Positions 1 through 64,000 of a DNA stretch of 64,000 nucleotides are shown piece by piece. The DNA lies in the NCBI GenBank assembly GCA_027320085.1, contig DAHVLZ010000037.1, forward strand, positions 1 through 64,000. Direction: 5' to 3'. This DNA is from Pseudomonadota bacterium (lineage in GTDB: Bacteria > Pseudomonadota > Gammaproteobacteria > JAKAQQ01). The first letter of the stretch is position 1. Every line of letters starts with the position of its first letter. The position numbers were made by a program, and so were the translations under genes. A model generated the notes under the pieces. That model saw nothing but the letters and a program-made list of their open reading frames with translations, had not been told where the DNA came from and did no database searches.

Positions 1-461
1 AAGTCGACGCTATAGGGGATAATCGTTGTGGTCGGTGTGTTGATTGTATTGCCGGTCGTCGTGGGAATCTGGATAAAGGGTCCACCATACCCACACTCAC
101 TGTTATTGAACTGTAGCCGGCCGTTGGCATCGATCTGCACCTGGGTATAGGTGGTGCCCCCGTAGTCAAAAGTGAATCCCAGGGGAGTCTGCCAGGTGAT
201 GTCGTCGTCGGGAGTGGCTCCGTCATAGGTGCCCGGGGTACAGGCCTGGCCCGATGACCAGGAAGCCCCAGCAGATCCGGTAACGATGAGCGTTTGCCCG
301 GCTGTACTGATCCAGTTGAAAGAGGTCGGAACTGCGGTGTAACTCACTGTCCCATGTGCGCTGGTCAGCCCCACAAGCATCGACAGGACAACTCCCACTA
401 GGATACGGTACCCCCCGACGCCAGCAAACAAGTTTGAGAGATCAGGAATCTTGTGGCGCAT
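1..461 (-). CDS. MshQ-like secreted pilus-associated adhesin, 5' part (runs off the window)
   Basis: Not in the ORF track; translated by hand from ATG at 461: MRHKIPDLSNLFAGVGGYRILVGVVLSMLVGLTSAHG (signal-like), then a Thr/Gly-rich beta region ...LGFTFDYGGTTYTQVQIDANGRLQF..., open to position 1. Follows mshP, which is the canonical mshQ position. Confidence 0.65.
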   Translation of the reverse strand, partial: MRHKIPDLSNLFAGVGGYRILVGVVLSMLVGLTSAHGTVSYTAVPTSFNWISTAGQTLIVTGSAGASWSSGQACTPGTYDGATPDDDITWQTPLGFTFDYGGTTYTQVQIDANGRLQFNNSECGYGGPFIQIPTTTGNTINTPTTTIIPYSVD

Positions 462-897
462 CGGTAGCCGTGACCTGGATGGTGCGCTGGACAAAGTCGG
501 GTGTCTGCCCGAAAACGCCGTTCGAGGCATCTGCTTGGATGACGTAGACGTTGAAGGTGGCACCGTGTTCCGTGTGGGCCGTGGAAGAACAGCTGACGGT
601 GACGGAAAAGCCGGACAGCCCGTTGGCTGTGAACGGAAGAGTCGTTGTACCGGGACAGCTGTGCTTTGTGACCGCCTCGTAGGCATCCCAGCCGGCACCA
701 CTTTGGGCAGCTGCAAACGCACGTGCCTCAAGCAGGACAAGCGTAGGTGCAGTCTGCCCAGCTCCCGAGATCTCAATCACGAGGACCGCCAGAGCGCCCA
801 GAACGACGATGATGAAAAGAGCAATCAGGATCGAAAATCCAGACTCGGAAGGGAACTTCCGCGATCCAGATTGCGGGCATAGACGTTCAGGGCGCAT
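442..897 (-). CDS. mshP: MSHA biogenesis minor pilin MshP (PilX-like)
   Basis: G|FSILIALFIIVVLGAL prepilin-like N-terminus lacking E5; ARAFAAAQSG segment; located after mshO. Confidence 0.85.
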   Translation of the reverse strand: MRPERLCPQSGSRKFPSESGFSILIALFIIVVLGALAVLVIEISGAGQTAPTLVLLEARAFAAAQSGAGWDAYEAVTKHSCPGTTTLPFTANGLSGFSVTVSCSSTAHTEHGATFNVYVIQADASNGVFGQTPDFVQRTIQVTATDAPQDS

Positions 898-1756
898 TGA
901 AGATCTGGACCTCGCGCAGAAGGGTCACACTCTCTCCGTGGCTCGTCAACGTCAGCGATAGGGTGACCAGTCCGGCGCGTTCAGCAGTTCCTGGCGTATA
1001 GGTGAAGGAGCAGGCACCGACCTGATTGGCAGCGAGCACACCAGCGGTTGCACTGACAGGCTGGGTAGCCGAGATGGCGTATCCGCTATCGCGCCGGAGG
1101 GTTCCTGAGGCCGGATCGCAGAACCAGGAGACCGGACCGCTCACGACGTAGACCCGGTCGTAAGGGGAGCGGTACTTGAACTGGAAGGCCGGATTGATCG
1201 AGATGTGGTCCTCGCTGGTGCCGCCGGTGAAGGTCAAGGTTGTCCCCGGTGGCGTGATGACGTTCGGGGGGCCCGCTGTATTGTCATAGGCATCGGCCCC
1301 GCTCTGGCCGGTGTTGTAGATCACGAGCGAGTCGGTACTGGTGGTGAGTGGCAGGGTCAGCCGGGTGAAATGGCCGAGAATATTGAAGCCGCTGGAAGGG
1401 GCATTGAAGGTGAGGATATCAGTGGATGAGGTTACCGTTCCGCCCGGCCCGTCGCGGTAACGGGCTCCATCGGCCGTGAGGAGCAATTCAAGCGCGTTCA
1501 CGCCCGCGCTCTGGGTGGTCCGGATGCTGTTCGGCAGCGCAGCTCGGATATCGCGAGTCATCTCTGTGAGCGCGGAACCAGCTTCCTCGACCAGGGCGGC
1601 TCGTCTCCCGGTCTCGAAAAAGGCACGAACCGGTCCCGCAATGACGAGCCAGAGAACGGTCGAAAGAATGCCCAGGATCGCAATCACCAGAACTAGTTCG
1701 ATTAGGCTGAAGCCCCGTGTGGTGGAGGATGAAGAAGGAGGCTCACGCGTGTGCAT
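887..1756 (-). CDS. mshO: MSHA biogenesis minor pilin MshO
   Basis: RG|FSLIELVLVIAILGIL class III signal; MTRDIRAALPNSIR motif; C-terminal GLVTLSLTL..GESVTLLREVQIFNAP typical of MshO. Start placed at ATG 1756. Confidence 0.88.
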   Translation of the reverse strand: MHTREPPSSSSTTRGFSLIELVLVIAILGILSTVLWLVIAGPVRAFFETGRRAALVEEAGSALTEMTRDIRAALPNSIRTTQSAGVNALELLLTADGARYRDGPGGTVTSSTDILTFNAPSSGFNILGHFTRLTLPLTTSTDSLVIYNTGQSGADAYDNTAGPPNVITPPGTTLTFTGGTSEDHISINPAFQFKYRSPYDRVYVVSGPVSWFCDPASGTLRRDSGYAISATQPVSATAGVLAANQVGACSFTYTPGTAERAGLVTLSLTLTSHGESVTLLREVQIFNAP

Positions 1757-1763
1757 CGCACAC

Positions 1764-2207
1764 CTACAGGGGAAACCGTAAAGCAGAGAGAGTAATGTTT
1801 GCAAGAGCGGTCCGGGTGACGTTGACGGTGATCAATTTGGCGGGGGCGCCCTCAAACGTTTCATCGCTGACTGTGACCTGTACGGTATAGTCGCTGAGCC
1901 CGGAGATTGGTTGCCCGAACTGGTTTTCTGCACCAACATTCACGAGACCGTTGTAGTCGTCTATGTCGTTGTAGTCGGCTTGAGTGCAGGGCGAGGGGCA
2001 GGGCTGGTCCGTGTAAGATTTGCCCTGGATTTCCTCAAGGTAGGCTTGGCCAACGGCGACTGCCTGAGTAACGGCCATGGGATCCGCGCTTGCCCCCACG
2101 CTCTGGTCGAGTGCGAGTAGGACCGCGGTCAGTGCGATTGCGATGACGACGATCGTGATGACGAGCTCGATCAAGCTGAACCCGCGGGAGCGATGAAGGG
2201 CGGCCAT
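1764..2207 (-). CDS. mshD: MSHA minor pilin MshD
   Basis: RG|FSLIELVITIVVIAIAL; AYLEEI and YNDIDDYNG motifs. Confidence 0.88.
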   Translation of the reverse strand: MAALHRSRGFSLIELVITIVVIAIALTAVLLALDQSVGASADPMAVTQAVAVGQAYLEEIQGKSYTDQPCPSPCTQADYNDIDDYNGLVNVGAENQFGQPISGLSDYTVQVTVSDETFEGAPAKLITVNVTRTALANITLSALRFPL

Positions 2208-2697
2208 CAGGGTGAGTGTGTCACAAGTCCGGTGCCGGACTCGATCGTAAGGGTTCCGCTAAAACCGCCGCCCGTGATGGCCACGGTTTCCTGGACGGCG
2301 CTCATGCCCGAACTATTGAACAGGATTTCCTGTGTCTGGGGACTGGTCGACTGGCTGATTCCGGAAGGGAGTGTTTCCGCGTAGGCTTGCCCTACGGCAG
2401 GATTGATGACCGGTTGATTGAAGGAACCGCTCGTGCAGGTCGGAGACTGATTCAACGCGTAGCCGGTGCTGGAAAGCGCGACGGCAACCGGGCATTCACT
2501 GGCGATGGCCTCCCGGCGGGCAAAACCCAAGGCGGCATCCAGGGAATCGAAATAGCCGTGGGCATCGAAAACAGTGAGGTCGAACAGCCGGGGCAGGATG
2601 AAAAACGAAAGAATGGAAACGAGCAGCAGGACCAAGATCAGCTCGATCAAGGTGACGCCCCGGAGGGGGAAGGGAGTACTGGAGACTCCCTTCCCAT
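2207..2697 (-). CDS. mshC: MSHA minor pilin MshC; leader appears frameshifted (intact ORF only from TTG 2650)
   Basis: RG|VTLIELILVLLLVSILS...PR pilin motif. The only nearby ATG (2697) is out of frame with the pilin body; see findings. Confidence 0.75.
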
Positions 2698-2752
2698 GAC
2701 AGAAAAACTGCCGGGGTTGAGCTCCCGTGACGGGTTCCTCGGTGAGGGTCCG

Positions 2753-3157
2753 TTAGGGTGCGTTGGTGGCGATCACTTCCGCACTGGTTGCGTTCCCTGT
2801 CGAAACCTGATCCACCGTACAGGCTGAAGCCGTACCAATTACGGTTGTGATCGTACCCGTTACCGTGTACTGGCTCACATCAAGTGGTTGCTGGAGAATG
2901 CCACTTGGGGCTCCGGCAAGAACGGTTGTGCAGGAGGCTCCAGCGGTTGAGACCGCGCTCGGGTTTCCGGCCACCGCAGCCGCATAGTTGATTGCGCTGG
3001 CCGACTCGATCGCACCCACAACCCCTTGAAGGGCTGCCGCGTCCGCCTGAGTGCTCAAGTTGACGAACTTGGGAATGGCGACTGCAGCGAGTATCCCCAG
3101 AATGACAATGACCATAACGAGCTCGATGAGCGTGAATCCAGACTGACCCTTTTTCAT
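2753..3157 (-). CDS. mshA: MSHA major pilin MshA
   Basis: MKKGQSG|[27 protein letters not shown]; short leader, C-terminal Cys pair, GAGG RBS and its own promoter. Confidence 0.92.
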
Positions 3158-3263
3158 TGATGCAACCTCTCTTGTCGGCGTGCGCTACATGCGATAACAG
3201 ATGGCTGAGAACTTCTCACGTCTTAAAAAAAAATCAGAGCCATCTACATAGAATACCGGGAGT

Positions 3264-3293
3264 ATTATAGATAAGGGACGCGGGGGGTGTCCA
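3264..3293 (-). promoter_or_regulatory. Sigma70-type promoter for mshA
   Basis: Minus strand TGGACA (3293-3288), 18-nt spacer, TATAAT (3269-3264), about 105 nt upstream of the mshA ATG. Confidence 0.7.
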
Positions 3294-3348
3294 GCCATTT
3301 ATCGCTGGAAGGCTACCGTTCGCGAAGCCCGGAACTTCCCGCGGGAGG

Positions 3349-3855
3349 TCAGGTGGGGGGGGTAAGATCCAGGCAGAAAATAAGCTGATCGTCTCCCGGA
3401 CGGTAAAAGTCCGGCAAACGGGCAACTTCTGTAAAACCACAGCCACGGTAGAACGAGTGGGTCGGCTGGTAAAGAGGGCGTGCCGAGGTTTCGGCATAGA
3501 GCTTCCGGGCTGCTACCGAAGCCTGTAGGCGGGTTAATACCGCCGCGAGGAGATGTTTCCCAATCCCGCGTCCTTGGGCCTCAGGAGCCACCACGATCCA
3601 GTAAAGATCATGGCTTCCCATGGTCCCTGGAATGGGTCCGTGACAGGCGTAACCCATCGGGGCCCCCCCCGGATGTTCTGCTATCTCGAAAAAGTAGCCG
3701 GAAGCTTCAGCGCCCTGGGCCAGATGGGATTCCATGAGTTCTTGAGCAATAGCCACCTCGGGCTCTTCGAAATGGCCGGTGGCACGGGTGATATCGATGA
3801 GTGGCGCAATATCCGCGCGCCCAAGCGAAAGGCGGATCAGGGAAGGGTCAGTCAC
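3349..3855 (-). CDS. GNAT family N-acetyltransferase
   Basis: LYWIVV..EAQGRGIGKHLL acetyl-CoA motif A; FY.GCGF; overlaps the upstream ATP-grasp gene. Confidence 0.9.
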   Translation of the reverse strand: MTDPSLIRLSLGRADIAPLIDITRATGHFEEPEVAIAQELMESHLAQGAEASGYFFEIAEHPGGAPMGYACHGPIPGTMGSHDLYWIVVAPEAQGRGIGKHLLAAVLTRLQASVAARKLYAETSARPLYQPTHSFYRGCGFTEVARLPDFYRPGDDQLIFCLDLTPPT

Positions 3856-4861
3856 CGGTATACCCTCTCAGGGGCGGGGAGGACTCGACAGCCCGCTTTG
3901 CAGCCTGGTCGAGGATTTCCTCGATGAGATCCCGGTAGCCAAGTCCACCCGCTTGGGCTGCCTGAGCAAAACCGGCTTCCGGATCGAGCGTGGGATTCGG
4001 GTTGAGGTCGATGATCCAGGGTTGCCCTTGGCTATCCACCCTGAAATCGACGCGGGCGTATCCAGCGAGACCCAGACGATCGAAGAGGATCCCGGCAAGT
4101 CCGTAAAGGGTCTGGAGGATTGCACCATCGGGGCCATCCCCCTTTGGAAAGACGCGTACCGTGCCTTGCGCGGCTGGGCTTTCTGGATCCCATTTGGCCT
4201 CATAATCAACAATCTGTGGCCGGTCGGCCGGCCAGTTCCGGAATTCGATCTCCGCCGGTGGTAGGAGTCGGATATGCCCTCCGGCCGTCTCGAGCAAAGA
4301 CAGGTTGAACTCGCGGCCTGGAATGAATGCCTCGGCAAAAAACGGAGTACCGTGACGCCGGCTTTGGATCTCGATCAGTCGTTCGGCCGCGGGCCATGAG
4401 GTTACCCGGGCATCCGGGCCGAGACCCAGAGAAGCGTGCTGGAAACGGGCCTTGACAATAAAAGTTGCCCCCGGATCTACGATAGGTCCGGCCGGAGGCG
4501 TGGGCAGCCCCAAGGTACAGAGTTGGCGTTTGAGGGCCAGTTTGTCATCGGCCAAGGCAATGACGGTGGTGGGATTGCCGGTGAACGGCAGGGAAAGACT
4601 TTCGAGTAGTGCCGGGATAGCACAGGCCAGTCGATCCTGCCCATTAAGGCCTTCAACGAGGTTGAAGACAAGATCGGGAGGGGATTTCAGAAGCCAGATG
4701 CGGAGCCTTTCGAGATTGAGGTCGGCATGGGCGATCTCGCAGGACCAGTCCGGGCCGGAGAGCAGCCGGGCCAGGCTATAGGCGACCTGCTGAGTCTCGG
4801 CCTCGTCGGCAGTCGGGTTGGGTCCTTGGGATGCCCCGTGGAGAATGAGCAGGCGCTGCAT
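3848..4861 (-). CDS. D-Ala-D-Ala ligase-like ATP-grasp protein (second copy)
   Basis: DLVFNLVEG, LPFTG, DK..K, EAFIPGREFNL, YEAKWD, YARVDFRVD, IDLNPNP; lacks the Ddl N-terminal GGxSxE motif. Confidence 0.85.
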   Translation of the reverse strand: MQRLLILHGASQGPNPTADEAETQQVAYSLARLLSGPDWSCEIAHADLNLERLRIWLLKSPPDLVFNLVEGLNGQDRLACAIPALLESLSLPFTGNPTTVIALADDKLALKRQLCTLGLPTPPAGPIVDPGATFIVKARFQHASLGLGPDARVTSWPAAERLIEIQSRRHGTPFFAEAFIPGREFNLSLLETAGGHIRLLPPAEIEFRNWPADRPQIVDYEAKWDPESPAAQGTVRVFPKGDGPDGAILQTLYGLAGILFDRLGLAGYARVDFRVDSQGQPWIIDLNPNPTLDPEAGFAQAAQAGGLGYRDLIEEILDQAAKRAVESSPPLRGYTGD

Positions 4862-4864
4862 GGG

Positions 4865-5860
4865 TTACAGACGGCCGGAAGCATCGGCCGCTGATCGGGA
4901 CAGGGCAGATTCCAGGATAGCCCCGATGAGCTTCGGATACGACCATCCTTGAGTCCGGGCCAAGATGACGAGATCCGAACGCAGGGGGTGGAGCCCTGCC
5001 AGCGGATTGATTTCAAGGAAAAGGGGTTGGCCCCCAGAGTCGAGACGAATGTCGACCCGGCTGGCATCGTCGCATTCGAGAAGGCGGTGGACAGCCAGGG
5101 CTAGTTCAACAACAGCGGGCTCCCGGCTGCTAGGGATAGGCCGGTAATCGATCCGTGTGTCGTATTCCTCCTTGGCCAGATACCCGTAAGCCGCCCGGTC
5201 CTCCGGCGTTCTAGCATCGATTTCAAGAATGCCCAGCACACGGGCGCTCTGACCGCTGCCGAGGATGCCGACCGTGAACTCGCGACCCGGAAGGTAAGGT
5301 TCGATCAGGAGAGGGCCCAGAAAGCGCGTTCGGAGCATCCGGATCCGCTGCTCAAGCCCGGCTTGGTGATCAACCCGAGAGCCTTGATCAATTCCCATCC
5401 CGGATCCCTCAGCAGCCGGTTTCACAAAAAGCGGGTAGTCGAGAGGGATGGGTTTGGACAGTTCACGGCTCTTCAGGACGAAAAACGGGGCTGTGGGCAG
5501 CCCGGCGTCCCGAACGATGTGTTTGGCATGCCCTTTATGGAGAGCCAAAGCCAGAGTGAGTGGCCCGGAAAAGGTGTAGGGAATCCCGTAGGCATCGAGC
5601 AAGGCCGGTACTTGTGACTCGCGGGCGGATCCCCGAAGACCCTCCGCAATGTTGAATACGAGGTCGTATCGGTCCCCACGAGCCAGAGCCTCCACCAGGG
5701 CGGGGAGCGATCCGACCGCAATCGGTTCGTGCCCGAAGCCCCTCAGAGCCTCACCAATGGCGGCCGGGGTTTCCGGACGATCAAACTCGGCGGTCTCCTC
5801 CTCGGTAAGCCCGGCCGAGAGGTAGGACTCCCTGAGGTCATAGGTCAGTCCGATGCGCAT
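4865..5860 (-). CDS. D-Ala-D-Ala ligase-like ATP-grasp protein (first copy)
   Basis: DLVFNIAEG, GIPYTFS, PLFVKPAAEGSGMGI, EPYLPGREFTVGILG, RVDIR, FLEINPLAGL; lacks the Ddl N-terminal GGxSxE motif. Confidence 0.88.
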   Translation of the reverse strand: MRIGLTYDLRESYLSAGLTEEETAEFDRPETPAAIGEALRGFGHEPIAVGSLPALVEALARGDRYDLVFNIAEGLRGSARESQVPALLDAYGIPYTFSGPLTLALALHKGHAKHIVRDAGLPTAPFFVLKSRELSKPIPLDYPLFVKPAAEGSGMGIDQGSRVDHQAGLEQRIRMLRTRFLGPLLIEPYLPGREFTVGILGSGQSARVLGILEIDARTPEDRAAYGYLAKEEYDTRIDYRPIPSSREPAVVELALAVHRLLECDDASRVDIRLDSGGQPLFLEINPLAGLHPLRSDLVILARTQGWSYPKLIGAILESALSRSAADASGRL

Positions 5861-7200
5861 GGAGCCGGCCCGGGTCCATCCTCAGGATCCGGGTAACGGT
5901 ACGTCCCCCCGGCGTAGTTCCGGAGGAGCAGATCATCCCCGTCGCGTCCAATGACGGGATCCGGGAAAAGCGGGATCTTGCCGCCGCCACCGGGAGCGTC
6001 GATGACGTAGGTTGGAACGGCGTATCCCGTCGTGTGTCCACGGAGTCCTTGGATAATTTCAAGTCCCTTGGCGACCGGTGTCCGGAAATGTGCGGATCCA
6101 GAGATCGGATCGCACTGGTAGAGGTAGTAAGGCTTCACGCGGATGCGGAGAAGCCCCTGCATGAGCCGCTTCTGGGTCTCGACATCATCATTCACCCCCT
6201 TGAGCAGTACGGTCTGACTGCCGAGCGGAATCCCTGCATCGGCCAGCCGTCCGCACGCCTCACCCACCTCCGGAGTCAGTTCGTCCGGGTGGATGAAGTG
6301 GATACTCATCCAGAGGGGGTGGTATTTCTTAAGCAGGCGGGTTAGCCGGGGGGTGATGCGTTGTGGGAGGACGGCGGGATTTTTGGTTCCGATGCGAAGG
6401 AATTCGACATGGGGGATTCGTCGCAGTCGGCCGAGCAGCCAGTCCAGCCGCTCGTCATCAAGGCTCAAGGGATCGCCACCCGACAACAGCACGTCCCGGA
6501 TGGTGGGAGTGGCTTCGATATAGGCCAGGGCCGCCTCGAGCTGGTGCTTCTTGAGGCTCCCCTCCCCGCTTGCTCCCACGAGACGCGCCCGGGTGCAGTA
6601 GCGGCAATAGACGGCACACAAGCCGGTAACCAGGAACAGGACCCGGTCCGGATAACGGTGGACCAGCCCGGGAACGGGGCTGGTCGCATCCTCGCCCAGG
6701 GGATCATGGGCCTCTCCGGAGGTGGCCTGGTATTCGGCGAGTACTGGCACGACAGTCCGCCGCAACGCCTGGGCACTGTCATCGGGATCGAGAAGGGAGG
6801 CGTAATAGGGGGTGATGCCAAACGGCAAGGGTCCGACATGGCGTTCAATGGCGGCCCGCTCCTCGGCGGAGAGACGGAGGATCCGGTCGAGGTCCGCTGT
6901 GGTCTTGATGCGGTGCCGTTGCTGCCAGCGCCAGTCGTTCCAGTCGCTCTTCGGGGTCGTGGAATAGAAACGTTCACGGAACCGTTCTGACCGTTCGCTG
7001 GTCACGAAACGGGGACGGTAGGTCTTGGTGGCGGGGCGATGGGGCGGAGAGGTGGCGGGCTGGTGAGGGAAGATCGGGGAGAAGGGAATCCGGACTTCGT
7101 AAGAAGGGGTATCAAAGGCGAGACCGGAAGGGGAAGAGGACGCTTGGACCGGGTGTGTTCCGGGAGGTTCGGCGTCTTCAGGAAGCGGGCTGTCTTGCAT
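5845..7200 (-). CDS. KamA family radical SAM/PLP amino-acid 2,3-aminomutase
   Basis: WNDWRWQ, HRYPDRVL, CAVYCRYCTR (CxxxCxxC), LLSGGDPL, PYYLYQCD, YVIDAPGGGGKIP (PLP lysine). AGGAG RBS precedes ATG 7200. Confidence 0.93.
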   Translation of the reverse strand: MQDSPLPEDAEPPGTHPVQASSSPSGLAFDTPSYEVRIPFSPIFPHQPATSPPHRPATKTYRPRFVTSERSERFRERFYSTTPKSDWNDWRWQQRHRIKTTADLDRILRLSAEERAAIERHVGPLPFGITPYYASLLDPDDSAQALRRTVVPVLAEYQATSGEAHDPLGEDATSPVPGLVHRYPDRVLFLVTGLCAVYCRYCTRARLVGASGEGSLKKHQLEAALAYIEATPTIRDVLLSGGDPLSLDDERLDWLLGRLRRIPHVEFLRIGTKNPAVLPQRITPRLTRLLKKYHPLWMSIHFIHPDELTPEVGEACGRLADAGIPLGSQTVLLKGVNDDVETQKRLMQGLLRIRVKPYYLYQCDPISGSAHFRTPVAKGLEIIQGLRGHTTGYAVPTYVIDAPGGGGKIPLFPDPVIGRDGDDLLLRNYAGGTYRYPDPEDGPGPAPCASD

Positions 7201-7413
7201 CGTGTGGCTCCTGTGGGATTGTTTGAGCAAGCTCTCGACCCCGGGCACATCCGGGGCGGTGATGGCCGACGGTGCAGCCGGCGCGCATGGTATATATCCT
7301 TTTGACTTCGGTTGCAAGTCCCCGTTCCCCTTCCCCGTCCGGCAGGCGGCAGATCCGGGATCCCGGCGCGGTAGAGGCGTGGCGATCGGGTGAGACGGGG
7401 CCAGCCGTGCGCA

Positions 7414-7956
7414 TCACCGGGCGCGCCAATGATAGGGGTTGAGCTGGACCAGACGGACACCGGCGAGACTGGAGGGGCGGTGGTGTTTGCCACGGTAGAC
7501 CAGCTCAACACGGAACCGGATTCGTTTGGGGCCAGTCAGCGGGGTTTCGAAATGGTGCCGGAAGCGGACCAGGTAGACGAGGGTCCGAGTTCGCCGGTCA
7601 AAATACCAGGATCCAGGAGAAATCCGGTGCCGACGGGGATGCTCGAAGCTGCCCACATAGTTGGCCGGAGGGGTGGCGAGGAGTCGCATTGGGTTCGTCC
7701 CTTGGAGACGGGCGATGGCGGAAAGCCCCGCTCCGCGGGCAACCCGACCGGCGATGGTGATGCCGAGCGCGCTCTCGAGTGCCCCTTGGATCTCGAGCAC
7801 AGCGGTTTTCTCGGCTGTGATCCGGAGTGGCCAGATCCGGTCGATCGCAACCGTGATGAAGATCCCGATCAGGATGACAACCAGGGAGAGTTCAAGAAGG
7901 CTGACACTTAAGGGTCGCCGTGGCAGACGGTCGGTGGGCAGTCTAGGCGCAGGCAC
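7414..7956 (-). CDS. MshF-like pilin-type protein
   Basis: S|VSLLELSLVVILIGIFITVAI pilin helix; TNPM, YVG and GSWYFD...LVY segments; directly after mshG. Confidence 0.7.
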   Translation of the reverse strand: MPAPRLPTDRLPRRPLSVSLLELSLVVILIGIFITVAIDRIWPLRITAEKTAVLEIQGALESALGITIAGRVARGAGLSAIARLQGTNPMRLLATPPANYVGSFEHPRRHRISPGSWYFDRRTRTLVYLVRFRHHFETPLTGPKRIRFRVELVYRGKHHRPSSLAGVRLVQLNPYHWRAR

Positions 7957-7977
7957 GAGGAGGGGTGGACCGGGGAA

Positions 7978-9201
7978 TCAATGCTGGACGACCTGGATCA
8001 GGTCCCACATGGGCAGGAAGACTCCCAGGGCAAGGATGAGAACCACAAGGCCCAGAGCCACGATCAGAATCGGTTCGATCAGGGCACCGATGTTGCGGAC
8101 GTCGTAGTCCACCTCGTCCTCGTAATAGATTGCGACTTCATCCAGCATATCGTCCGCCGCACCGGTTTCGTCGCCGACGCGGAGCATCTGGACGACGAGG
8201 GGTGTGAAGAGGCCCACGGTCTCCGCCGTCGTGCTCAGCGATTCGCCACGCTCCACACCGGTCCGCATGGCCAGGATCCGCTCTCCGAGGTACTCGTTCC
8301 CGACCGATTGGGCAATAAGGCCCATGGCCTGGACCATTGGAACCCCGGCTCGGTAGCTCATGGCAAAGGCCCGTGAAAAGCGGGCCAGTCCCCCGCGGAG
8401 GACCAATGGCCCGAACACCGGTAGGCGGAGCTTCAGGGTGTCCCACCAGTAGCGGCCCCTTTCGGTCCGTATATAGATCCGAAAGGCTAAGGTCGTGAGG
8501 ATGATCAGAGCAAGGACTAAAAACCAGTAATGCGATGCAAAGTTCGAGACTGCGAGAATGATCCGCGTCGGTAGGGGGAGCTCGCCGTGAAACTGGGCGT
8601 AGACCCGCGCAAAGGCGGGGATAACCTTGACCGTGATCACCGCGATGGCAATGGAGATGGCGATGATCACGATGGCCGGGTAGCGGAGCGCGGTCTTGAG
8701 CTGGTTACGGGTGTTTTTATCCCGCTGGAGGTATTCGTGAAGGCGAAGGAAGGATTCCTCGAGCTTTCCACTGGCCTCGCCCACGCGCACGATGCTGATG
8801 TAGAGCGGAGGGAAGACCTGAGGGCAGCGTTGCATGGAGCTGGCCAGATCGCGGCCTTCTTCAAGGGAGGCGAGCAGTGCGGCGAGGGCCTCACGCAGGG
8901 CCGGTGTCCGGGTGGAATCCATGAGGCTCTTGAGCCCGCGGTTGATCGGAACTCCGGCCCGGGTCAGGGCATGCATCTGGCGGCTGAACAGAAGAAGTTC
9001 ATCAGTCCGGACCCGACGACCGGGCCACAGGCGCCTCATGGTGGTGAGCCAGTCAGGTTCGGCCGGTCGCGGCCGGATCTCGACGGGTGTGATGCCGACC
9101 GTGAGCAATTGGTTGGCGACCGCTTCGGGACCCTCTGCTTCCCGGTATCCGGTGACGAGTGCACCACGTCGGTCACGACCGCGGAACGTGAACTCAACCA
9201 T
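7978..9201 (-). CDS. mshG: MSHA inner-membrane platform protein MshG (PilC/GspF family)
   Basis: FSRQMHAL.RAGVPI, GEASGKL, ALRYP, GDETG, IEPILIV..LGVFLPMWDL. Confidence 0.92.
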   Translation of the reverse strand: MVEFTFRGRDRRGALVTGYREAEGPEAVANQLLTVGITPVEIRPRPAEPDWLTTMRRLWPGRRVRTDELLLFSRQMHALTRAGVPINRGLKSLMDSTRTPALREALAALLASLEEGRDLASSMQRCPQVFPPLYISIVRVGEASGKLEESFLRLHEYLQRDKNTRNQLKTALRYPAIVIIAISIAIAVITVKVIPAFARVYAQFHGELPLPTRIILAVSNFASHYWFLVLALIILTTLAFRIYIRTERGRYWWDTLKLRLPVFGPLVLRGGLARFSRAFAMSYRAGVPMVQAMGLIAQSVGNEYLGERILAMRTGVERGESLSTTAETVGLFTPLVVQMLRVGDETGAADDMLDEVAIYYEDEVDYDVRNIGALIEPILIVALGLVVLILALGVFLPMWDLIQVVQH

Positions 9202-10936
9202 TGGGTGGGCCTTCCTGGAAGGGATTGACCTCGCCGAAAAGGCGCAGGACCTCGCTCAGGCTGGTCAGGCCGCCTTGGGCGTAACCTAAGGCACGTCGGA
9301 CCAGGCTTATGTAGCCGGCCTGGCGGCGGGCCGTCTGGGCAATGTCCGTGGACACCTCGCGCCTCAAGGCGTCGGCCAGCGGGGCATCGATCCCCAGTAG
9401 TTCGAACACGCCGATCCGGCCCCGGAAACCACTGTTATTGCAGAATGGACAACCCCGTCCCTGCCGCCACTCGTGGTCGGTGGCGGAGAGTCCCTGCGAG
9501 TCGAGCCAGGCTGTTTCCTGTGGTGTGGGCTCATGGATCTCGGTGCAATCCGTACAGAGGCGGCGGATCAGACGCTGGGAAACCACGGCATTCAGGGTGG
9601 CCGCAATGAGGTAGCCACGGGCGCCCATGTTGAGCAGCCGGTCCAGTCCCGTTGGTGCGTCGTTGGTATGCAGAGTGGACAGGACGAGATGTCCCATGAG
9701 GGCGGCCCGGAGTGCCACCTCCATGGTCTCCTGGTCGCGGATCTCGCCCACCATGATGACGTCGGGATCCTGCCGGAGTGTGGTTCTCAGGATGCGGGCG
9801 AAATCCAGTCCAATCCGGGGGTTGACTTGGATCTGACTGATGCGGGGTAGCCGGTATTCGACCGGGTCCTCGACCGTGATGATCTTGATGGCCGGGTGAT
9901 TGATGGCATTCAGGATCGAATACAGGGTCGTCGACTTGCCGCCACCGGTAGGCCCCGTGACAAGCACCATGCCGGTCGGTCGCGCAATGAGCGTTTTGAG
10001 GCGGGGGAGGAGGTCGGCAGGAAGCCCCAGCTGATCGAGACCGATGAGGTCGTGGGACGGGTCCAGCAACCGCATGACAACACTTTCGCCGTAGGATGTG
10101 GGCAGGGTGGCGAGTCGGATATCCAAGGTCCGCTCCTTGACCTTGAGGCTGAAGCGCCCGTCCTGCGGCAGTCGGCGCTCCGAGATATCGAGGCCGGCCA
10201 TGAGCTTGAGACGGGTGATGATGGCCTGACTCACCCGTCGGCCCTCGACCAGCTGTTCATGGAGGATGCCGTCTATCCGTTGACGGACCCGGAGCTGGTT
10301 TTCCTCTGGTTCGAGATGAATATCGGAGGTACGGGCTTGGACGGCATCCTCGAACAGAGACTTCAAGAGGCGGACGACCGGCTGCTCTCCCAGCATTTCG
10401 CTCTGTCCGAGCTGCTCGATGTCGAAATTGCTGCCTTCCCTGAGTTCGGCACCGATTTCCTCCGCAAGGAGCGAAATCTCTTCCGTACGGCGGTAGACGA
10501 CATCGATGGCGCGGATGAGGTCCCCCTCCGGGACTAGGCTCAGCTGCAACGGTTTCTTGAGGAGCCGCGAGAGTTCGTCATAGGCGAAGATATCGGTCGG
10601 GTCCACCATGCCGATGAGCAGGTCATCGGACCGGTCCTCGAGCACGATGGCCCGGTAGCGTCGGGCGTAGCTTTCCGGGAGCAGCCGGACGGTTTCGGGC
10701 TGGAAACGGTATCGCTTGAGATCAACAAGCGGGATCCCGAGCTGTCGTGATAGGAAGTCAAGCAGGGTCTCTTCATTGATGAGGCCGAGTTCGATTAGGA
10801 TCCGGCCCAGCTTGTGCCCCGTCTTTCTCTGTTCGGCGAGCGCCGTCTTGAGTGCGCTTTCCGAAATGATCTTTTCGCGCATCAGGAGATCGCCGATGCG
10901 GATGCGTTCCGGTGGTTTAGCGAGTGGGCGGTTCAT
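9194..10936 (-). CDS. mshE: MSHA assembly ATPase MshE with N-terminal MshEN c-di-GMP-binding domain
   Basis: Tandem RIGDLL...LKTALAEQ / KLGRILIELGLI...LSRQ motifs; Walker A GPTGGGKSTT; TVEDPVE; LRQDPDVIMVGEIRD; CxxC pairs. Confidence 0.93.
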   Translation of the reverse strand: MNRPLAKPPERIRIGDLLMREKIISESALKTALAEQRKTGHKLGRILIELGLINEETLLDFLSRQLGIPLVDLKRYRFQPETVRLLPESYARRYRAIVLEDRSDDLLIGMVDPTDIFAYDELSRLLKKPLQLSLVPEGDLIRAIDVVYRRTEEISLLAEEIGAELREGSNFDIEQLGQSEMLGEQPVVRLLKSLFEDAVQARTSDIHLEPEENQLRVRQRIDGILHEQLVEGRRVSQAIITRLKLMAGLDISERRLPQDGRFSLKVKERTLDIRLATLPTSYGESVVMRLLDPSHDLIGLDQLGLPADLLPRLKTLIARPTGMVLVTGPTGGGKSTTLYSILNAINHPAIKIITVEDPVEYRLPRISQIQVNPRIGLDFARILRTTLRQDPDVIMVGEIRDQETMEVALRAALMGHLVLSTLHTNDAPTGLDRLLNMGARGYLIAATLNAVVSQRLIRRLCTDCTEIHEPTPQETAWLDSQGLSATDHEWRQGRGCPFCNNSGFRGRIGVFELLGIDAPLADALRREVSTDIAQTARRQAGYISLVRRALGYAQGGLTSLSEVLRLFGEVNPFQEGPPNG

Positions 10937-11996
10937 GTGTTGGGAGGGTCTTTTCGAGAAATCTGATTCTACGCTCGAGATAGAAGGCAAGCGTGGGCGC
11001 AAGCCCTCCCAGAACGAGGGCCTGCCGGTCAGAGGCGAGGGCCAGGCGGGCCCGGCCCGACTGTTCCAAGGCGATCCCCCGACCGGCCCAGGCCCAAGCG
11101 GCGCCGGGACGTTTCGCGATGATCTCGCCGTAGAGGCGGGCGGCTGCGGACCAGTGGGCGGTCAACTGGGCGAGGGCAGCGGCCAATTTGAGGAAATGCA
11201 GGTGAGTTGCCGGGTTGTCCGGCGGATGGCGCCGGATCTCGTGCCAGGCGAGGGCCGTGTTGCCGGTCCGGGCCAAGAGGTTGATCTGCGCGTCACGGGC
11301 GCGGCTGCTGGTGCCCGGGAGGCGGATCCCAGCCAAAAGGAGTGCTCGGGCCGCTGGAAGGTCTCCAAGCCGCATTTCGAGTCCGCCCAAGGCTAGGCGG
11401 ACAGTAGAGTTCCGCGGCTCTAGGGATAGCGCTGCCCTGAAGCGGAGCATGGCACGGTGAACCTTTCTGTGGCGAAGGTCGCGCCGGGCTTCGAGAAGGT
11501 CCAGTTGTACCTCTTCGGCGGGTGTGGTGGGAGAGGCAGAGCGGATGTCAAGGGATTGTGCGATGGCCACGGGTGGGTGAGGACGGTGCAAGGCAGGCCT
11601 GACCTGTGGTTTTGTCCGGATAGTCCGAGATACGAACCTCCGGGAGCGTCCTCCGGACGCAGCGGAATGGAGGAGACGCTGGGTGGTCGCGACTGCCCTC
11701 TGGGCAGGAACGGCTGCGGGGGGCACAGGACTTTGGGTCTGGATTGCAGCATGGTCCGTTGTGCCTAGGGAGTGTGGGGGAGGGAGAGCCAGGTGGGGCT
11801 TCCTCTCGCGGGTCAGAAGAAACCACCCTGTGCCGAGGACAAGGAGGGCGATGAAAATGCCGGAGAGGAGTGCCGAAAGCCGACGCACCCGGCTACGCCG
11901 TCCGGATTCCGAGACGACCCGAATGCCAGAAAGTGTCCCCGTCGCTTGGGGTTCCCGCTTTGCTAGGTCCCGGAGGACGTCATTGATGAGGCTCAT
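10917..11996 (-). CDS. mshN: MSHA biogenesis protein MshN (TPR)
   Basis: MSLINDVLRDLAKR N-terminus, single TM segment, C-terminal TPR-like helices. Confidence 0.8.
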   Translation of the reverse strand: MSLINDVLRDLAKREPQATGTLSGIRVVSESGRRSRVRRLSALLSGIFIALLVLGTGWFLLTRERKPHLALPPPHSLGTTDHAAIQTQSPVPPAAVPAQRAVATTQRLLHSAASGGRSRRFVSRTIRTKPQVRPALHRPHPPVAIAQSLDIRSASPTTPAEEVQLDLLEARRDLRHRKVHRAMLRFRAALSLEPRNSTVRLALGGLEMRLGDLPAARALLLAGIRLPGTSSRARDAQINLLARTGNTALAWHEIRRHPPDNPATHLHFLKLAAALAQLTAHWSAAARLYGEIIAKRPGAAWAWAGRGIALEQSGRARLALASDRQALVLGGLAPTLAFYLERRIRFLEKTLPTHEPPTR

Positions 11997-12844
11997 GTCC
12001 GGCTCCAGATCCGGCTTGGCCAGGACCGGTGTGCCTGGAGGATTTCGCTATCGGCGGCAGCCCGGATGATATGGGTTCTCTGGATCCGTGCGCTTCCGGC
12101 ACCAAAGGCGGCAAGCAAGGCCTTGTGGGCGCCTAGGTTCACGAGCCGAGGGACTCCCCGGCTCACACGGGCCAGCTCCCGGACCGCCCGAGGGGTGAAG
12201 AGACCGGGATCGTTTGAGCCCGCGACCGCAAGGCGGTGATGGATGTAACCTGCAACGATATCCGGGGCCATGGGCTCCAGCCTGTAGCTGAAGCTGATCC
12301 GTTGTGCGAGCTGCCGGAGGATCGGGCGGGACAGGCGGGCGTCGAGTTCAGGCTGGCCAAAAAGGACGATATGGAGGAGTTTGGCTTTCTCGGTTTCCAG
12401 ATTGGACCAGAGGCGGATGGCTTCTAGAGCGGGAGAGGACAGTTCTTGGGCCTCGTCGATCAGGACTACGACACGACCCTGGTTACGGGCCAACTCGAGC
12501 AGGCGCCCCTGGATTGCCTCCGTGAGGAGCCCAGCGCCCATGATCGGTCCGAGCGGAATCCCCAGTTCCCGTGCCAGGGCGCGCCGGATCTCGTTCGGAG
12601 TGAGGTGGGGATTCGGCAGGTAGGCGGTCGTGAAGTGTCCCCGGAGCCGATTGAGCAAGGTCCGGCAGAGCAGCGTTTTTCCAAGTCCGACCTCACCCGT
12701 GATCTTGAGGAACCCTTCGCCACTCTCAAGTGCCAAAAGAACGACGTTCAGGGCCTCCTGATGGCTGCCAAACGCGTAGAAAAAATCGGTATCTGGCGTG
12801 AGATTGAACGGGTATTCCCTGAATCCGAAGAAGTTGAGATACAT
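11993..12844 (-). CDS. mshM: MSHA biogenesis ATPase MshM (ExeA family)
   Basis: MYLNFFGFREYPFNLTPD, GEVGLGKT, IDEAQ, LFGQPEL, GVPRLVN. Confidence 0.92.
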   Translation of the reverse strand: MYLNFFGFREYPFNLTPDTDFFYAFGSHQEALNVVLLALESGEGFLKITGEVGLGKTLLCRTLLNRLRGHFTTAYLPNPHLTPNEIRRALARELGIPLGPIMGAGLLTEAIQGRLLELARNQGRVVVLIDEAQELSSPALEAIRLWSNLETEKAKLLHIVLFGQPELDARLSRPILRQLAQRISFSYRLEPMAPDIVAGYIHHRLAVAGSNDPGLFTPRAVRELARVSRGVPRLVNLGAHKALLAAFGAGSARIQRTHIIRAAADSEILQAHRSWPSRIWSRT

Positions 12845-12853
12845 ACTACGGGG

Positions 12854-14605
12854 CTAGTGCACGCCCCAACCCTGCCGGAAATGGCCCTGTCGCCCGAAAG
12901 CCCGGGCTTCGCGCCGGGCATAGCGCGACCAGGTGGCCCGGTTGCCCACGACGATCGGGCGCAAGAGGATGACCAGTTCGGTTTTCACCGTTTGCTGCAA
13001 CCGCTGCTTGAAAAGGTTGCCAAGAAGGGGAATCTGGCCGAGGATGGGTGTCTCGTAATTTTCATTCTCGATTTCGTTCTTCATGAGACCGCCAATGACG
13101 ATCACCTGGCCAGAGTGGGCACGCACAACCGTATCGGATTCGCGTACCTGACTGAAAGCCAGTGGCAGGGTGCTTGACTGGCCAGAGACCGTGAACGAGG
13201 TGATCTGGGAGGTGACCTTGCTCACGGTGGGATGGATTTCCAGAATGACCGTACCATGGGAGGTGATTTCCGGCGTGACGTCCAGGGAGATGCCGGAAAA
13301 GAACGGGGTCAGGTTGACGTTATTTGCGGAACTCACGGCGGTTCCTACAAAGGTGTTGCTGTTCACTCCCGTGACAAAGTACTGGTCATTGCCGACTTTG
13401 ATGACCGCCTGCTGATTGTTGAGGGTGGCGACCCGCGGGCTCGAGAGGACATGGACCTGCCCTTGATGCTGGAGCAGCTCGATGAAACCGGTGAAGTCGC
13501 CCAAGTTGAGGGCCATGGCGAAGGTTCCGCCAAAAGCGGTGGTCGGAAAGCTGGACAGGGGGGCGGTGTTGGGCGCTAGGGTCAACGATTGGCCGGCCAG
13601 CGTGGAAGTTCCCTGGTTGAACAGGTTCTGGCCACTAATCTGTCCACCGAGGATGGAATTTCCCGTACCAGGCTGGCCGAGCGCGGCCCAGTTGATTCCG
13701 CTCTGGAAACCCTTGTTGAGGGTGACTTCGAGGATCTTGGCCTCAATCACCACTTCCCGGTCCAGACTCCCCTGGATCTGGCGGAGATAATCCGCGGTCA
13801 GGTGGATTTCCGTGGGTGTGCCGCGGACGAGCACGACACCGGAGGTTGGGCTTACGATCACCTCGTGACCGGGCGTTTGGGTCACGATGGCCAAAAGTGC
13901 CTTCTGGATGTGTTTCCAGAAGGCGGATTTGAACTTGGTTTCAATACTGGTACTGGCCTGCTGCCCGGATGGAAGATAGAGCTGCTGGTTCTGGTTGTTA
14001 TTCATGTTTCCGTACATTCCCCCTCCGCCGTACAACCCCCCATAGGCACCGACGCCTCCGTACCCGTTGTTCTGGGGCACATTGGTCGTTTCCCCGGAGG
14101 TGATGAGTGTCCGCGTGACGCCCTTGCGGCTGACGTCTAGGTAGTTGACGTGAAAGATTCGCGTGATGAGCCCCTTGGGCAGGACAAGGTAGCCGCCCGG
14201 GATACGGTGGTAACGGAAGCCGTACGTTGCCCGCACAATGGCAAACACCTCGGGGACCGTCACCTGCTTGAGTTCAAGAGTGATCCGTCCAGTCACCTTG
14301 GGTGCCACGACGACGTTGTAGGGGGTATCTTTTACGAGTCCGAGGAAGAAGGGCCGCGCCGGTTCGTTATGGACTGACAGATTGAAGCGCTCCTCGGCAA
14401 CCCGTCCGATACCCGTCTTGACGGAAGGGAGGAAAGTTGCGGCCAGGCTGGGCGGTGGAGGCAGCGGGCGGAGCGGAGCCATCGGGGTCACCCGCCCGGC
14501 ATGCCGCAGCAGCGATGCTGGACTTGAATGGGGGCGGGTTGTGGCGCATCCGGATAGAGCGGCTGCGCAGGCGAGGGCCGACAGCAAGCGGGAACGTCGA
14601 TTCAT
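12854..14605 (-). CDS. mshL: MSHA secretin MshL (lipoprotein)
   Basis: Lipobox LSGC; VIEAKILEVTL, LSSPRVATLNNQQAVIKVG, PFFSGISLDVTP, IGGLM, PLLGNLF, ELVILLRP. Confidence 0.93.
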   Translation of the reverse strand: MNRRSRLLSALACAAALSGCATTRPHSSPASLLRHAGRVTPMAPLRPLPPPPSLAATFLPSVKTGIGRVAEERFNLSVHNEPARPFFLGLVKDTPYNVVVAPKVTGRITLELKQVTVPEVFAIVRATYGFRYHRIPGGYLVLPKGLITRIFHVNYLDVSRKGVTRTLITSGETTNVPQNNGYGGVGAYGGLYGGGGMYGNMNNNQNQQLYLPSGQQASTSIETKFKSAFWKHIQKALLAIVTQTPGHEVIVSPTSGVVLVRGTPTEIHLTADYLRQIQGSLDREVVIEAKILEVTLNKGFQSGINWAALGQPGTGNSILGGQISGQNLFNQGTSTLAGQSLTLAPNTAPLSSFPTTAFGGTFAMALNLGDFTGFIELLQHQGQVHVLSSPRVATLNNQQAVIKVGNDQYFVTGVNSNTFVGTAVSSANNVNLTPFFSGISLDVTPEITSHGTVILEIHPTVSKVTSQITSFTVSGQSSTLPLAFSQVRESDTVVRAHSGQVIVIGGLMKNEIENENYETPILGQIPLLGNLFKQRLQQTVKTELVILLRPIVVGNRATWSRYARREARAFGRQGHFRQGWGVH

Positions 14606-14973
14606 CGCGGTGATCTCGCAGAAGAACGAAGGAGGGCGGGGTATAGGGTAAGGACCATGATGCCTCCAGTGCCGAGGCGTAAAACAACCCGGCTGGGCTC
14701 GATTCGAAGAACGGTTGCGTCTCCCAAGTGATCCCCGAGCCCCAGCCTCCGACCGTTAATTGTGGCAATCCTCCGGTCCGGAGCGATCAGGACGGAGGTC
14801 AGCCGATAGGGGACAGGGGTATTTCGTTTGGGGACGGCGGCGAACGGGGGAGGACGCATTGGATCAGGGATCCGGCTAGCCTTGGCGAGCTGAATGGACA
14901 GGGTTCCCAAGACACCAGCCAGGAAAAGGAGTGGGAAGACGATGGGTTTATGAGCGGAGGAGTGCACGGTCAA
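14602..14973 (-). CDS. mshK: MSHA biogenesis protein MshK
   Basis: Signal-like N-terminus, DPMRPP motif, A.ING; located between mshJ and mshL. Confidence 0.8.
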   Translation of the reverse strand: MTVHSSAHKPIVFPLLFLAGVLGTLSIQLAKASRIPDPMRPPPFAAVPKRNTPVPYRLTSVLIAPDRRIATINGRRLGLGDHLGDATVLRIEPSRVVLRLGTGGIMVLTLYPALLRSSARSPR

Positions 14974-15604
14974 GACTCAGTGTGTGAACGACGAGGGTCG
15001 CCCGGTTCTCGGGATAGTGTGTCGCCTTGAGATCGAAGCGATCCCAGTAGAAATGCCACGGCAACCGGTTAAGCGCGTGGAGATAGTCCAGGGTCTCGCG
15101 AAAATCTCCCTTGAAGACCAGCTCAAGCGGATGGCTGAACAGGTTGACGCCATTCGCCTGGGCCCCAGGATCGTTGAGCAGTGCACGGGGAGGAAGATTC
15201 TGGGCGCGGATGAGCACAAGTCCACGCTGCCTGGCCAGGATAGCCTCGAGCAGCCGGCTCATCACCTGGGGGCTGACCAGTCCTACTGTTCTGGCGTGCA
15301 GGTTTCGGTCGACGGCTCGTATCCTGGATAGTGTTCTCGTGATCTTTTGGCGGAGGATCAAGTTGGGATGAAGTACCGCCGTCGCAGCCAACCGGCTCGC
15401 TGCTTGGCCCAAGGCATGGATCCGTCTGGCGGTTGCCGTAGCCTGCCGACGCTCGTGGCTCATGGCGAGGCCAACCGGCGTGAGCAGGATCGCCTGGCCC
15501 AGGTAATACAGGATGGCGGCACCGGTGAGGAGCACGAGGACACGCTCCCGGAGACTCAACTGGTCGATCCGGTGTGCAATTTTTCTGACCGTTTCGCGGA
15601 TCAC
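14948..15604 (-). CDS. mshJ: MSHA biogenesis protein MshJ (PilO-like)
   Basis: LSLRER + TM + coiled coil; LVSPQ.M; G.F...LDYL..L..LPW.FYW; TLSL. Confidence 0.85.
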   Translation of the reverse strand: MIRETVRKIAHRIDQLSLRERVLVLLTGAAILYYLGQAILLTPVGLAMSHERRQATATARRIHALGQAASRLAATAVLHPNLILRQKITRTLSRIRAVDRNLHARTVGLVSPQVMSRLLEAILARQRGLVLIRAQNLPPRALLNDPGAQANGVNLFSHPLELVFKGDFRETLDYLHALNRLPWHFYWDRFDLKATHYPENRATLVVHTLSLDRALLRS

Positions 15605-16212
15605 GGCGTTTTTCGCTTCCCGGCAATCCGGGTGGTGGAGGCGCGGAAATCGAGGTAAGGCGCACCGTGCGGGGCCCTGCTGATCCGGAGGCTCTCGAAG
15701 CTGAGAGTGAGCCGGGTTTTGAGCAGGTGGGCAAAATAGCGTGGCACAAGAGTCGCGGCCATCGCGTGGCCCTTGAGAGTCAGGGACTGGCCCCCCTCGC
15801 GGATCTCGATCGCGTCAAACCAGAGCCCGGGCATTACCGCTTTGGACAGCGTGACGAGCTCGCCGGAAAATCCCCGAAGATTGCCGTATCGGGGCTCCTT
15901 GAGCAGGGTTAGGGCGGTCTCTTTCTCACGGAGCAGGGCTTTCAGATGGTTGAAACGGGCCACCAGGAGGGGGCTTTTTCGGTGCAACCGGGCGATTTCG
16001 GTGAGGGTTGCAAGCCGCTGGGTAAGGACCAACTCCTCGCTGCGTAACCTCGACAGGGTGGAATCGGCGGAGACCAGGAGAATCCGTTCGTAGCCATAAA
16101 CGAGCAAGATGCCTGCGATAAGCACGAGCAGGATCTTGCCGATGGCCGACCCTCCGAGCGGAATCTGCTGCTTGTGGAACAGGGGTTGGTAGAGATTGAT
16201 TTCCTGTGCCAT
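15601..16212 (-). CDS. MSHA biogenesis protein MshI2 (PilN-like)
   Basis: QEINLY motif, TM, coiled coil, GLW..I, LKGHA, VP.Y. Confidence 0.8.
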   Translation of the reverse strand: MAQEINLYQPLFHKQQIPLGGSAIGKILLVLIAGILLVYGYERILLVSADSTLSRLRSEELVLTQRLATLTEIARLHRKSPLLVARFNHLKALLREKETALTLLKEPRYGNLRGFSGELVTLSKAVMPGLWFDAIEIREGGQSLTLKGHAMAATLVPRYFAHLLKTRLTLSFESLRISRAPHGAPYLDFRASTTRIAGKRKTP

Positions 16213-16213
16213 G

Positions 16214-17137
16214 TCAGGACTCCGGCCCGAGTCTCAGGGCGGCGCCGATCGCGAGCAGACCACGGGCCTGCTCTTCGATTGCCAGTGGTCGGACGCAATC
16301 GAGATGCTGGTTGAGATCACAGTACCGGACCGCGAGGCCGGTATATTCCGTGAGTGACTCGGACAAGTTGCTAGGTGCCCCCTGAGTGGGCAGGATCAGG
16401 ACAGTCTGGGCCAGGGCCAGGTGAAAGTGGCGGTCGCAGTAATCCATCGAACGCTGAATCTCGAGAGCCAACTGCTCCGTTGTGGCAGGAGCCAGCTGGA
16501 GGGTCTCCGCCCCAAAATCGAGGCGACGGGCCAGGTAGAGGGTATGCTGCCGGGTGACTACCACCAACCCCCTTTGGGATTCGAGGTGCAGGGTGACGAG
16601 CCCCTGCCGGTCCTCCGGCGCTAGTGCCGAAAGGTTCCGGATGCACATTTCGGGGATGTCGATGACCGTGAGAGCCGCACCCGTTTCCGCGACGCTGTCC
16701 ACCAGGCTGCGGATGGCGTCGGCCCGTGCGGCGATGCAATAAAGGCTGGCTCGACCACCTGCGGTCTGGCTGTCGGCTGGCAGCTCAAAAAGGTCGATCA
16801 GAGCGTCATCGACATGGAAGTCGATCAGGTCCTTGATCTTCCAGCGCAGAGCGCTGCGCAACTCCTGCGGAGGGACATCCGGTGCGTCGACCAGGAGGAT
16901 CTTGTAGGCCTCCCAAGGAGTCACTAGGGAAAGGCGGTCGTGCGCACGGGTGCCCTCTTGGATGAAATGGGCAAGGTTCCGGGCAGTCTCACCGTCGGTC
17001 GGCACTTCGCGGTAGCGTTCGAGACGGGGACGTGATCCGCGATTGCGGGTGATTTGGGCCAAGACTAGGGTTTCGCCAAATGGTACGACCCCCGTCAGGC
17101 TTGAAAGGGCGGGTGTGGTTTTACGCAGGTTCCACAT
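16214..17137 (-). CDS. MSHA biogenesis protein MshI1 (PilM-like)
   Basis: P.VP..EL..ALRWKIKDLIDF, IDIPEM..RNL, LALEIQRSMDY, LAIGAALR. Confidence 0.82.
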   Translation of the reverse strand: MWNLRKTTPALSSLTGVVPFGETLVLAQITRNRGSRPRLERYREVPTDGETARNLAHFIQEGTRAHDRLSLVTPWEAYKILLVDAPDVPPQELRSALRWKIKDLIDFHVDDALIDLFELPADSQTAGGRASLYCIAARADAIRSLVDSVAETGAALTVIDIPEMCIRNLSALAPEDRQGLVTLHLESQRGLVVVTRQHTLYLARRLDFGAETLQLAPATTEQLALEIQRSMDYCDRHFHLALAQTVLILPTQGAPSNLSESLTEYTGLAVRYCDLNQHLDCVRPLAIEEQARGLLAIGAALRLGPES

Positions 17138-17318
17138 GGTTTTCAGGTTTGTGCGAGTTTCCCTGTGTTTGTCGGTTTGGGCCCCATGATCCAGCCTCCG
17201 GGCTTTCACAGCTTAAGGGAAAGCGGGGGGATTGTAAACGCGCGCCAGGGGTCTTTGGTGTGCTGCCGGGTTAGCCTGCCCTCGGATGGCAGGGGCGATC
17301 ATGCAGGTCGGTGGGCCG

Positions 17319-18257
17319 TCAGCTCCGCTTGAGTGACCCGATGAGCGCATGGAGTGGAAGGTGGGCTTCCCCAAGGTAGGCGAGAAGGCCGTCGTAGATC
17401 TCGTTTGGAAGAAGCGGATTGTAAAAAAGGCCGGAACCGAGACCGACCAGGGAGGCTCCCGCAATCAGGAAATCGATCGCGTCTTCGGTGGTGGTGATGC
17501 CACCCTGGCCAATAATGGGAATACCTAGGGGGGCCGCGATTTCAGCCACTTCAGCGACCTTGAGCAGCGCGATGGGCTTGATCGCGGGACCGGATAGTCC
17601 GCCCTGGCCGTAGCTTGGAAGCGGCATGCGGTGTGTGCGATCAATGGCCAGGCCCGTGACGGTATTGATCACGGCCAGGGCATCCGCGCCGGCCTCGATG
17701 CAGCGACGGGCATTGGTCCGGATATCGGTCTGGTTTGGGGAGAGTTTCACGATCAGCGGTTTGCGTGTTGTGGGACGGCAGGCCGCGATGACCCGAGCCG
17801 ACATGGTGGGATCGTTGCCGAACTGGACTCCGCCTTCCTTGACGTTCGGGCACGAGATATTGATCTCGAGGGCATCGATCGGGGAATCATCGAAGCGGCG
17901 GGAAACCTCGGCATATTCCTCGACCGTCGAGCCGGACACGTTGGCCACGTAGCGAGTTTCCGAAAAATCAAGGTGGGGCAGGATCGTCCTGACGACCGCG
18001 TCGACCCCAGGATTCTGAAGCCCGATTGCGTTGAGGTATCCGGAAGCAGTTTCCCACAGACGATGCGGCGGGTTACCGAGACGCGGCAGGAGGGTCGTTC
18101 CCTTGAGGCAGACTGCCCCCACACGGGTCAGGGAAAAACCCTCGATCCGGGTATATTCCTCCCCGAATCCAACACATCCGGAAAGCAGGACGATCGGACT
18201 GTTCAGTGCCAGTCCGCAGAAGGTGCACTGGAGCGGCGAGGCTACTTCATTCGGCAT
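17319..18257 (-). CDS. pyrD: Dihydroorotate dehydrogenase, class 1 (cytoplasmic) catalytic subunit
   Basis: GNPPHRL.ET, NAIGLQNPG, EINISCPNVKEGG (catalytic Cys), VKLSPN, INT, GGLSGPAIKP, GQGGI. Confidence 0.92.
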   Translation of the reverse strand: MPNEVASPLQCTFCGLALNSPIVLLSGCVGFGEEYTRIEGFSLTRVGAVCLKGTTLLPRLGNPPHRLWETASGYLNAIGLQNPGVDAVVRTILPHLDFSETRYVANVSGSTVEEYAEVSRRFDDSPIDALEINISCPNVKEGGVQFGNDPTMSARVIAACRPTTRKPLIVKLSPNQTDIRTNARRCIEAGADALAVINTVTGLAIDRTHRMPLPSYGQGGLSGPAIKPIALLKVAEVAEIAAPLGIPIIGQGGITTTEDAIDFLIAGASLVGLGSGLFYNPLLPNEIYDGLLAYLGEAHLPLHALIGSLKRS

Positions 18258-19278
18258 GAACGGCTCCCCGCACCGGAAACTCGTCAGTCCGGTCCCGCTC
18301 GAGCAGTCCGGCGAGTGTCCGTAACGGATCTGCGCCTTGGTACAGCACGGCATAAAGGGCCTGGGTGATGGGCATGGCTACCGCGCACTGCCGGCGTCTT
18401 TGCTCAAGGGCCGCGAGTGTTCGGACACCCTCGGTCACCTGTCCAATCTTCCTGTGGGCTTCCTCGACCGAGTATCCTTCCGCGAGGAGCCGGCCCAGGC
18501 GTCGGTTGCGGGACTGGTCGTCCGTGGCCGTGAGGATGAGATCACCTACGCCGGAAAGGCCCATGAAGGTCTCCGCCTCCGCTCCCAGTCTTGTTCCGAG
18601 GCGCATAAGTTCAGCCAGGCCACGGGTGGCCAAGGCGGAGCGGGCATTGGCCCCCATGCCGAGTCCGTCCGAGAGCCCGGCACCGATCGCGATCACATTT
18701 TTGCCGGCTCCGCCGAGAGCTACGCCGACGAGGTCGTGCCCAAGGTAGATTCGGAAGACCGGGTTATGGAGCACCGTGGCAAAGAACTGGGCGGTGACCG
18801 CATCTTCAGAGGCTAAGGTCACTGCGGTTGGTAGCTCGCGAATGACCTCGCCCGCGAAACTTGGCCCGGAAAGCAGGGCCAGTGGCTGGCGGGGCAAACA
18901 CTCGCGCCCTACCTCATGCGGCAGGAGCGTCGTCTCCCGTTCCATGCCCTTGGTGGCGATGAGGAGTGGACAGCCTGAATGGAGCCCCGCTAAGACAGCT
19001 TGCTCCAAGATATTGCGCAGGGCTTCACTGGGGACGGCCACGATGATGCCTTGGATCCCGGTGACGGCTGAGGAGAGATCGGCTGTCGGGATCAGAGTCT
19101 CGGGCAACGTTCCTCCGGGCAGGTAACGGGTATTGCACCGGCTGGCAGCCATGGCGGAGATGGCTTCCCGATCGCGCCCCCATAGACTCACATTGTGACC
19201 GTTGCGGCCGAGGTGTACCGCCAGTGCGGTTCCCCAAGATCCGGCACCGAGAACCGCTAGACGGGATTTTGGGTTCAC
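18247..19278 (-). CDS. gpsA: Glycerol-3-phosphate dehydrogenase (NAD(P)+)
   Basis: GAGSWGTALA, TKG.E, SGPSFA.E, KNVIAI, GDLILT.T..QSRN; follows secB. Confidence 0.95.
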   Translation of the reverse strand: MNPKSRLAVLGAGSWGTALAVHLGRNGHNVSLWGRDREAISAMAASRCNTRYLPGGTLPETLIPTADLSSAVTGIQGIIVAVPSEALRNILEQAVLAGLHSGCPLLIATKGMERETTLLPHEVGRECLPRQPLALLSGPSFAGEVIRELPTAVTLASEDAVTAQFFATVLHNPVFRIYLGHDLVGVALGGAGKNVIAIGAGLSDGLGMGANARSALATRGLAELMRLGTRLGAEAETFMGLSGVGDLILTATDDQSRNRRLGRLLAEGYSVEEAHRKIGQVTEGVRTLAALEQRRRQCAVAMPITQALYAVLYQGADPLRTLAGLLERDRTDEFPVRGAVHAE

Positions 19279-19285
19279 GCAGCCG

Positions 19286-19768
19286 TCAGGTGGTTGGGCC
19301 GTTGCTAGGGGCGGTTTGGTGTTGTCGGTAGAGCGCATCGAAGTCCATGGGCTGGAGAATCACGGGCGGAAAACCGCCCCGGCTGACGACGCTTCCTAAC
19401 AGTTCGCGCGCATACGGGTACAGCAGGGATGGTGCGTGGGCACCCAGAAGGGGTCCTTTTTCCGCTTCGCTGAACCCTCGGGAACGGAACACCCCAGCTT
19501 GGTGAATTTCCGCGAGGAAGACCACATGTTCCTGCCAGCGCGCTTCCAAGGTGATCGAAAGAACCACTTCGTTGAGATCCGGATTGTCCCGGATTCCATT
19601 TACGAGGGTCTGCAGGGTGATCTTGAGTTCGGGGGCGAGGTTGGGGGTGCCCAAGATGGCGGGAGAGGCCGGGGATTCGAACGAGCAATCTTTGAGGTAG
19701 ATTGCCTCAATTGTGAAAGATCGCTCGGCTGGGCTCTGGGTTTCGGGGAGGATGATGGGGTCTGTCAT
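19286..19768 (-). CDS. secB: Protein-export chaperone SecB
   Basis: IYLKDCSFESP, QAGVF, LYPYARE, GGFPP..L.P.DFDALY. Confidence 0.95.
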   Translation of the reverse strand: MTDPIILPETQSPAERSFTIEAIYLKDCSFESPASPAILGTPNLAPELKITLQTLVNGIRDNPDLNEVVLSITLEARWQEHVVFLAEIHQAGVFRSRGFSEAEKGPLLGAHAPSLLYPYARELLGSVVSRGGFPPVILQPMDFDALYRQHQTAPSNGPTT

Positions 19769-20052
19769 TTCGTGGTCAGCTCCGGTTGGCTGGGGTGGGG
19801 AGCGCCGACCAGTTCGAGAAGTTTGCCGGACCGCTCAATGGCGCTCAGTTCCTCATATCCTCCGATCGGCCGAGTTCCGAAAAAGATCTGGGGGACAGTT
19901 CGCTGGCCGGTCATTTCAACCAAGCGTGACCGTATTTCCGGATCTCCTGAAACGTCGATTTCCCGATATGGCAACTGATGTCGGTCGAAGAGCGCCTTCG
20001 CCATCCGACAGTAACCGCACTGGGGGGTTGTGTAAAGGAGGATCTCATTCAT
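19765..20052 (-). CDS. grxC: Glutaredoxin 3
   Basis: CGYC active site, TVPQIF, IGG; conserved rhodanese-grxC-secB order. Confidence 0.92.
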   Translation of the reverse strand: MNEILLYTTPQCGYCRMAKALFDRHQLPYREIDVSGDPEIRSRLVEMTGQRTVPQIFFGTRPIGGYEELSAIERSGKLLELVGAPHPSQPELTTK

Positions 20053-20504
20053 CCGTTCTTGCCCTCGCGTCCCCGGATGACCGGGAAATGGTCCCTTTGC
20101 CATTGTGCCAGCCCATTCTTAAGGATGGCCAGAGGAATTGCAGCTTGGCCAGCAAGCTGTTTGGCCACTTTTGTGGACCGTTCCCCATTCTGGCAACAAA
20201 GGATGACGAGACTGGATTTGCCGGCCAATTCTAGGACACGTGAAGGAACGTCTTTTTCGTCAGTCCGGATGGCATTTGCAATGTGCCCGGTTTCAAAGGC
20301 CTGTCGGTCTCGCAGGTCGAGGACCGATGCCCCGCGGTTGGCGGACAGTGCCACGCTTTGGGAGTCCAGTTCCTGGTATCGCCGGCGTTTCTTTTCAATC
20401 AGGTCCGCAACGAGGAGGACCAAGATGATCACGAAGGCCCCGACCAGGAGGTAGTGGTGATGCGTAAAGATAGTGAACTGCCGGATCAGGAAGGGAATGG
20501 ACAC
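20049..20504 (-). CDS. Membrane-anchored rhodanese-domain protein (YibN-like)
   Basis: N-terminal TM, DLR...F..GHI..A, CQNGERS loop, LKNG...W. Confidence 0.85.
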   Translation of the reverse strand: MSIPFLIRQFTIFTHHHYLLVGAFVIILVLLVADLIEKKRRRYQELDSQSVALSANRGASVLDLRDRQAFETGHIANAIRTDEKDVPSRVLELAGKSSLVILCCQNGERSTKVAKQLAGQAAIPLAILKNGLAQWQRDHFPVIRGREGKNG

Positions 20505-20604
20505 ACCCGTCTGCCGATGGGAAATTTATGAGCGAAAATTATAGCCTATTCGTGTGCGGAGACCGGATTTGCAACCCCGTGGGTGCCCTGCCCTTTCTGG
20601 ATGG

Positions 20605-21765
20605 GTGCTTATTCGCGAATGGTGGATTCCATCAGGTTTTGTCCTGCTTTCCAGTGTGGCTGCAGCGGCATGGGCCGGGGGGCGTCCGCCGCTGGCGCAC
20701 TCGACCCGCCTAGCCCGTCTCCAGCACGAAATGCGGGGCATTTCCCAAGCCCTGGCCCACTCGAAAGCCCGTGCAGTACGGACCCGCCTCGCCTTGCGTC
20801 ATACCGTGCAGCGGATCCAGGCCAACCGGGTCAGGCTCGTGGAGATCAGTCGGCGGATTACTGAGGAAGACAAACGAAAAACCCATCTGGATCGGCGTGA
20901 GCAGATCTTGGAGGTCCAGTTGCACGAGAGCCGTAAGCAACTGCTCCATCTCATGCAGGTTCGCTTTATGCTCGGATCGAAGCAGCGATTACGGTTTTTG
21001 CTGGAAAGCGGGTCGGTTGACCGGCTCGACCGGCTGTTAGGTGAGTGGCGATGGCTCGATCAGGCGGCTACGGTCAGTCTCAAACGGGCCGAGCACCTCG
21101 AGCAGCAGATAACTCGCTCACGCTTGGCCGTCTCCCAGCTGCTGGACCGCCTGCGTGACATCCGTGCAGTGCGGGAGCGGTCGATGGTCATTCTCGGGGC
21201 GGATCGGGCCCGACACGCCGCGCTTCTTTATGCTCTCTCGAACCGGGTGAGTGCAGGCGAACTTCGCCTGCATGCAGTCCGGCTCCACTATCACGAATTG
21301 TCTACCCTGTTGGCGCATCTGCCCACCCGCACGGCACTCCCGAACGTCGGATCTGGTGCGGCCGAACGAATTCCCTTCGAGCATCTGCGCGGTCATCTCC
21401 CTTGGCCTGTTCGCGGAACGATCGTCCGTGGTTTCGGATCCGCCGAGGCGGGTGGCCTGCTTTTGAGTCATGGCCTCTGGATTGCCACCCAGTCAGAGGC
21501 GCAGGTCAGGGCGGTCGCCCATGGGCAGGTGGTTTTTTCAGGCTGGTTGCCGCATTTTGGGCTGCTTCTCATTGTTGCCCAAGGGCAGGGTTACTACACG
21601 GTTTATGCACGCAATGTCCTGCTGTACGAGCAGGTAGGGGATTGGGTCAATGCTGGGGATCCCCTCGGTCGTCTGGGGCCAGGCCATGCTGCCGAGCTGT
21701 ATTTCCAGATTCGTCGGGGTGCCCAACCCATCGATCCGGCCCCGTGGTTGACTCCGGGCGGATAG
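20605..21765 (+). CDS. envC: Murein hydrolase activator EnvC (coiled coil plus degenerate M23 domain)
   Basis: Signal-like N-terminus, long coiled coil, LPWPVRG..FG, G.VVFSGW, YYTVYA, LYFQIR...DP; zinc ligands degenerate as in EnvC. Start uncertain. Confidence 0.8.
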   Translation: MLIREWWIPSGFVLLSSVAAAAWAGGRPPLAHSTRLARLQHEMRGISQALAHSKARAVRTRLALRHTVQRIQANRVRLVEISRRITEEDKRKTHLDRREQILEVQLHESRKQLLHLMQVRFMLGSKQRLRFLLESGSVDRLDRLLGEWRWLDQAATVSLKRAEHLEQQITRSRLAVSQLLDRLRDIRAVRERSMVILGADRARHAALLYALSNRVSAGELRLHAVRLHYHELSTLLAHLPTRTALPNVGSGAAERIPFEHLRGHLPWPVRGTIVRGFGSAEAGGLLLSHGLWIATQSEAQVRAVAHGQVVFSGWLPHFGLLLIVAQGQGYYTVYARNVLLYEQVGDWVNAGDPLGRLGPGHAAELYFQIRRGAQPIDPAPWLTPGG

Positions 21766-21845
21766 TTTCAGGCCCATCTGCACGCGGATAATCTCACCCG
21801 CATCCCCAAGCTCTTTGTATCGGAAGATTGAATGTCTTGGGGGAC

Positions 21846-22436
21846 CTAAGAGTTCCGCATGCAAAGAGGGCTCGTACGGGGGAAATGTGCCTTCAGGAAC
21901 TCCATTTGGTCGGCCAGGATCCGGCGTCCCTTGAGGTAGATGTACTCGGCGTGGTTGGGGGCGAAGGGGATGGCCAACAGGCTGAGCCCGGCTTCCTCCG
22001 GGGTACGCCCGGCCTTGCGATTGTTGCAACGCTTGCAGGCTGTGACCGAGTTAGTCCATTCGTCTCGGCCGCCGCGTGACAGTGGTGTCACGTGATCCCG
22101 GGAAAGCTGGTTCGCCGGGAAGGAATCCCCACAGTAGAGACAGAGGTGAGCGTCACGTCTGAACAGGGCACGATTGCTCAAGGGAGGAATGTAGTCACGG
22201 AAAACACGGTCGTAGAGTGCGCCGTCGGCACGTGTTGCCAAGATGGCATGGATCGTGATGCGACTCTGTCTTCCAGTCACGGCATTGGTACCGCCGTGGA
22301 TGTGGTAGAGCATCCGGCCGAAGGTTGCGCACACCTCACTCAGGCAATGCAGCTTGACGGCTTCTTGGTAGCCGATCCACTCGAGCGGGACTCCCGCCGG
22401 GTCGGTGCGCAGCACCTGTTGGTTCAGGGCGTACAT
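21846..22436 (-). CDS. HNH endonuclease (McrA-like, Zn-finger)
   Basis: LF.RD..CLYCG, SRDHVTPLSRGG..W.N.VTACKRCNNRK. Confidence 0.9.
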   Translation of the reverse strand: MYALNQQVLRTDPAGVPLEWIGYQEAVKLHCLSEVCATFGRMLYHIHGGTNAVTGRQSRITIHAILATRADGALYDRVFRDYIPPLSNRALFRRDAHLCLYCGDSFPANQLSRDHVTPLSRGGRDEWTNSVTACKRCNNRKAGRTPEEAGLSLLAIPFAPNHAEYIYLKGRRILADQMEFLKAHFPRTSPLCMRNS

Positions 22437-22540
22437 GTGATGGATTGTACACGCTTTCCCGCAGGCGAAAAGCCCCCTTTCCCCGCCTTCATGCGGCCAT
22501 CCGTTACAATCACGCTGTCACCCAACCTAAGGATTCCGGC

Positions 22541-23659
22541 ATGCGGTTGTTTGTTCCCTCCCTGGCTACCTCGGGGGACAAGCGTGTTGCGGTTGTCCCA
22601 CAGCTTATCGAGCGATTCGAAGCGTTGGGTTTTACGATCGGAGTTGAACGCGGGGCTGGACTGGCGGCGGGTTTCCCCGATGAGGCCTATGGGCCCCATC
22701 TGGTGGACGCCGGGGCCATGGCCGGAGCAGATCTTGTGCTGACGCTTGGAGGGCTTCCGGGAGTGGAACGGCTGACGCCGGGAACCCGCCTGCTGGGGTT
22801 GCTGAGACCTTGGGCGCAGGCCGAGCTCGGCGGCCGCTTGGCTGCGCTCAGCACGACCGCCTGGGCGCTTGAATACCTGCCACGGATCTCCCGGGCCCAG
22901 TCAATGGATGCACTTTCCTCACAGGCCACCTGTGCTGGGTACCGGGGCGCCATTCTTGCAGCAGAAGCCTCCGGCCATGTGTTTCCCCTCCTCACGACTG
23001 CAGCGGGCACGCTGCGTCCAGCCGAGGTTCTGGTCTTGGGGGCCGGTGTCGCCGGGCTCCAAGCCATTGCCACGGCACGTCGTCTGGGTGCTCGGGTTGC
23101 GGGTTACGATATCCGCCCCGAGGCTCGAGAACAGATCCTCTCGCTCGGCGCGCGAGCCGTTGAATCTGCGCTTACTGCCGGCGGCCAAGGCGGATACGGA
23201 CGCGAGCTCACTGCTGATGAACGACAGCGGGAAAGGGAACTTTTGGAGCGCGAGATCCGTGCGGCGAACGTGATCATTGCCGCTGCGTTTGTTCCCGGAC
23301 GCTCGGCTCCCTGCTTGATCCGGTCTGAAGACGTGGATGCACTCGCACCCGGTAGTGTCATTGTTGATCTGGCTGCGGACGAAGGGGGCAACTGTGCCTT
23401 GAGTCGTCCGGGCGAGATCGTGTCACGGGCAGGGGTTCGTATCCTGGCGCCCCGCTTGCCCGCTGCGGATCTGGCGTGGCATGCGAGTGAAATGTATTGC
23501 CGGAATCTCTGGCACTTCCTGAAGTCCGCTGTGGCCGATGGGAAGTGGGCAGTGGACTGGTCGGATCCGGTCTACCGCGAGACTCTCTGGACTCATGCGG
23601 GCCGAATCCGTCCGGTCGGCGAAGCTCCACTTACGGTCACCGAGGATCCGTCGACATGA
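22541..23659 (+). CDS. pntAA: NAD(P) transhydrogenase alpha-1 subunit (domain I)
   Basis: RVAVVP, VERGAG, RISRAQSMDALSSQA, GAGVAGLQAI, VDLAA..GGNC. Confidence 0.92.
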   Translation: MRLFVPSLATSGDKRVAVVPQLIERFEALGFTIGVERGAGLAAGFPDEAYGPHLVDAGAMAGADLVLTLGGLPGVERLTPGTRLLGLLRPWAQAELGGRLAALSTTAWALEYLPRISRAQSMDALSSQATCAGYRGAILAAEASGHVFPLLTTAAGTLRPAEVLVLGAGVAGLQAIATARRLGARVAGYDIRPEAREQILSLGARAVESALTAGGQGGYGRELTADERQRERELLEREIRAANVIIAAAFVPGRSAPCLIRSEDVDALAPGSVIVDLAADEGGNCALSRPGEIVSRAGVRILAPRLPAADLAWHASEMYCRNLWHFLKSAVADGKWAVDWSDPVYRETLWTHAGRIRPVGEAPLTVTEDPST

Positions 23660-23946
23660 ACGATGCCTTTGTGTTGTTACTTGCGGCTTTTACCGGATAC
23701 GAGATCATTTCCCGAGTTCCGGCACTTCTCCATACCCCGCTCATGTCTGGCACGAATTTCATCCATGGGATCATTCTAGTGGGATCGCTTCTCCTCTTTT
23801 TCACTGCACAGGGTTCAACGGCTCAGGTCCTGGCCTGGATTGGCATCGTTCTGGCTTCAGCCAACGTGGTCGGTGGTTTCGTGACGACAGAGCGGATGTT
23901 GGCTTTATTCCGGAGCGGGCGCCAGGAGGAGGCACACGATGATTGA
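23656..23946 (+). CDS. pntAB: NAD(P) transhydrogenase alpha-2 subunit (membrane)
   Basis: ATGA overlap with pntAA; VPALLHTPLMSGTNFIHG; NVVGGF.TTERML. Confidence 0.92.
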   Translation: MNDAFVLLLAAFTGYEIISRVPALLHTPLMSGTNFIHGIILVGSLLLFFTAQGSTAQVLAWIGIVLASANVVGGFVTTERMLALFRSGRQEEAHDD

Positions 23947-25312
23947 GGGGGGGCTGGTTGCGGATCTCATTGCCTGTGCGCTCCTGATCGGTGGAGTCAA
24001 GGCCATGAGCCATCCCCGTCATGCTCGACGCGGCATTTTCATCGCCGGGGTGGGGATGCTGGTTGCGATTCTCGGTAATGCCATCTTCGGTCCAACCGTG
24101 ACGGGCATGCGGGCCGCGCTCGCGTTAGCAGCCATTGCCTTGGGTGGAGGGCTCGCCTGGTACGAGAGCCGACGTGTGGCCATGACCGCCATGCCCCAGA
24201 TGGTGGCCCTTTTCAATGGATTGGGCGGTGGCGCTGCAGCACTCATCGTGGTGACTCGCCTCTTCGAACCTGGCCGGCCTGCCGGCCCATTCCTCGTTTT
24301 AGGGTGTTTGGCCCTTGCGATTGGCGGTCTGTCTTTCGGAGGTAGCGGAGTCGCGCTGATCAAGCTGGCCGGCCGGTGGAGCAAACCTCTGCGCTTTCGG
24401 TTCCAGAACGGGGTGCATGCCGTTCTCGTTTTGGTGATCCTCGGACTCGGTACCGGGCTTCTTCTTCATGTAGGTCCCCGCAGTGGGTTCGTGGTTCTGC
24501 TCGCGATCCTGAGTGTGCTACTGGGTGTGGGTGCAGCAGCTCCCATCGGCGGCGCCGACATGCCGGTTGTCATCTCGCTCTACAACGCCCTGACCGGAGT
24601 TGCGGTTGGGGTTGACGGACTCATGCTCGGGAATCCGGCCCTGATCGTCGCGGGAACCGTGGTTGGTGCGTCGGGTATCCTGTTGACCCGTCTCATGGCC
24701 CGTGCCATGAACCGTTCCCTGGGGCAGGTCCTGTTCGCCCATTTCGGTGAGGTCTCCGGAGTCGACGGTTCCGGTAGCGGAACCTTCAAGGAGATGGATC
24801 TCGCGGACGCAGCGGTGACACTGGCCTACGCACGGCGGGTCCGGGTCGTTCCCGGGTACGGGCTCGCCACCGCCCAAGCCCAGCACAAACTGGCCGAACT
24901 CACCGAACTTCTTCGCCAGCGTAATGTGGAGGTCCGTTTTGCGATTCACCCCGTGGCGGGGCGCATGCCCGGGCACATGAACGTGCTCCTTGCGGAAGCC
25001 GGTGTCCCTTACGATCTTGTCCAGGATCTCGAAGAGGCTAATCCGGAGTTTCCCCAAATCGACGTCGCGCTTGTGATCGGGGCCAACGATGTGGTGAATC
25101 CCGGTGCCCGCAACAACCCGTCAAGCCCGTTATATGGAATGCCGGTTCTCGATGCCGACCGCGCCCGCCGGACGCTTGTCATTAAGCGGGGACGGGGAAC
25201 CGGATTTGCGGGGGTCGAAAATCCACTGTTTTCAGCGGAGTCGACTTATCTGCTGTATGGCGATGCCAAGGCGGTTCTCGGGCAACTGGTCGGTGCCGTC
25301 AAGTCACTCTAA
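23939..25312 (+). CDS. pntB: NAD(P) transhydrogenase beta subunit
   Basis: MPQMVALFNGLGG, IGGADMPVVISL.N, VPGYG.A.AQAQ, HPVAGRMPGHMNVLLAEA, GANDVVNP. Confidence 0.95.
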   Translation: MIEGGLVADLIACALLIGGVKAMSHPRHARRGIFIAGVGMLVAILGNAIFGPTVTGMRAALALAAIALGGGLAWYESRRVAMTAMPQMVALFNGLGGGAAALIVVTRLFEPGRPAGPFLVLGCLALAIGGLSFGGSGVALIKLAGRWSKPLRFRFQNGVHAVLVLVILGLGTGLLLHVGPRSGFVVLLAILSVLLGVGAAAPIGGADMPVVISLYNALTGVAVGVDGLMLGNPALIVAGTVVGASGILLTRLMARAMNRSLGQVLFAHFGEVSGVDGSGSGTFKEMDLADAAVTLAYARRVRVVPGYGLATAQAQHKLAELTELLRQRNVEVRFAIHPVAGRMPGHMNVLLAEAGVPYDLVQDLEEANPEFPQIDVALVIGANDVVNPGARNNPSSPLYGMPVLDADRARRTLVIKRGRGTGFAGVENPLFSAESTYLLYGDAKAVLGQLVGAVKSL

Positions 25313-25766
25313 CGTGATTCCATCGGCCGAAGGCGTGTGGAATATGCCGACCCTTGGGGTGATGCCGGAGCCAACGCCGATGCTGTATCGGTCTGAGTTT
25401 GCGCCAGTGTTTGAAGAGTGCCCTGCGCCGATCCGGCGGTAGTTTCCGGAAGCGTCGGTAGGCGTTCCGGATCCTGTTGCGCAGGGCTGGCGGCAGACGA
25501 TGCCAACGGCGCCAGTTCCGGAGGACACGCTGCCGCTCCCGGGGATTCATGCGTAGCCAGCGCCGGGCACGCTTGAGGAGAAGCAACTGGCGACCGGGTG
25601 GCAAATGGTTCCAACGCCGTGACCAGGGAGAAAGCAGGGGGCGCAAGGGCTCAGGAATTCTGGCTGGTGGCGGTGGTGCAGCCCACCCGGTCGCGGGAAG
25701 GCTGGCCACGAGTGCACAAAAAAACATGGCCCGGCCGGCTCCACGACAGACTATTTTCTGAGTCAC
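25299..25766 (-). CDS. DUF3106-like periplasmic helical repeat protein
   Basis: Signal-like N-terminus; repeated W..LPP..R units; third gene of the ECF sigma operon. Confidence 0.7.
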   Translation of the reverse strand: MTQKIVCRGAGRAMFFCALVASLPATGWAAPPPPARIPEPLRPLLSPWSRRWNHLPPGRQLLLLKRARRWLRMNPRERQRVLRNWRRWHRLPPALRNRIRNAYRRFRKLPPDRRRALFKHWRKLRPIQHRRWLRHHPKGRHIPHAFGRWNHVRVT

Positions 25767-25773
25767 GGCCAGG

Positions 25774-26133
25774 TCAGCCCAACCGGGCTTTCTCGTGAAG
25801 AGCGAGCCAGCGGTAAAAGGACAGGTGTTCATACAGCCGGGCATCCCCGCGACCCAGGAGGCGGGAAGGTGCGTTCACAATTTCCGGGTGCGCCGGTCCC
25901 AATTGTGGGCCCGGAGTCGGAAGCACGAAAAACAGACCGATGGCCACCACGGCAAGAGTGGCGCTGGAGAAAATCCAGAGCCAGCGCCGAAATGGCGATC
26001 GGGGTCTGTGCCCCAGCGCTTGATTGCGGGCCCGTGCCAACGCCGTCCAAGTTTCTTGAGGAACGGTCTGCTCCCATACCTCGTAGTGAAAGCGAATCTT
26101 TTGGAACCAGGCCTCGTGAACAGGTTCCGTCAT
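25774..26133 (-). CDS. Putative anti-sigma factor (DUF3619-like)
   Basis: L..AR..AL, single TM, C-terminal LYEHLSFYRWL; ATGA-coupled to the sigma gene. Confidence 0.7.
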   Translation of the reverse strand: MTEPVHEAWFQKIRFHYEVWEQTVPQETWTALARARNQALGHRPRSPFRRWLWIFSSATLAVVAIGLFFVLPTPGPQLGPAHPEIVNAPSRLLGRGDARLYEHLSFYRWLALHEKARLG

Positions 26134-26750
26134 GACGGATCCTCCATCTGCTGACGCAAGGTATGCAAAGCCCGTGACAGGTGGGTTTTGATGCTGCCTT
26201 CGGAGCAACCCATGACCCGGGCCGTAGTCCGGACATCCCAGCCCTCAAGTAGACGCAAGATGAAAGCCTCGCGCTGCCGGCGCGGGAGCGATTCGATGAT
26301 CCGCGACAATCGCTCGAGATCACGCGCACGTTCAAAGGCGACCTCGGGCTGGTTCCGTTCTGCTGCAGGCAGGTTGGCCAGGATATCAGTCACTTCCTCA
26401 GTCGAGTCACCCGATGGTCGGAAGGCCGCCATCACCGGTCGGCGATGGCGGGCCCGATGGAGATCCTGGATCTGGTTATGGAGGATGCGAAAGAACAGAG
26501 GAGGCCATTCAGAAGCTGGTTTTTGCCCATAGTGACGCGTCAGCTTGAGCATGGACTCCTGGACGGCATCTAGGGCATCATCCCGCTGGCCCAGGGCAAA
26601 TGAGGCGATGCGCAGGGCCTTGCGCTCGACGTCCAGAAGGAAGCGTTCGAGTTCGGCCCGTCGCTCCAGAGGTTTTCCATCCCGCCGAACGGCCATGCGA
26701 GGCCCGAATGAGAGCGCCGACTCGTCTATCATCCTCGTAAATGCTGCCAT
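26130..26750 (-). CDS. ECF RNA polymerase sigma factor
   Basis: DALDAVQESMLKL (region 2), LFFRILHNQI.D, LPRRQREAF.LR..EG, GCSEGSIKTHLSRA (region 4). Start uncertain. Confidence 0.92.
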   Translation of the reverse strand: MAAFTRMIDESALSFGPRMAVRRDGKPLERRAELERFLLDVERKALRIASFALGQRDDALDAVQESMLKLTRHYGQKPASEWPPLFFRILHNQIQDLHRARHRRPVMAAFRPSGDSTEEVTDILANLPAAERNQPEVAFERARDLERLSRIIESLPRRQREAFILRLLEGWDVRTTARVMGCSEGSIKTHLSRALHTLRQQMEDPS

Positions 26751-26816
26751 CGTCGACTGTGACCGATTTTATGCTGGGGTCTACTGGGTTAACGCAACCG
26801 GTGGGGGGGGGTTGAC

Positions 26817-29027
26817 ATGGATAAAACCCCAACCCAGGTCGTCAAGGTCGCCGTTTTTTGCCCAAATTTGAACCTCTTGGATTATCTTTGGCCACTCTCC
26901 GAAGCTGGCTTGGGAGATCCCTCTGTCGGGGTGCGCGTCCGTGTGCCCCTAGGACCGCGCAGTGCCGCTGGAATCGTGATGGAAATTCTGCCATCGAGCC
27001 TGCTCCCCACGAGGCGGCTACGGCCCGTCACGGAAGTTCTTGGCCATGAACTCACGCCAGATCTTTGTGAGTTCATCTTCTGGGCCAGCCGTTACTACCA
27101 GATCGCCCCCGGGCTTGCTTTCCAAAGCGTGCTGCCTCCTGCGCTCAAGAGCCTGCAGCACTCCGGCCACAAGTCTAGGATTGTCTGGCGGACGACCGGA
27201 CCCGTTTCGGAGGACCGGTTGCATCGCCTTGGAACCACGAGTCGGCATCTGCTTGATCAGCTCAGGGGATCACCAGAGGGCTGTGAGGACCGTTCTTTCC
27301 CGGCATCGTCTCGTCGCCTTCTTCGTACGCTCCACCGTCGTGGCCTCGTGCTCAGGGTTGAGATGGACGGGATTTCCCACGAGATGGCAAGGCAGAAAGT
27401 TTCGACCGGAAAAATCCTGGAAACACCGCCAGAGGTTCTTAACCCTGCCCAGCTGGCAGCAGTTGGAGCCTTGTCCGACGGTCCGGAACATTTTCGCTGC
27501 GTGCTTCTCGAGGGGGTCACCGGGAGTGGCAAAACGCGGGTCTATCTTGAAGTTGCACGTCGGTGTCTTGCGCGGGGCCAATCGAGCCTCATTCTGGTCC
27601 CCGAAATCGCGCTCACCCCCCAGTTGACCCATGAGGCGGCGCGGATCCTTGGTGCTCCACCCTTGGTCTACCATTCGGAACGTTCCAGCGCCGAGCGCGA
27701 TCGCACCTGGCAGATCGCCCGTCGCCCACAGCCCTACTGTGTGGTGGGGACCCGGTCGGCGTTGTTTTTGCCCCTGATAAATCCGGGTCTTATCGTGATT
27801 GACGAGGAGCATGACACCTCGTTCAAGCAACAGGAGGGATTCCGCTACTCTGCGCGTGACCTTGCTGTCTGGCGGGCCCGGCAGCTCGATGTTCCGATCA
27901 TCCTCGGATCCGCAACCCCAAGCCTCGAGACCTTGGCCAATGTCGAGAGTGGTCGGTATCAGGTCATCCGGTTGCCGGAGCGGGCAGGCACAGGGCAGAT
28001 TCCGGAATCGATACTGGTGGACATCCGGGGCCAGTCCCTCACCGGGGGGTTGGCGGCAAGCACACTAGTCCGGATGGCGGCACACCTCGAGGCTGACGGG
28101 CAGGTTCTGGTTTATCTCGACCGCCGGGGGTTTGCCCGCCATCTGGTTTGTCCCGCTTGCGGATGGGTTGCCGAATGTCCGGAGTGTGCTGCATCCTTCA
28201 CAGTACACCGCACGCCGGATCAACTCCTCTGTCACCGCTGTGGTGGAAACGAACGTCTGCCGGGGATTTGTCCTCACTGCGGGGAGAGTCTTCTGCCGCG
28301 GGGCACCGGGACCGAAAGGATCGAGGCTGTTTTGTCAGAACGATTCCCGGATGTGGGAGTTGTCCGCTTGGACCGGGACCGGGTGAGCCGGAAGGAGGTA
28401 CTCGAGACGATCCTGTCCTCGGTCCGCGAACGCCGGGCTCGGATCTTGGTCGGGACACAGATGGTGACCAAGGGGCACGACTTCCATGGAGTTACCCTAG
28501 TCATCGTTGTGGATGCTGACCAAGGCCTTTTCAGTGCCGATTTCAGGGCACCCGAACGGCTCGGGCAGAGGCTCGTGCAGGTTGCCGGCCGGGCAGGACG
28601 TGGAACACGTCCCGGATCCGTGTTGCTGCAGACCCGCCATCCGGAACACCCGCTTTTCCAAGATCTTCTGGCAGGTTCCTATGCGGCTTTTGCCCGTCGC
28701 CTGCTCGACGAACGGCGAGCCGCCGGCTGGCCACCGTATGGCCACTTGGTTCTGGCTACGGCCGAATCATCGGACCGTGAGCGGGCACGGGGGTTTCTCG
28801 AGGACGCAGGGCGCAGATTGGCAGCTCAAGCCGGAGGGGGAGACTGGGTCGTTTGGGGTCCGGCCCCCGCCTTACGGGCCAAACAGGCGGGTCGCTGGCG
28901 TTTCCAGCTCCTCATCCGGGGGGAGAGCCGGGCCTCCCTGCAACGGGCCTGCGGTCAGCTCCTCAACCTGCGGATACCCCGTACCTTGCGCTTTCATCTC
29001 GATGTCGATCCATATGACCTCGGCTGA
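26817..29027 (+). CDS. priA: Primosomal protein N' (replication restart helicase)
   Basis: GVTGSGKT, LVPEIALTPQ, DEEHD.SFKQQEG.RY.ARD, four CxxC, GTQMVTKGHDF, QVAGRAGR, DVDP. Confidence 0.96.
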   Translation: MDKTPTQVVKVAVFCPNLNLLDYLWPLSEAGLGDPSVGVRVRVPLGPRSAAGIVMEILPSSLLPTRRLRPVTEVLGHELTPDLCEFIFWASRYYQIAPGLAFQSVLPPALKSLQHSGHKSRIVWRTTGPVSEDRLHRLGTTSRHLLDQLRGSPEGCEDRSFPASSRRLLRTLHRRGLVLRVEMDGISHEMARQKVSTGKILETPPEVLNPAQLAAVGALSDGPEHFRCVLLEGVTGSGKTRVYLEVARRCLARGQSSLILVPEIALTPQLTHEAARILGAPPLVYHSERSSAERDRTWQIARRPQPYCVVGTRSALFLPLINPGLIVIDEEHDTSFKQQEGFRYSARDLAVWRARQLDVPIILGSATPSLETLANVESGRYQVIRLPERAGTGQIPESILVDIRGQSLTGGLAASTLVRMAAHLEADGQVLVYLDRRGFARHLVCPACGWVAECPECAASFTVHRTPDQLLCHRCGGNERLPGICPHCGESLLPRGTGTERIEAVLSERFPDVGVVRLDRDRVSRKEVLETILSSVRERRARILVGTQMVTKGHDFHGVTLVIVVDADQGLFSADFRAPERLGQRLVQVAGRAGRGTRPGSVLLQTRHPEHPLFQDLLAGSYAAFARRLLDERRAAGWPPYGHLVLATAESSDRERARGFLEDAGRRLAAQAGGGDWVVWGPAPALRAKQAGRWRFQLLIRGESRASLQRACGQLLNLRIPRTLRFHLDVDPYDLG

Positions 29028-29086
29028 AACGACCAACTGCGGGGAGCTTTGGTTACAATATTTTTCATTCAGATCGAGTTTGAAAT

Positions 29087-30826
29087 GTGAAAAATACCCT
29101 TGATGCCTGGTGCCGTGAGGCCTTTGCGTCACTGGGCTGGGAAGCCCCACCCGAATCCCTGATCGAGCGGCCCCGCGAGGCCAGCCACGGAGACTATGCC
29201 TGTCACGTCTCACTTCGGCTTGGCAAACGTTTCGGATGCACCCCTCTTGAGGTGGCCCAGACCCTGGCAGATCATCTCCCTGCCCATCCAGCAATCGGGC
29301 GTATCGAAGTCGTTCCTCCCGGCTTCATTAATTTTTACCTCGACCACTCAGAACTCATCCGGGGGTTGATCCGCGCGCTCGATGCTTCCCTGCCTTACGG
29401 CCACAGGGCTCCGGGGCGAGGCCGAATCTTGGTTGAGTTCGTATCCGCTAACCCCAACGGTCCCCTTCACATCGGCCATGGACGGGGTGCGGCTTACGGA
29501 GACTCCCTCTCTAACCTGCTTGAGGCGGTGGGGTACACGGTCGAGCGGGAATACTACGTGAATGATGCTGGACGCCAGATGTCGATCCTTGCTCTGAGTG
29601 TTTGGTTGCGCTACCTCGAGCACCGTGGCTGCCCATCACAAGCTTTCCCACATGCGGGTTACCGGGGTGATTACGTTCTGGAGTTGGCACGTGAGCTCGC
29701 GGCGGTTGCTGGTGATCGGTATGAAGAGCCCGAGACTTCCTTGCAGGAACTGCCTCCGGATGGAACTGAGCCCGAGAATGCGGCGGACCAGCACATCGAT
29801 GCCCGTGTGGCTGCGATGAAGAAGATGCTCGGCCCGACACGTTATGCTGCGCTCTACGATTTTGCACTTGACCGCATGAGTGAGCGGATCCAAAAGGATC
29901 TGAGCGATTTCGGGGTGCGTCATGATCGATGGTTCTCCGAGCGTTCCCTCTATGATTCGGGTTGGGTGAAAGAGACGGTGGCAATCCTCAATCGGAGCGG
30001 GGAAACGTACCGATCCGAAGGAGCACTCTGGTTTCGTGCCAGTGCCCATGGAGACGAGAAGGATCGCGTTCTCGTGAGGGCGAACGGGGAATATACCTAT
30101 TTCTCGCCTGATCTGGCCTACCACCGGGACAAGCTGACACGGGGGTACCACCGGATCATTGATGTGCTGGGTGCGGATCATCACGGTTATGCCCCGCGTA
30201 TCCGGGCCGGAATTGAAGCCCTGGGCGAGGATCCCTCACGCCTCGAAGTCATCCTCATCCAATTTGCTGTCCTCATCCGGGGTGGACGGAAGGTTCAAAT
30301 GTCAACCCGCTCCGGATCTTTCATTGCGCTTTCCGAACTCGTGACTGAGGTCGGGCGGGATGCGGCCCGCTTCTTTTACGTGCTGCGCTCGGAAGCCCAG
30401 CACCTCGATTTCGACCTTGATCTTGCCAAGCGGCAGTCCCAGGAAAACCCGGTGTACTACGTCCAGTATGCCCATGCCCGTGTGGCGAGTCTATGGCGGG
30501 AATGCGAGGAACGGGGGCTTGTCTACGATCCGGAAGACCGGCAGTCTTTCTCGAAGCTTGTCCATCCCCTGGAACGCGTACTTCTCGTGAATCTTGCCCG
30601 GTATCCGGAGACGCTCGAGCAGGCTGTCCTGGCACGTGCTCCCCACCTTTTGGCCCAGTACTTGCGTGAGTTGGCGGCAGCCTTTCACGGGTATTACAAC
30701 GGAGTTCCTCTCCTGGTCGACGATGCGTCGTTACGGAATGCCCGTCTCAGTCTATGCCGTGCCACTCGACTGGTGCTGGCGGATGGTCTGTCACTCTTGG
30801 GTGTGTCGGCGCCCGTGAGGATGTAG
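29087..30826 (+). CDS. argS: Arginine--tRNA ligase
   Basis: VEFVSANPNGPLHIGHGRGAA, EYYVNDAGRQ, GADHHGY, MSTRSG, NPVYYVQYAHAR, LGVSAP..M. Confidence 0.97.
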   Translation: MKNTLDAWCREAFASLGWEAPPESLIERPREASHGDYACHVSLRLGKRFGCTPLEVAQTLADHLPAHPAIGRIEVVPPGFINFYLDHSELIRGLIRALDASLPYGHRAPGRGRILVEFVSANPNGPLHIGHGRGAAYGDSLSNLLEAVGYTVEREYYVNDAGRQMSILALSVWLRYLEHRGCPSQAFPHAGYRGDYVLELARELAAVAGDRYEEPETSLQELPPDGTEPENAADQHIDARVAAMKKMLGPTRYAALYDFALDRMSERIQKDLSDFGVRHDRWFSERSLYDSGWVKETVAILNRSGETYRSEGALWFRASAHGDEKDRVLVRANGEYTYFSPDLAYHRDKLTRGYHRIIDVLGADHHGYAPRIRAGIEALGEDPSRLEVILIQFAVLIRGGRKVQMSTRSGSFIALSELVTEVGRDAARFFYVLRSEAQHLDFDLDLAKRQSQENPVYYVQYAHARVASLWRECEERGLVYDPEDRQSFSKLVHPLERVLLVNLARYPETLEQAVLARAPHLLAQYLRELAAAFHGYYNGVPLLVDDASLRNARLSLCRATRLVLADGLSLLGVSAPVRM

Positions 30827-30827
30827 A

Positions 30828-31454
30828 GTGGTGGCGCCACGCCGGAGGCCTGTGAACCGCCAGCAGCGGGTCCGGAGCAGTTTGCGGGAACGCAAACCGC
30901 GAGGCTTTCGCCCCTGGGGCTGGGTGAGTCTGTTTCTGTTTCTGATCATTGTTGCACTCGTCGTTGTGCCCGTCATCCGGCGTTCGCTCAGGACTGCGGA
31001 ACGACTGGAGCACCGGACGGCCATTCCCCGTGTGGTTCAAGCGCATCCCGAGCCCACACCGGCGACCGTAAAACGGGCCGAAAAGACCTTTTCCTTCTAT
31101 ACGCAGCTCAAAAGGCGTTTTGAGATCGTCCTGCCGGAAGAAGAACGCAGTGCACGCACAGATCATGGGCGCCATCCCATCGTCCATCCCGGGCGCTACC
31201 TGATCCAGGTTGGATCCTTTCGCCACTGGCAGAGAGCCAACCAGCTCAAGGCTAAGCTTGCCTTGTGGGGGATTGTGGCGCAGATCAACCCGGTCCGGAT
31301 CAGCAACGGAGAACGCTGGGATCGCGTCCAGATCGGCCCCATTGATCGCCTGAATCGCCTCAATGCCCTGAGGAAACTTCTATCACGGCACCGCGTGACG
31401 ACGCTCCTCATCCGTCTCAATCTGCCGGCCCGGGGTCCGGGACCCGCTTACTGA
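30828..31454 (+). CDS. SPOR-domain cell-division protein (FtsN-like)
   Basis: Basic N-terminus + TM, FSFYTQL, YLIQVGSF...A..LKAKL, RVQIGP; typical position after argS. Confidence 0.85.
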   Translation: MVAPRRRPVNRQQRVRSSLRERKPRGFRPWGWVSLFLFLIIVALVVVPVIRRSLRTAERLEHRTAIPRVVQAHPEPTPATVKRAEKTFSFYTQLKRRFEIVLPEEERSARTDHGRHPIVHPGRYLIQVGSFRHWQRANQLKAKLALWGIVAQINPVRISNGERWDRVQIGPIDRLNRLNALRKLLSRHRVTTLLIRLNLPARGPGPAY

Positions 31455-31684
31455 AGCTGAAACCCTCTGCGTTTCCTCCAACGGTTCAGGGATTTGAAAG
31501 GATTTGATGTTTCGATCACGCTGATTACGGACCAGGAGGAGCAGCCGACGTCATGGGGCGTCACCTCGAAGTCTGTCAGGTCATACAGAGTCCTTTCCTG
31601 AATCTTCCTCTGGAAGGACCCGGGCACCCCCCCCTGGCTTGGGGGGGAATGTCCCTTGGATAAATCAAGAAAGCCTAATGGATC

Positions 31685-31713
31685 TTGACGATGAGGGATC
31701 CGCATCCTAAAAT
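31685..31713 (+). promoter_or_regulatory. Sigma70 promoter for the riboswitch-Ehr operon
   Basis: TTGACG (31685-31690), 17-nt spacer, TAAAAT (31708-31713); predicted start site lies just 5' of the aptamer. Confidence 0.85.
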
Positions 31714-31722
31714 ATTCCTGAC

Positions 31723-31770
31723 GGTGATGGAGTTCGCCGAAAAAAACGCCATCGGGCTAATAACTCCTGT
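31723..31770 (+). ncRNA. Fluoride riboswitch (crcB motif)
   Basis: GGTGATGGAGTTCGCC-GAAAAAAAC-GCCATCGGGC-TAATAACTCCT. P1 GGTGA/TCGCC, pseudoknot GGAGTT/AACTCC, P2 GCC/GGC, with the conserved GATGG and TAATR segments. Confidence 0.93.
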
Positions 31771-31804
31771 GTGAATCCAAGCATTTGAGGGTACCCCTCG
31801 GAGC

Positions 31805-32761
31805 ATGCGCGGGATCATGACAGGCGACGCCGTTTTCCAGCAGGTTTGCCAGGTGTTGGCCGTGCTGTGCTTGGCGCCTCTCCTCCACGGATTCATTGTG
31901 ACCTGCCGCGAGAAAATCGCCCGTGGGAAAGGACCGCCGATCCTTCAACCCTACCGGGATCTTTACAAGCTGTTCCACAAGGAACAGCTTGTTCCGGAAA
32001 CCGCCTCGTTTATCTTCTGGATTGCCCCAATCGTGGCATTCACGGCCGTACTCACGGTCCCTCTCCTAATTCCCGTACTCACCAACTATCCCCTGCCATT
32101 TTCGGATATGGGCGACATATTGGGGGGCGGGCTCATCCTGGCCTTGGCCGGCTTCTTCATCGGGCTCGCGGGCCTGGACAGTAGCCATCCGTACGGGGGG
32201 CTGGGCTCGAGCCGAGAAGCGATGCTTGGGATTCTCGCCGAACCCACGTTGATCGTGGTGTTCATCGGCATCACCCTGCTTGACCGGTCAATGCTGCCCT
32301 TTGTCGTGAACCATCTGCTTGTGGCCGAGCCATCCGTCTACTGGAGTCCGGGCCACCTCCTCTTGGTTGCCGCCTTTTTCATCCTGTTGACTGTTGAGAC
32401 CGAGCACCTGCCCATTCATTCAGACACCCATCATGAGATCTACATGATCGGGGAGGCTCGTCTCCTCGAATATTCTGGTCCGCTCCTGGGGCTCCTCAAG
32501 TGGTCCTCTTGGATGAAGAGGGCCATCCTCTACACCATCTTCGTCAATGTCCTAACTCTGCCTTGGGGCCTTTCTGTTCGGGGATCGGTTCCGGGATTAC
32601 TTGAGGCGACGGGAATTCTGCTCTCGAAGTGGGCACTCGTTGCCCTTTTGCTTGTGATGATCGATTCCCTCCAGTCCCGATTGCGCTTCTACCGCTACCA
32701 GGAGCCTCTGGCCCTCTCGTTCCTTCTTGCGATTCTGGCTGTGATCGCCCACCAGCTTTAG
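31805..32761 (+). CDS. Ehr/hydrogenase-4 membrane subunit, HyfC/HycD (NuoH family)
   Basis: GPPILQPYRDLYKLFHKE, GGLGSSREAM..LAEP, ET..LP, LEYSGP.L, SRLR. Start is 31805 or 31817. Confidence 0.9.
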   Translation: MRGIMTGDAVFQQVCQVLAVLCLAPLLHGFIVTCREKIARGKGPPILQPYRDLYKLFHKEQLVPETASFIFWIAPIVAFTAVLTVPLLIPVLTNYPLPFSDMGDILGGGLILALAGFFIGLAGLDSSHPYGGLGSSREAMLGILAEPTLIVVFIGITLLDRSMLPFVVNHLLVAEPSVYWSPGHLLLVAAFFILLTVETEHLPIHSDTHHEIYMIGEARLLEYSGPLLGLLKWSSWMKRAILYTIFVNVLTLPWGLSVRGSVPGLLEATGILLSKWALVALLLVMIDSLQSRLRFYRYQEPLALSFLLAILAVIAHQL

Positions 32762-32768
32762 GACGCCG

Positions 32769-33458
32769 GTGCCGACTCTCTCCCCCACCGGCTTGAACCA
32801 AGCGATCCTGGACCTCATCGCCATGTGTGTGCTTCTTCTCACCTTCGTGATGCTGGGTTCGCACTGGATCCGGAACCATATCCTTGCGTTCGCAGCCCAA
32901 TCCTGGGTGTTGGCCTTGCTATCTGCCTTCATCGGTTTTTCCGGCCACTATCCGGCACTGCTGGTCATTGCGGGACTGACCTTGCTCTTCCGCGGGCTGA
33001 TACTTCCCCATCTCCTGGTCCGTATCCTAGACCGGGCCCATCTCAACCGGGAGTTTGCCCCGGTGGTCCAGTCGGCCATGAGTGTCGTCATGGGTGCATT
33101 GTGCGTTCTTCTGGCCTACGGGGCAGCTCTCCGTCTGGGCCAGGCTGTAACCGGGCAGAGCCCAGTCACGCCTGTCATGCGAATTGGGCTGACCAGCCTC
33201 CTCGCGGTTGTTCTGATCGGGTTCCTGATGCTGGTCCTGCGACGGGAGGCGGTGAGCCACCTCTTAGGGCTCCTCGTGATCGAAAATGGCATTTTCCTGG
33301 GGTCACTGATCCTCATGCCGGGACTCCCACTGCTCCTCGAGTTTGTGGTGTTGTTCGATCTCCTGCTTATCGTGGTCGCTCTCGGCATGTTCGTTCGATA
33401 CCTCCGGGCTGAAATCGGTTCGACCGACAGCCGGGCGCTGGACCGGCTCGTGGGATGA
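32769..33458 (+). CDS. Ehr/hydrogenase-4 subunit, HyfE-like (NuoK-related)
   Basis: Multi-TM; FAAQS..L, GL.VIENGIFL, PLLLE..VLFD, C-terminal L..L.G. Confidence 0.88.
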   Translation: MPTLSPTGLNQAILDLIAMCVLLLTFVMLGSHWIRNHILAFAAQSWVLALLSAFIGFSGHYPALLVIAGLTLLFRGLILPHLLVRILDRAHLNREFAPVVQSAMSVVMGALCVLLAYGAALRLGQAVTGQSPVTPVMRIGLTSLLAVVLIGFLMLVLRREAVSHLLGLLVIENGIFLGSLILMPGLPLLLEFVVLFDLLLIVVALGMFVRYLRAEIGSTDSRALDRLVG

Positions 33459-33462
33459 GCCC

Positions 33463-34920
33463 ATGATCTGGGCCTCACTCGGGATCCTGCTCACGGTCAC
33501 GGCCCTGGCCTCGGCCCTTTGCTGGATCGTGCGCCAGCCCCGCATTGCCGAGATCGTCAACCTCGCCGCAGCCACGATCGATTGTCTTCTTGTGTGCTGG
33601 CTGTTGGTGGTGACGCCGTCAGGTGGTGTGCGGGGGGTAGGGAACTATCTCCGACTCGGTCCGTTGGGGCTGTGGGTGATGTTGTGCACTGCTATCGTCT
33701 ATTTTCTGGCTTCGCTTCATGCAATCGGATACATGCGACGAATGCGCAAGGAGAAGGAGCGACTGAATCGCTTCTATGGGATGTTCGCGGTCTTTGCGCT
33801 GACTCTTTTCCTGGCGCCGGTCGAGAACAACCCAGGGCTCTTCTGGATCGCGATCGAGCTCACCACCATCGCAAGCGCTTTCCTGGTTGCATTCCAGCGG
33901 GCACCTGAAACCATCGAAGCTGCCTGGAAGTATGTCGTCATCGCAACGGCCGGCCTGTCGCTGGCACTCCTTGGAACGATTCTCTTCTACTGGGCTGGCA
34001 CCTTTACGTTGGGTCCCTCCTATAACATGACCTGGAGCCGCTTCGCTGCCATTGCCCCCTTGGCCAATCCCGGCTTGGTTTTTTTCGCCTTCCTGCTCGT
34101 GATGGTTGGCTTTGGGACCAAGGTCGGCCTCGTGCCCATGCATACCTGGCTCCCAGACGCGCACAGCGAGGCCCCCGCCCCGGTTTCGGCGATGCTCTCG
34201 GGGGCGCTCTTGAACTGCGCGATGCTAGGCATTGTGCGTTTTCTCGAGATCCTGAAGAGTACGCCTGAACACGCACTGGCCCAAACCGCTCTCGTCATGA
34301 TGGGCGCCTTGAGCCTTCTCGTCGCGGCCCTGTTCATTGTTCGCCAGCGGCTGATCAAGCGCCTGGCCGCCTATTCGAGCATTGAGCACATGGGAATCAT
34401 GGCCATGGGGTTCGGGTTCGGCGGGGCTCTGGGCGTGATGGGTGCGCTCTACCAGATGCTTAATCACTCAGTGACCAAATCGGCGGTTTTTTTCGGGGCC
34501 GGAAGCACGATGCGCGCATACCAGAGTAAGCAGATCGCGGGTATCCGGCGCGTGCTGGATGCCTTTCCGGTGGTAGGGTTGCTTTGGCTCGCGTCCGCCC
34601 TTGCGATTACGGGAGCTCCTCCCTTCGGCATGTTCTGGGGCGAGATCACACTGCTCCAGGGTGGCATGGCGAGTGGGAACCGCTGGGCCGTGGTTTGGAC
34701 GGTCGTCATCCTGATCGTGGTTTTCATTGGCTTTTTGAGCCACTTCCGCAGGATGTATTTCGGCCGGCCACCGACCAGACCACCCGAGGCCGCCTTCCAT
34801 TGGACTGAATTAGCTTCGCTCGCGCTGGCCGTGGCAGCCGCGCTGGGACTCGGCCTCTGGTGGCCCTCTTCCGTTTGGGCCTATCTCCGCGCGATCGCAC
34901 ACCATCTGGGATCCACCTGA
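33463..34920 (+). CDS. Ehr/hydrogenase-4 antiporter-like subunit, HyfF-like
   Basis: WIAIELTTIASAFLV, EAAWKY, GFGTKVGLVPMHTWLPDAHSEAP.PVSAMLSG, KRL.AYSSIEHMG, NHSVTK, GAPPFG.F..E. Confidence 0.92.
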   Translation: MIWASLGILLTVTALASALCWIVRQPRIAEIVNLAAATIDCLLVCWLLVVTPSGGVRGVGNYLRLGPLGLWVMLCTAIVYFLASLHAIGYMRRMRKEKERLNRFYGMFAVFALTLFLAPVENNPGLFWIAIELTTIASAFLVAFQRAPETIEAAWKYVVIATAGLSLALLGTILFYWAGTFTLGPSYNMTWSRFAAIAPLANPGLVFFAFLLVMVGFGTKVGLVPMHTWLPDAHSEAPAPVSAMLSGALLNCAMLGIVRFLEILKSTPEHALAQTALVMMGALSLLVAALFIVRQRLIKRLAAYSSIEHMGIMAMGFGFGGALGVMGALYQMLNHSVTKSAVFFGAGSTMRAYQSKQIAGIRRVLDAFPVVGLLWLASALAITGAPPFGMFWGEITLLQGGMASGNRWAVVWTVVILIVVFIGFLSHFRRMYFGRPPTRPPEAAFHWTELASLALAVAAALGLGLWWPSSVWAYLRAIAHHLGST

Positions 34921-36428
34921 TGCGGCCCTGCACGAGCCGGGTCATCAGGGCTGAGGAACTCCCGAAGCTGCTCGACGAGTTTCTGCCAGCCGCCGCTTGT
35001 CCGGACCCGCATCGGCGGCTCCGCATGGCTTATGCTCGCAAGGCGGGTGAAACCGATCTTGAAGTCCTCTACTACCTGAGCCTAGGAAAAGGTCGCACCG
35101 ATCTCTTCCTGCGCGTTTCCCCCGAGCGGAATGTTATGCCCAGCGTGGCGAACCGATTCCCCTCGCTATCATGGTACGAGCGCGAAATGCATGACCTCTT
35201 CGGCATCGACTTTGCCGGACACCCCGAACTTCATCCGCTCGTCCTGCATGAGGGGGCCACCACATTGCGGCCGCCCCTGCTCGGGCAGGCCGGGGCTCCA
35301 ATCCATTACCGGACATCACCACCCTCGGTCCCGACGATGCACGCAACCGAGATCCAACGCCTCCCGTTCGGTCCCGTTCGTGCGGATATCGTCGAGTCGG
35401 CCCAATTTCTTTTCTACTACATCGGTGAGGGGATTCTCCACTTTCACCAGCGGCTTTTCTACAAGCATCGCGGCATGGAAAAGCGTTTCGAAGGCGTCTC
35501 ACCCATGGCCGGGATCATCCTGGCTGAACGGGTTTCCGGCACAGATTCAGTGGCGCATGCCTTGGCGTTCTGTCAGGCCTGCGAGATGGCCCTGGGTCTT
35601 TTGCCCCCCCCGCGGGCACTTGGCATCAGGACCATCCTCGCGGAACTTGAACGACTGGCAAACCACCTCCATTATTTTGCAGAACTGGCGCGGATGACGA
35701 CTCTGCGCGTAGCAGCTGCACAAGGAGCATGGCTCGAGGAGCAAGTTCGGCAGATCAATGGGGCTCTGACCGGAAGCCGTTTTCTGCGTGGCTTCTTGGG
35801 CGTTGGTGGACTTCGGCGGGATCTCGAACCTTCTGGTCTGGCCAGCCGTCTGACCGACCTCGAGCCCGGGATTTCGGATTTTCTCGACAAACTTGCGGAC
35901 ACTCGGAGTTATCTTGACCGCCTGATCGGTACTGGCCGGCTCTCAACCGATGTGGCCATGGACCAGGGGGCTACCGGTCCGGTCGAGCGAGCGAGTGGGC
36001 TCGACCGGGATCTCCGCCGAGATCGGCCATACGGTTCTTATGGAATGCTCGAGTTCAGGGTTCCCCAGGAGTCCGAAGGCGATGCCCTGGCCCGGGCCCA
36101 AGTTCGCCGCGCCGAAGTGACCGAGTCTCTCGCCCTGGTCCGTGAGTCCCTCGCGCGTCTCGAGTCGGGCCCGATCACCACGGATCAGCCGGATGAAGGA
36201 CCGGATCCGGCGGGAGAGGGATTGGGGGCGGTCGAGGGTACCCGGGGCGGGCTTTACTACGCGGTCCACTTCGACCCAGACGGGAAATGCTTGCTGCGCG
36301 TCAAGATCAAGGAACCCTCATTTTCCAACTGGCGTGTTTTCCCATTCACTGTGAAGGATACCAATCTCATGGACTACGCCATCAACGAGGCCAGCTTCGG
36401 CCTCTCGATCGCTGGCGCTGACCGCTAG
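34920..36428 (+). CDS. Ehr large subunit (HyfG/HycE, NuoC+NuoD fold) lacking Ni-Fe cysteines
   Basis: NuoC-like WYEREMHDLFGI.F.GHP; YKHRGMEK; AERVSGTDSVAH in place of RxCGxC; ELERLANH; C-terminus DYAINEASFGLSIAGADR in place of DPCxxC. Confidence 0.92.
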   Translation: MRPCTSRVIRAEELPKLLDEFLPAAACPDPHRRLRMAYARKAGETDLEVLYYLSLGKGRTDLFLRVSPERNVMPSVANRFPSLSWYEREMHDLFGIDFAGHPELHPLVLHEGATTLRPPLLGQAGAPIHYRTSPPSVPTMHATEIQRLPFGPVRADIVESAQFLFYYIGEGILHFHQRLFYKHRGMEKRFEGVSPMAGIILAERVSGTDSVAHALAFCQACEMALGLLPPPRALGIRTILAELERLANHLHYFAELARMTTLRVAAAQGAWLEEQVRQINGALTGSRFLRGFLGVGGLRRDLEPSGLASRLTDLEPGISDFLDKLADTRSYLDRLIGTGRLSTDVAMDQGATGPVERASGLDRDLRRDRPYGSYGMLEFRVPQESEGDALARAQVRRAEVTESLALVRESLARLESGPITTDQPDEGPDPAGEGLGAVEGTRGGLYYAVHFDPDGKCLLRVKIKEPSFSNWRVFPFTVKDTNLMDYAINEASFGLSIAGADR

Positions 36429-36438
36429 GGGGAATACG

Positions 36439-37242
36439 ATGGTCAACTGGGCATGGTTTGGATTGAGTCGGGGGGGGCTGACCACCGGCTGGCCGGAAGG
36501 GGCAGGAGGGCATGGCCAGGAGGGTGTCTTGGGTATGCCCCGGCTCCATCTTGAGCGCTGTGCACCCACATGTCGGGACTGTATTTCGGTCTGCCCGTCC
36601 GGTGCGATCACCGGAAGCTTGGAAGAACCGGTGACGCTCGACTATGGACGCTGCGTGGTCTGCCAGCGCTGTACCGAGGTATGCCCGACCGGAGCCCTCG
36701 AAAAAACCACTGATTGGGCCTTTGGCGTTCGTACGCGGGAGGCACTCCTCGCAGGAGGGGGGCGAACGGGTTCTGGAAATGCTGAGACCCTCCCCTCCAA
36801 CCGTGTGCCTCGCGGATTCGGGAGGAGTCTTCACATCCGTCATGTCGATGCCGGATCTTGTAATGGCTGTGAATCTGAGCTCGAGGCACTCCTCAATCCC
36901 TTCTACAACCTCCACCGCTTGGGCATATTCTTTACCGCTTCTCCCCGCTCTGCTGATCTATTGCTTGTGACGGGCCCAGTCACGATGGCCATGAAGGAGC
37001 CACTCCTTGAAACCTATCGGGCAATGCCCGAACCCCGGTTTGTCATGGCGACGGGGACCTGCGCAACTGGTGGCGGGATTGCCGGTGGTGGGTATAGCTG
37101 CCACCAGGGACTCGAGGGAATTCTTCCAGTCGACCTCTGGCTACCGGGTTGCCCCCCAAACCCCGCAGCCATCATGGACGCTCTCTTGGTGCTCTTGGGA
37201 AGGCGATCCGAACGATGTGCTCTGCCGGAGCGTGCCGGATGA
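36439..37242 (+). CDS. Ehr small subunit (HyfI/NuoB family) fused to an N-terminal 2x[4Fe-4S] ferredoxin
   Basis: CAPTCRDCISVCP and CVVCQRCTEVCP, then DAGSCNGCESE, SPRSADLLLVTGPVT, GTCA, PGCPP. Confidence 0.92.
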   Translation: MVNWAWFGLSRGGLTTGWPEGAGGHGQEGVLGMPRLHLERCAPTCRDCISVCPSGAITGSLEEPVTLDYGRCVVCQRCTEVCPTGALEKTTDWAFGVRTREALLAGGGRTGSGNAETLPSNRVPRGFGRSLHIRHVDAGSCNGCESELEALLNPFYNLHRLGIFFTASPRSADLLLVTGPVTMAMKEPLLETYRAMPEPRFVMATGTCATGGGIAGGGYSCHQGLEGILPVDLWLPGCPPNPAAIMDALLVLLGRRSERCALPERAG

Positions 37243-39224
37243 ATCCACTCGGGGGTTTCCTCGCCGCTGCTCTTCTTTGGACCAGTGCTGTGTTGGCGGA
37301 TGTCGTGGGGCAGCCACGCTGGGCCCGCATGCTCATCTTGCTGGGGATTCTGATGGCTACGGCAGCAACCATCGCAGCCTTGCCTGGCAACTCGGGAACA
37401 GCGGTCATCGAGACCATGGGCAGACTGCCTCTTGACTGGCGAATGGAGGCAATGGCGCTCTGGCTTACTCTACCGGCCTGGTTGCCCGCCGGGTTCGCTG
37501 TCCTGCTCGGTCATCGCGAGGGCCGGAGGGGCTGGTTTTCCGGCTTCGCTTTGTGTCTGCTCGGAGCGCTTGGGGTTCTCGGCTTCCAGGATGGGCCGGC
37601 GTTCCTGGTGGCTTGGGAAGTGACGGGTTTTGGGGCAGCGATGATGTTGCTTTCAGAACGCAGTGATACCGCAGCCGGTCGGGCAACCTTCTTCATGTTG
37701 GCTCTCCTCGAAAGCGGAGCTATGGCCCTACTCCTCGCCATCCTCATGCTGGGCCCGGGATGGCGGTTTTCCGGCTATGGTACGGCTTGGGCCAGCTGGG
37801 GAGGCGCTGCCGGTTTTCTTCTGGCACTCCTTTGGCTTGTGGGTTGCGGCGCAAAACTGGGACTCCTGCCCTACTACGAATGGTATCCGGAGGCTTATGG
37901 TGCGGGCTCGGGTGCAAGTGGAGCATTATTCTCGGGTCTCCTCCTCAACGTTGCCTACTTTGTCCTGAGCCGGGCTTTGGTCGAGTGGCTCGGAATGACC
38001 CCTTGGCTCAGCAACCTTGGGATCGTGGTTCTAGTCGTAGGCATCCTGACGGCGGTCCTGACGGGTCTTTATGCTTTCCAGCAGGACGACTGGTTGCGTC
38101 TGCTAGCTTTCTCTTCGGCTGAAAACGCCGGCATCGCGGTCGCGGCTCTCGGGGCAGCCCTCATCTTCCGTGGCGCAGGTCATGATCATTTGGCCGCACT
38201 CGCCTGGATCGTGGGACTGATTCAGCTCATGGGGCATGCTCTCGCCAAGGGGACCCTCTTCTTCACAGCCCAGGCAGTGGCGAAGGACGGCACCGGATCG
38301 GCGCCCCTCCGACCGGGAGGGCTGCTCCACCGGGCCCCCGGAACGGTCGGTGCGGGCGCGCTTTGGGCCGCGCTCAGTCTCGCCGCGTTGCCACCAACGG
38401 TCGGGTTCGTGAGCGAGTGGTATCTCTTTCAGTGCTTGTTTCACGATTTCGTCTTGTCCACAGCTATCACCCGGATCACCCTTGCCCTGGCCGGTGCAGG
38501 ACTCGCGCTCACAGCCGCGATTTCGTTCGCCACCCTGGTTAAACTATTCGGTGTGGGATTGCTTGGCAAACCCAGTGCCGGTATCCGGGAGGAGATTCCA
38601 ACTGTATTTCGGGTTGCGATCTTGGTCTGCGGACTTTCGGTTCCCACTTTTGCTGTGAGCCTGGTCGTGTGGTTGCCTTGGCTCGGTCAGATTGCCCATC
38701 CGATCTTCGGATTTGCTCCTCACCTCGTGCAGGGTTGGCTGCTGGTCCCTCTGAGCCCGGGATTTGCCTTCATCTCCCCAGCCCTTTTGGTTATTGTCTG
38801 GCCGTTCCTCGCCCTGCTTCCCCTCTCTCTGTTTCTGATGAGCACCCATCGTTTCAAGGTCCGCAGTACCCACCTCTGGTGCGGTGGGGATCCGCTCGCG
38901 GCCCAGGCTGGCGCCACGACGGCTTTCGCCTTTTCGAACGCGCTGCGTGTCTTTTACAGCTTCGTTTACCGACCTCGAAACGTGGTCAGGCGGACCTTTG
39001 GCCAACAGCCCTATTTCGTGAAGGAAATCCGTTTTGACTACAGCCATGCCCCAGTCTTCGGGCCATTCTTGTTCAAGCCGCTCTCCAAGGCCGTTCGTTC
39101 TCTGGCCCACCAGCTGCGCTTCCTGCAGAACGGGAGGATCAGTGCCTACCTGGCTTATCTTGGCTTTGTCCTCCTCCTCATTTTTGCTTTTCTGCTGGTT
39201 TGGGGCCCGATTGGAATCCGCTAG
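37239..39224 (+). CDS. Ehr/hydrogenase-4 antiporter-like subunit, HyfB-like
   Basis: FLVAWEV, KLGLLP...W.PEAY, LLAFSSAENAG, HALAKG.LF, LPP..GFVSEW, VKLFG..LLG, WCGG, LQNG....YL.Y; ATGA overlap with the upstream gene. Confidence 0.9.
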   Translation: MNPLGGFLAAALLWTSAVLADVVGQPRWARMLILLGILMATAATIAALPGNSGTAVIETMGRLPLDWRMEAMALWLTLPAWLPAGFAVLLGHREGRRGWFSGFALCLLGALGVLGFQDGPAFLVAWEVTGFGAAMMLLSERSDTAAGRATFFMLALLESGAMALLLAILMLGPGWRFSGYGTAWASWGGAAGFLLALLWLVGCGAKLGLLPYYEWYPEAYGAGSGASGALFSGLLLNVAYFVLSRALVEWLGMTPWLSNLGIVVLVVGILTAVLTGLYAFQQDDWLRLLAFSSAENAGIAVAALGAALIFRGAGHDHLAALAWIVGLIQLMGHALAKGTLFFTAQAVAKDGTGSAPLRPGGLLHRAPGTVGAGALWAALSLAALPPTVGFVSEWYLFQCLFHDFVLSTAITRITLALAGAGLALTAAISFATLVKLFGVGLLGKPSAGIREEIPTVFRVAILVCGLSVPTFAVSLVVWLPWLGQIAHPIFGFAPHLVQGWLLVPLSPGFAFISPALLVIVWPFLALLPLSLFLMSTHRFKVRSTHLWCGGDPLAAQAGATTAFAFSNALRVFYSFVYRPRNVVRRTFGQQPYFVKEIRFDYSHAPVFGPFLFKPLSKAVRSLAHQLRFLQNGRISAYLAYLGFVLLLIFAFLLVWGPIGIR

Positions 39225-39529
39225 CGAGTTCCTTCAAACCCATGATTCACCACATGCATTGAAATCGGTCGACTCCCCGACTCGTGGCGTCCGGTGTATG
39301 GCTTATCGTTTAAGGGCCAAGCAATGATCTGAACCGGCAACCCGTGACCGAGTGCTGCTTTTCGCAAATATTTCATATAGATCTCAAACGCCCCATGGTC
39401 AATTCAAGAGAAAAAAACTCAGCCATCACTTGCAGGCCTCCGGAGATTTCTGACTCAAGGAGTTTGCGCGATCTGTCGCCGTTTCTGCTCGTGATATGTT
39501 GGAGGCTATGGAGTGGGGCTGCGGAATGC

Positions 39530-39603
39530 TGGGCCCAGCAGGACTCGAACCTGCGACCAATCGATTATGAGTCGACTGCTCTAACCAGCTGAGCTATAGG
39601 CCC
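39530..39603 (-). tRNA. tRNA-Ile2 (anticodon CAT, lysidine type)
   Basis: GGGCCTATAGCTCAGCTGGTTAGAGCAGTCGACTCATAATCGATTGGTCGCAGGTTCGAGTCCTGCTGGGCCCA; body resembles Ile2 rather than Met tRNAs; CCA not encoded. Confidence 0.9.
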
Positions 39604-39628
39604 ATCGACGCAGTTGCCTCCCGCTATT

Positions 39629-40645
39629 CTAAGTGGTAGACGGGGTTGGTGGTTGGGTAGCCAGCTCCCGTTCGATCAGGACAGCCAAGGCTTCTATCTG
39701 CCCGGGGCCCGCATTGAGTGCCGGCAGGTAACGGAAAATACCTCCTCCGGCTTCATGGAATGCTTGTGCATTTTCAACGGCGATCTCCTCGAGCGTTTCG
39801 AGGCAATCGCAGGCGAAGCCCGGGCAGACGATATCCAGATTCCGGATCCCGGTCCTGGCCAGTTCGCGCACGCGATCCAGGGTATATGGGGAAAGCCACC
39901 GGGCCGGTCCGAAACGCGACTGGAAGGAAACCCCCCACCGGGTGGAGTCGAGGGCGAGACGTGTCCTTACTGCCTCTGCGGTGGCGAGGCACTGGTGGTA
40001 GTAGGGATCCCCCCGGGCCACGCTTTCCTGGGGGAGGCCGTGGAACGAGAACAGCAGGAAATCCGGTGCCCCGCCTTTCTGCCAGGTCTCCCGGATCGAG
40101 TGGGCTACGGCATCGAGATATCCGGCCTCCGCATGGTATTCCGTGAGAAAGCGGATTTCCGGGATCTTGGGAAACCGGGCGAGGGTATGCACGAGACCGT
40201 CGAAGGCACTCGCGGTGGTGGCGCCCGAGTACTGCGGATAGAGGGGGAGCACGACGAGACACCGGAGATCTCCCAATGTCCCGAGTCCTTCGCGGATTGA
40301 TGGCGACCCGTACCGCATGCCGAGTGCAACAGGTACCGGCTTGCCTCCACTGTTCGCCCCCAGACGATGAGAGAGTTTCTCGCGGAGATCTTCCGAATGC
40401 ATGAGAAGCGGAGATCCCCGGTGGGTCCAGATGCCCCGGTAGCGGCGGGCCGAACGGGGGGACCGCAGGGGCAGGATCACGGCTTCGAGGAGAATTCTCC
40501 AAGGGATCGGGGGCAAGCGGATGACCCGCGGATCGGTCAGGAACTCTCGAAGATACCGTCGGACTGCGGGTACCGTTGGAGCGTCCGGAGTTCCCAGGTT
40601 GAGGAGGAGGACTCCGGTCCCTTCGGTTGCCGGGGATGTTTCCAC
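39629..40645 (-). CDS. hemH: Ferrochelatase
   Basis: GVLLLNLGTPDAP, FLTDPRVI, GMRYGSP, PLYPQYS..T, FSFHGLP, FQSRFG, GFACDCLETLEEI. Confidence 0.96.
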   Translation of the reverse strand: METSPATEGTGVLLLNLGTPDAPTVPAVRRYLREFLTDPRVIRLPPIPWRILLEAVILPLRSPRSARRYRGIWTHRGSPLLMHSEDLREKLSHRLGANSGGKPVPVALGMRYGSPSIREGLGTLGDLRCLVVLPLYPQYSGATTASAFDGLVHTLARFPKIPEIRFLTEYHAEAGYLDAVAHSIRETWQKGGAPDFLLFSFHGLPQESVARGDPYYHQCLATAEAVRTRLALDSTRWGVSFQSRFGPARWLSPYTLDRVRELARTGIRNLDIVCPGFACDCLETLEEIAVENAQAFHEAGGGIFRYLPALNAGPGQIEALAVLIERELATQPPTPSTT

Positions 40646-41931
40646 TAGCGCTCGAGGATGAGCGTGACTCCCATGCCGCCGCCGGTACAGATGGAGACGA
40701 GTCCTCGTCCCCGGCCCCGATCGACCAGGAGTTTGGCCAAGGTCCCGACGATCCGGGCACCGGTTGCGCCGAAGGGATGTCCCAAGGCGACACTGCCGCC
40801 CTTGACGTTCAGCTTGGCGGGATCAACCGATCCCAGTGCACTAGGCAAGCCCAAATTGTCCCGGCAGAAGGAATCCGACTCCCACGCCCGCAAGGCACAA
40901 AGGGTCTGTGCGGCGAACGCTTCATGAATCTCATAGAAGTCGAAGTCGCCCAGCCCGAGTCCCTGCCGTGCAAGGAGCCGGGGAACCGCATAAACCGGTG
41001 CCATGAGCAGCCCTTCACCTTTTCGGAAGAAGTCGATCGCCGAGACCTCGGCATCGACCACATGGGCCCACGGCGAAAGACCACGGGTACGCCCCCAATC
41101 GTCTGAACCCAGGAGAACAGCTGCGGCGCCATCAGTGAGCGGGGTACTGTTTCCTGCGGTGAGCGTCCCGGTTCCGGTTCGATCATAAGCGGGCTTCAAG
41201 GCCGAAAGTTTCTCGAGAGAGGTGTCGGGACGCACATTGTTGTCGCGATCCGCGCCATGAAAGGGAACCACTAGGTCCTGATAGAACCCCTCTTTCCACG
41301 CAGACGTTGCCTTCGCGTGGCTCGAGAGCGCCAAGGTGTCTTGGTCGAGCCGACTGATCTTCCAGTGTTTGGCCATCAGTTCACACGACTCACCCATGTT
41401 GAGTCCGGTCTGGCGCTCCGTAATGCGGGGGGGGACTGGTTTGAGCTCGTGCAAACGAAAACCCTTCCACGCGGAGAGTCGCTGGCCCAGTGTACGAGCA
41501 CGGCTCATCGTCATGAAGCGTCGGCTGATCGCATGGGACCAGAGAAGCGGGGTTGCGCTGATGCTGTCCACCCCGGCGGCAATCCCGCTCTCGATCTGAC
41601 CCAGAGCGATCTTGTTCGCGATCGCAATGGTGGCTTCGGCACTTGTTCCGCACGCCCGCGCGAGGTCGAAGGCCGGGGTTTCGGGGGCAAGGCCACTGGA
41701 CAGAATCGCTTCACGCATAAGGTTCCATTCGCGTGGATCGGTGAGAGTAGCTCCCGCCGTGCAATCCCCCAGACGAACCCCGTTCAGCTGGTAACGGTCA
41801 ACCAAGAATTTCACGGTCGCTGACAGGAGATCCAGGTTACCGAGATCGGCATAGGCGGTATAAGCCCGCGTGAAGGGAATCCGAACGGCACCGAAGATGG
41901 CAGCACGTCGAGTGGGTGTTTTGTCGTTCAT
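40645..41931 (-). CDS. Acetyl-CoA C-acyltransferase (FadI-like thiolase)
   Basis: RIPF.R, RACGTS (catalytic Cys), TAGNSTPLTDGA, EIHEAFAAQ, GGSVALGHPFGATG, SICTGGGMG; GGAGGA RBS before ATG 41931. Confidence 0.93.
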   Translation of the reverse strand: MNDKTPTRRAAIFGAVRIPFTRAYTAYADLGNLDLLSATVKFLVDRYQLNGVRLGDCTAGATLTDPREWNLMREAILSSGLAPETPAFDLARACGTSAEATIAIANKIALGQIESGIAAGVDSISATPLLWSHAISRRFMTMSRARTLGQRLSAWKGFRLHELKPVPPRITERQTGLNMGESCELMAKHWKISRLDQDTLALSSHAKATSAWKEGFYQDLVVPFHGADRDNNVRPDTSLEKLSALKPAYDRTGTGTLTAGNSTPLTDGAAAVLLGSDDWGRTRGLSPWAHVVDAEVSAIDFFRKGEGLLMAPVYAVPRLLARQGLGLGDFDFYEIHEAFAAQTLCALRAWESDSFCRDNLGLPSALGSVDPAKLNVKGGSVALGHPFGATGARIVGTLAKLLVDRGRGRGLVSICTGGGMGVTLILER

Positions 41932-42101
41932 TGCTTGATCCTCCACGTCTGGTCTATCGGGTCGGCCCGGGTTTGGCTCGTCTGTCCGAATCACCCGTAT
42001 TATAATGCGTTGATTGATGTCCCCCACTCCACGCCTGTCGGCCGACCGGCCAGAGACGGGGCGTTTCCGTCCCATTAACCCTTGGTTTGAAGGAGGTTCC
42101 C

Positions 42102-42485
42102 ATGGATTACCAGACAGCCCAGAAACAGATCCAGGACAGCCAGAAGCTGGCCCAAGACACGCTCGGAAAAATCCAGGCGTTTTCCCAGAAACTCTCAACT
42201 GCCGCGCCCGATGCCAACACCGCTCGCGACTGGGGGATGGATTTGCGAGATTTGACCCTGTCGATCCAGCAGCTTAACCAGCAGAGCTTGGCACTGCTTG
42301 GTCAGATGGGCCAGTATATCCAGACGCTGGAAGGTGAACTCCAAACCCATCCCACAACCCAGCTCCAGCAGCGCGGCTGGGGCAGCGGGGGTGGTTTCCT
42401 GTCCAGCATGACCTCCGGGCTCGGCATGGGTGTCGGTTTTGCTGCCGCTGAAGACTTGGTTGGAAGCCTGCTCGGCGGGCTCTAG
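42102..42485 (+). CDS. Small Gln-rich helical protein with C-terminal glycine-rich hydrophobic tail
   Basis: Strong AAGGAGG RBS; upstream TATAAT; heptad-like N-terminal ~85 aa, then GGGFLSSMTSGLGMGVGFAAAEDLVGSLLGGL. Confidence 0.75.
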   Translation: MDYQTAQKQIQDSQKLAQDTLGKIQAFSQKLSTAAPDANTARDWGMDLRDLTLSIQQLNQQSLALLGQMGQYIQTLEGELQTHPTTQLQQRGWGSGGGFLSSMTSGLGMGVGFAAAEDLVGSLLGGL

Positions 42486-42487
42486 CG

Positions 42488-44188
42488 CTACGCGCCTTTC
42501 GCTGCGACCTCGGCCTGGAACTGTTCACGCAGGGAGCGCCTCAGGATCTTGCCGATATTGGACTTGGGGAGTTCCTTCGCGAAACGGATGTGGTCAAGGT
42601 CGCGTGGCCGCTTGTATCCCGTGAAGTGGTTGTGGCAGAACTGCATCACGGTTTCACGAGTCAGTTGCGGGCTATCTGGCACGATATAGAGAACGACCGT
42701 TTCACCTGACTGTTCGTCAGGCACCCCGACTGCGGCTACTTCGCGCACACCCTCGAGGTGGGCAAGTTCGTCCTCGAGTTCGTTCGGATAGACGTTGAAG
42801 CCGGAGACCAGGATGAGGTCCTTCTTGCGGTCGACGATGAAGACCAGCCCCTCCGGGGTTACTCGGGCAATGTCCCCCGTTTTGAGCCAGCCATCAGATG
42901 TGAACACGGCGGTGGTCTCTGTGGGCCGGTTCCAATACTCGCGCATGACTTGGGGTCCCTTGACACAGAGTTCCCCGGCCTGCCCAACGGCCATTTCGCC
43001 ACCCGCATCGTCCCGGATTGAGATTTCGGTTGATGGCACGGGGTAGCCTACTGCCCCGGTATATTCCTCGATGTCGAGCCGGTTGACGCAGACCACAGGC
43101 GAGGCCTCGGTCAAGCCATAACCCTCAATGATCGGATGTCCCGTCTGCCGTTTCCAACGCTGGGCTACCGCGCGCTGGATGGCTGCGCCACCACCTAGGG
43201 TAAAGCGGAGCTTCGAGAAATCAAGCGATTCGAAGGTCGGTGTGCGGAGTAGACCATTGAAAAGGGTATTGACACCGGTCAGGACCGTAAACCGGTATCG
43301 GCCGAGGGTCTTTACGAAACCGGGCAAATCACGTGGATTCGTGATGAGAACGTTGTGTCCCCCGAGGTAGGTGAAAAGGAGGAAGTTGGCCGTGAGCGCA
43401 AAGATGTGGTAGAGAGGGAGTGCGGTGACCACGACCTCGGTGCCGCGCTGGAGGTCGGCTCCCAGCATGGCGCTGCACTGCAGGACGTTCGCGATCAGGT
43501 TCTGGTGGGTGAGAACGGCGGCCTTGGGGAGACCGGTTGTGCCTCCCGTGTATTGAAGGAAGACCGGATCGGTCTCTTCGACGGTTTCATCTCCGGCACT
43601 GATCCGGCTGCCCTCCCGCAGGCTCCGGCTGAGTGCTAAGGCATTCCGAAGGTGGTAGCGGGGAACGAGATGCTTGAGATATTTCACAACCAGATTGGTG
43701 AGCACGCGCCGATGAACGGGCAGGAAGTCGCCTAGCCGGGTGACGAGCACGGTATGCACCCGGGTTCCAGGAAGGGCCTCCTCTAACGTATGGGCAAAGT
43801 TTTCCAGCACGATGGCCACTCGCGCACCGGAATCCTTGAGCTGTTCGGAGAGTTCTCGGCTGGTGTAGAGGGGGTTGCAATTGACGGCAACGAGGCCTGT
43901 CCGGAACAGGGCATAAAGCGCAATAGGATAGGCGAGGACATTCGGTAATATGATGGCGACCCGGTCTCCCTTCTTGAGGTGCAGCCGGGACTTAAGGAAG
44001 GCACCGAGATTGCGGCTGGCTTCGTCGACCGCCTCGAAGCTCAGAGTCTGCCCCAGATTGGAGAATGCCGGGAGAGTCGGATAGCGCACGAAAGCCTCTT
44101 CCGCAAGTGACTTGAGGGTCATGTGGGAAGCCAAGTCAATCGTGGCCGGGATGTTGGGGGGGTAGTGGGGAACCCAGATTTTTTCCAT
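42488..44188 (-). CDS. fadD: Long-chain fatty acid--CoA ligase
   Basis: LQYTGGTTGLPK, ALPLYHIFALT, EGYGLTEASP, GWLKTGD, DRKKDLILVSGFNVYPNE, LPKSNIGKILRR. Confidence 0.95.
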   Translation of the reverse strand: MEKIWVPHYPPNIPATIDLASHMTLKSLAEEAFVRYPTLPAFSNLGQTLSFEAVDEASRNLGAFLKSRLHLKKGDRVAIILPNVLAYPIALYALFRTGLVAVNCNPLYTSRELSEQLKDSGARVAIVLENFAHTLEEALPGTRVHTVLVTRLGDFLPVHRRVLTNLVVKYLKHLVPRYHLRNALALSRSLREGSRISAGDETVEETDPVFLQYTGGTTGLPKAAVLTHQNLIANVLQCSAMLGADLQRGTEVVVTALPLYHIFALTANFLLFTYLGGHNVLITNPRDLPGFVKTLGRYRFTVLTGVNTLFNGLLRTPTFESLDFSKLRFTLGGGAAIQRAVAQRWKRQTGHPIIEGYGLTEASPVVCVNRLDIEEYTGAVGYPVPSTEISIRDDAGGEMAVGQAGELCVKGPQVMREYWNRPTETTAVFTSDGWLKTGDIARVTPEGLVFIVDRKKDLILVSGFNVYPNELEDELAHLEGVREVAAVGVPDEQSGETVVLYIVPDSPQLTRETVMQFCHNHFTGYKRPRDLDHIRFAKELPKSNIGKILRRSLREQFQAEVAAKGA

Positions 44189-44227
44189 GTCGTTTCCGGT
44201 TGTTTTGGAGAGTATGCCCCTTGAAGC

Positions 44228-44890
44228 TTATCCGCGATGGCAGGCGCCGGGCAATAGCTGACGCAGGGCGGGCCAGACATTGGCCAGAATAAGTGGTGAG
44301 GCCCGTCCACGGGGATGGAGGCCGTCCGGCTGCATCAGGGCGCGGTGGGTGGCCACATGGGCAAGGAGAAAGGGCACGAAGGCCAGATGGTCTTGCCGGG
44401 CCAGTGCCGGGTAAAGCGAATCAAAACGGTGGGTATAGTAGGGTCCGTAGTTGGGAGGTAGTAGGATGCCAACTAGAAGCACACGAACCCCTCGCTCGAG
44501 GGCCGCATGGATCATAGCTTCCAGATTTGCCCGCAGGACGGTGAGGGAAGAACCGCGCAGACCGTCATTGGCCCCGAGTTCGAGAATCAAGATCCGCGGC
44601 TTCAAGCGCCTAAGGAGTCCCGGCAGACGGGCGCGGCCCCCGCTGGAGGTCTCACCGCTGATACTCGCGTTCCGCATCGGACAGACCCATCCCTCGCGGG
44701 TGAGCGTCCGCCGCAGGAGATCGACCCAGGAGTGCCCGAGGGCCACGCCGTAGCCGGCACTCAGGCTATCGCCTAAAATCAGGATACGGGGATGGTGGAC
44801 GCGCTGGGCGGTGTTGTTGCCGGCCGCGAGTGTGCCCATGATTCCGGCCACGACCAGCATGACTTTGAGATGCTTACTTATGACGCGCAT
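44228..44890 (-). CDS. tesA: Periplasmic GDSL arylesterase/thioesterase I
   Basis: GDSLSAGYG, NASISGETS.GG, ELGANDGLRG, PPNYG, DGLHP; signal-like N-terminus; divergent from ybbA. Confidence 0.92.
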   Translation of the reverse strand: MRVISKHLKVMLVVAGIMGTLAAGNNTAQRVHHPRILILGDSLSAGYGVALGHSWVDLLRRTLTREGWVCPMRNASISGETSSGGRARLPGLLRRLKPRILILELGANDGLRGSSLTVLRANLEAMIHAALERGVRVLLVGILLPPNYGPYYTHRFDSLYPALARQDHLAFVPFLLAHVATHRALMQPDGLHPRGRASPLILANVWPALRQLLPGACHRG

Positions 44891-45572
44891 GCCAGCCTGT
44901 CCCATTGCCATCGAAGTGCAGAAAGTGAGATATGGATACCCGACTTCCGGGGGTCCCATCGAGATTTTACGGGAGATTGATCTTTCGATCGAGAGAGGTT
45001 CCTCGTGGGGGTTGCTCGGTGTCTCAGGGTCGGGGAAAACCACGCTTCTGGCCCTTCTGGCAGGTCTGGAGTTGCCACAGGCGGGCTCCATCCGTTTGCT
45101 GGGGCATGATCTCGCCACCCTAACGGATGACGGTCGGGCTGATCTGCGGCTCCAGTCGGTTGGCTTCGTGTTCCAGACCTTCCATCTTCTGGCGAGCCTC
45201 ACGGCACTTGAAAACGTCGTTTTTCCGCTTCGGCTGCGCCGGCTGCCGGATGCATTGGAGCGAGCTCGGTCGGCGCTCACAGCGGTCGGTCTCCAGCACC
45301 GACTCCATCATCGACCCTCAGCACTCTCCGGTGGGGAGCAGCAGCGCGTGGCTCTGGCACGTGCGTTCGCGGGCAGCCCCCGGGTTCTTTTCGCTGACGA
45401 GCCTACGGGCAACCTGGATGCTGGAAACGCCGAACGGATTGCGGATCTCCTGTTTGCCCTGAACACCGAACAAGGGTCGACGCTTGTGTTGGCGACTCAT
45501 GACCGCCGGCTGGTGGAGCGCTGCAAGAGCTGTGCTGTGCTCGAAGCGGGTGGTCTCCGGGTCGCTACCTGA
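44889..45572 (+). CDS. ybbA: ABC transporter ATP-binding protein (YbbA-like)
   Basis: GVSGSGKTT, VGFVFQ.F.L, LSGGEQQRVALARA, ADEPTGNLD, THD. Confidence 0.9.
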   Translation: MPACPIAIEVQKVRYGYPTSGGPIEILREIDLSIERGSSWGLLGVSGSGKTTLLALLAGLELPQAGSIRLLGHDLATLTDDGRADLRLQSVGFVFQTFHLLASLTALENVVFPLRLRRLPDALERARSALTAVGLQHRLHHRPSALSGGEQQRVALARAFAGSPRVLFADEPTGNLDAGNAERIADLLFALNTEQGSTLVLATHDRRLVERCKSCAVLEAGGLRVAT

Positions 45573-45588
45573 TGTGTGTTCTTGTCCG

Positions 45589-48078
45589 ATGAGGTGGTGG
45601 CAGCTCTTCCGGCTGGGAGAGATCCCCTTTCTTTTGGGTGTGATCCTGGTTACGACCGCGTTGTCTTCGGTCACTCTGCTTGAGGGACGATTCCAGCAGA
45701 CACTCATCCGACGAACTGAGGCGACATTCGGCGGTGCCGTCCGTCTCGAGCGGAGTGCACCCTTTCCTGCTGCGTTTCTCAAGAGCCTGCGCAGCCCCTT
45801 ACTGAAAAAAACCCGTCTGGTTCGTTTCCCGACGGTGGTCGTGCATGGAAGGGCGACCCATTTGGTCGAGCTCAATGCCGTAGGATCGAATTACCCGGTT
45901 GTGGGTACGGTCGCCCTGCGAAGATCCAGATCCGGAAGGTCAACCTACTTACGACGCGGGCCTGTGTCCGGTCACGTCTGGGCCACCCCTGAGCTTCTGG
46001 ATGCGCTCAAAGCGAAGGTGGGTTCACGGATCACGATCGGATATGCCTCATTCAGGATCACGGGGCTTTTCAACCTGGCGCCGGCCATCTCCTCCGGTCT
46101 GTCCCTGTTTGCCCCACCGCTCATCCTGAACGGAGTCGATCTCGGTCGCACCCGACTGGCCGGAACCGAGAGCCGGATTGAGGATTTCCTGCTGGTAGCA
46201 GGCCCTGCGTCCATCCTGGGCCGGCTCGAAAAGAAGGTTCGGTCCTGGTATCCCGCGCTGGATGTCCGCATCATGACCGCGCAAAAAACCCGTTCCCGGA
46301 CCGAGGGGGCTATCGGGCGCGCCGAGCGTTTCCTCAATCTCACGATCACGGGAACGCTGCTTCTGGCATTCCTCGCTCTGTTGCTCAGTGCGTGGGATCA
46401 GGCCCGTCTCGAACGCCCGGAGGTTGCCCTGCTCCGGGCTTGGGGACTCAGGCGAGGACCGCTCCTCCGGCATCTGATCGCGCGTCGACTTCGTCAAGTG
46501 GGGGCCGGTCTTGCTCTCGGTTCAGGGCTTGGCTTTGGGTTGTACCGCCTGATTGCCGCGCTGACCACTGTCCTCGATCCAGCCGGGGGACTGACGCCTC
46601 ATTCGCCTTGGCCGGGGCTCGCCCGCAGCGTGGCGACGGCTGGGCTCCTATCCCTTGCGAGTCTGGCCCCCTCCTGGCTTTGGATCCTCGAGACTTCCCC
46701 ACTCGAGAATTTTCGTCCGGTGTCCTCTACCAACTCCACTTCGATTTGGCGCACGACTCTCTGGGCGGGGCTCGCCATCATCGTGTCATATGGCGTCTGG
46801 ACGATCCTGGGTGGCGGTGCCAGCATTCGCTATACCGCAAGCGCCCTCGCCGTGCTTATTGGAACCACCCTCATCGCCTTTCTCTTGTTCGCTGGTCTTC
46901 GCCGTCTCGCCTTTCGGGGGCGAGCCGATCTCGGCTGGGTGATTGCGAGCCTCAATCGTCGCTCCGTGCTCCTTTCCTTCACGCTGGGTTCCTTGACCCT
47001 CGTGGTCTGCCTTATCACATTTCTCTTGGGCGCCCGTACAAGCCTTTTTGCCGGATACCAGGAGATGTTCAGTGCAAAAACACCCAATTGGTTCATCATC
47101 GGCATCGAGCCTGGTGAACAACCCGGCCTTGCCGCACTTCTGACTCGCCATCATCTCAAGCCGGCTCCATTTGCGCCGCTCTACATCGCGCGCTGGGTTG
47201 CGCTCAACGGAAAGACGCTGGAACCGTCCCTGATCACCAATCCCCGCGAACGCTTTTGGGCGCTCCATGACCAAAGTGTGAGTGCCACGCCGCTCTTGCC
47301 GGTTGGGGATCGGATTGTGGCTGGGCGTTTCTGGAGAAGTGACAGCGACCGGCGCGAGGCATCGCTGGTTCGAGGTTTTGCCCGCGCGAGCGGAATCGGC
47401 ATGGGTGACCAGCTGACCTACCGCATTGCGGGGCGAGAGTTTACCGTACGGGTGACAAGCCTCCGGCACGTGCGTTGGGATCGCATGACGCCCAACTTCT
47501 TCGTTGAAGTCACTCCGCGCGTGGTGGTTGATCTCCCCCACACCGAAATCACCTCGCTCCGGGCGCCCTCAGCGGCTAGAGGCTGGTTGGTCCGCCTGCC
47601 GCGGCACTTTCCGGGAGTGTCTACGGTCGATCTTGACCAAATCATTCGAGAGCTGAGACGGGTGTTAACCCAGGCCTCGGAAGCGGTATCGGTCCTGCTC
47701 GCGACAACATTGGTTGCTGCTTTGCTGCTCGCCTACTTGGTCGTGGCTGTGACACGCGAGGAGCGTGCCCGTGAACTGACCTTGTTTCGTACCCTGGGCG
47801 TTCGCCGGAGACGGGTTCGAACCTGGCTCCTCCTTGAGTTTGGGCTGCTCGGGCTGATCTCGGGGATTCTGGGATCAGGCGCGGCCGGATTGCTCGGTGC
47901 CTTCGAAGCCCGGAGTCTCTTGCATCTGCGTTTCCATCCCGACTGGCGGGTCCTGGGGCTGGCCCCCGTTGTGACCACGGGACTCACGCTCATGCTGGGT
48001 CTCCTCGCCATGGCCCCGGCTCTCTGGAGAGCCCGCAAACGCTACTGGCGTGCTTTGCGTGCCTTCCAGGAGTTCTAA
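45589..48078 (+). CDS. ybbP: ABC transporter permease (YbbP/MacB-FtsX family, duplicated)
   Basis: Two FtsX-like halves; YP..G, AERFL.L, PNWF.I.I, VTSLR.VRW..M.PNFF, FP.VS..D, RTLG. Confidence 0.85.
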   Translation: MRWWQLFRLGEIPFLLGVILVTTALSSVTLLEGRFQQTLIRRTEATFGGAVRLERSAPFPAAFLKSLRSPLLKKTRLVRFPTVVVHGRATHLVELNAVGSNYPVVGTVALRRSRSGRSTYLRRGPVSGHVWATPELLDALKAKVGSRITIGYASFRITGLFNLAPAISSGLSLFAPPLILNGVDLGRTRLAGTESRIEDFLLVAGPASILGRLEKKVRSWYPALDVRIMTAQKTRSRTEGAIGRAERFLNLTITGTLLLAFLALLLSAWDQARLERPEVALLRAWGLRRGPLLRHLIARRLRQVGAGLALGSGLGFGLYRLIAALTTVLDPAGGLTPHSPWPGLARSVATAGLLSLASLAPSWLWILETSPLENFRPVSSTNSTSIWRTTLWAGLAIIVSYGVWTILGGGASIRYTASALAVLIGTTLIAFLLFAGLRRLAFRGRADLGWVIASLNRRSVLLSFTLGSLTLVVCLITFLLGARTSLFAGYQEMFSAKTPNWFIIGIEPGEQPGLAALLTRHHLKPAPFAPLYIARWVALNGKTLEPSLITNPRERFWALHDQSVSATPLLPVGDRIVAGRFWRSDSDRREASLVRGFARASGIGMGDQLTYRIAGREFTVRVTSLRHVRWDRMTPNFFVEVTPRVVVDLPHTEITSLRAPSAARGWLVRLPRHFPGVSTVDLDQIIRELRRVLTQASEAVSVLLATTLVAALLLAYLVVAVTREERARELTLFRTLGVRRRRVRTWLLLEFGLLGLISGILGSGAAGLLGAFEARSLLHLRFHPDWRVLGLAPVVTTGLTLMLGLLAMAPALWRARKRYWRALRAFQEF

Positions 48079-48166
48079 TCCGGGAGCCCCCTTTCCTAGG
48101 CTGGGGCCCTAGGCCCGGGCTGAGGGTACCCGGGCCCGACAATAGGGGGCAATTCGCTACGGGTAC

Positions 48167-48811
48167 CTACTGGAAAAAGTAGTAGGTGACGCCGAGCGCG
48201 AACTGGTTACCGTAGTTATTGGTGCCGACAGTGATGGCAACATCACCGCTCAGGTGTTTGAGGAAATAGTACTGTGCCTCTCCGGTTACGGTGGCCGCTG
48301 AAGAGAAAGGACAGTCGGTGCAGCTACCGAAGGTATTGATGCCGAGCAGGCCGTCAATTTCGAGCCGCCGGACCGGGGGATGCCAGCGTACGCCACCTGC
48401 AACCTCGAATCCGCTCGTGCTGCTGGAACCGCTGGCACAGCCGAATGGCCCACAGACCGACACGTCAAACTCGTCATGGAGGAAAAGGGCCTCGGCGATG
48501 AAATCCAGAGGTTGCCGGGTCGGCAGCCGGGTATGAAATCCCACGCCCAGGTCCAGGTTGTTGGCGCTCACGCCTCCACCGTAGCCCAGGTATTCGTAGC
48601 CGGCCAGGAAGTTGAAGTGGGGGTTGAAGTTATAGGAGCCATAAAGGTCGATTCCGTTGCCGCTGGAACCACCATTCGGGGAATAGGACGCGAAGCCGCC
48701 GCCGATGTATGTGTATTGGAAACTCTGGGCCAAGCCCGGAGCGGCCCAGAAAACCAAGGCTGCCAAGGTCAATCCTGTGGCCAGAAAGGATCTGGTAAAT
48801 GCCTTTTTCAT
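48167..48811 (-). CDS. Outer-membrane beta-barrel protein
   Basis: Signal peptide (..APGLA|Q), alternating aromatic beta strands, C-terminal LGVTYYFFQ. Confidence 0.8.
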   Translation of the reverse strand: MKKAFTRSFLATGLTLAALVFWAAPGLAQSFQYTYIGGGFASYSPNGGSSGNGIDLYGSYNFNPHFNFLAGYEYLGYGGGVSANNLDLGVGFHTRLPTRQPLDFIAEALFLHDEFDVSVCGPFGCASGSSSTSGFEVAGGVRWHPPVRRLEIDGLLGINTFGSCTDCPFSSAATVTGEAQYYFLKHLSGDVAITVGTNNYGNQFALGVTYYFFQ

Positions 48812-48951
48812 GTTCGTGATTCCTCAAGTGGAAAGTTAAAAGAGACTCTTCGTAGGAGGGCTGGTTTCCCAAGCTTTTTGGCCCTACTTTATCCCGCGCC
48901 AAGGGTATTCTAGCTACGATCCGGCGTCAAGAACCCCGCCTCCGTTGTACC

Positions 48952-49638
48952 ATGGAAACTTGGTGGGGGTGGGTTGTGCGTTCAAGGCTACTGTTCTTCG
49001 TGGTGATCGGTGTGGGACTTTTGGGTTCTCTCCCCTGTGCCTCAGCGCAGGCGATCGGGGCGGGCCTCGACTTCCAAGACAGCCATGCGGTCTTCGATGT
49101 CGGTGGAAACCATTACGCCACCCATTACATCGAAACTGGGCTTACCTTCCGGCAATGGCTGGTCCCTTCCCTCTTCAACCTGGGATTGCGGGGTGGCTAT
49201 CTCAGTGTGACCCAGGACTCCAATCCGGTCGTAAGCGGGGCCAATATCGGGGGCGAATACATCGGGCTGGACGCCAGCTTCCGCTACAACTGGATTCCCT
49301 GGATTGGTTTCCGGGCCTATGCCAGCGAAACCTACCACCATAGTTCGACGACCACGAAAATCGGTGTGAATCACATTGACTGGTACGGTTTCCACGCACG
49401 AGCCGGTGCCGACCTCCATTTCGGGATCGTGGGTATTGGCGCTGGGGCTTTCTACCGCCGCGCCACCGGTCATGAGCCAATGCCGGCATCACAACCAGAA
49501 ACCGTGGCCTTGTTCGAAAATGAAACTGGACCGTACGCAAGCGTGACCCTCTATCCAGTTGTCGGGGGCAGCGTGACGCTTTTGGGCGAGGGCGGGCGGT
49601 GGCACACCTACCTTCTGACGTTCCGGTATGGCTTCTGA
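48952..49638 (+). CDS. Putative outer-membrane beta-barrel protein
   Basis: Signal-like N-terminus (..ASA|Q), amphipathic beta strands, terminal LTFRYGF beta-signal. Confidence 0.72.
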   Translation: METWWGWVVRSRLLFFVVIGVGLLGSLPCASAQAIGAGLDFQDSHAVFDVGGNHYATHYIETGLTFRQWLVPSLFNLGLRGGYLSVTQDSNPVVSGANIGGEYIGLDASFRYNWIPWIGFRAYASETYHHSSTTTKIGVNHIDWYGFHARAGADLHFGIVGIGAGAFYRRATGHEPMPASQPETVALFENETGPYASVTLYPVVGGSVTLLGEGGRWHTYLLTFRYGF

Positions 49639-50491
49639 GACTCCTTCCCCGGCCCGAGGCACCTTGGGGCAGTCGACCACCTTCCTCCGCTTGGAAAATC
49701 GGCTGCGCCGCCAAGTCGGGCAAGCTATCGCCGATTACTCAATGATCCGGGCGGGCGACCGGGTCCTGGTCGCAGTCTCGGGAGGCAAAGATTCCTACAC
49801 ACTGCTCACCCTCCTCCGCCAGCTCAAGCGTCGTGCGCCGCTGGACTTCGTGCTCAGGGCTGTCCACCTGGATCAGAGGCAGCCCGGGTTTCCGACTGAA
49901 ATCATCCGTCGCTACCTTGAGGAGGAGGCCATCCCACATGACATCATTACCCAGGACACTTACGGAGTCGTAGCCCGCGTGATTCCGGAGGGACAGAACC
50001 GCTGTGGCCTGTGCTCACGCCTCCGGCGGGGTGCGCTCTACCGCTGGGCTCGTGAGAAGGGTTATAACGTTCTAGCGCTAGGGCACCACCAAGACGATAT
50101 CCTTGAAACCTTCCTGCTCAACCTCTTCCATGGGGGGCGTCTGGCTGCCATGCCGCCCAAGCTTCTGTCCGATGACGGCCAGATTCTCGTGATCCGCCCA
50201 CTCGCGTACTGTACCGAGTCGGATATTGCCCGTTACGCCCGAGCAAGCCGATTCCCCATCGTTCCCTGCAAGGTCTGCGGTAGCCAGGACCGGCTCGAGC
50301 GGCAAGCGCTCAAACAACTCCTCGCCTGCTGGAGACGAGAGCATCCGGAGCGTGTGGCCTCGATCGGGACCGCCCTTGGGCGGATCGTGCCCTCCCATCT
50401 CCTCGACCGGGATCTCTGGGACTTTGCCGGGCTTGGGGCCTCTCTGCCGGCCCCATCAAGCACGGAACTGGCCGAAACCGGAACCCGATGA
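49628..50491 (+). CDS. ttcA: tRNA 2-thiocytidine(32) synthetase
   Basis: SGGKDSY PP-loop, LDQRQPGFP, CGLCSRLRRG, GHHQDD, MPPKL, CKVCGSQ. Confidence 0.95.
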   Translation: MASETPSPARGTLGQSTTFLRLENRLRRQVGQAIADYSMIRAGDRVLVAVSGGKDSYTLLTLLRQLKRRAPLDFVLRAVHLDQRQPGFPTEIIRRYLEEEAIPHDIITQDTYGVVARVIPEGQNRCGLCSRLRRGALYRWAREKGYNVLALGHHQDDILETFLLNLFHGGRLAAMPPKLLSDDGQILVIRPLAYCTESDIARYARASRFPIVPCKVCGSQDRLERQALKQLLACWRREHPERVASIGTALGRIVPSHLLDRDLWDFAGLGASLPAPSSTELAETGTR

Positions 50492-50850
50492 AAACTTCGC
50501 TCTACAAGGTTTTCCGGCTGGAGTGCGCCCACTACCTGCCGGCCGTTCCGGAAGGACATCCCTGTGCGCGGATGCATGGGCATTCCTTCACGGTCACGCT
50601 CCATCTCCGGGGCGAGGTCGACCCACAAACCGGCTGGATTCTGGATTTCGGGCGAGTACGGGAGCATTTCGAGCCGCTTCGCATCCTTCTCGACCATCAC
50701 ACCCTGAACGAGATCCCGGGCCTTGAGAACCCGACCTCCGAGCATCTCGCCCGTTTTGTCTACCTCCGCCTAAAACCCGATTTGCCGGAGCTTTACCGGG
50801 TAGATGTCGGGGAGACCAGCACGGCCGGGGCACGGGTCGAGGATGACTGA
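50488..50850 (+). CDS. queD: 6-carboxytetrahydropterin synthase
   Basis: AH.LP.VPEGHPC.RMHGHSF, DF, LDH..LNEIPGLENPTSE, ET. Confidence 0.95.
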   Translation: MKTSLYKVFRLECAHYLPAVPEGHPCARMHGHSFTVTLHLRGEVDPQTGWILDFGRVREHFEPLRILLDHHTLNEIPGLENPTSEHLARFVYLRLKPDLPELYRVDVGETSTAGARVEDD

Positions 50851-50934
50851 TGGCGAACGGTCGGATCCGAGCCGGCTGCGCTAGAATGACCTTGGCCGGT
50901 ATTGTGAACCGAGCGTGATTCTTCGGAGGGTGCG

Positions 50935-51516
50935 ATGACCAGACGACACATCAGGGCTTTTACGACGGCGGGCCTCCTGCTCATGGCTTTGGGGCCGGCA
51001 GCAGAGGCACTCACGATTCATTCCGTCCATGTGCCCGAGACGCTCACGCTCCATGGAGCCAAACTTCGGTTGAACGGTGCCGGGGTCCGCAATTACACGC
51101 TCATCTTCAGTTTCGGGGTCTATGTGGGGGCGCTCTACCTTGAGCATCCCACCCACCAGACAAGCCATGCGCTTGCCGAAAAGGGCCCCGACCGCGTCGC
51201 CATGTATTTCCTCCGTGGTGTGAGCCGCAGTGAACTCCGGTCGGCTTGGCGGAAGGGATTCCGGCGTAACAACTCAAGCTCGGTCCAGTCCCGACTGGCT
51301 CATGAAATTGCCTCCTTCATCGCAGTCTGGAAGCCGCTGCACGATCACGATCGAGTCTTTCTCGATTATGCTCCGGCGTCAGGAACGACAGTCTCCGTCA
51401 ACGGAACCCTCATCGGGCATTTTCCCGGACGGCGGTTTCATGAAGCGCTGCTCCGGATCTGGCTCGGACCGCGTCCACCGACCCATGATCTCAAGCACCG
51501 GATGCTTGGTCGCTAA
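50935..51516 (+). CDS. Chalcone isomerase-like periplasmic protein
   Basis: Signal peptide; LRLNGAGVR, VYVGALYL, F..ALLRIWLG..P, LK..MLG. Confidence 0.85.
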   Translation: MTRRHIRAFTTAGLLLMALGPAAEALTIHSVHVPETLTLHGAKLRLNGAGVRNYTLIFSFGVYVGALYLEHPTHQTSHALAEKGPDRVAMYFLRGVSRSELRSAWRKGFRRNNSSSVQSRLAHEIASFIAVWKPLHDHDRVFLDYAPASGTTVSVNGTLIGHFPGRRFHEALLRIWLGPRPPTHDLKHRMLGR

Positions 51517-52340
51517 CGGGTCCCGCTGTCCGTGGGATCCTCGAGGGGCTCGGGGATGGCCGCAGGATCAGCGAAAGCGACGAAGAAGGGATTCTTGAGT
51601 GAGGGCTTCTGGTTATAGGCAAGGGGTTCGCTCGCAAGCGTCGTCACCTGGCCGCCAGAGGCGGCCAGAAGGCAGTGCCCCGCTGCTGTATCCCACTCAC
51701 AGGTCGGTCCCAGCCGGATGTAGAGGTCGGCTGCACCGGACGCGATACGCGCAAACTTGAGTGAACTGCCAAGGCCGAGCCGTTCATGAGGACCGAGGCG
51801 TGAAAGGAATTTTTCCAACCGGGCATCACTGTGCGAGCGGCTCGCGAGCACCCGGAGCGGGTGAGCTGCGGGACGCGTGCCGTTAAGCCGGTGCCAGGGA
51901 TTGTGACTGCAGGAGGCAAAAGCCCCGACCGTTGCGATTCCGAAATAACTCTCGCCAAGCGCGGGGGCATGAATCACGCCGAGAACCGGTTCACCTTGGT
52001 CGATGAGTGCGACATTGACCGTGAACTCGCCATTGCGTTTGACAAACTCGCGTGTCCCATCCAACGGATCGATGAGCCAGTACCGTTCCCAGGTTTGTCG
52101 TACTGCCCAAGGGGGTTCGGTGCCCTCCTCGGACAGAATCGGGAGTGAGGGTTTGAGTTTGCCGAGTCCCTCGACGAGAACGGCATGAGCCTTGAGGTCA
52201 GCTGCGGTTAGCGGGCTCTGGTCGCCCTTTCTTTCGATCGAGAAATCATTGCGGTAAACCCCCATGATCTCGTCTCCTGCGGCAAAGGCCAGGCGCAGGA
52301 CGTCCGGATAAAGGGCGACGGCGAGATCGGTGGTATGCAT
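51513..52340 (-). CDS. cysQ: 3'(2'),5'-bisphosphate nucleotidase
   Basis: SPLTAAD, LSEE, WLIDPLDGTREF, EFTVNVALI, SRSH, GSSLKF, EWDTAAG. Confidence 0.95.
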   Translation of the reverse strand: MHTTDLAVALYPDVLRLAFAAGDEIMGVYRNDFSIERKGDQSPLTAADLKAHAVLVEGLGKLKPSLPILSEEGTEPPWAVRQTWERYWLIDPLDGTREFVKRNGEFTVNVALIDQGEPVLGVIHAPALGESYFGIATVGAFASCSHNPWHRLNGTRPAAHPLRVLASRSHSDARLEKFLSRLGPHERLGLGSSLKFARIASGAADLYIRLGPTCEWDTAAGHCLLAASGGQVTTLASEPLAYNQKPSLKNPFFVAFADPAAIPEPLEDPTDSGTR

Positions 52341-52428
52341 GGGCCTTGGAGCCTAGCACAACTCCGGATCCGGATCCGGGGCGGTGTGTTTCCGGTATCA
52401 TGAGGGCCCAAAAGGAGGGAAAACTAGC

Positions 52429-53583
52429 ATGTCTCCGGAAGATTTTTGCGGGATTGGCTCGGAACTCGCGGAGGAAGATCGTCTCGTGCAGTCAGTGGTG
52501 GCGCGTTTCGTCGATGAACGGGCACTGCCACTTCTGCCCAGGGCCTTCGAGGAAGGCTTTTTCCCGATGGAGCTCATCCCCGAGATAGGATCACTCGGCA
52601 TTCTCGGAAGTTCCATCCACGGCTACGGTTGCCCCGGGCTCGGTGCCTTGGCCTATGGCGTGATTTGCGAGGAACTGGAGCGTGGGGACAGCGGATTGCG
52701 GAGTTTTGTCTCGGTCCAGTCGAGTCTTGTCATGTACCCGATTGCGACCTATGGGACAGAAGAGCAGAAAGCCCATTGGCTGCCGAAACTGGCACGCGCC
52801 GAAGCCATAGGTTGCTTTGGCCTGACCGAGGCACACGGGGGGTCGGATCCTGCTGCCCTGCAGACCCGGGCCCGTCTGGATGGCGGGGACTGGATTCTCT
52901 CGGGCTCAAAGATGTGGATCACGAACGGAACATTGGCCGACCTTGCCGTGGTCTGGGCACAGACGGACCAAGGCATCCGAGGTTTTCTCGTGGAAAAGGG
53001 CATGCCGGGATTCCGCGCGCAGGCCATCCACCACAAGCTTTCCCTCCGCGCTTCGGATACCGCTGCCCTGTTTTTCGACAATGTGGCCGTTCCCGAACAA
53101 AACCGGCTGCCGGGAGCCCAGAGTCTCAAGGCTCCCCTGTCATGCCTGACCCAGGCCCGTTACGGGATCGCCTGGGGTGCGCTCGGTGCGGCACGTTCCT
53201 GCCTGTCCACGGTTCTCGAGTACACCCGCACCCGTGAACTCTTTGGACGGCCCCTGGCCGCCACGCAGACGGTCCAGCTGCGGATTGCCGAGATGGTTCG
53301 CACGCTTACCTTGGCCCGGCTCCTAGCTTTCCGCCTGGGCCAACTCAAGGACCGAGGGAAACTCGATCCGGCGCAAGTCTCGCTTGCCAAGTGGAACAAC
53401 GTCCGAATGGCGCTAGAGATTGCCCGGGAAGCACGGGATCTTTTGGGTGGAGCCGGGATCACGACGGAGTTTCCTCCGCTTCGTCATGCCCTCAACCTCG
53501 AAAGCGTTGTGACCTACGAGGGAACCGAGACCATCCACGAACTGGTTGTGGGCAAGGCGGTAACGGGATTCGATGCATTCTGA
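52429..53583 (+). CDS. Acyl-CoA dehydrogenase (glutaryl-CoA dehydrogenase-like)
   Basis: ELERGDSGLRSFVSVQSSL, GCFGLTE..GGSDP, KMWITNG, ARYGIAWG, LGGAGI, TYEGT; AAGGAGG RBS. Confidence 0.9.
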   Translation: MSPEDFCGIGSELAEEDRLVQSVVARFVDERALPLLPRAFEEGFFPMELIPEIGSLGILGSSIHGYGCPGLGALAYGVICEELERGDSGLRSFVSVQSSLVMYPIATYGTEEQKAHWLPKLARAEAIGCFGLTEAHGGSDPAALQTRARLDGGDWILSGSKMWITNGTLADLAVVWAQTDQGIRGFLVEKGMPGFRAQAIHHKLSLRASDTAALFFDNVAVPEQNRLPGAQSLKAPLSCLTQARYGIAWGALGAARSCLSTVLEYTRTRELFGRPLAATQTVQLRIAEMVRTLTLARLLAFRLGQLKDRGKLDPAQVSLAKWNNVRMALEIAREARDLLGGAGITTEFPPLRHALNLESVVTYEGTETIHELVVGKAVTGFDAF

Positions 53584-55948
53584 ATCAACAACGCAGGGTC
53601 CTCGCCTTGCTAGACAGGCCCAGCGCAGCATCAATCGGGCTGAAATCCTTGATGCCAAGACCCGAGCGGCTCTGTTCGCCCTGGGTGAAACGGCGACACC
53701 TCCTCCGGCACAGGAATCCGGGAGAGTGCTTGAGGAGACGGGAGGGCTTTCCATTCGCGATCTCTGGCAGCTCTTCGAATCCCAACTCCTCTCGCGCCAC
53801 CTTGATCTTGTGGCGCGTCTGCTGCGGGCACGGGGCCAGGGTTTTTACACGATCGGCAGCAGTGGGCACGAGGCTAATGTGGTCTGGGGGCGACTGCTTC
53901 GTCTCACGGATCCTGTTTTTTTGCATTACCGGAGTGGTGCCTTCATGCTGGAGCGGGCCCGGCATCAGCCAGGCATCGATATGGTTCATGCCATCGCACT
54001 CTCGCTCACGGCAAGCCGGGATGATCCGATCGCCCAGGGACGGCACAAGGTGTTCGGGCACCCCGATCTTTTGGTTCCGCCACAGACCAGCACGATCGCG
54101 AGTCATGTGCCCAAGGCTTTTGGCACGGCGGCACTTCTGGAATTGGCGCGCCGGCTTGAGGCCGGGAAATGGCCCCGGGATGGTCTCGTCTTCGTGAGCT
54201 TCGGCGATGCGAGCGCCAACCATTCGACAGCGCTTGGTGCTCTCAACGCGGCCGCTCAAACCGCCTGGCAGGGGCTTGCTTGTCCGCTTTTCTGCTTGTG
54301 CGAGGATAACGGACTTGGGATCTCAGTCCGTACGCCCTCCGGCTGGATCGAATCCAATTACCGTGACCGCTCTGGGCTCCGTTACTACTCGGCCGATGGA
54401 AGCGATCTCTTTGAGGTTTGGCGGAAGGCTCGGGAGGCCCTCGAGTTTTGCCGTACGAGGCAGGCACCGGTTTTCTTCCATCTCCGGGTGGTCCGTCTGC
54501 TCGGTCATGCGGGAACCGATGCCGAAAGTGAGTACCGGTCGGTTGGGGAGATCGAGGCAGATGAGGCACGAGACCCCATTCTCAAAACAGCCAACCTGCT
54601 TCATCGGAACGGTCTGGCCTCTGGGACGGCACTCTTGACTGCCTACGAGAAGGCCCGCACCCGGGTAGAGCAGGCGGCGGAACGCGCCATCCAGACCCTG
54701 CGGCTTTCGGATACCGAGGAGGTCATGAAACCCCTTGCGCCCTTCTCGCCTGTAGCCGTCGCTACTGAAGCAACCCGGATCCATCGGGAGACAGTGGATA
54801 CTGGACAGCCCACCGCGGGGGAGCACCTCCACCTCTCAATCGCAATCAATCGCGCACTCGCCGAATCCCTCGACCGATATCCTGGTTTGGTCCTTTTCGG
54901 TGAGGACGTTGCTCAGAAGGGAGGCGTCTATACCGTCACATCGGGGCTCCACCGTCGTTACGGGGCGCGGCGCGTGTTCAATACGCTTCTAGACGAACAA
55001 ACCATCTTGGGACTGGCCCAGGGTGGCGCATTCCTCGGGCTCCTGCCGGTTGCCGAAATCCAATACTTGGCCTATTTTCACAACGCTGAGGACCAGATTC
55101 GAGGGGAGGCCTGCTCTCTCCAGTTTTTCTCCTCGGACCAGTACCGTAATGGCTTCGTGGTTCGTATTCCCGGGCTGGCCTACCAGAAGGGATTCGGTGG
55201 GCATTTCCACAATGACAACAGCTGGAGCATTTTTCGCGATATCCCGGGACTCATCGTGGTCTGTCCGGCTCGGGCAGATGACGCCGTCGGGCTGCTCCGG
55301 ACCGCCCTCGCCCTTGCTCATGTCGATGGGCGCATCGTGGTGTACCTCGAACCCATCGCACTCTACATGACCAAAGACCTCCATAAAGCCGGAGACCGGC
55401 TCTGGCTTGCACCCTTTCCAGAACGGGGAGCGGCTGTACCTTTCGGTGAGCCCCGCTGGTATGGGCCCCGGGAAGATCTAGATCTTCTCATCGTGACCTA
55501 CGGTAACGGCGTCTACTTGAGTCTGAGGGCCGTACATGCCACCGAAACCCAGAAACGGGTCGGGGTTCTTGACCTGCGCTGGCTCAAGCCACTTAACCAC
55601 GAGGCCCTCGTCGCTGCCTTCGGACAGGCTCGACAAGTCCTGGTTGTCGATGAGGGGCGCCGAACTGGGAGTGTTTCCGAGGAAATTGTGACGCTTTTGG
55701 GAGAATGCGCACCCAAACTTCCCTTCCGGCGGCTTGTGTCCGAGGATTGCTACATTCCACTCGGTCCGGCGGCCGATGCAGTTTTGCTCACGGAGGAGGA
55801 AATCCGCGAAGCCGTAAATGACCTTCTTGCGCAGGATTCGTCCCGCTCAGAGCGGTCAGACGTGGGGGAGGGATTCAGGGACGACGCGGAGGGAAAATCC
55901 ACCACAGTGCGACCACATAGATCCAGACCGCGGCGTAGATCAGGGTAA
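53573..55948 (+). CDS. Fused E1 alpha/beta 2-oxoacid dehydrogenase (ThDP-dependent)
   Basis: GFYTIGSSGHE, HYRS, FGDAS.N..., EDNG, GEDV..KGGVY, RVFNTLLDE, EIQYLAY, FGGHFHN, LDLRWL.PL. Confidence 0.9.
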   Translation: MHSESTTQGPRLARQAQRSINRAEILDAKTRAALFALGETATPPPAQESGRVLEETGGLSIRDLWQLFESQLLSRHLDLVARLLRARGQGFYTIGSSGHEANVVWGRLLRLTDPVFLHYRSGAFMLERARHQPGIDMVHAIALSLTASRDDPIAQGRHKVFGHPDLLVPPQTSTIASHVPKAFGTAALLELARRLEAGKWPRDGLVFVSFGDASANHSTALGALNAAAQTAWQGLACPLFCLCEDNGLGISVRTPSGWIESNYRDRSGLRYYSADGSDLFEVWRKAREALEFCRTRQAPVFFHLRVVRLLGHAGTDAESEYRSVGEIEADEARDPILKTANLLHRNGLASGTALLTAYEKARTRVEQAAERAIQTLRLSDTEEVMKPLAPFSPVAVATEATRIHRETVDTGQPTAGEHLHLSIAINRALAESLDRYPGLVLFGEDVAQKGGVYTVTSGLHRRYGARRVFNTLLDEQTILGLAQGGAFLGLLPVAEIQYLAYFHNAEDQIRGEACSLQFFSSDQYRNGFVVRIPGLAYQKGFGGHFHNDNSWSIFRDIPGLIVVCPARADDAVGLLRTALALAHVDGRIVVYLEPIALYMTKDLHKAGDRLWLAPFPERGAAVPFGEPRWYGPREDLDLLIVTYGNGVYLSLRAVHATETQKRVGVLDLRWLKPLNHEALVAAFGQARQVLVVDEGRRTGSVSEEIVTLLGECAPKLPFRRLVSEDCYIPLGPAADAVLLTEEEIREAVNDLLAQDSSRSERSDVGEGFRDDAEGKSTTVRPHRSRPRRRSG

Positions 55949-56270
55949 AGACCCAGAGCGGGATTGACCAGAACACAAACCCATCGATCCAGTGTGCAAT
56001 TAGTGGTGCCGGAGCCCCGACCTTGGCAGCGTGCACGCTGAGTTGGGCCTGCCAGAGGGTGAGAAAGCAGGCTTGGCCGAGGAGGGCCTGAAGCACAACG
56101 ATGGAGAGAGAGACGAGATGGATCAGGCGCAGCCAGAAATTGCCGATGAAGGACCAGCCCCGAATCCCACCCCAGGGAATCATGATCAGTCCGACCACGT
56201 TGAAGGCGATGATCCCCAGATGGATTACGAGGACAACGATGGCGAGATCTCGGGCTGTGCCAGCGCTCAT
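55875..56270 (-). CDS. DUF2784-like membrane protein
   Basis: A..V...H...I.F...G, RLIHL, ACFLT.W, I.HWI; three TM segments. Confidence 0.75.
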   Translation of the reverse strand: MSAGTARDLAIVVLVIHLGIIAFNVVGLIMIPWGGIRGWSFIGNFWLRLIHLVSLSIVVLQALLGQACFLTLWQAQLSVHAAKVGAPAPLIAHWIDGFVFWSIPLWVFTLIYAAVWIYVVALWWIFPPRRP

Positions 56271-57130
56271 CTATTTGGCCCCCGGGTTGTACGCTCCGGC
56301 GTGTTGCGATCCCCCCCGGTGGCCCAAGTCGTCTGCCATTCGCTGTTTCCCAGCCGGTCCCGAAAGAGGGATAGGAGTTCCGGCCGCAGACGGTCAAGTC
56401 TCTCGGGTAGACCGTAGGGAGCGTTCACAAGAGCGAGTCCGCTACCCCAGAGTCCGCGGCTCCGGGGAATGAGCCAGTCCAGAAAGGAAATCCGGAAAAT
56501 CCGGCTGAGGCGCCGCTTGAGACCCTTCGTCCACTCCGCATCTGCCCAGGGATACCAAGCCAGAAAAACACCTTGCGGAAAACGGTCGCAGGCGTGGGGC
56601 AGGGTCTCGGCGAGCCGATCCGCCTCCGAGACCTGCTCGTAGGGTGGATCGATAAAGATGAGCCCACGTCGTTCAGGCGGAGGTGTGAGCGCGAGAAGTG
56701 CCTCAAAGCCGTCCCGGAGATGAACGCCCGGCTGTCGGCCGAGATGGCGTTTGAGTTCAGCTTGGCGCTGGGGAACAGCTTCGACGAAGGCCAGCCGGTC
56801 TTGGGGGCGGGATAGCCGACGGGCAAGCAAGGGAGATCCGGGATAGCGGGTGAGGTTGACCGCGGGGTTATCGGAAGCCACAAGTGCCCGGTATTTCGCC
56901 AGCAGGGGATCGACCGGGTTGGCTTTCCAAAGGACCTCAAAGCCACGGCGGAACTCCGGGGGCGGGTCCTCTGGAAGGCGATCCAGTTCATAAAGCCCAG
57001 TGCCGGCATGTGTGTCGAGATAAAACCAGGGGGAGGGTTTTTCCGACAGACGTTCGAGCAGGGCGATCAGCACAATGTGCTTGTGGACGTCAGCGAAATT
57101 GCCGGCATGAAAGCGGTGGTCATAGTTCAC
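56267..57130 (-). CDS. rlmJ: 23S rRNA (adenine2030-N6)-methyltransferase
   Basis: NYDH.FHAGNFADVHKH, YLDTHAG.G.Y, YPGSP, DGF, RRGLIFIDPPYE, WYP, GSG....N.P. Confidence 0.93.
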   Translation of the reverse strand: MNYDHRFHAGNFADVHKHIVLIALLERLSEKPSPWFYLDTHAGTGLYELDRLPEDPPPEFRRGFEVLWKANPVDPLLAKYRALVASDNPAVNLTRYPGSPLLARRLSRPQDRLAFVEAVPQRQAELKRHLGRQPGVHLRDGFEALLALTPPPERRGLIFIDPPYEQVSEADRLAETLPHACDRFPQGVFLAWYPWADAEWTKGLKRRLSRIFRISFLDWLIPRSRGLWGSGLALVNAPYGLPERLDRLRPELLSLFRDRLGNSEWQTTWATGGDRNTPERTTRGPNR

Positions 57131-57194
57131 GGAAGTCTCTCCGAACATAGCATCGTATCGCGGGACTCCATCCTCCGGTAAAATTGGGCACCCG

Positions 57195-58847
57195 TTGGAT
57201 TTTCCCATGTCATCCTGCTCACTGTTTAATAACGATCCCCATCTCCCCCCGCTCGGCCCGGAACTCGAGGTTCGTTCCGATCGCCGATTCGCCATCGGCT
57301 TGTTCGTGTTCCTGGCCCTGGTTTACGGCATCGCCATGTTCACCCATGGGCTCATCCCAGCTGAGGAGCCCCGCTTTGCCGAGGTCGTGCGCGAGATGAT
57401 CGCCCGGGGCAGCTGGTGGGTCCCTTGGAAGAATGGCCTGCCCTACGTCGAGTATCCCCCCCTTTATTACTGGCTCTCCATCATCGCCCGGCTGGCTGGA
57501 CTGCCGCTTCGGGCGGCCATCCGGGTGCCGGGAACGATGGCCTTTTTGCTCTGGATCTTCTGGATGGGTCGCTGGGTGAAAAGCGCCTTTCCGAACGTGA
57601 GCCCGACCCTGCCCCGTCTGGCTCTGGCTGCGCTTCCGATCGCCCTTTATAATTTTTTCACGGCCCATACCGACAGCCTCCTAGCGCTCGGTGTGCTTAT
57701 GGCCTATACTGGTTACCTCCGCCATCGGCAGGGAGCGCGCACTCGTTTTCCTTGGGAACTCTGGGGTGGGCTTGCGATCGCCGTCGCGGCCAAGGGTCCA
57801 GTCGGGCTTGCCATCACACTCCCGGCCATGGGTCTCGATCTTGTGGCCTCCACGTCAGGCCTCCAAGTCTTTAGCAAAAAGGGTTGGCATGCGCTTTGGC
57901 AGGGAATCTGGTCCTTGCGGCCGGTTCGTGGACTCACTCTCTCCCTGAGCGTTCTGGCCCTCTGGGCTGTGATGGCCGGGCTTCTCGTGAACTGGGATTT
58001 CGACCGGGCCTTTTTTATCTATCAGAACTTCACCCGTTTCCTCTCGGGGATTGATCACGAGCATGGGCCCTTTCTCTACCTGAAAAGCCTCTGGGGGGAT
58101 TTTTTCCCCTGGGCTTTCCTCTTTCCGTTCGGAATCGTTCTGGCTTGGCGCCGGCGGCATGAACCCGCTTTCCGCCTCTCCTCGCTCTGGGCATTGTGGA
58201 CGATTATTTTCTTTTCAGTCTCGGTCTCGAAGCAAAGCAAATACATCCTGCCGGCAGCTCCGGCCATCGTGATCCTGAGCTTGTCTGCGCTGGGCTGGGT
58301 GTTTGGGAGGCGGGCACGCTTGGTTTCCCGGATCGGGTATGGGATTTCGGTATTTCTTCTTGCCGCGGCAGGTTTTGTTGCGCTTTTCATGCTTCCCGGT
58401 TGGGTCTTTCCCGGTATCGTCCCGACACCAGGAACTATGCGGGGACTGCCGGTCTTGCGCAATTACCTGTTGCGTCACCCGGCCCCTTTTGTGAGTTATC
58501 TTTACCCGGCCCCACCCACGATCTACGCCCTCTACCCACTCCGGCAAGCCCCGATTCCATTCGTCCGCTCGGCCCGTGCCTTGTATGCTGAGGTCCGTTC
58601 CGGCCGGATCAGTGCAGGCAGTTACCTCATTGTGTATCGCAACACGCTTCCTATCCCCGGCCGGAAGCCCACGTCCGTCACCCTGTCGCCGGCACCCAGT
58701 CCCACGTATTTCACCCGTGTCCTTTCGATTCCGGCACAGGGGGGGCTCATCCTCTACCGGGTACGCTCGCAGGCTCGAACGATGCCCCGCCCCAAGACGC
58801 CGACCCCACCCCCCTGGCATTGGTGGGATCAGTTCGATACAGACTGA
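57195..58847 (+). CDS. ArnT/PMT-family (GT-C) membrane glycosyltransferase
   Basis: EEPRFAEVVREM...G.W..P..NG.PY.EYPPLYYW, AKGPVG, FFPW, FFS.S.SK..KYILP; many TM segments. Confidence 0.87.
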   Translation: MDFPMSSCSLFNNDPHLPPLGPELEVRSDRRFAIGLFVFLALVYGIAMFTHGLIPAEEPRFAEVVREMIARGSWWVPWKNGLPYVEYPPLYYWLSIIARLAGLPLRAAIRVPGTMAFLLWIFWMGRWVKSAFPNVSPTLPRLALAALPIALYNFFTAHTDSLLALGVLMAYTGYLRHRQGARTRFPWELWGGLAIAVAAKGPVGLAITLPAMGLDLVASTSGLQVFSKKGWHALWQGIWSLRPVRGLTLSLSVLALWAVMAGLLVNWDFDRAFFIYQNFTRFLSGIDHEHGPFLYLKSLWGDFFPWAFLFPFGIVLAWRRRHEPAFRLSSLWALWTIIFFSVSVSKQSKYILPAAPAIVILSLSALGWVFGRRARLVSRIGYGISVFLLAAAGFVALFMLPGWVFPGIVPTPGTMRGLPVLRNYLLRHPAPFVSYLYPAPPTIYALYPLRQAPIPFVRSARALYAEVRSGRISAGSYLIVYRNTLPIPGRKPTSVTLSPAPSPTYFTRVLSIPAQGGLILYRVRSQARTMPRPKTPTPPPWHWWDQFDTD

Positions 58848-58928
58848 GTCCGGATCCCGCCCCCGGCCGAGCGGTTCAGGGCCGGGTACACTTTAAGGAG
58901 GCCCCGGCCTCAGACCCTCAGACGAACG

Positions 58929-59498
58929 ATGGTTTTCAGTTACTATCACCGGCTTACGCCTCGACAGCGGAAAATCTACGACCGGAGTAACCGGATCGAG
59001 ACCCTGCCGCTGGACCCCGGAGCGATTTCCCAAGAAACCGTGACCAACCTCCGAAATGCACTGGCCAGCGAATCTCGGCCAGCGGTGGAAATAGCAGCCC
59101 AAGCGCTTGCCCAGCTCCTGACGGATGCTTTTGGGAGTCCCCCGGTCAGAGTGCGGGTCCTCGAACGGCGTCCCTCCAACTCACATGGAGAACTCCACGG
59201 TCTCTACGAGGCCGATCAGGTCAGGGCCCGACCACTGATTACAGTCTGGATGCGGACGGTCCAGCGGAGGCAGGTGGTCGCGTTCAAAACCTTTCTCCGT
59301 ACGCTCCTTCACGAGATTGTCCACCATCTCGACTATGAGATGCTCAAGCTCGAGGATTCGCTGCATACCGAAGGCTTTTACAAAAGAGAGTCGAGCCTGC
59401 TTCACCAACTGATCGGGGCGAATGAAGCGGGAGACAGGCCAGCGAAGTCACGGCAGCGATCCCGTGAAGAAGAATCTGGGGCGAGCCCCGGTAAATGA
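58929..59498 (+). CDS. Small zincin-type metalloprotease-like protein (HExxH)
   Basis: [18 protein letters not shown], downstream HTEGFY providing a probable third His ligand. Confidence 0.7.
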
Positions 59499-59563
59499 AA
59501 GGAAGATCCTGATTGAATCCCTGCCAGGGTCGCGGGTCCAGGGTGTCACGATCTGTGAAGGGA

Positions 59564-59640
59564 TGGCGCGCCCGACAGGATTCGAACCTGTGACCCCAGC
59601 CTTCGGAGGGCTGTACTCTATCCAACTGAGCTACGGGCGC
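59564..59640 (-). tRNA. tRNA-Arg (CCG)
   Basis: GCGCCCGTAGCTCAGTTGGATAGAGTACAGCCCTCCGAAGGCTGGGGTCACAGGTTCGAATCCTGTCGGGCGCGCCA; CCA encoded. Confidence 0.96.
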
Positions 59641-59835
59641 ACCCAATCCCCATAGTTTAACGGTTTGTTCACGAGCGGGCTGGAAGGGGCCAACCTCAAT
59701 GTCAAAAAGAATAGGAGCAATTGAAGCAGATGGCTTTCAAGAACGGCTTGACAGCTCGGTCGAGCTGGCGTAAAAAATAAACATACCGTCTGTTTTGGGC
59801 TAGTTTCCCAGCGTTCGCGTGGGAGGTCTACCGGC

Positions 59836-60792
59836 ATGAGCAAGCACAAAGGCATGCAACGAGGGCAAGCCGGGGTCTGGGCCGCCGTCTTCGCCACGTG
59901 TCTTATCTCGACCCCCGCCTTGGCGCAAGTTCGAGCAGGGGTCGGATCCGGGGCTGGCCAGAATCCCCACGAAAATCTCTCAGTGCGGCATACGGTCCCC
60001 TCTCTCATTGTCTTGAGCCCTCGGGAACTCCGGCTGCGCGGCAATATCGCGAAAGGTAATCTCCTCGAATCGATTTCGGAGTATGGAGCACGGACCAGAC
60101 AGGCAGACCCTGTGCTCCGCCAGTTGGCTGAGGCGCAGCCGCGACCCTTGGTTCTCGTCAATGGCCATCGCTGGCTCGCCGATTCCGGCACCCCCCTGGG
60201 CTCAAGTCTCTTGATCCCGGCCTCGACCATCTCCAAGGTCGAAGTTCTTCCACCCGCAACAGATCCGCCAAGCGTCCAGGGCAACTCCTCCGGTGGCGGA
60301 GTGGTCAATGTTATCACCAGCCAGACTTGGTCCACGGCCATGGCAAGCGCCTTCCTCGGGGTCTATGAAACCCCGGGTCATTGGGGAGGTGTGACCCAGG
60401 GCTATAACGTGGGTTTTGCGGTCGGTAACAACCGGGGCAGTGTGATCGTGAGTGCGGGTTACTTAAACGGACAGCCCTATAACGCGCCGGGATTCGGATA
60501 TCCCGGCATGAACCAGTGGTACTTCTACACTCAGGGTAACTACTGGATCAACCGGCATATCGAGCTTTCAGCCTCGCTGTTCTACAGTCGTACCACGGGT
60601 TACGGACCGTTTGGGTATCCCTACGGGTATGGATATGGATTCGGAGGATATGGATATGGGGCCTATTCACCCTGCATGGTATCTGTTTGTCCAGAATCTG
60701 TGGAGACGGCTCCCGCTCCTGCACCACAAAGTCCGGTGAACTGGAATCCGGATCTTGTTCGGGGGCGGCCTCTCATCAATATCCAACACTGA
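59836..60792 (+). CDS. Short secreted protein with a TonB-dependent receptor plug-like domain and Gly/Tyr-rich tail
   Basis: Signal peptide (PALA|Q); LVLVNGHR and IPASTISKVEVL...GGVVNVIT plug signature; only a few beta strands follow; GYGPFGYPYGYGYGFGGYGYG tail. Confidence 0.6.
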   Translation: MSKHKGMQRGQAGVWAAVFATCLISTPALAQVRAGVGSGAGQNPHENLSVRHTVPSLIVLSPRELRLRGNIAKGNLLESISEYGARTRQADPVLRQLAEAQPRPLVLVNGHRWLADSGTPLGSSLLIPASTISKVEVLPPATDPPSVQGNSSGGGVVNVITSQTWSTAMASAFLGVYETPGHWGGVTQGYNVGFAVGNNRGSVIVSAGYLNGQPYNAPGFGYPGMNQWYFYTQGNYWINRHIELSASLFYSRTTGYGPFGYPYGYGYGFGGYGYGAYSPCMVSVCPESVETAPAPAPQSPVNWNPDLVRGRPLINIQH

Positions 60793-61460
60793 ACCGGCAT
60801 GCGCCAGACGCTCCCTCGCGAAGCCGTGGGTGGGGCTTATTTGGGCCTGAGGTCTGGCCCTGTTCCTCAAGTGACGGAGAGAGAAAAGTGCCAGCCACAT
60901 TGCTCTCGATCGATGAAACGCGCGATGGGTGTTCCCTGCCCACTGTTTCGCCAGCCGCTGCTCGCATGGGGACATTCCCTCGATCATCGGACTTGCCTTC
61001 GCTGATCTATTCCTCAAACTGCTGCGCGCACGAATGACAGAGCAGAGATTCGTGCCGATGCGATTGCGCGAGTGCCGGCTGAGCAGTTATTCGGCCACGA
61101 CCTCTTGGTCGCGGTCAGTTTGCTCGCCGTTTGCATTGAGGGCGGTGCGGATCGGGCCGGATCACCTTGACGTGTGTCGATTGGGTCGCATGTACGGTCG
61201 CGACTGCAGACTCGGAAACATGGATGTGATCGGCACACAGTTCACAATCGTGGATACCTGCCGGGCAAGGATGGCGCTGGCAAGTGGCCGTGTCCGCGCA
61301 ACGTCCGGATCTCATGCCCGAAAGACGTAGAGCTGAATTTGCCTCCTCGGCAGGTTGACGGTTCAGCCGCGGAGATGGAGTTGAGTTGATGGAAATGCAA
61401 ATTGCTCGTAGCTATAATGAAAATTGATTCGCCGACCGAGTTCCGCACCGGTAAAGCTGA

Positions 61461-62027
61461 ATGCAGACGCCTCCGAATGAGCCGCCGGTGGAAAATACAC
61501 GAGAGAAGCCGCGGCCCCGAGCCTCCATACTGTTACTGCCGCTCGTCACCTGCGCTGTGATCGCTATTCTTGCGCTGGCAGTGCCGCAAATCATCGGAAA
61601 ACCGACCTTCTGGATCTTTCTGCCGGGATTCTTTGCCGAAAGATCCTCCTGCTCTTCTCTCTGGCCCTATCCGCTTGGCTGACCAAGGGCCGTCTTGTCG
61701 CCTTCGGATTCACCAGGCGAAGAGGTTTTTACCAGAGGGCTGCTTCAGAGCTGGCTCTCTCCGCTGGCACAGTACCGCATTCGCTTGGGGAAGTGGGGGT
61801 TGAGCGCTCCCGTGCTGACGAGTGCTTGTTTCTTCGCTGCGATGCATGTCGTCTTGTGGCCAAAGCTTGGCCCGATGGCTTTCGTTGTCATCATCCTCGC
61901 AGGCATATTGGGTTTGATCGCAGGTCATTATAGGGAGAAAACAGGGAGTCTGATTCACGCGTTTTTTGATATCGGAGGCACGCTTTCTCCTTGGATTTCA
62001 GCCGGGTTGCATCAGGGGCACATCTGA
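61461..62027 (+). pseudogene. Fragmented CPBP (Abi/CAAX) intramembrane glutamic protease
   Basis: Split over two short ORFs; EEVFTRGLLQ, FAAMH and REKTGSL-IHAFFD, where the spacing before the final His motif is shortened. Confidence 0.65.
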
Positions 62028-62241
62028 GGAAGGTGGGTAACCAGGACCTCTCTACGGTTCGAGGGGGGCGGAACTTCGGGATGCGCGGGGAGAGAGGTGA
62101 GCTAGGGTGAGCACCGATCACAGAGCAGGCCTATGTGGCTGCGGCGGTGGCCCATCTCTTTCTGGGTCATTACACGCAACGGAACAGGCCTAGTTGATTT
62201 GTCGGGCTCTGTCACCGACGTCCGGCAAGGTCGGAGAGAGC

Positions 62242-62330
62242 TGGCGGAGAGGGTGGGATTCGAACCCACGTGGCGTTTCCGCCCATCCGATTTCGAGTCG
62301 GCGCCGTTATGACCGCTTCGGTACCTCTCC
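62242..62330 (-). tRNA. tRNA-Ser (CGA)
   Basis: GGAGAGGTACCGAAGCGGTCATAACGGCGCCGACTCGAAATCGGATGGGCGGAAACGCCACGTGGGTTCGAATCCCACCCTCTCCGCCA; long variable arm, CCA encoded. Confidence 0.95.
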
Positions 62331-62338
62331 CGCCTGAA

Positions 62339-62347
62339 ATTTTAACA
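62339..62347 (-). promoter_or_regulatory. Extended -10 promoter element for tRNA-Ser
   Basis: Minus strand TGtTAAAAT ending 8 nt before the tRNA 5' end. Confidence 0.55.
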
Positions 62348-62375
62348 TGCCGCAACGTTTTCCCGGCACTGGGGT

Positions 62376-63302
62376 TCAATGGACGAGCGTGTAATTGAGG
62401 GCAATTCCGGCGAAAACCGCGGCGCCAAACCAGTTGTTGTTGAGAAAAGCAAGGAAACAGCCTTCAGGGGTCCGTTTCCAAGCGAGCATCTGCTCGTAAA
62501 TTGCGAAACATCCGGCAGCCACGAGTCCTGTATCGTAGATCCAGCTCAGCTTGAGATCTCGACCGAGAAGGTACAGACCGAGCAAAAGGAGGAGCTGGAG
62601 CAGAAACACGATGAGGCGGTCGTATTCGCCAAACAGGATGGCCGTCGAACGGATCCCGATCCTGCGGTCCCAAGGGCGGTCCGCCATGGCGTAAAAGGTG
62701 TCATAGACTGTGGCCCAGAGGATGTTGGCCACGAATAGCAGTGCAACGGTGGTGTCCAGCTCTCGGCCGGTTGCCACCCAAGCCATGGGGATCCCCCACC
62801 CGAAGGCGAGGCCGAGATAGGGCTGGGGAAGGGATATCCAGCGTTTGAGGAAGGGGTAGCTCACCATGAGTGCCACACCAATGAGCGCGAGCCAGCGATC
62901 GAGGACAGGCAGCAGGGTCAGGAGGAATACGGCTGGGATCCCGAAGAGGAGGGCAACCAGCCAGGCTTCCCAGGGATGCAGACTACCCTGGGCGAGCGGC
63001 CGGGTTTGTGTTCTCGGTACCCAACCATCGAAGTCGCGGTCGGCAAAGTCATTGATGGCGCACCCGGCACTGCGAGTCAGCCAGACTCCAGCCACGAAGA
63101 TGAAAAACAGGTGAGCCGGCGGATGTCCACGGCTCGCGAGCCAGAGCGACCAGAGCGTGGGCCAGAGCAGGAGCAGGGCACCAATCGGGCGGTTCAGGCG
63201 TGTCAGGCGGGCATAAAGTCCAAGGCGACGGCCTGTAGCTACCAGGGCGGGGTGGGCCAAGATGCGTTTCCTGGTTTGCCGGAGACGACGGGCCAATCTC
63301 AT
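62376..63302 (-). CDS. ubiA: 4-hydroxybenzoate octaprenyltransferase
   Basis: RLNRPIG.LLLLWP, RSAGCAINDFADRDFD, RT..RPLA.G, YPF.KR, YDTFYAMADR..D..IG..STA.LFG. Confidence 0.95.
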   Translation of the reverse strand: MRLARRLRQTRKRILAHPALVATGRRLGLYARLTRLNRPIGALLLLWPTLWSLWLASRGHPPAHLFFIFVAGVWLTRSAGCAINDFADRDFDGWVPRTQTRPLAQGSLHPWEAWLVALLFGIPAVFLLTLLPVLDRWLALIGVALMVSYPFLKRWISLPQPYLGLAFGWGIPMAWVATGRELDTTVALLFVANILWATVYDTFYAMADRPWDRRIGIRSTAILFGEYDRLIVFLLQLLLLLGLYLLGRDLKLSWIYDTGLVAAGCFAIYEQMLAWKRTPEGCFLAFLNNNWFGAAVFAGIALNYTLVH

Positions 63303-63484
63303 CGGGCGTCTTCCGTCCGGTTGTGTATGGTCGGACAATATCCATCCCGGCACTGATAAGCGCCTTCGCATTTTTGTCGATTGCGAGACCTGAGGTCTTC
63401 AGGATTCACCGGATCTCCCCCTCTCCCGTCAGGATTATACGGGAGCAGGATCGCCTGGTCGCTACTTCTTCCCGGTTCCCCAGA

Positions 63485-64000
63485 TTAATCCTTGATGACG
63501 TTTTCCGGTCTTAACCAGTAATGAGAGTGGGGCAATGCAATGGCCTCTTTCGCATCAGGACTGTCGATGTGGACGATGGCAGGCCGAACCTCTCCCCGGA
63601 GCACCCTGAGATCGAACAGTTCGGTGCAACCGGAAGTGATTTCCAGGAAACCGGAGGTATGGCCGGTACGGAGATCCACCAGTGCAATTCCGCACAGGAG
63701 GCGCTTTCCTGTCTCGGCAACCGGGACACCTCCGAAAAGGGCCGTCTCCCGCGCCTGGCACAGGCCGACCAGCGCATGGGGACCGTGAAAGGTGAGCCCC
63801 CGGAGGTATCCCGTCAAGCGGCAGATGACCTCCCGGGATCCATCCCGTGGATCGATCCTCAGGAGTTCGCCTAAGCCGGAGTTCAGTACATAGAGCGCAC
63901 CCTCATGCCAGCGTGGAGAGTGCGGCATGGACAAATCACGGGCTACGACTTCGCGTGACTCGACCTCGATGACGACCCCCCCTTTTGCCTTGTGATCACG
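63485..64000 (-). CDS. TIGR03032/DUF4915-like beta-propeller protein, 3' part
   Basis: Frame open to the window edge: RDHKAKGGVVIEVESREVV..LSMPHSPRWH, LNSG.GEL, GYLRGL, ALVGL.Q.RE...FGG.P, ELFD. Confidence 0.8.
   Translation of the reverse strand, partial: RDHKAKGGVVIEVESREVVARDLSMPHSPRWHEGALYVLNSGLGELLRIDPRDGSREVICRLTGYLRGLTFHGPHALVGLCQARETALFGGVPVAETGKRLLCGIALVDLRTGHTSGFLEITSGCTELFDLRVLRGEVRPAIVHIDSPDAKEAIALPHSHYWLRPENVIKD

Follow-up and report, generated by a model that had tools for sequence, protein, structure and literature searches.

A complete fluoride riboswitch aptamer leads a six-gene operon for an apparently nickel-free complex, and this operon belongs to one specific subfamily of the energy-converting hydrogenase-related (Ehr) complexes, always under a fluoride riboswitch in the sampled loci. 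Ehr complexes were reportedly described as such by Marreiros et al. in 2013. The complex could be a fluoride-inducible, redox-driven proton or cation pump of the Ehr kind, which would offset the acid load brought by HF; we give this reading an even chance. The window, that is, the whole 64,000-nt stretch of DNA that was analysed, belongs to a 96% complete MAG, and each absence reported for this source genome means 'not found'.

The aptamer (crcB motif, RF01734) occupies positions 31714..31776 of the + strand. It was matched by the Rfam covariance model over its full length (model positions 1-64 of 64) at 44.3 bits, above the gathering score of 34 (E 5.1e-09 over the whole window, 2.4e-11 locally), and the same positions scored 50.9 bits with R1, a model made for this analysis. 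No other RF01734 copy is present in the 2.14 Mb genome. The aptamer starts directly 3' of the -10 element of a promoter-like site (TTGACG, 17-nt spacer, TAAAAT; 31685..31713, +; 10/12 matches) and ends 40 nt upstream of a conserved ATG on the same strand. The count of such sites is at chance level, with 2 found versus 1.6 expected from shuffles; TTGAC and TA.AAT are invariant in five aligned leaders (the window and L003-L006) whose flanks have diverged. The aptamer and promoter of the original prediction are thus corroborated by the Rfam score and by the conservation of the promoter elements in these four relatives. The leader between aptamer and start codon (31777..31816, +) is a candidate expression platform, in which a scan found no terminator-like site. 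Since no terminator follows the aptamer, we propose start-codon release as the switching mode in the clade of the window. In the minimum-energy fold, the 3' tail of the aptamer pairs with the start-codon region at a level that is not significant (z -1.0), and a duplex search in the window leader gave z -0.9 for this tail-to-start pairing. Across 66 loci, the z of tail pairing averages about -1.1 and the duplex overlaps the candidate start in only 22; in short-leader clades the pairing partner of the tail is the start region, in long-leader clades it is adjacent sequence.

Behind the aptamer, six tightly packed genes of the + strand, g1 to g6, encode a complex-I/group-4-hydrogenase-like complex. 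Consecutive genes are separated by 7, 4 and 10 nt at three junctions and overlap by 1 and 4 nt at the other two, and the six ORFs carry the families expected from the originally described operon anatomy. The NuoH/HyfC-like membrane subunit g1 (31817..32761, +; PF00146, E 9e-31) can be read as an ORF from 31805, but the ATG conserved in the five-leader alignment is that at 31817; its Glu-rich motifs are kept across 68 sequences. The HyfE-like small membrane subunit g2 (32769..33458, +) has no Pfam match and was recognised by NF008556, hydrogenase 4 membrane subunit (E 3.4e-12); its ENGIFLG motif is kept across 69 sequences. The HyfF/NuoM-like antiporter-like subunit g3 (33463..34920, +; PF00361, E 8.9e-53) matches the NCBIfam hydrogenase 4 subunit F (E 5.6e-108), and its best solved relative is 6u8y_H (E 1e-33). 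It keeps the Glu (IELTT), Lys (GTKVGL) and Glu (FWGE) of the antiporter-type pattern. The last operon gene here, g6 (37239..39224, +), encodes a HyfB-like antiporter-like subunit matching hydrogenase 4 subunit B (E 1.9e-81), with the motifs GAKLG, AWE and GFvsEW kept across 72 sequences. All these NCBIfam matches score under their curated cut-offs. PF00361 is found in two operon genes, and two subunits are MrpA/D-related; among the direct family matches of the six genes, none was to a small Mrp subunit (MrpB, C, E, F or G). The conserved Glu/Lys/Glu patterns of g3 and g6 read as those of proton or cation channels. No NuoEFG-type NADH-oxidising module or other input/donor module is encoded among the six genes. 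With a GC content equal to that of the flanking DNA, the operon shows no sign of recent transfer. On the 3' side of g6 lie a tRNA and then hemH, on the other strand.

The most informative subunits are g4 and g5. The large subunit g4 (34920..36428, +; PF00329, PF00346 and a weak PF00374 match) is a fused NuoC-NuoD/HyfG-like protein without NiFe ligands. Alignment with E. coli HycE (7z0s_E, E 2e-46) places Ser206 and Asp209 at the two L1 cysteines, which are replaced in 26/26 aligned family members, and the C-terminal 17 residues of g4 contain no cysteine, as anticipated for a nickel-less large subunit. The chains 6u8y_L and 6cfw_L also match g4, as does 2fug_4 (E 1.2e-40). In the ungapped phmmer alignment with the latter, Val158 and Gly207 of g4 correspond to His38 and Tyr87 of T. 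thermophilus Nqo4, which we take to be the quinone ligands of the NuoD subunit. The alignments indicate that g4 has lost both the NiFe ligands and the canonical quinone ligands. Its former active-site pocket is remodelled, and Arg154, Asp156, Glu159, Glu203, Arg204 and Ser206 are invariant across phyla. In g5 (36439..37242, +; Fer4 families and PF01058), a two-cluster ferredoxin domain is fused to a NuoB/HyfI-like small subunit. Its 12 cysteines (41, 45, 48, 52, 72, 75, 78, 82, 141, 144, 208 and 238) are each conserved to at least 95% over 79 sequences, and the three predicted [4Fe-4S] sites form a fully conserved chain.

A group-4-type large subunit devoid of NiFe ligands, together with NuoB-like, NuoH-like and antiporter-like subunits in one operon, identifies the complex as Ehr. 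Compared with other Ehr complexes, the subfamily is distinguished by the order C-E-F-G-(H+I)-B, by a small subunit that carries a fused ferredoxin domain and by the fluoride aptamer upstream. With complex I/NDH-1 it shares NuoB, C, D, H, I and L/M/N-like modules, whereas NuoEFG and the equivalents of Nqo4 His38 and Tyr87 are missing. Pyrococcus MBS/Mbx and MBH (PDB 6U8Y, 6CFW) provide the best solved relative of g3 and further matches to g4; these complexes have ferredoxin as donor, known acceptors and more subunits, including Mrp-type modules.

The pairing of aptamer and operon was examined in two samples of relatives. In the first, composed of 80 related loci, 12 were too short upstream to score, and a + strand aptamer was present in all 68 scorable loci, 3185-4477 nt upstream of the large subunit. 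The second gave an aptamer in 49/49 new loci (47 by R1, 2 by Rfam only); another 7 new loci were too short for scoring. Two aptamers with long P2 inserts (L286 and L295), missed by R1, reached 37.7 and 36.1 bits with Rfam, and the Rfam model itself confirmed the aptamer in 7/7 diverse loci. Taken together, the fluoride aptamer leads the operon in 117/117 loci with enough upstream DNA. As a control, the paralogous Ehr class was scanned in 81 sources totalling 1.05 Mb and yielded 0 aptamers. A second, paralogous Ehr complex is encoded in the same genome as the window, on another contig (C26), with the order B-C-E-F-L-S and a 170-aa small subunit lacking the ferredoxin domain. In 61 of the 80 loci the genes were read in the exact order g1-g6; the remaining 19 had a shorter read-out or duplicated or swapped ORF labels. 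Other aptamers nearby lead genes for enolase, pyrophosphatase, a MutS-like protein, Usp and a dynamin-like GTPase, among others.

Fluc (CrcB) and CLC-F exporters belong to the same riboswitch regulon, but these proteins are unrelated to the complex. CrcB (PF02537) was found neither in the window nor in the genome by Pfam HMM, the best tblastn hit having E 0.34. The single CLC of the genome (contig C6) carries GDGTD and GREGP and lacks the CLC-F signatures, given as GNNLI/GMGLI and GREGT/V in PMC11139923. It is unsupported as a hidden fluoride exporter: 50 related CLC loci show no convincing aptamer within 4 kb, the one match, of 17.4 bits, lying downstream of the gene, and the CLC loci of eight CrcB-less genomes have no aptamer within 1.5 kb on either side. 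A CLC of the same type comes after the operon in one relative (L005:14486-16303). Among related loci, crcB sits directly 3' of g6 in 23/68 and elsewhere in the locus in 13 more, and CrcB occurs in 60/78 carrier genomes versus 35/51 in other families of the class. The complex as a general substitute for CrcB is therefore rejected, complementarity being restricted to the window's own family. There, CrcB was found in 1/10 genomes and the large subunit in 9/10, the lone CrcB genome (G048, 65% complete) being the only one without the large subunit. In five genomes of this family (G000-G004), no CLC-F signature was seen in the CLCs, and all 7 Rfam fluoride aptamers lead Ehr-type operons. The survey of the subclade envisaged with the original prediction thus gave an invariable aptamer and a frequent CrcB. 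The predicted lack of an exporter stands for the window and its whole genome and fails for the system at large: the absence is a trait of the window's lineage.

How could such a complex serve under fluoride? Ehr complexes are presented as being of unknown function and suspected of coupling redox reactions to charge translocation (PMC6349859). The conserved Fe-S cysteines of g5, the antiporter-type charged residues of g3 and g6 and the Glu motifs of g1 and g2 fit redox-coupled ion translocation, and the original prediction of a redox-coupled ion-translocating machine remains consistent with the sequences. In the pump that we propose, fluoride, as a Mg-F complex, would bind the aptamer and turn expression on, probably by freeing the start-codon region in the clade of the window. 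A low-potential donor, for instance ferredoxin, would feed electrons in via the ferredoxin-like domain of g5, and the redox energy would drive protons, or Na+, to the outside. Pumping would remove HF-carried protons and keep up the proton-motive force, and in many relatives a co-expressed Fluc (CrcB) would remove the anion alongside. According to PMC11139923, the cytoplasm is acidified when HF enters, and among the riboswitch-linked gene classes Na+/H+ antiporters rank second in frequency; PMC12831704 describes acidophiles as highly fluoride-sensitive at low pH. Counting against the pump, the g4 pocket is devoid of NiFe ligands and of residues matching Nqo4 His38/Tyr87, and the operon encodes no input module. 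Moreover, since CrcB is found in one of ten genomes of the window's family and no CLC-F signature in the five examined, a device that pumps protons alone would not explain how the anion leaves there.

Three other readings were weighed against the pump. That the crcB motif can precede 'formate hydrogen lyase' genes has been in print since 2010 (Weinberg 2010, PMC2864571), and PMC2864571 and PMC11139923, which cites Baker 2012, count these genes among the commonest riboswitch-linked classes; the original prediction rightly named such annotations among the reported downstream genes. These published genes show the same pairing of RF01734 with a Hyf/Hyc-annotated operon as here. A literature search for Ehr or nickel-free complexes together with fluoride returned, judging by titles and abstract starts, only generic 'formate hydrogen lyase' statements and unrelated papers, and no paper interpreting the genes as a nickel-free complex; the published gene lists may include members of this subfamily. 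These publications treat the genes as formate hydrogenlyase, and a 2024 review (PMC11139923) interprets the riboswitch-linked genes as serving a shift towards fermentation; the operon could then encode a genuine formate hydrogenlyase or hydrogenase-4, involved in a fermentative shift under fluoride. Homologues are indeed annotated 'formate hydrogenlyase subunit 5' or 'Ni,Fe-hydrogenase III large subunit', the closest solved structure to g4 is HycE of E. coli formate hydrogenlyase, and E. coli Hyc (PDB 7Z0S) and hydrogenase-4 Hyf have counterparts here for HyfB, C, E, F, G and H/I. However, the E. coli systems have the NiFe cysteines (two CxxC), FdhF and Hyp genes, which the window complex is without: with its L1 and C-terminal cysteines gone, g4 is predicted to be unable to bind NiFe, and every NCBIfam match is below its cut-off. 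HypD (PF01924) was not found in the genome, the control search being positive in 4/14 reference genomes. The sole PF00374 match of the genome is g4 itself, with no other NiFe large subunit found, and the window's contig (C32) has no formate-dehydrogenase-type gene; the only molybdopterin-family (PF00384) protein of the genome sits on contig C30. The originally noted lack of hyp and formate dehydrogenase genes holds to this extent, and the formate hydrogenlyase reading, refuted at the sequence level for this subfamily, retains a negligible probability. It is also rather unlikely that the complex acts as a Mrp-like secondary antiporter of cations and protons that would maintain pH and ion balance under fluoride stress, its peripheral arm being a structural or regulatory relic. 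The two Mrp/Nuo-type antiporter-like subunits, the place of Na+/H+ antiporters among riboswitch-linked classes, the lack of a recognisable substrate site in g4 and that of a donor module in the operon would all suit such an antiporter, but a relic would hardly keep 12/12 Fe-S cysteines in at least 95% of 79 sequences or pocket residues invariant across phyla. Furthermore, the paralogous Ehr class, without the ferredoxin domain, is not fluoride-linked.

The last reading, to which we assign a low probability, is that the complex itself is a redox-driven exporter of fluoride, or of fluoride species/HF equivalents, working against the inside-positive potential of an acidophile, under which a passive Fluc channel would be useless. 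Such a potential is described for acidophiles in PMC12831704, and Fluc export depends on the electrical gradient according to PMC11139923. The near absence of CrcB from the window's family, the missing CLC-F signatures in G000-G004, where every aptamer leads an Ehr-type operon, and the six invariant residues of the remodelled g4 pocket would also agree with export by the complex. On the other hand, elsewhere the complex coexists with CrcB and is often co-transcribed with it, and what is seen in the window's family goes back to one or a few evolutionary events among close relatives. The route first envisaged, F- export through the antiporter-like subunits, finds no sequence support; the Lys/Glu pattern of these subunits is still that of proton or cation channels. 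An unrecognised exporter may also exist, because other transporters can moonlight in fluoride tolerance, as reported in a preprint (bioRxiv 10.1101/2025.10.13.682028). If the exporter reading were true, the complex would represent a third, unrelated class of fluoride exporter, on a complex-I scaffold, and an acid-mine-drainage family that senses fluoride, lost Fluc and is without CLC-F would have the complex as its fluoride defence.

Collectively, these data support the original interpretation in part and favour the proposed pump against the HF acid load. Some acidophiles carry the complex and no known exporter, the source being a mine-drainage bacterium, and fluoride toxicity is noted to limit bioleaching by acidophiles (PMC12831704). 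Cultured carriers of the operon include Thiomonas bhubaneswarensis DSM 18181, Acidicapsa dinghuensis and Mesorhizobium. The riboswitch-linked 'formate hydrogen lyase' genes, unexplained since 2010, appear here as a nickel-free, Fe-S-containing Ehr subfamily, and the fluoride link gives a testable role to Ehr complexes, widespread relatives of complex I without a known function.

Scanning the whole window with Rfam at the gathering threshold returned four matches, namely three tRNAs and one fluoride riboswitch aptamer (RF01734; 31714-31776, + strand). The aptamer aligns over the entire model and, at 44.3 bits, clears the cut-off of 34, which bears out the original prediction of a complete fluoride aptamer. 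Immediately 5' of it lies a promoter-like site (TTGACG, 17 nt, TAAAAT; 31685-31713, + strand), previously read as a near-consensus promoter. The number of such sites in the scan does not stand out from that of shuffled sequence (2 found vs 1.6 expected), but an alignment of the window with its four nearest related loci shows TTGAC and TA.AAT unchanged in all five, in contrast to their diverged flanks. In the same five-leader alignment, the ATG at 31817 is invariant and the ATG at 31805, the start in the ORF list, is not. The window scan showed no terminator-like site 3' of the aptamer, and in the predicted fold the 3' tail of the aptamer can pair with the start region, though with weak statistics; taken together, these two features suggest translational control.

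Six ORFs follow the aptamer; three of their junctions are gaps (7, 4 and 10 nt) and two are overlaps (1 and 4 nt). Pfam and NCBIfam identify them, in order, as NuoH/HyfC-like (g1), HyfE-like (g2), HyfF-like (g3), a fused NuoC-NuoD/HyfG-like large subunit (g4), a two-cluster ferredoxin domain fused to a NuoB/HyfI-like small subunit (g5) and HyfB-like (g6), that is, the tightly coupled gene types proposed from the sequence; each NCBIfam equivalog match scores far under its curated cut-off. The operon has the GC content of its flanks and housekeeping neighbours: priA, argS and a SPOR-domain gene upstream and, on the opposite strand downstream, a tRNA gene (39530-39603, - strand, 73.1 bits; 306 nt past the last stop codon), hemH and a thiolase gene. 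The other two tRNA genes lie at 59567-59640 (- strand, 68.2 bits) and 62245-62330 (- strand, 49.1 bits).

The nearest solved relative of g4 is HycE, the large subunit of E. coli formate hydrogenlyase (7z0s_E, E 2e-46). Where HycE has its N-terminal pair of NiFe cysteines, g4 has Ser206 and Asp209; this pair is present in 0/26 aligned family members, and the last 17 residues of g4 contain no cysteine, in keeping with the nickel-less subunit proposed earlier. In line with the noted lack of hyp maturation genes, HypD was not found in the window genome. This genome has no PF00374 match other than g4, and its single molybdopterin-family protein sits on another contig. Compared with complex I, His38 and Tyr87 of T. 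thermophilus Nqo4 (2fug_4), which we take to be quinone ligands, fall on Val158 and Gly207 of g4 in an ungapped alignment. By sequence, the complex is neither a hydrogenase nor a standard complex I. The former active-site pocket is not in decay: Arg154, Asp156, Glu159, Glu203, Arg204, Ser206 and the C-terminal motif of g4 are invariant across phyla. The predicted electron path is intact: the two ferredoxin-type clusters and the NuoB-type cluster have 12 cysteines between them, and each is conserved in 95% or more of the 79 orthologues. The membrane arm retains the charged residues that typify proton or cation channels in NuoL/M/N-type subunits.

The pairing of aptamer and operon was surveyed across this Ehr subfamily. 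A profile scan with one genome per species gave at least 600 pattern matches, of which at least 592 were confirmed; the 80 best loci were read. A covariance model, R1, built from 40 aptamers of these loci, found 145 matches in the window and the 80 loci (1.45 Mb), the three weakest being removed before counting. A + strand aptamer lies 3185-4477 nt 5' of the large subunit in 68/68 loci with sufficient upstream DNA; the other 12 of the 80, with less than 3.1 kb upstream, were left out of this count. R1 recovered 6/6 Rfam hits in close relatives, and Rfam itself confirmed the lead aptamer in 7/7 diverse loci. A divergent member served as seed for a second sample of 79 loci, 56 of them on new contigs; 49 of these 56 had sufficient upstream DNA. 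R1 detected the aptamer in 47 of these 49, and Rfam in the remaining two, where an insert extends the match to about 110 nt (L286:1963-2073, 37.7 bits; L295:1972-2080, 36.1 bits). Pooling both samples, the operon is aptamer-led in 117/117 scorable loci, or 116/116 without the two unpublished genomes (L036, unscorable, and L081, among the 68). The exact six-gene order was read in 61/80 loci, and the other 19 have a shorter read-out or duplicated or swapped ORF labels. In two close relatives, L110 (G002, contig C78) and L114 (G004, contig C18), a second aptamer leads a second, more divergent HyfC/HyfE-like operon; therefore, some genomes of the window's family hold two fluoride-switched complexes.

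The window genome itself provides a negative control, since it carries a second nickel-free Ehr operon on contig C26 (L165:5533-12681, - strand). Its genes encode, in order, HyfB-, HyfC-, HyfE- and HyfF-like proteins, a large subunit 36% identical to g4 and a 170-aa NuoB-like small subunit. Whereas the window subfamily has both an aptamer and a ferredoxin domain, this class has neither: no fluoride aptamer was detected at E ≤0.01 in 80 loci of the class and C26 itself (1.05 Mb). The fluoride link is therefore a property of one Ehr subfamily and not of Ehr complexes generally.

The position of crcB, which encodes the fluoride exporter CrcB (Fluc), was scored in the 68 loci that extend 500 nt or more past g6 (12 further loci were unscorable). 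It directly follows g6 on the same strand in 23, lies elsewhere in the locus in 13 and is absent from the locus in 32. In 11 of the 13 it lies upstream of the operon and is encoded on the opposite strand. Two of these, L033 and L037, were traced, and there it comes after an aptamer-led dynamin-like GTPase gene; the remaining nine probably have the same divergent operon. In a Thiomonas-like clade (L007:14433-15173, L010:14400-15155 and similar), a DUF190 (PF02641) gene comes after crcB at the operon tail. Carriers available in culture include Thiomonas bhubaneswarensis DSM 18181 (L009), which has the operon together with crcB, Acidicapsa dinghuensis 4GSKX (L047) and Mesorhizobium montanum (L070). 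The other 73 aptamers in the loci lead genes for MutS-domain, enolase, dynamin-family GTPase, cyclopropane-fatty-acid-synthase-like, HEAT-repeat, phosphoesterase, MFS transporter, Usp, pyrophosphatase and other proteins. The Ehr operon region is often a fluoride island. Acidobacteriaceae-type loci (L023-L025, L031-L033, L037, L042, L053, L054, L065) have, at about 1.8-6.6 kb in the locus and divergent from the Ehr operon, one or two extra aptamers on the other strand, leading enolase and dynamin-family GTPase genes, and these form a multi-riboswitch island with the Ehr operon and, in the two loci traced, crcB. CrcB was found in 60/78 carrier genomes (32/40 and 28/38; 59/76 without the two unpublished genomes), no lower than the 35/51 that other families in its class show as background. 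The complex thus occurs alongside Fluc and is no substitute for it.

The window's family differs in this respect; the exporter-free operon described earlier characterises this lineage, not the system at large. Ten family genomes were compared, half of them with a completeness of 94% or more: one has CrcB and nine have the large subunit; the sole CrcB-bearing genome (65% complete) is also the sole one without the large subunit. The absence of the exporter is not attributable to genome incompleteness, though the pattern, these genomes being kin, reflects few evolutionary events. The CLCs of five further-examined family genomes have G(D/H)G(T/S)D and GREGP motifs and none of the CLC-F signatures quoted in PMC11139923. 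All seven Rfam fluoride aptamers of these five genomes lead Ehr-type operons. By sequence, this family appears to sense fluoride and to answer it only with an Ehr-type complex. At L005:14486-16303, in a locus whose g4 is 68% identical, a 606-aa CLC gene lies on the same strand about 160 nt past the Ehr operon. It is of the same type as the only CLC of the window genome (G(D/H)GTD, GREGP, long C-terminal extension), a type with no aptamer link in 50 loci elsewhere. PMC12831704 describes an inside-positive membrane potential in acidophiles, and PMC11139923 an electrical gradient needed for Fluc export; a channel would then be of no use to these cells, or even do harm, a possible reason for its absence.

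Fluoride would switch this operon on: PMC11139923 describes fluoride riboswitches as raising expression. To our knowledge, every known one does so. The complex may then oxidise a low-potential donor via its three clusters and pump protons or Na+ outward, and this pumping would offset the HF acid load and sustain the proton-motive force that fluoride export requires. We give about even chances to such a fluoride-induced, redox-driven proton or Na+ pump. A non-redox Mrp-like antiporter is unlikely. Less probable still is the boldest reading, a true fluoride exporter, for which the exporter-less family is the one favourable observation. A genuine formate hydrogenlyase is refuted at the sequence level and can practically be dismissed.

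Ehr complexes were reportedly defined by Marreiros in 2013. PMC6349859 presents them as kin of the group 4 hydrogenases that lack nickel and have no known function, and the 2024 review PMC11139923 counts formate hydrogen lyase among the commonest riboswitch-linked enzymes, read as a move to fermentation. Our literature searches found no paper joining these riboswitch-linked genes to Ehr, although Baker 2012 and supplementary lists may include these operons. The window adds the paralogous-class negative control, the crcB counts and the exporter-less family. The finding makes the role of this orphan Ehr complex testable.
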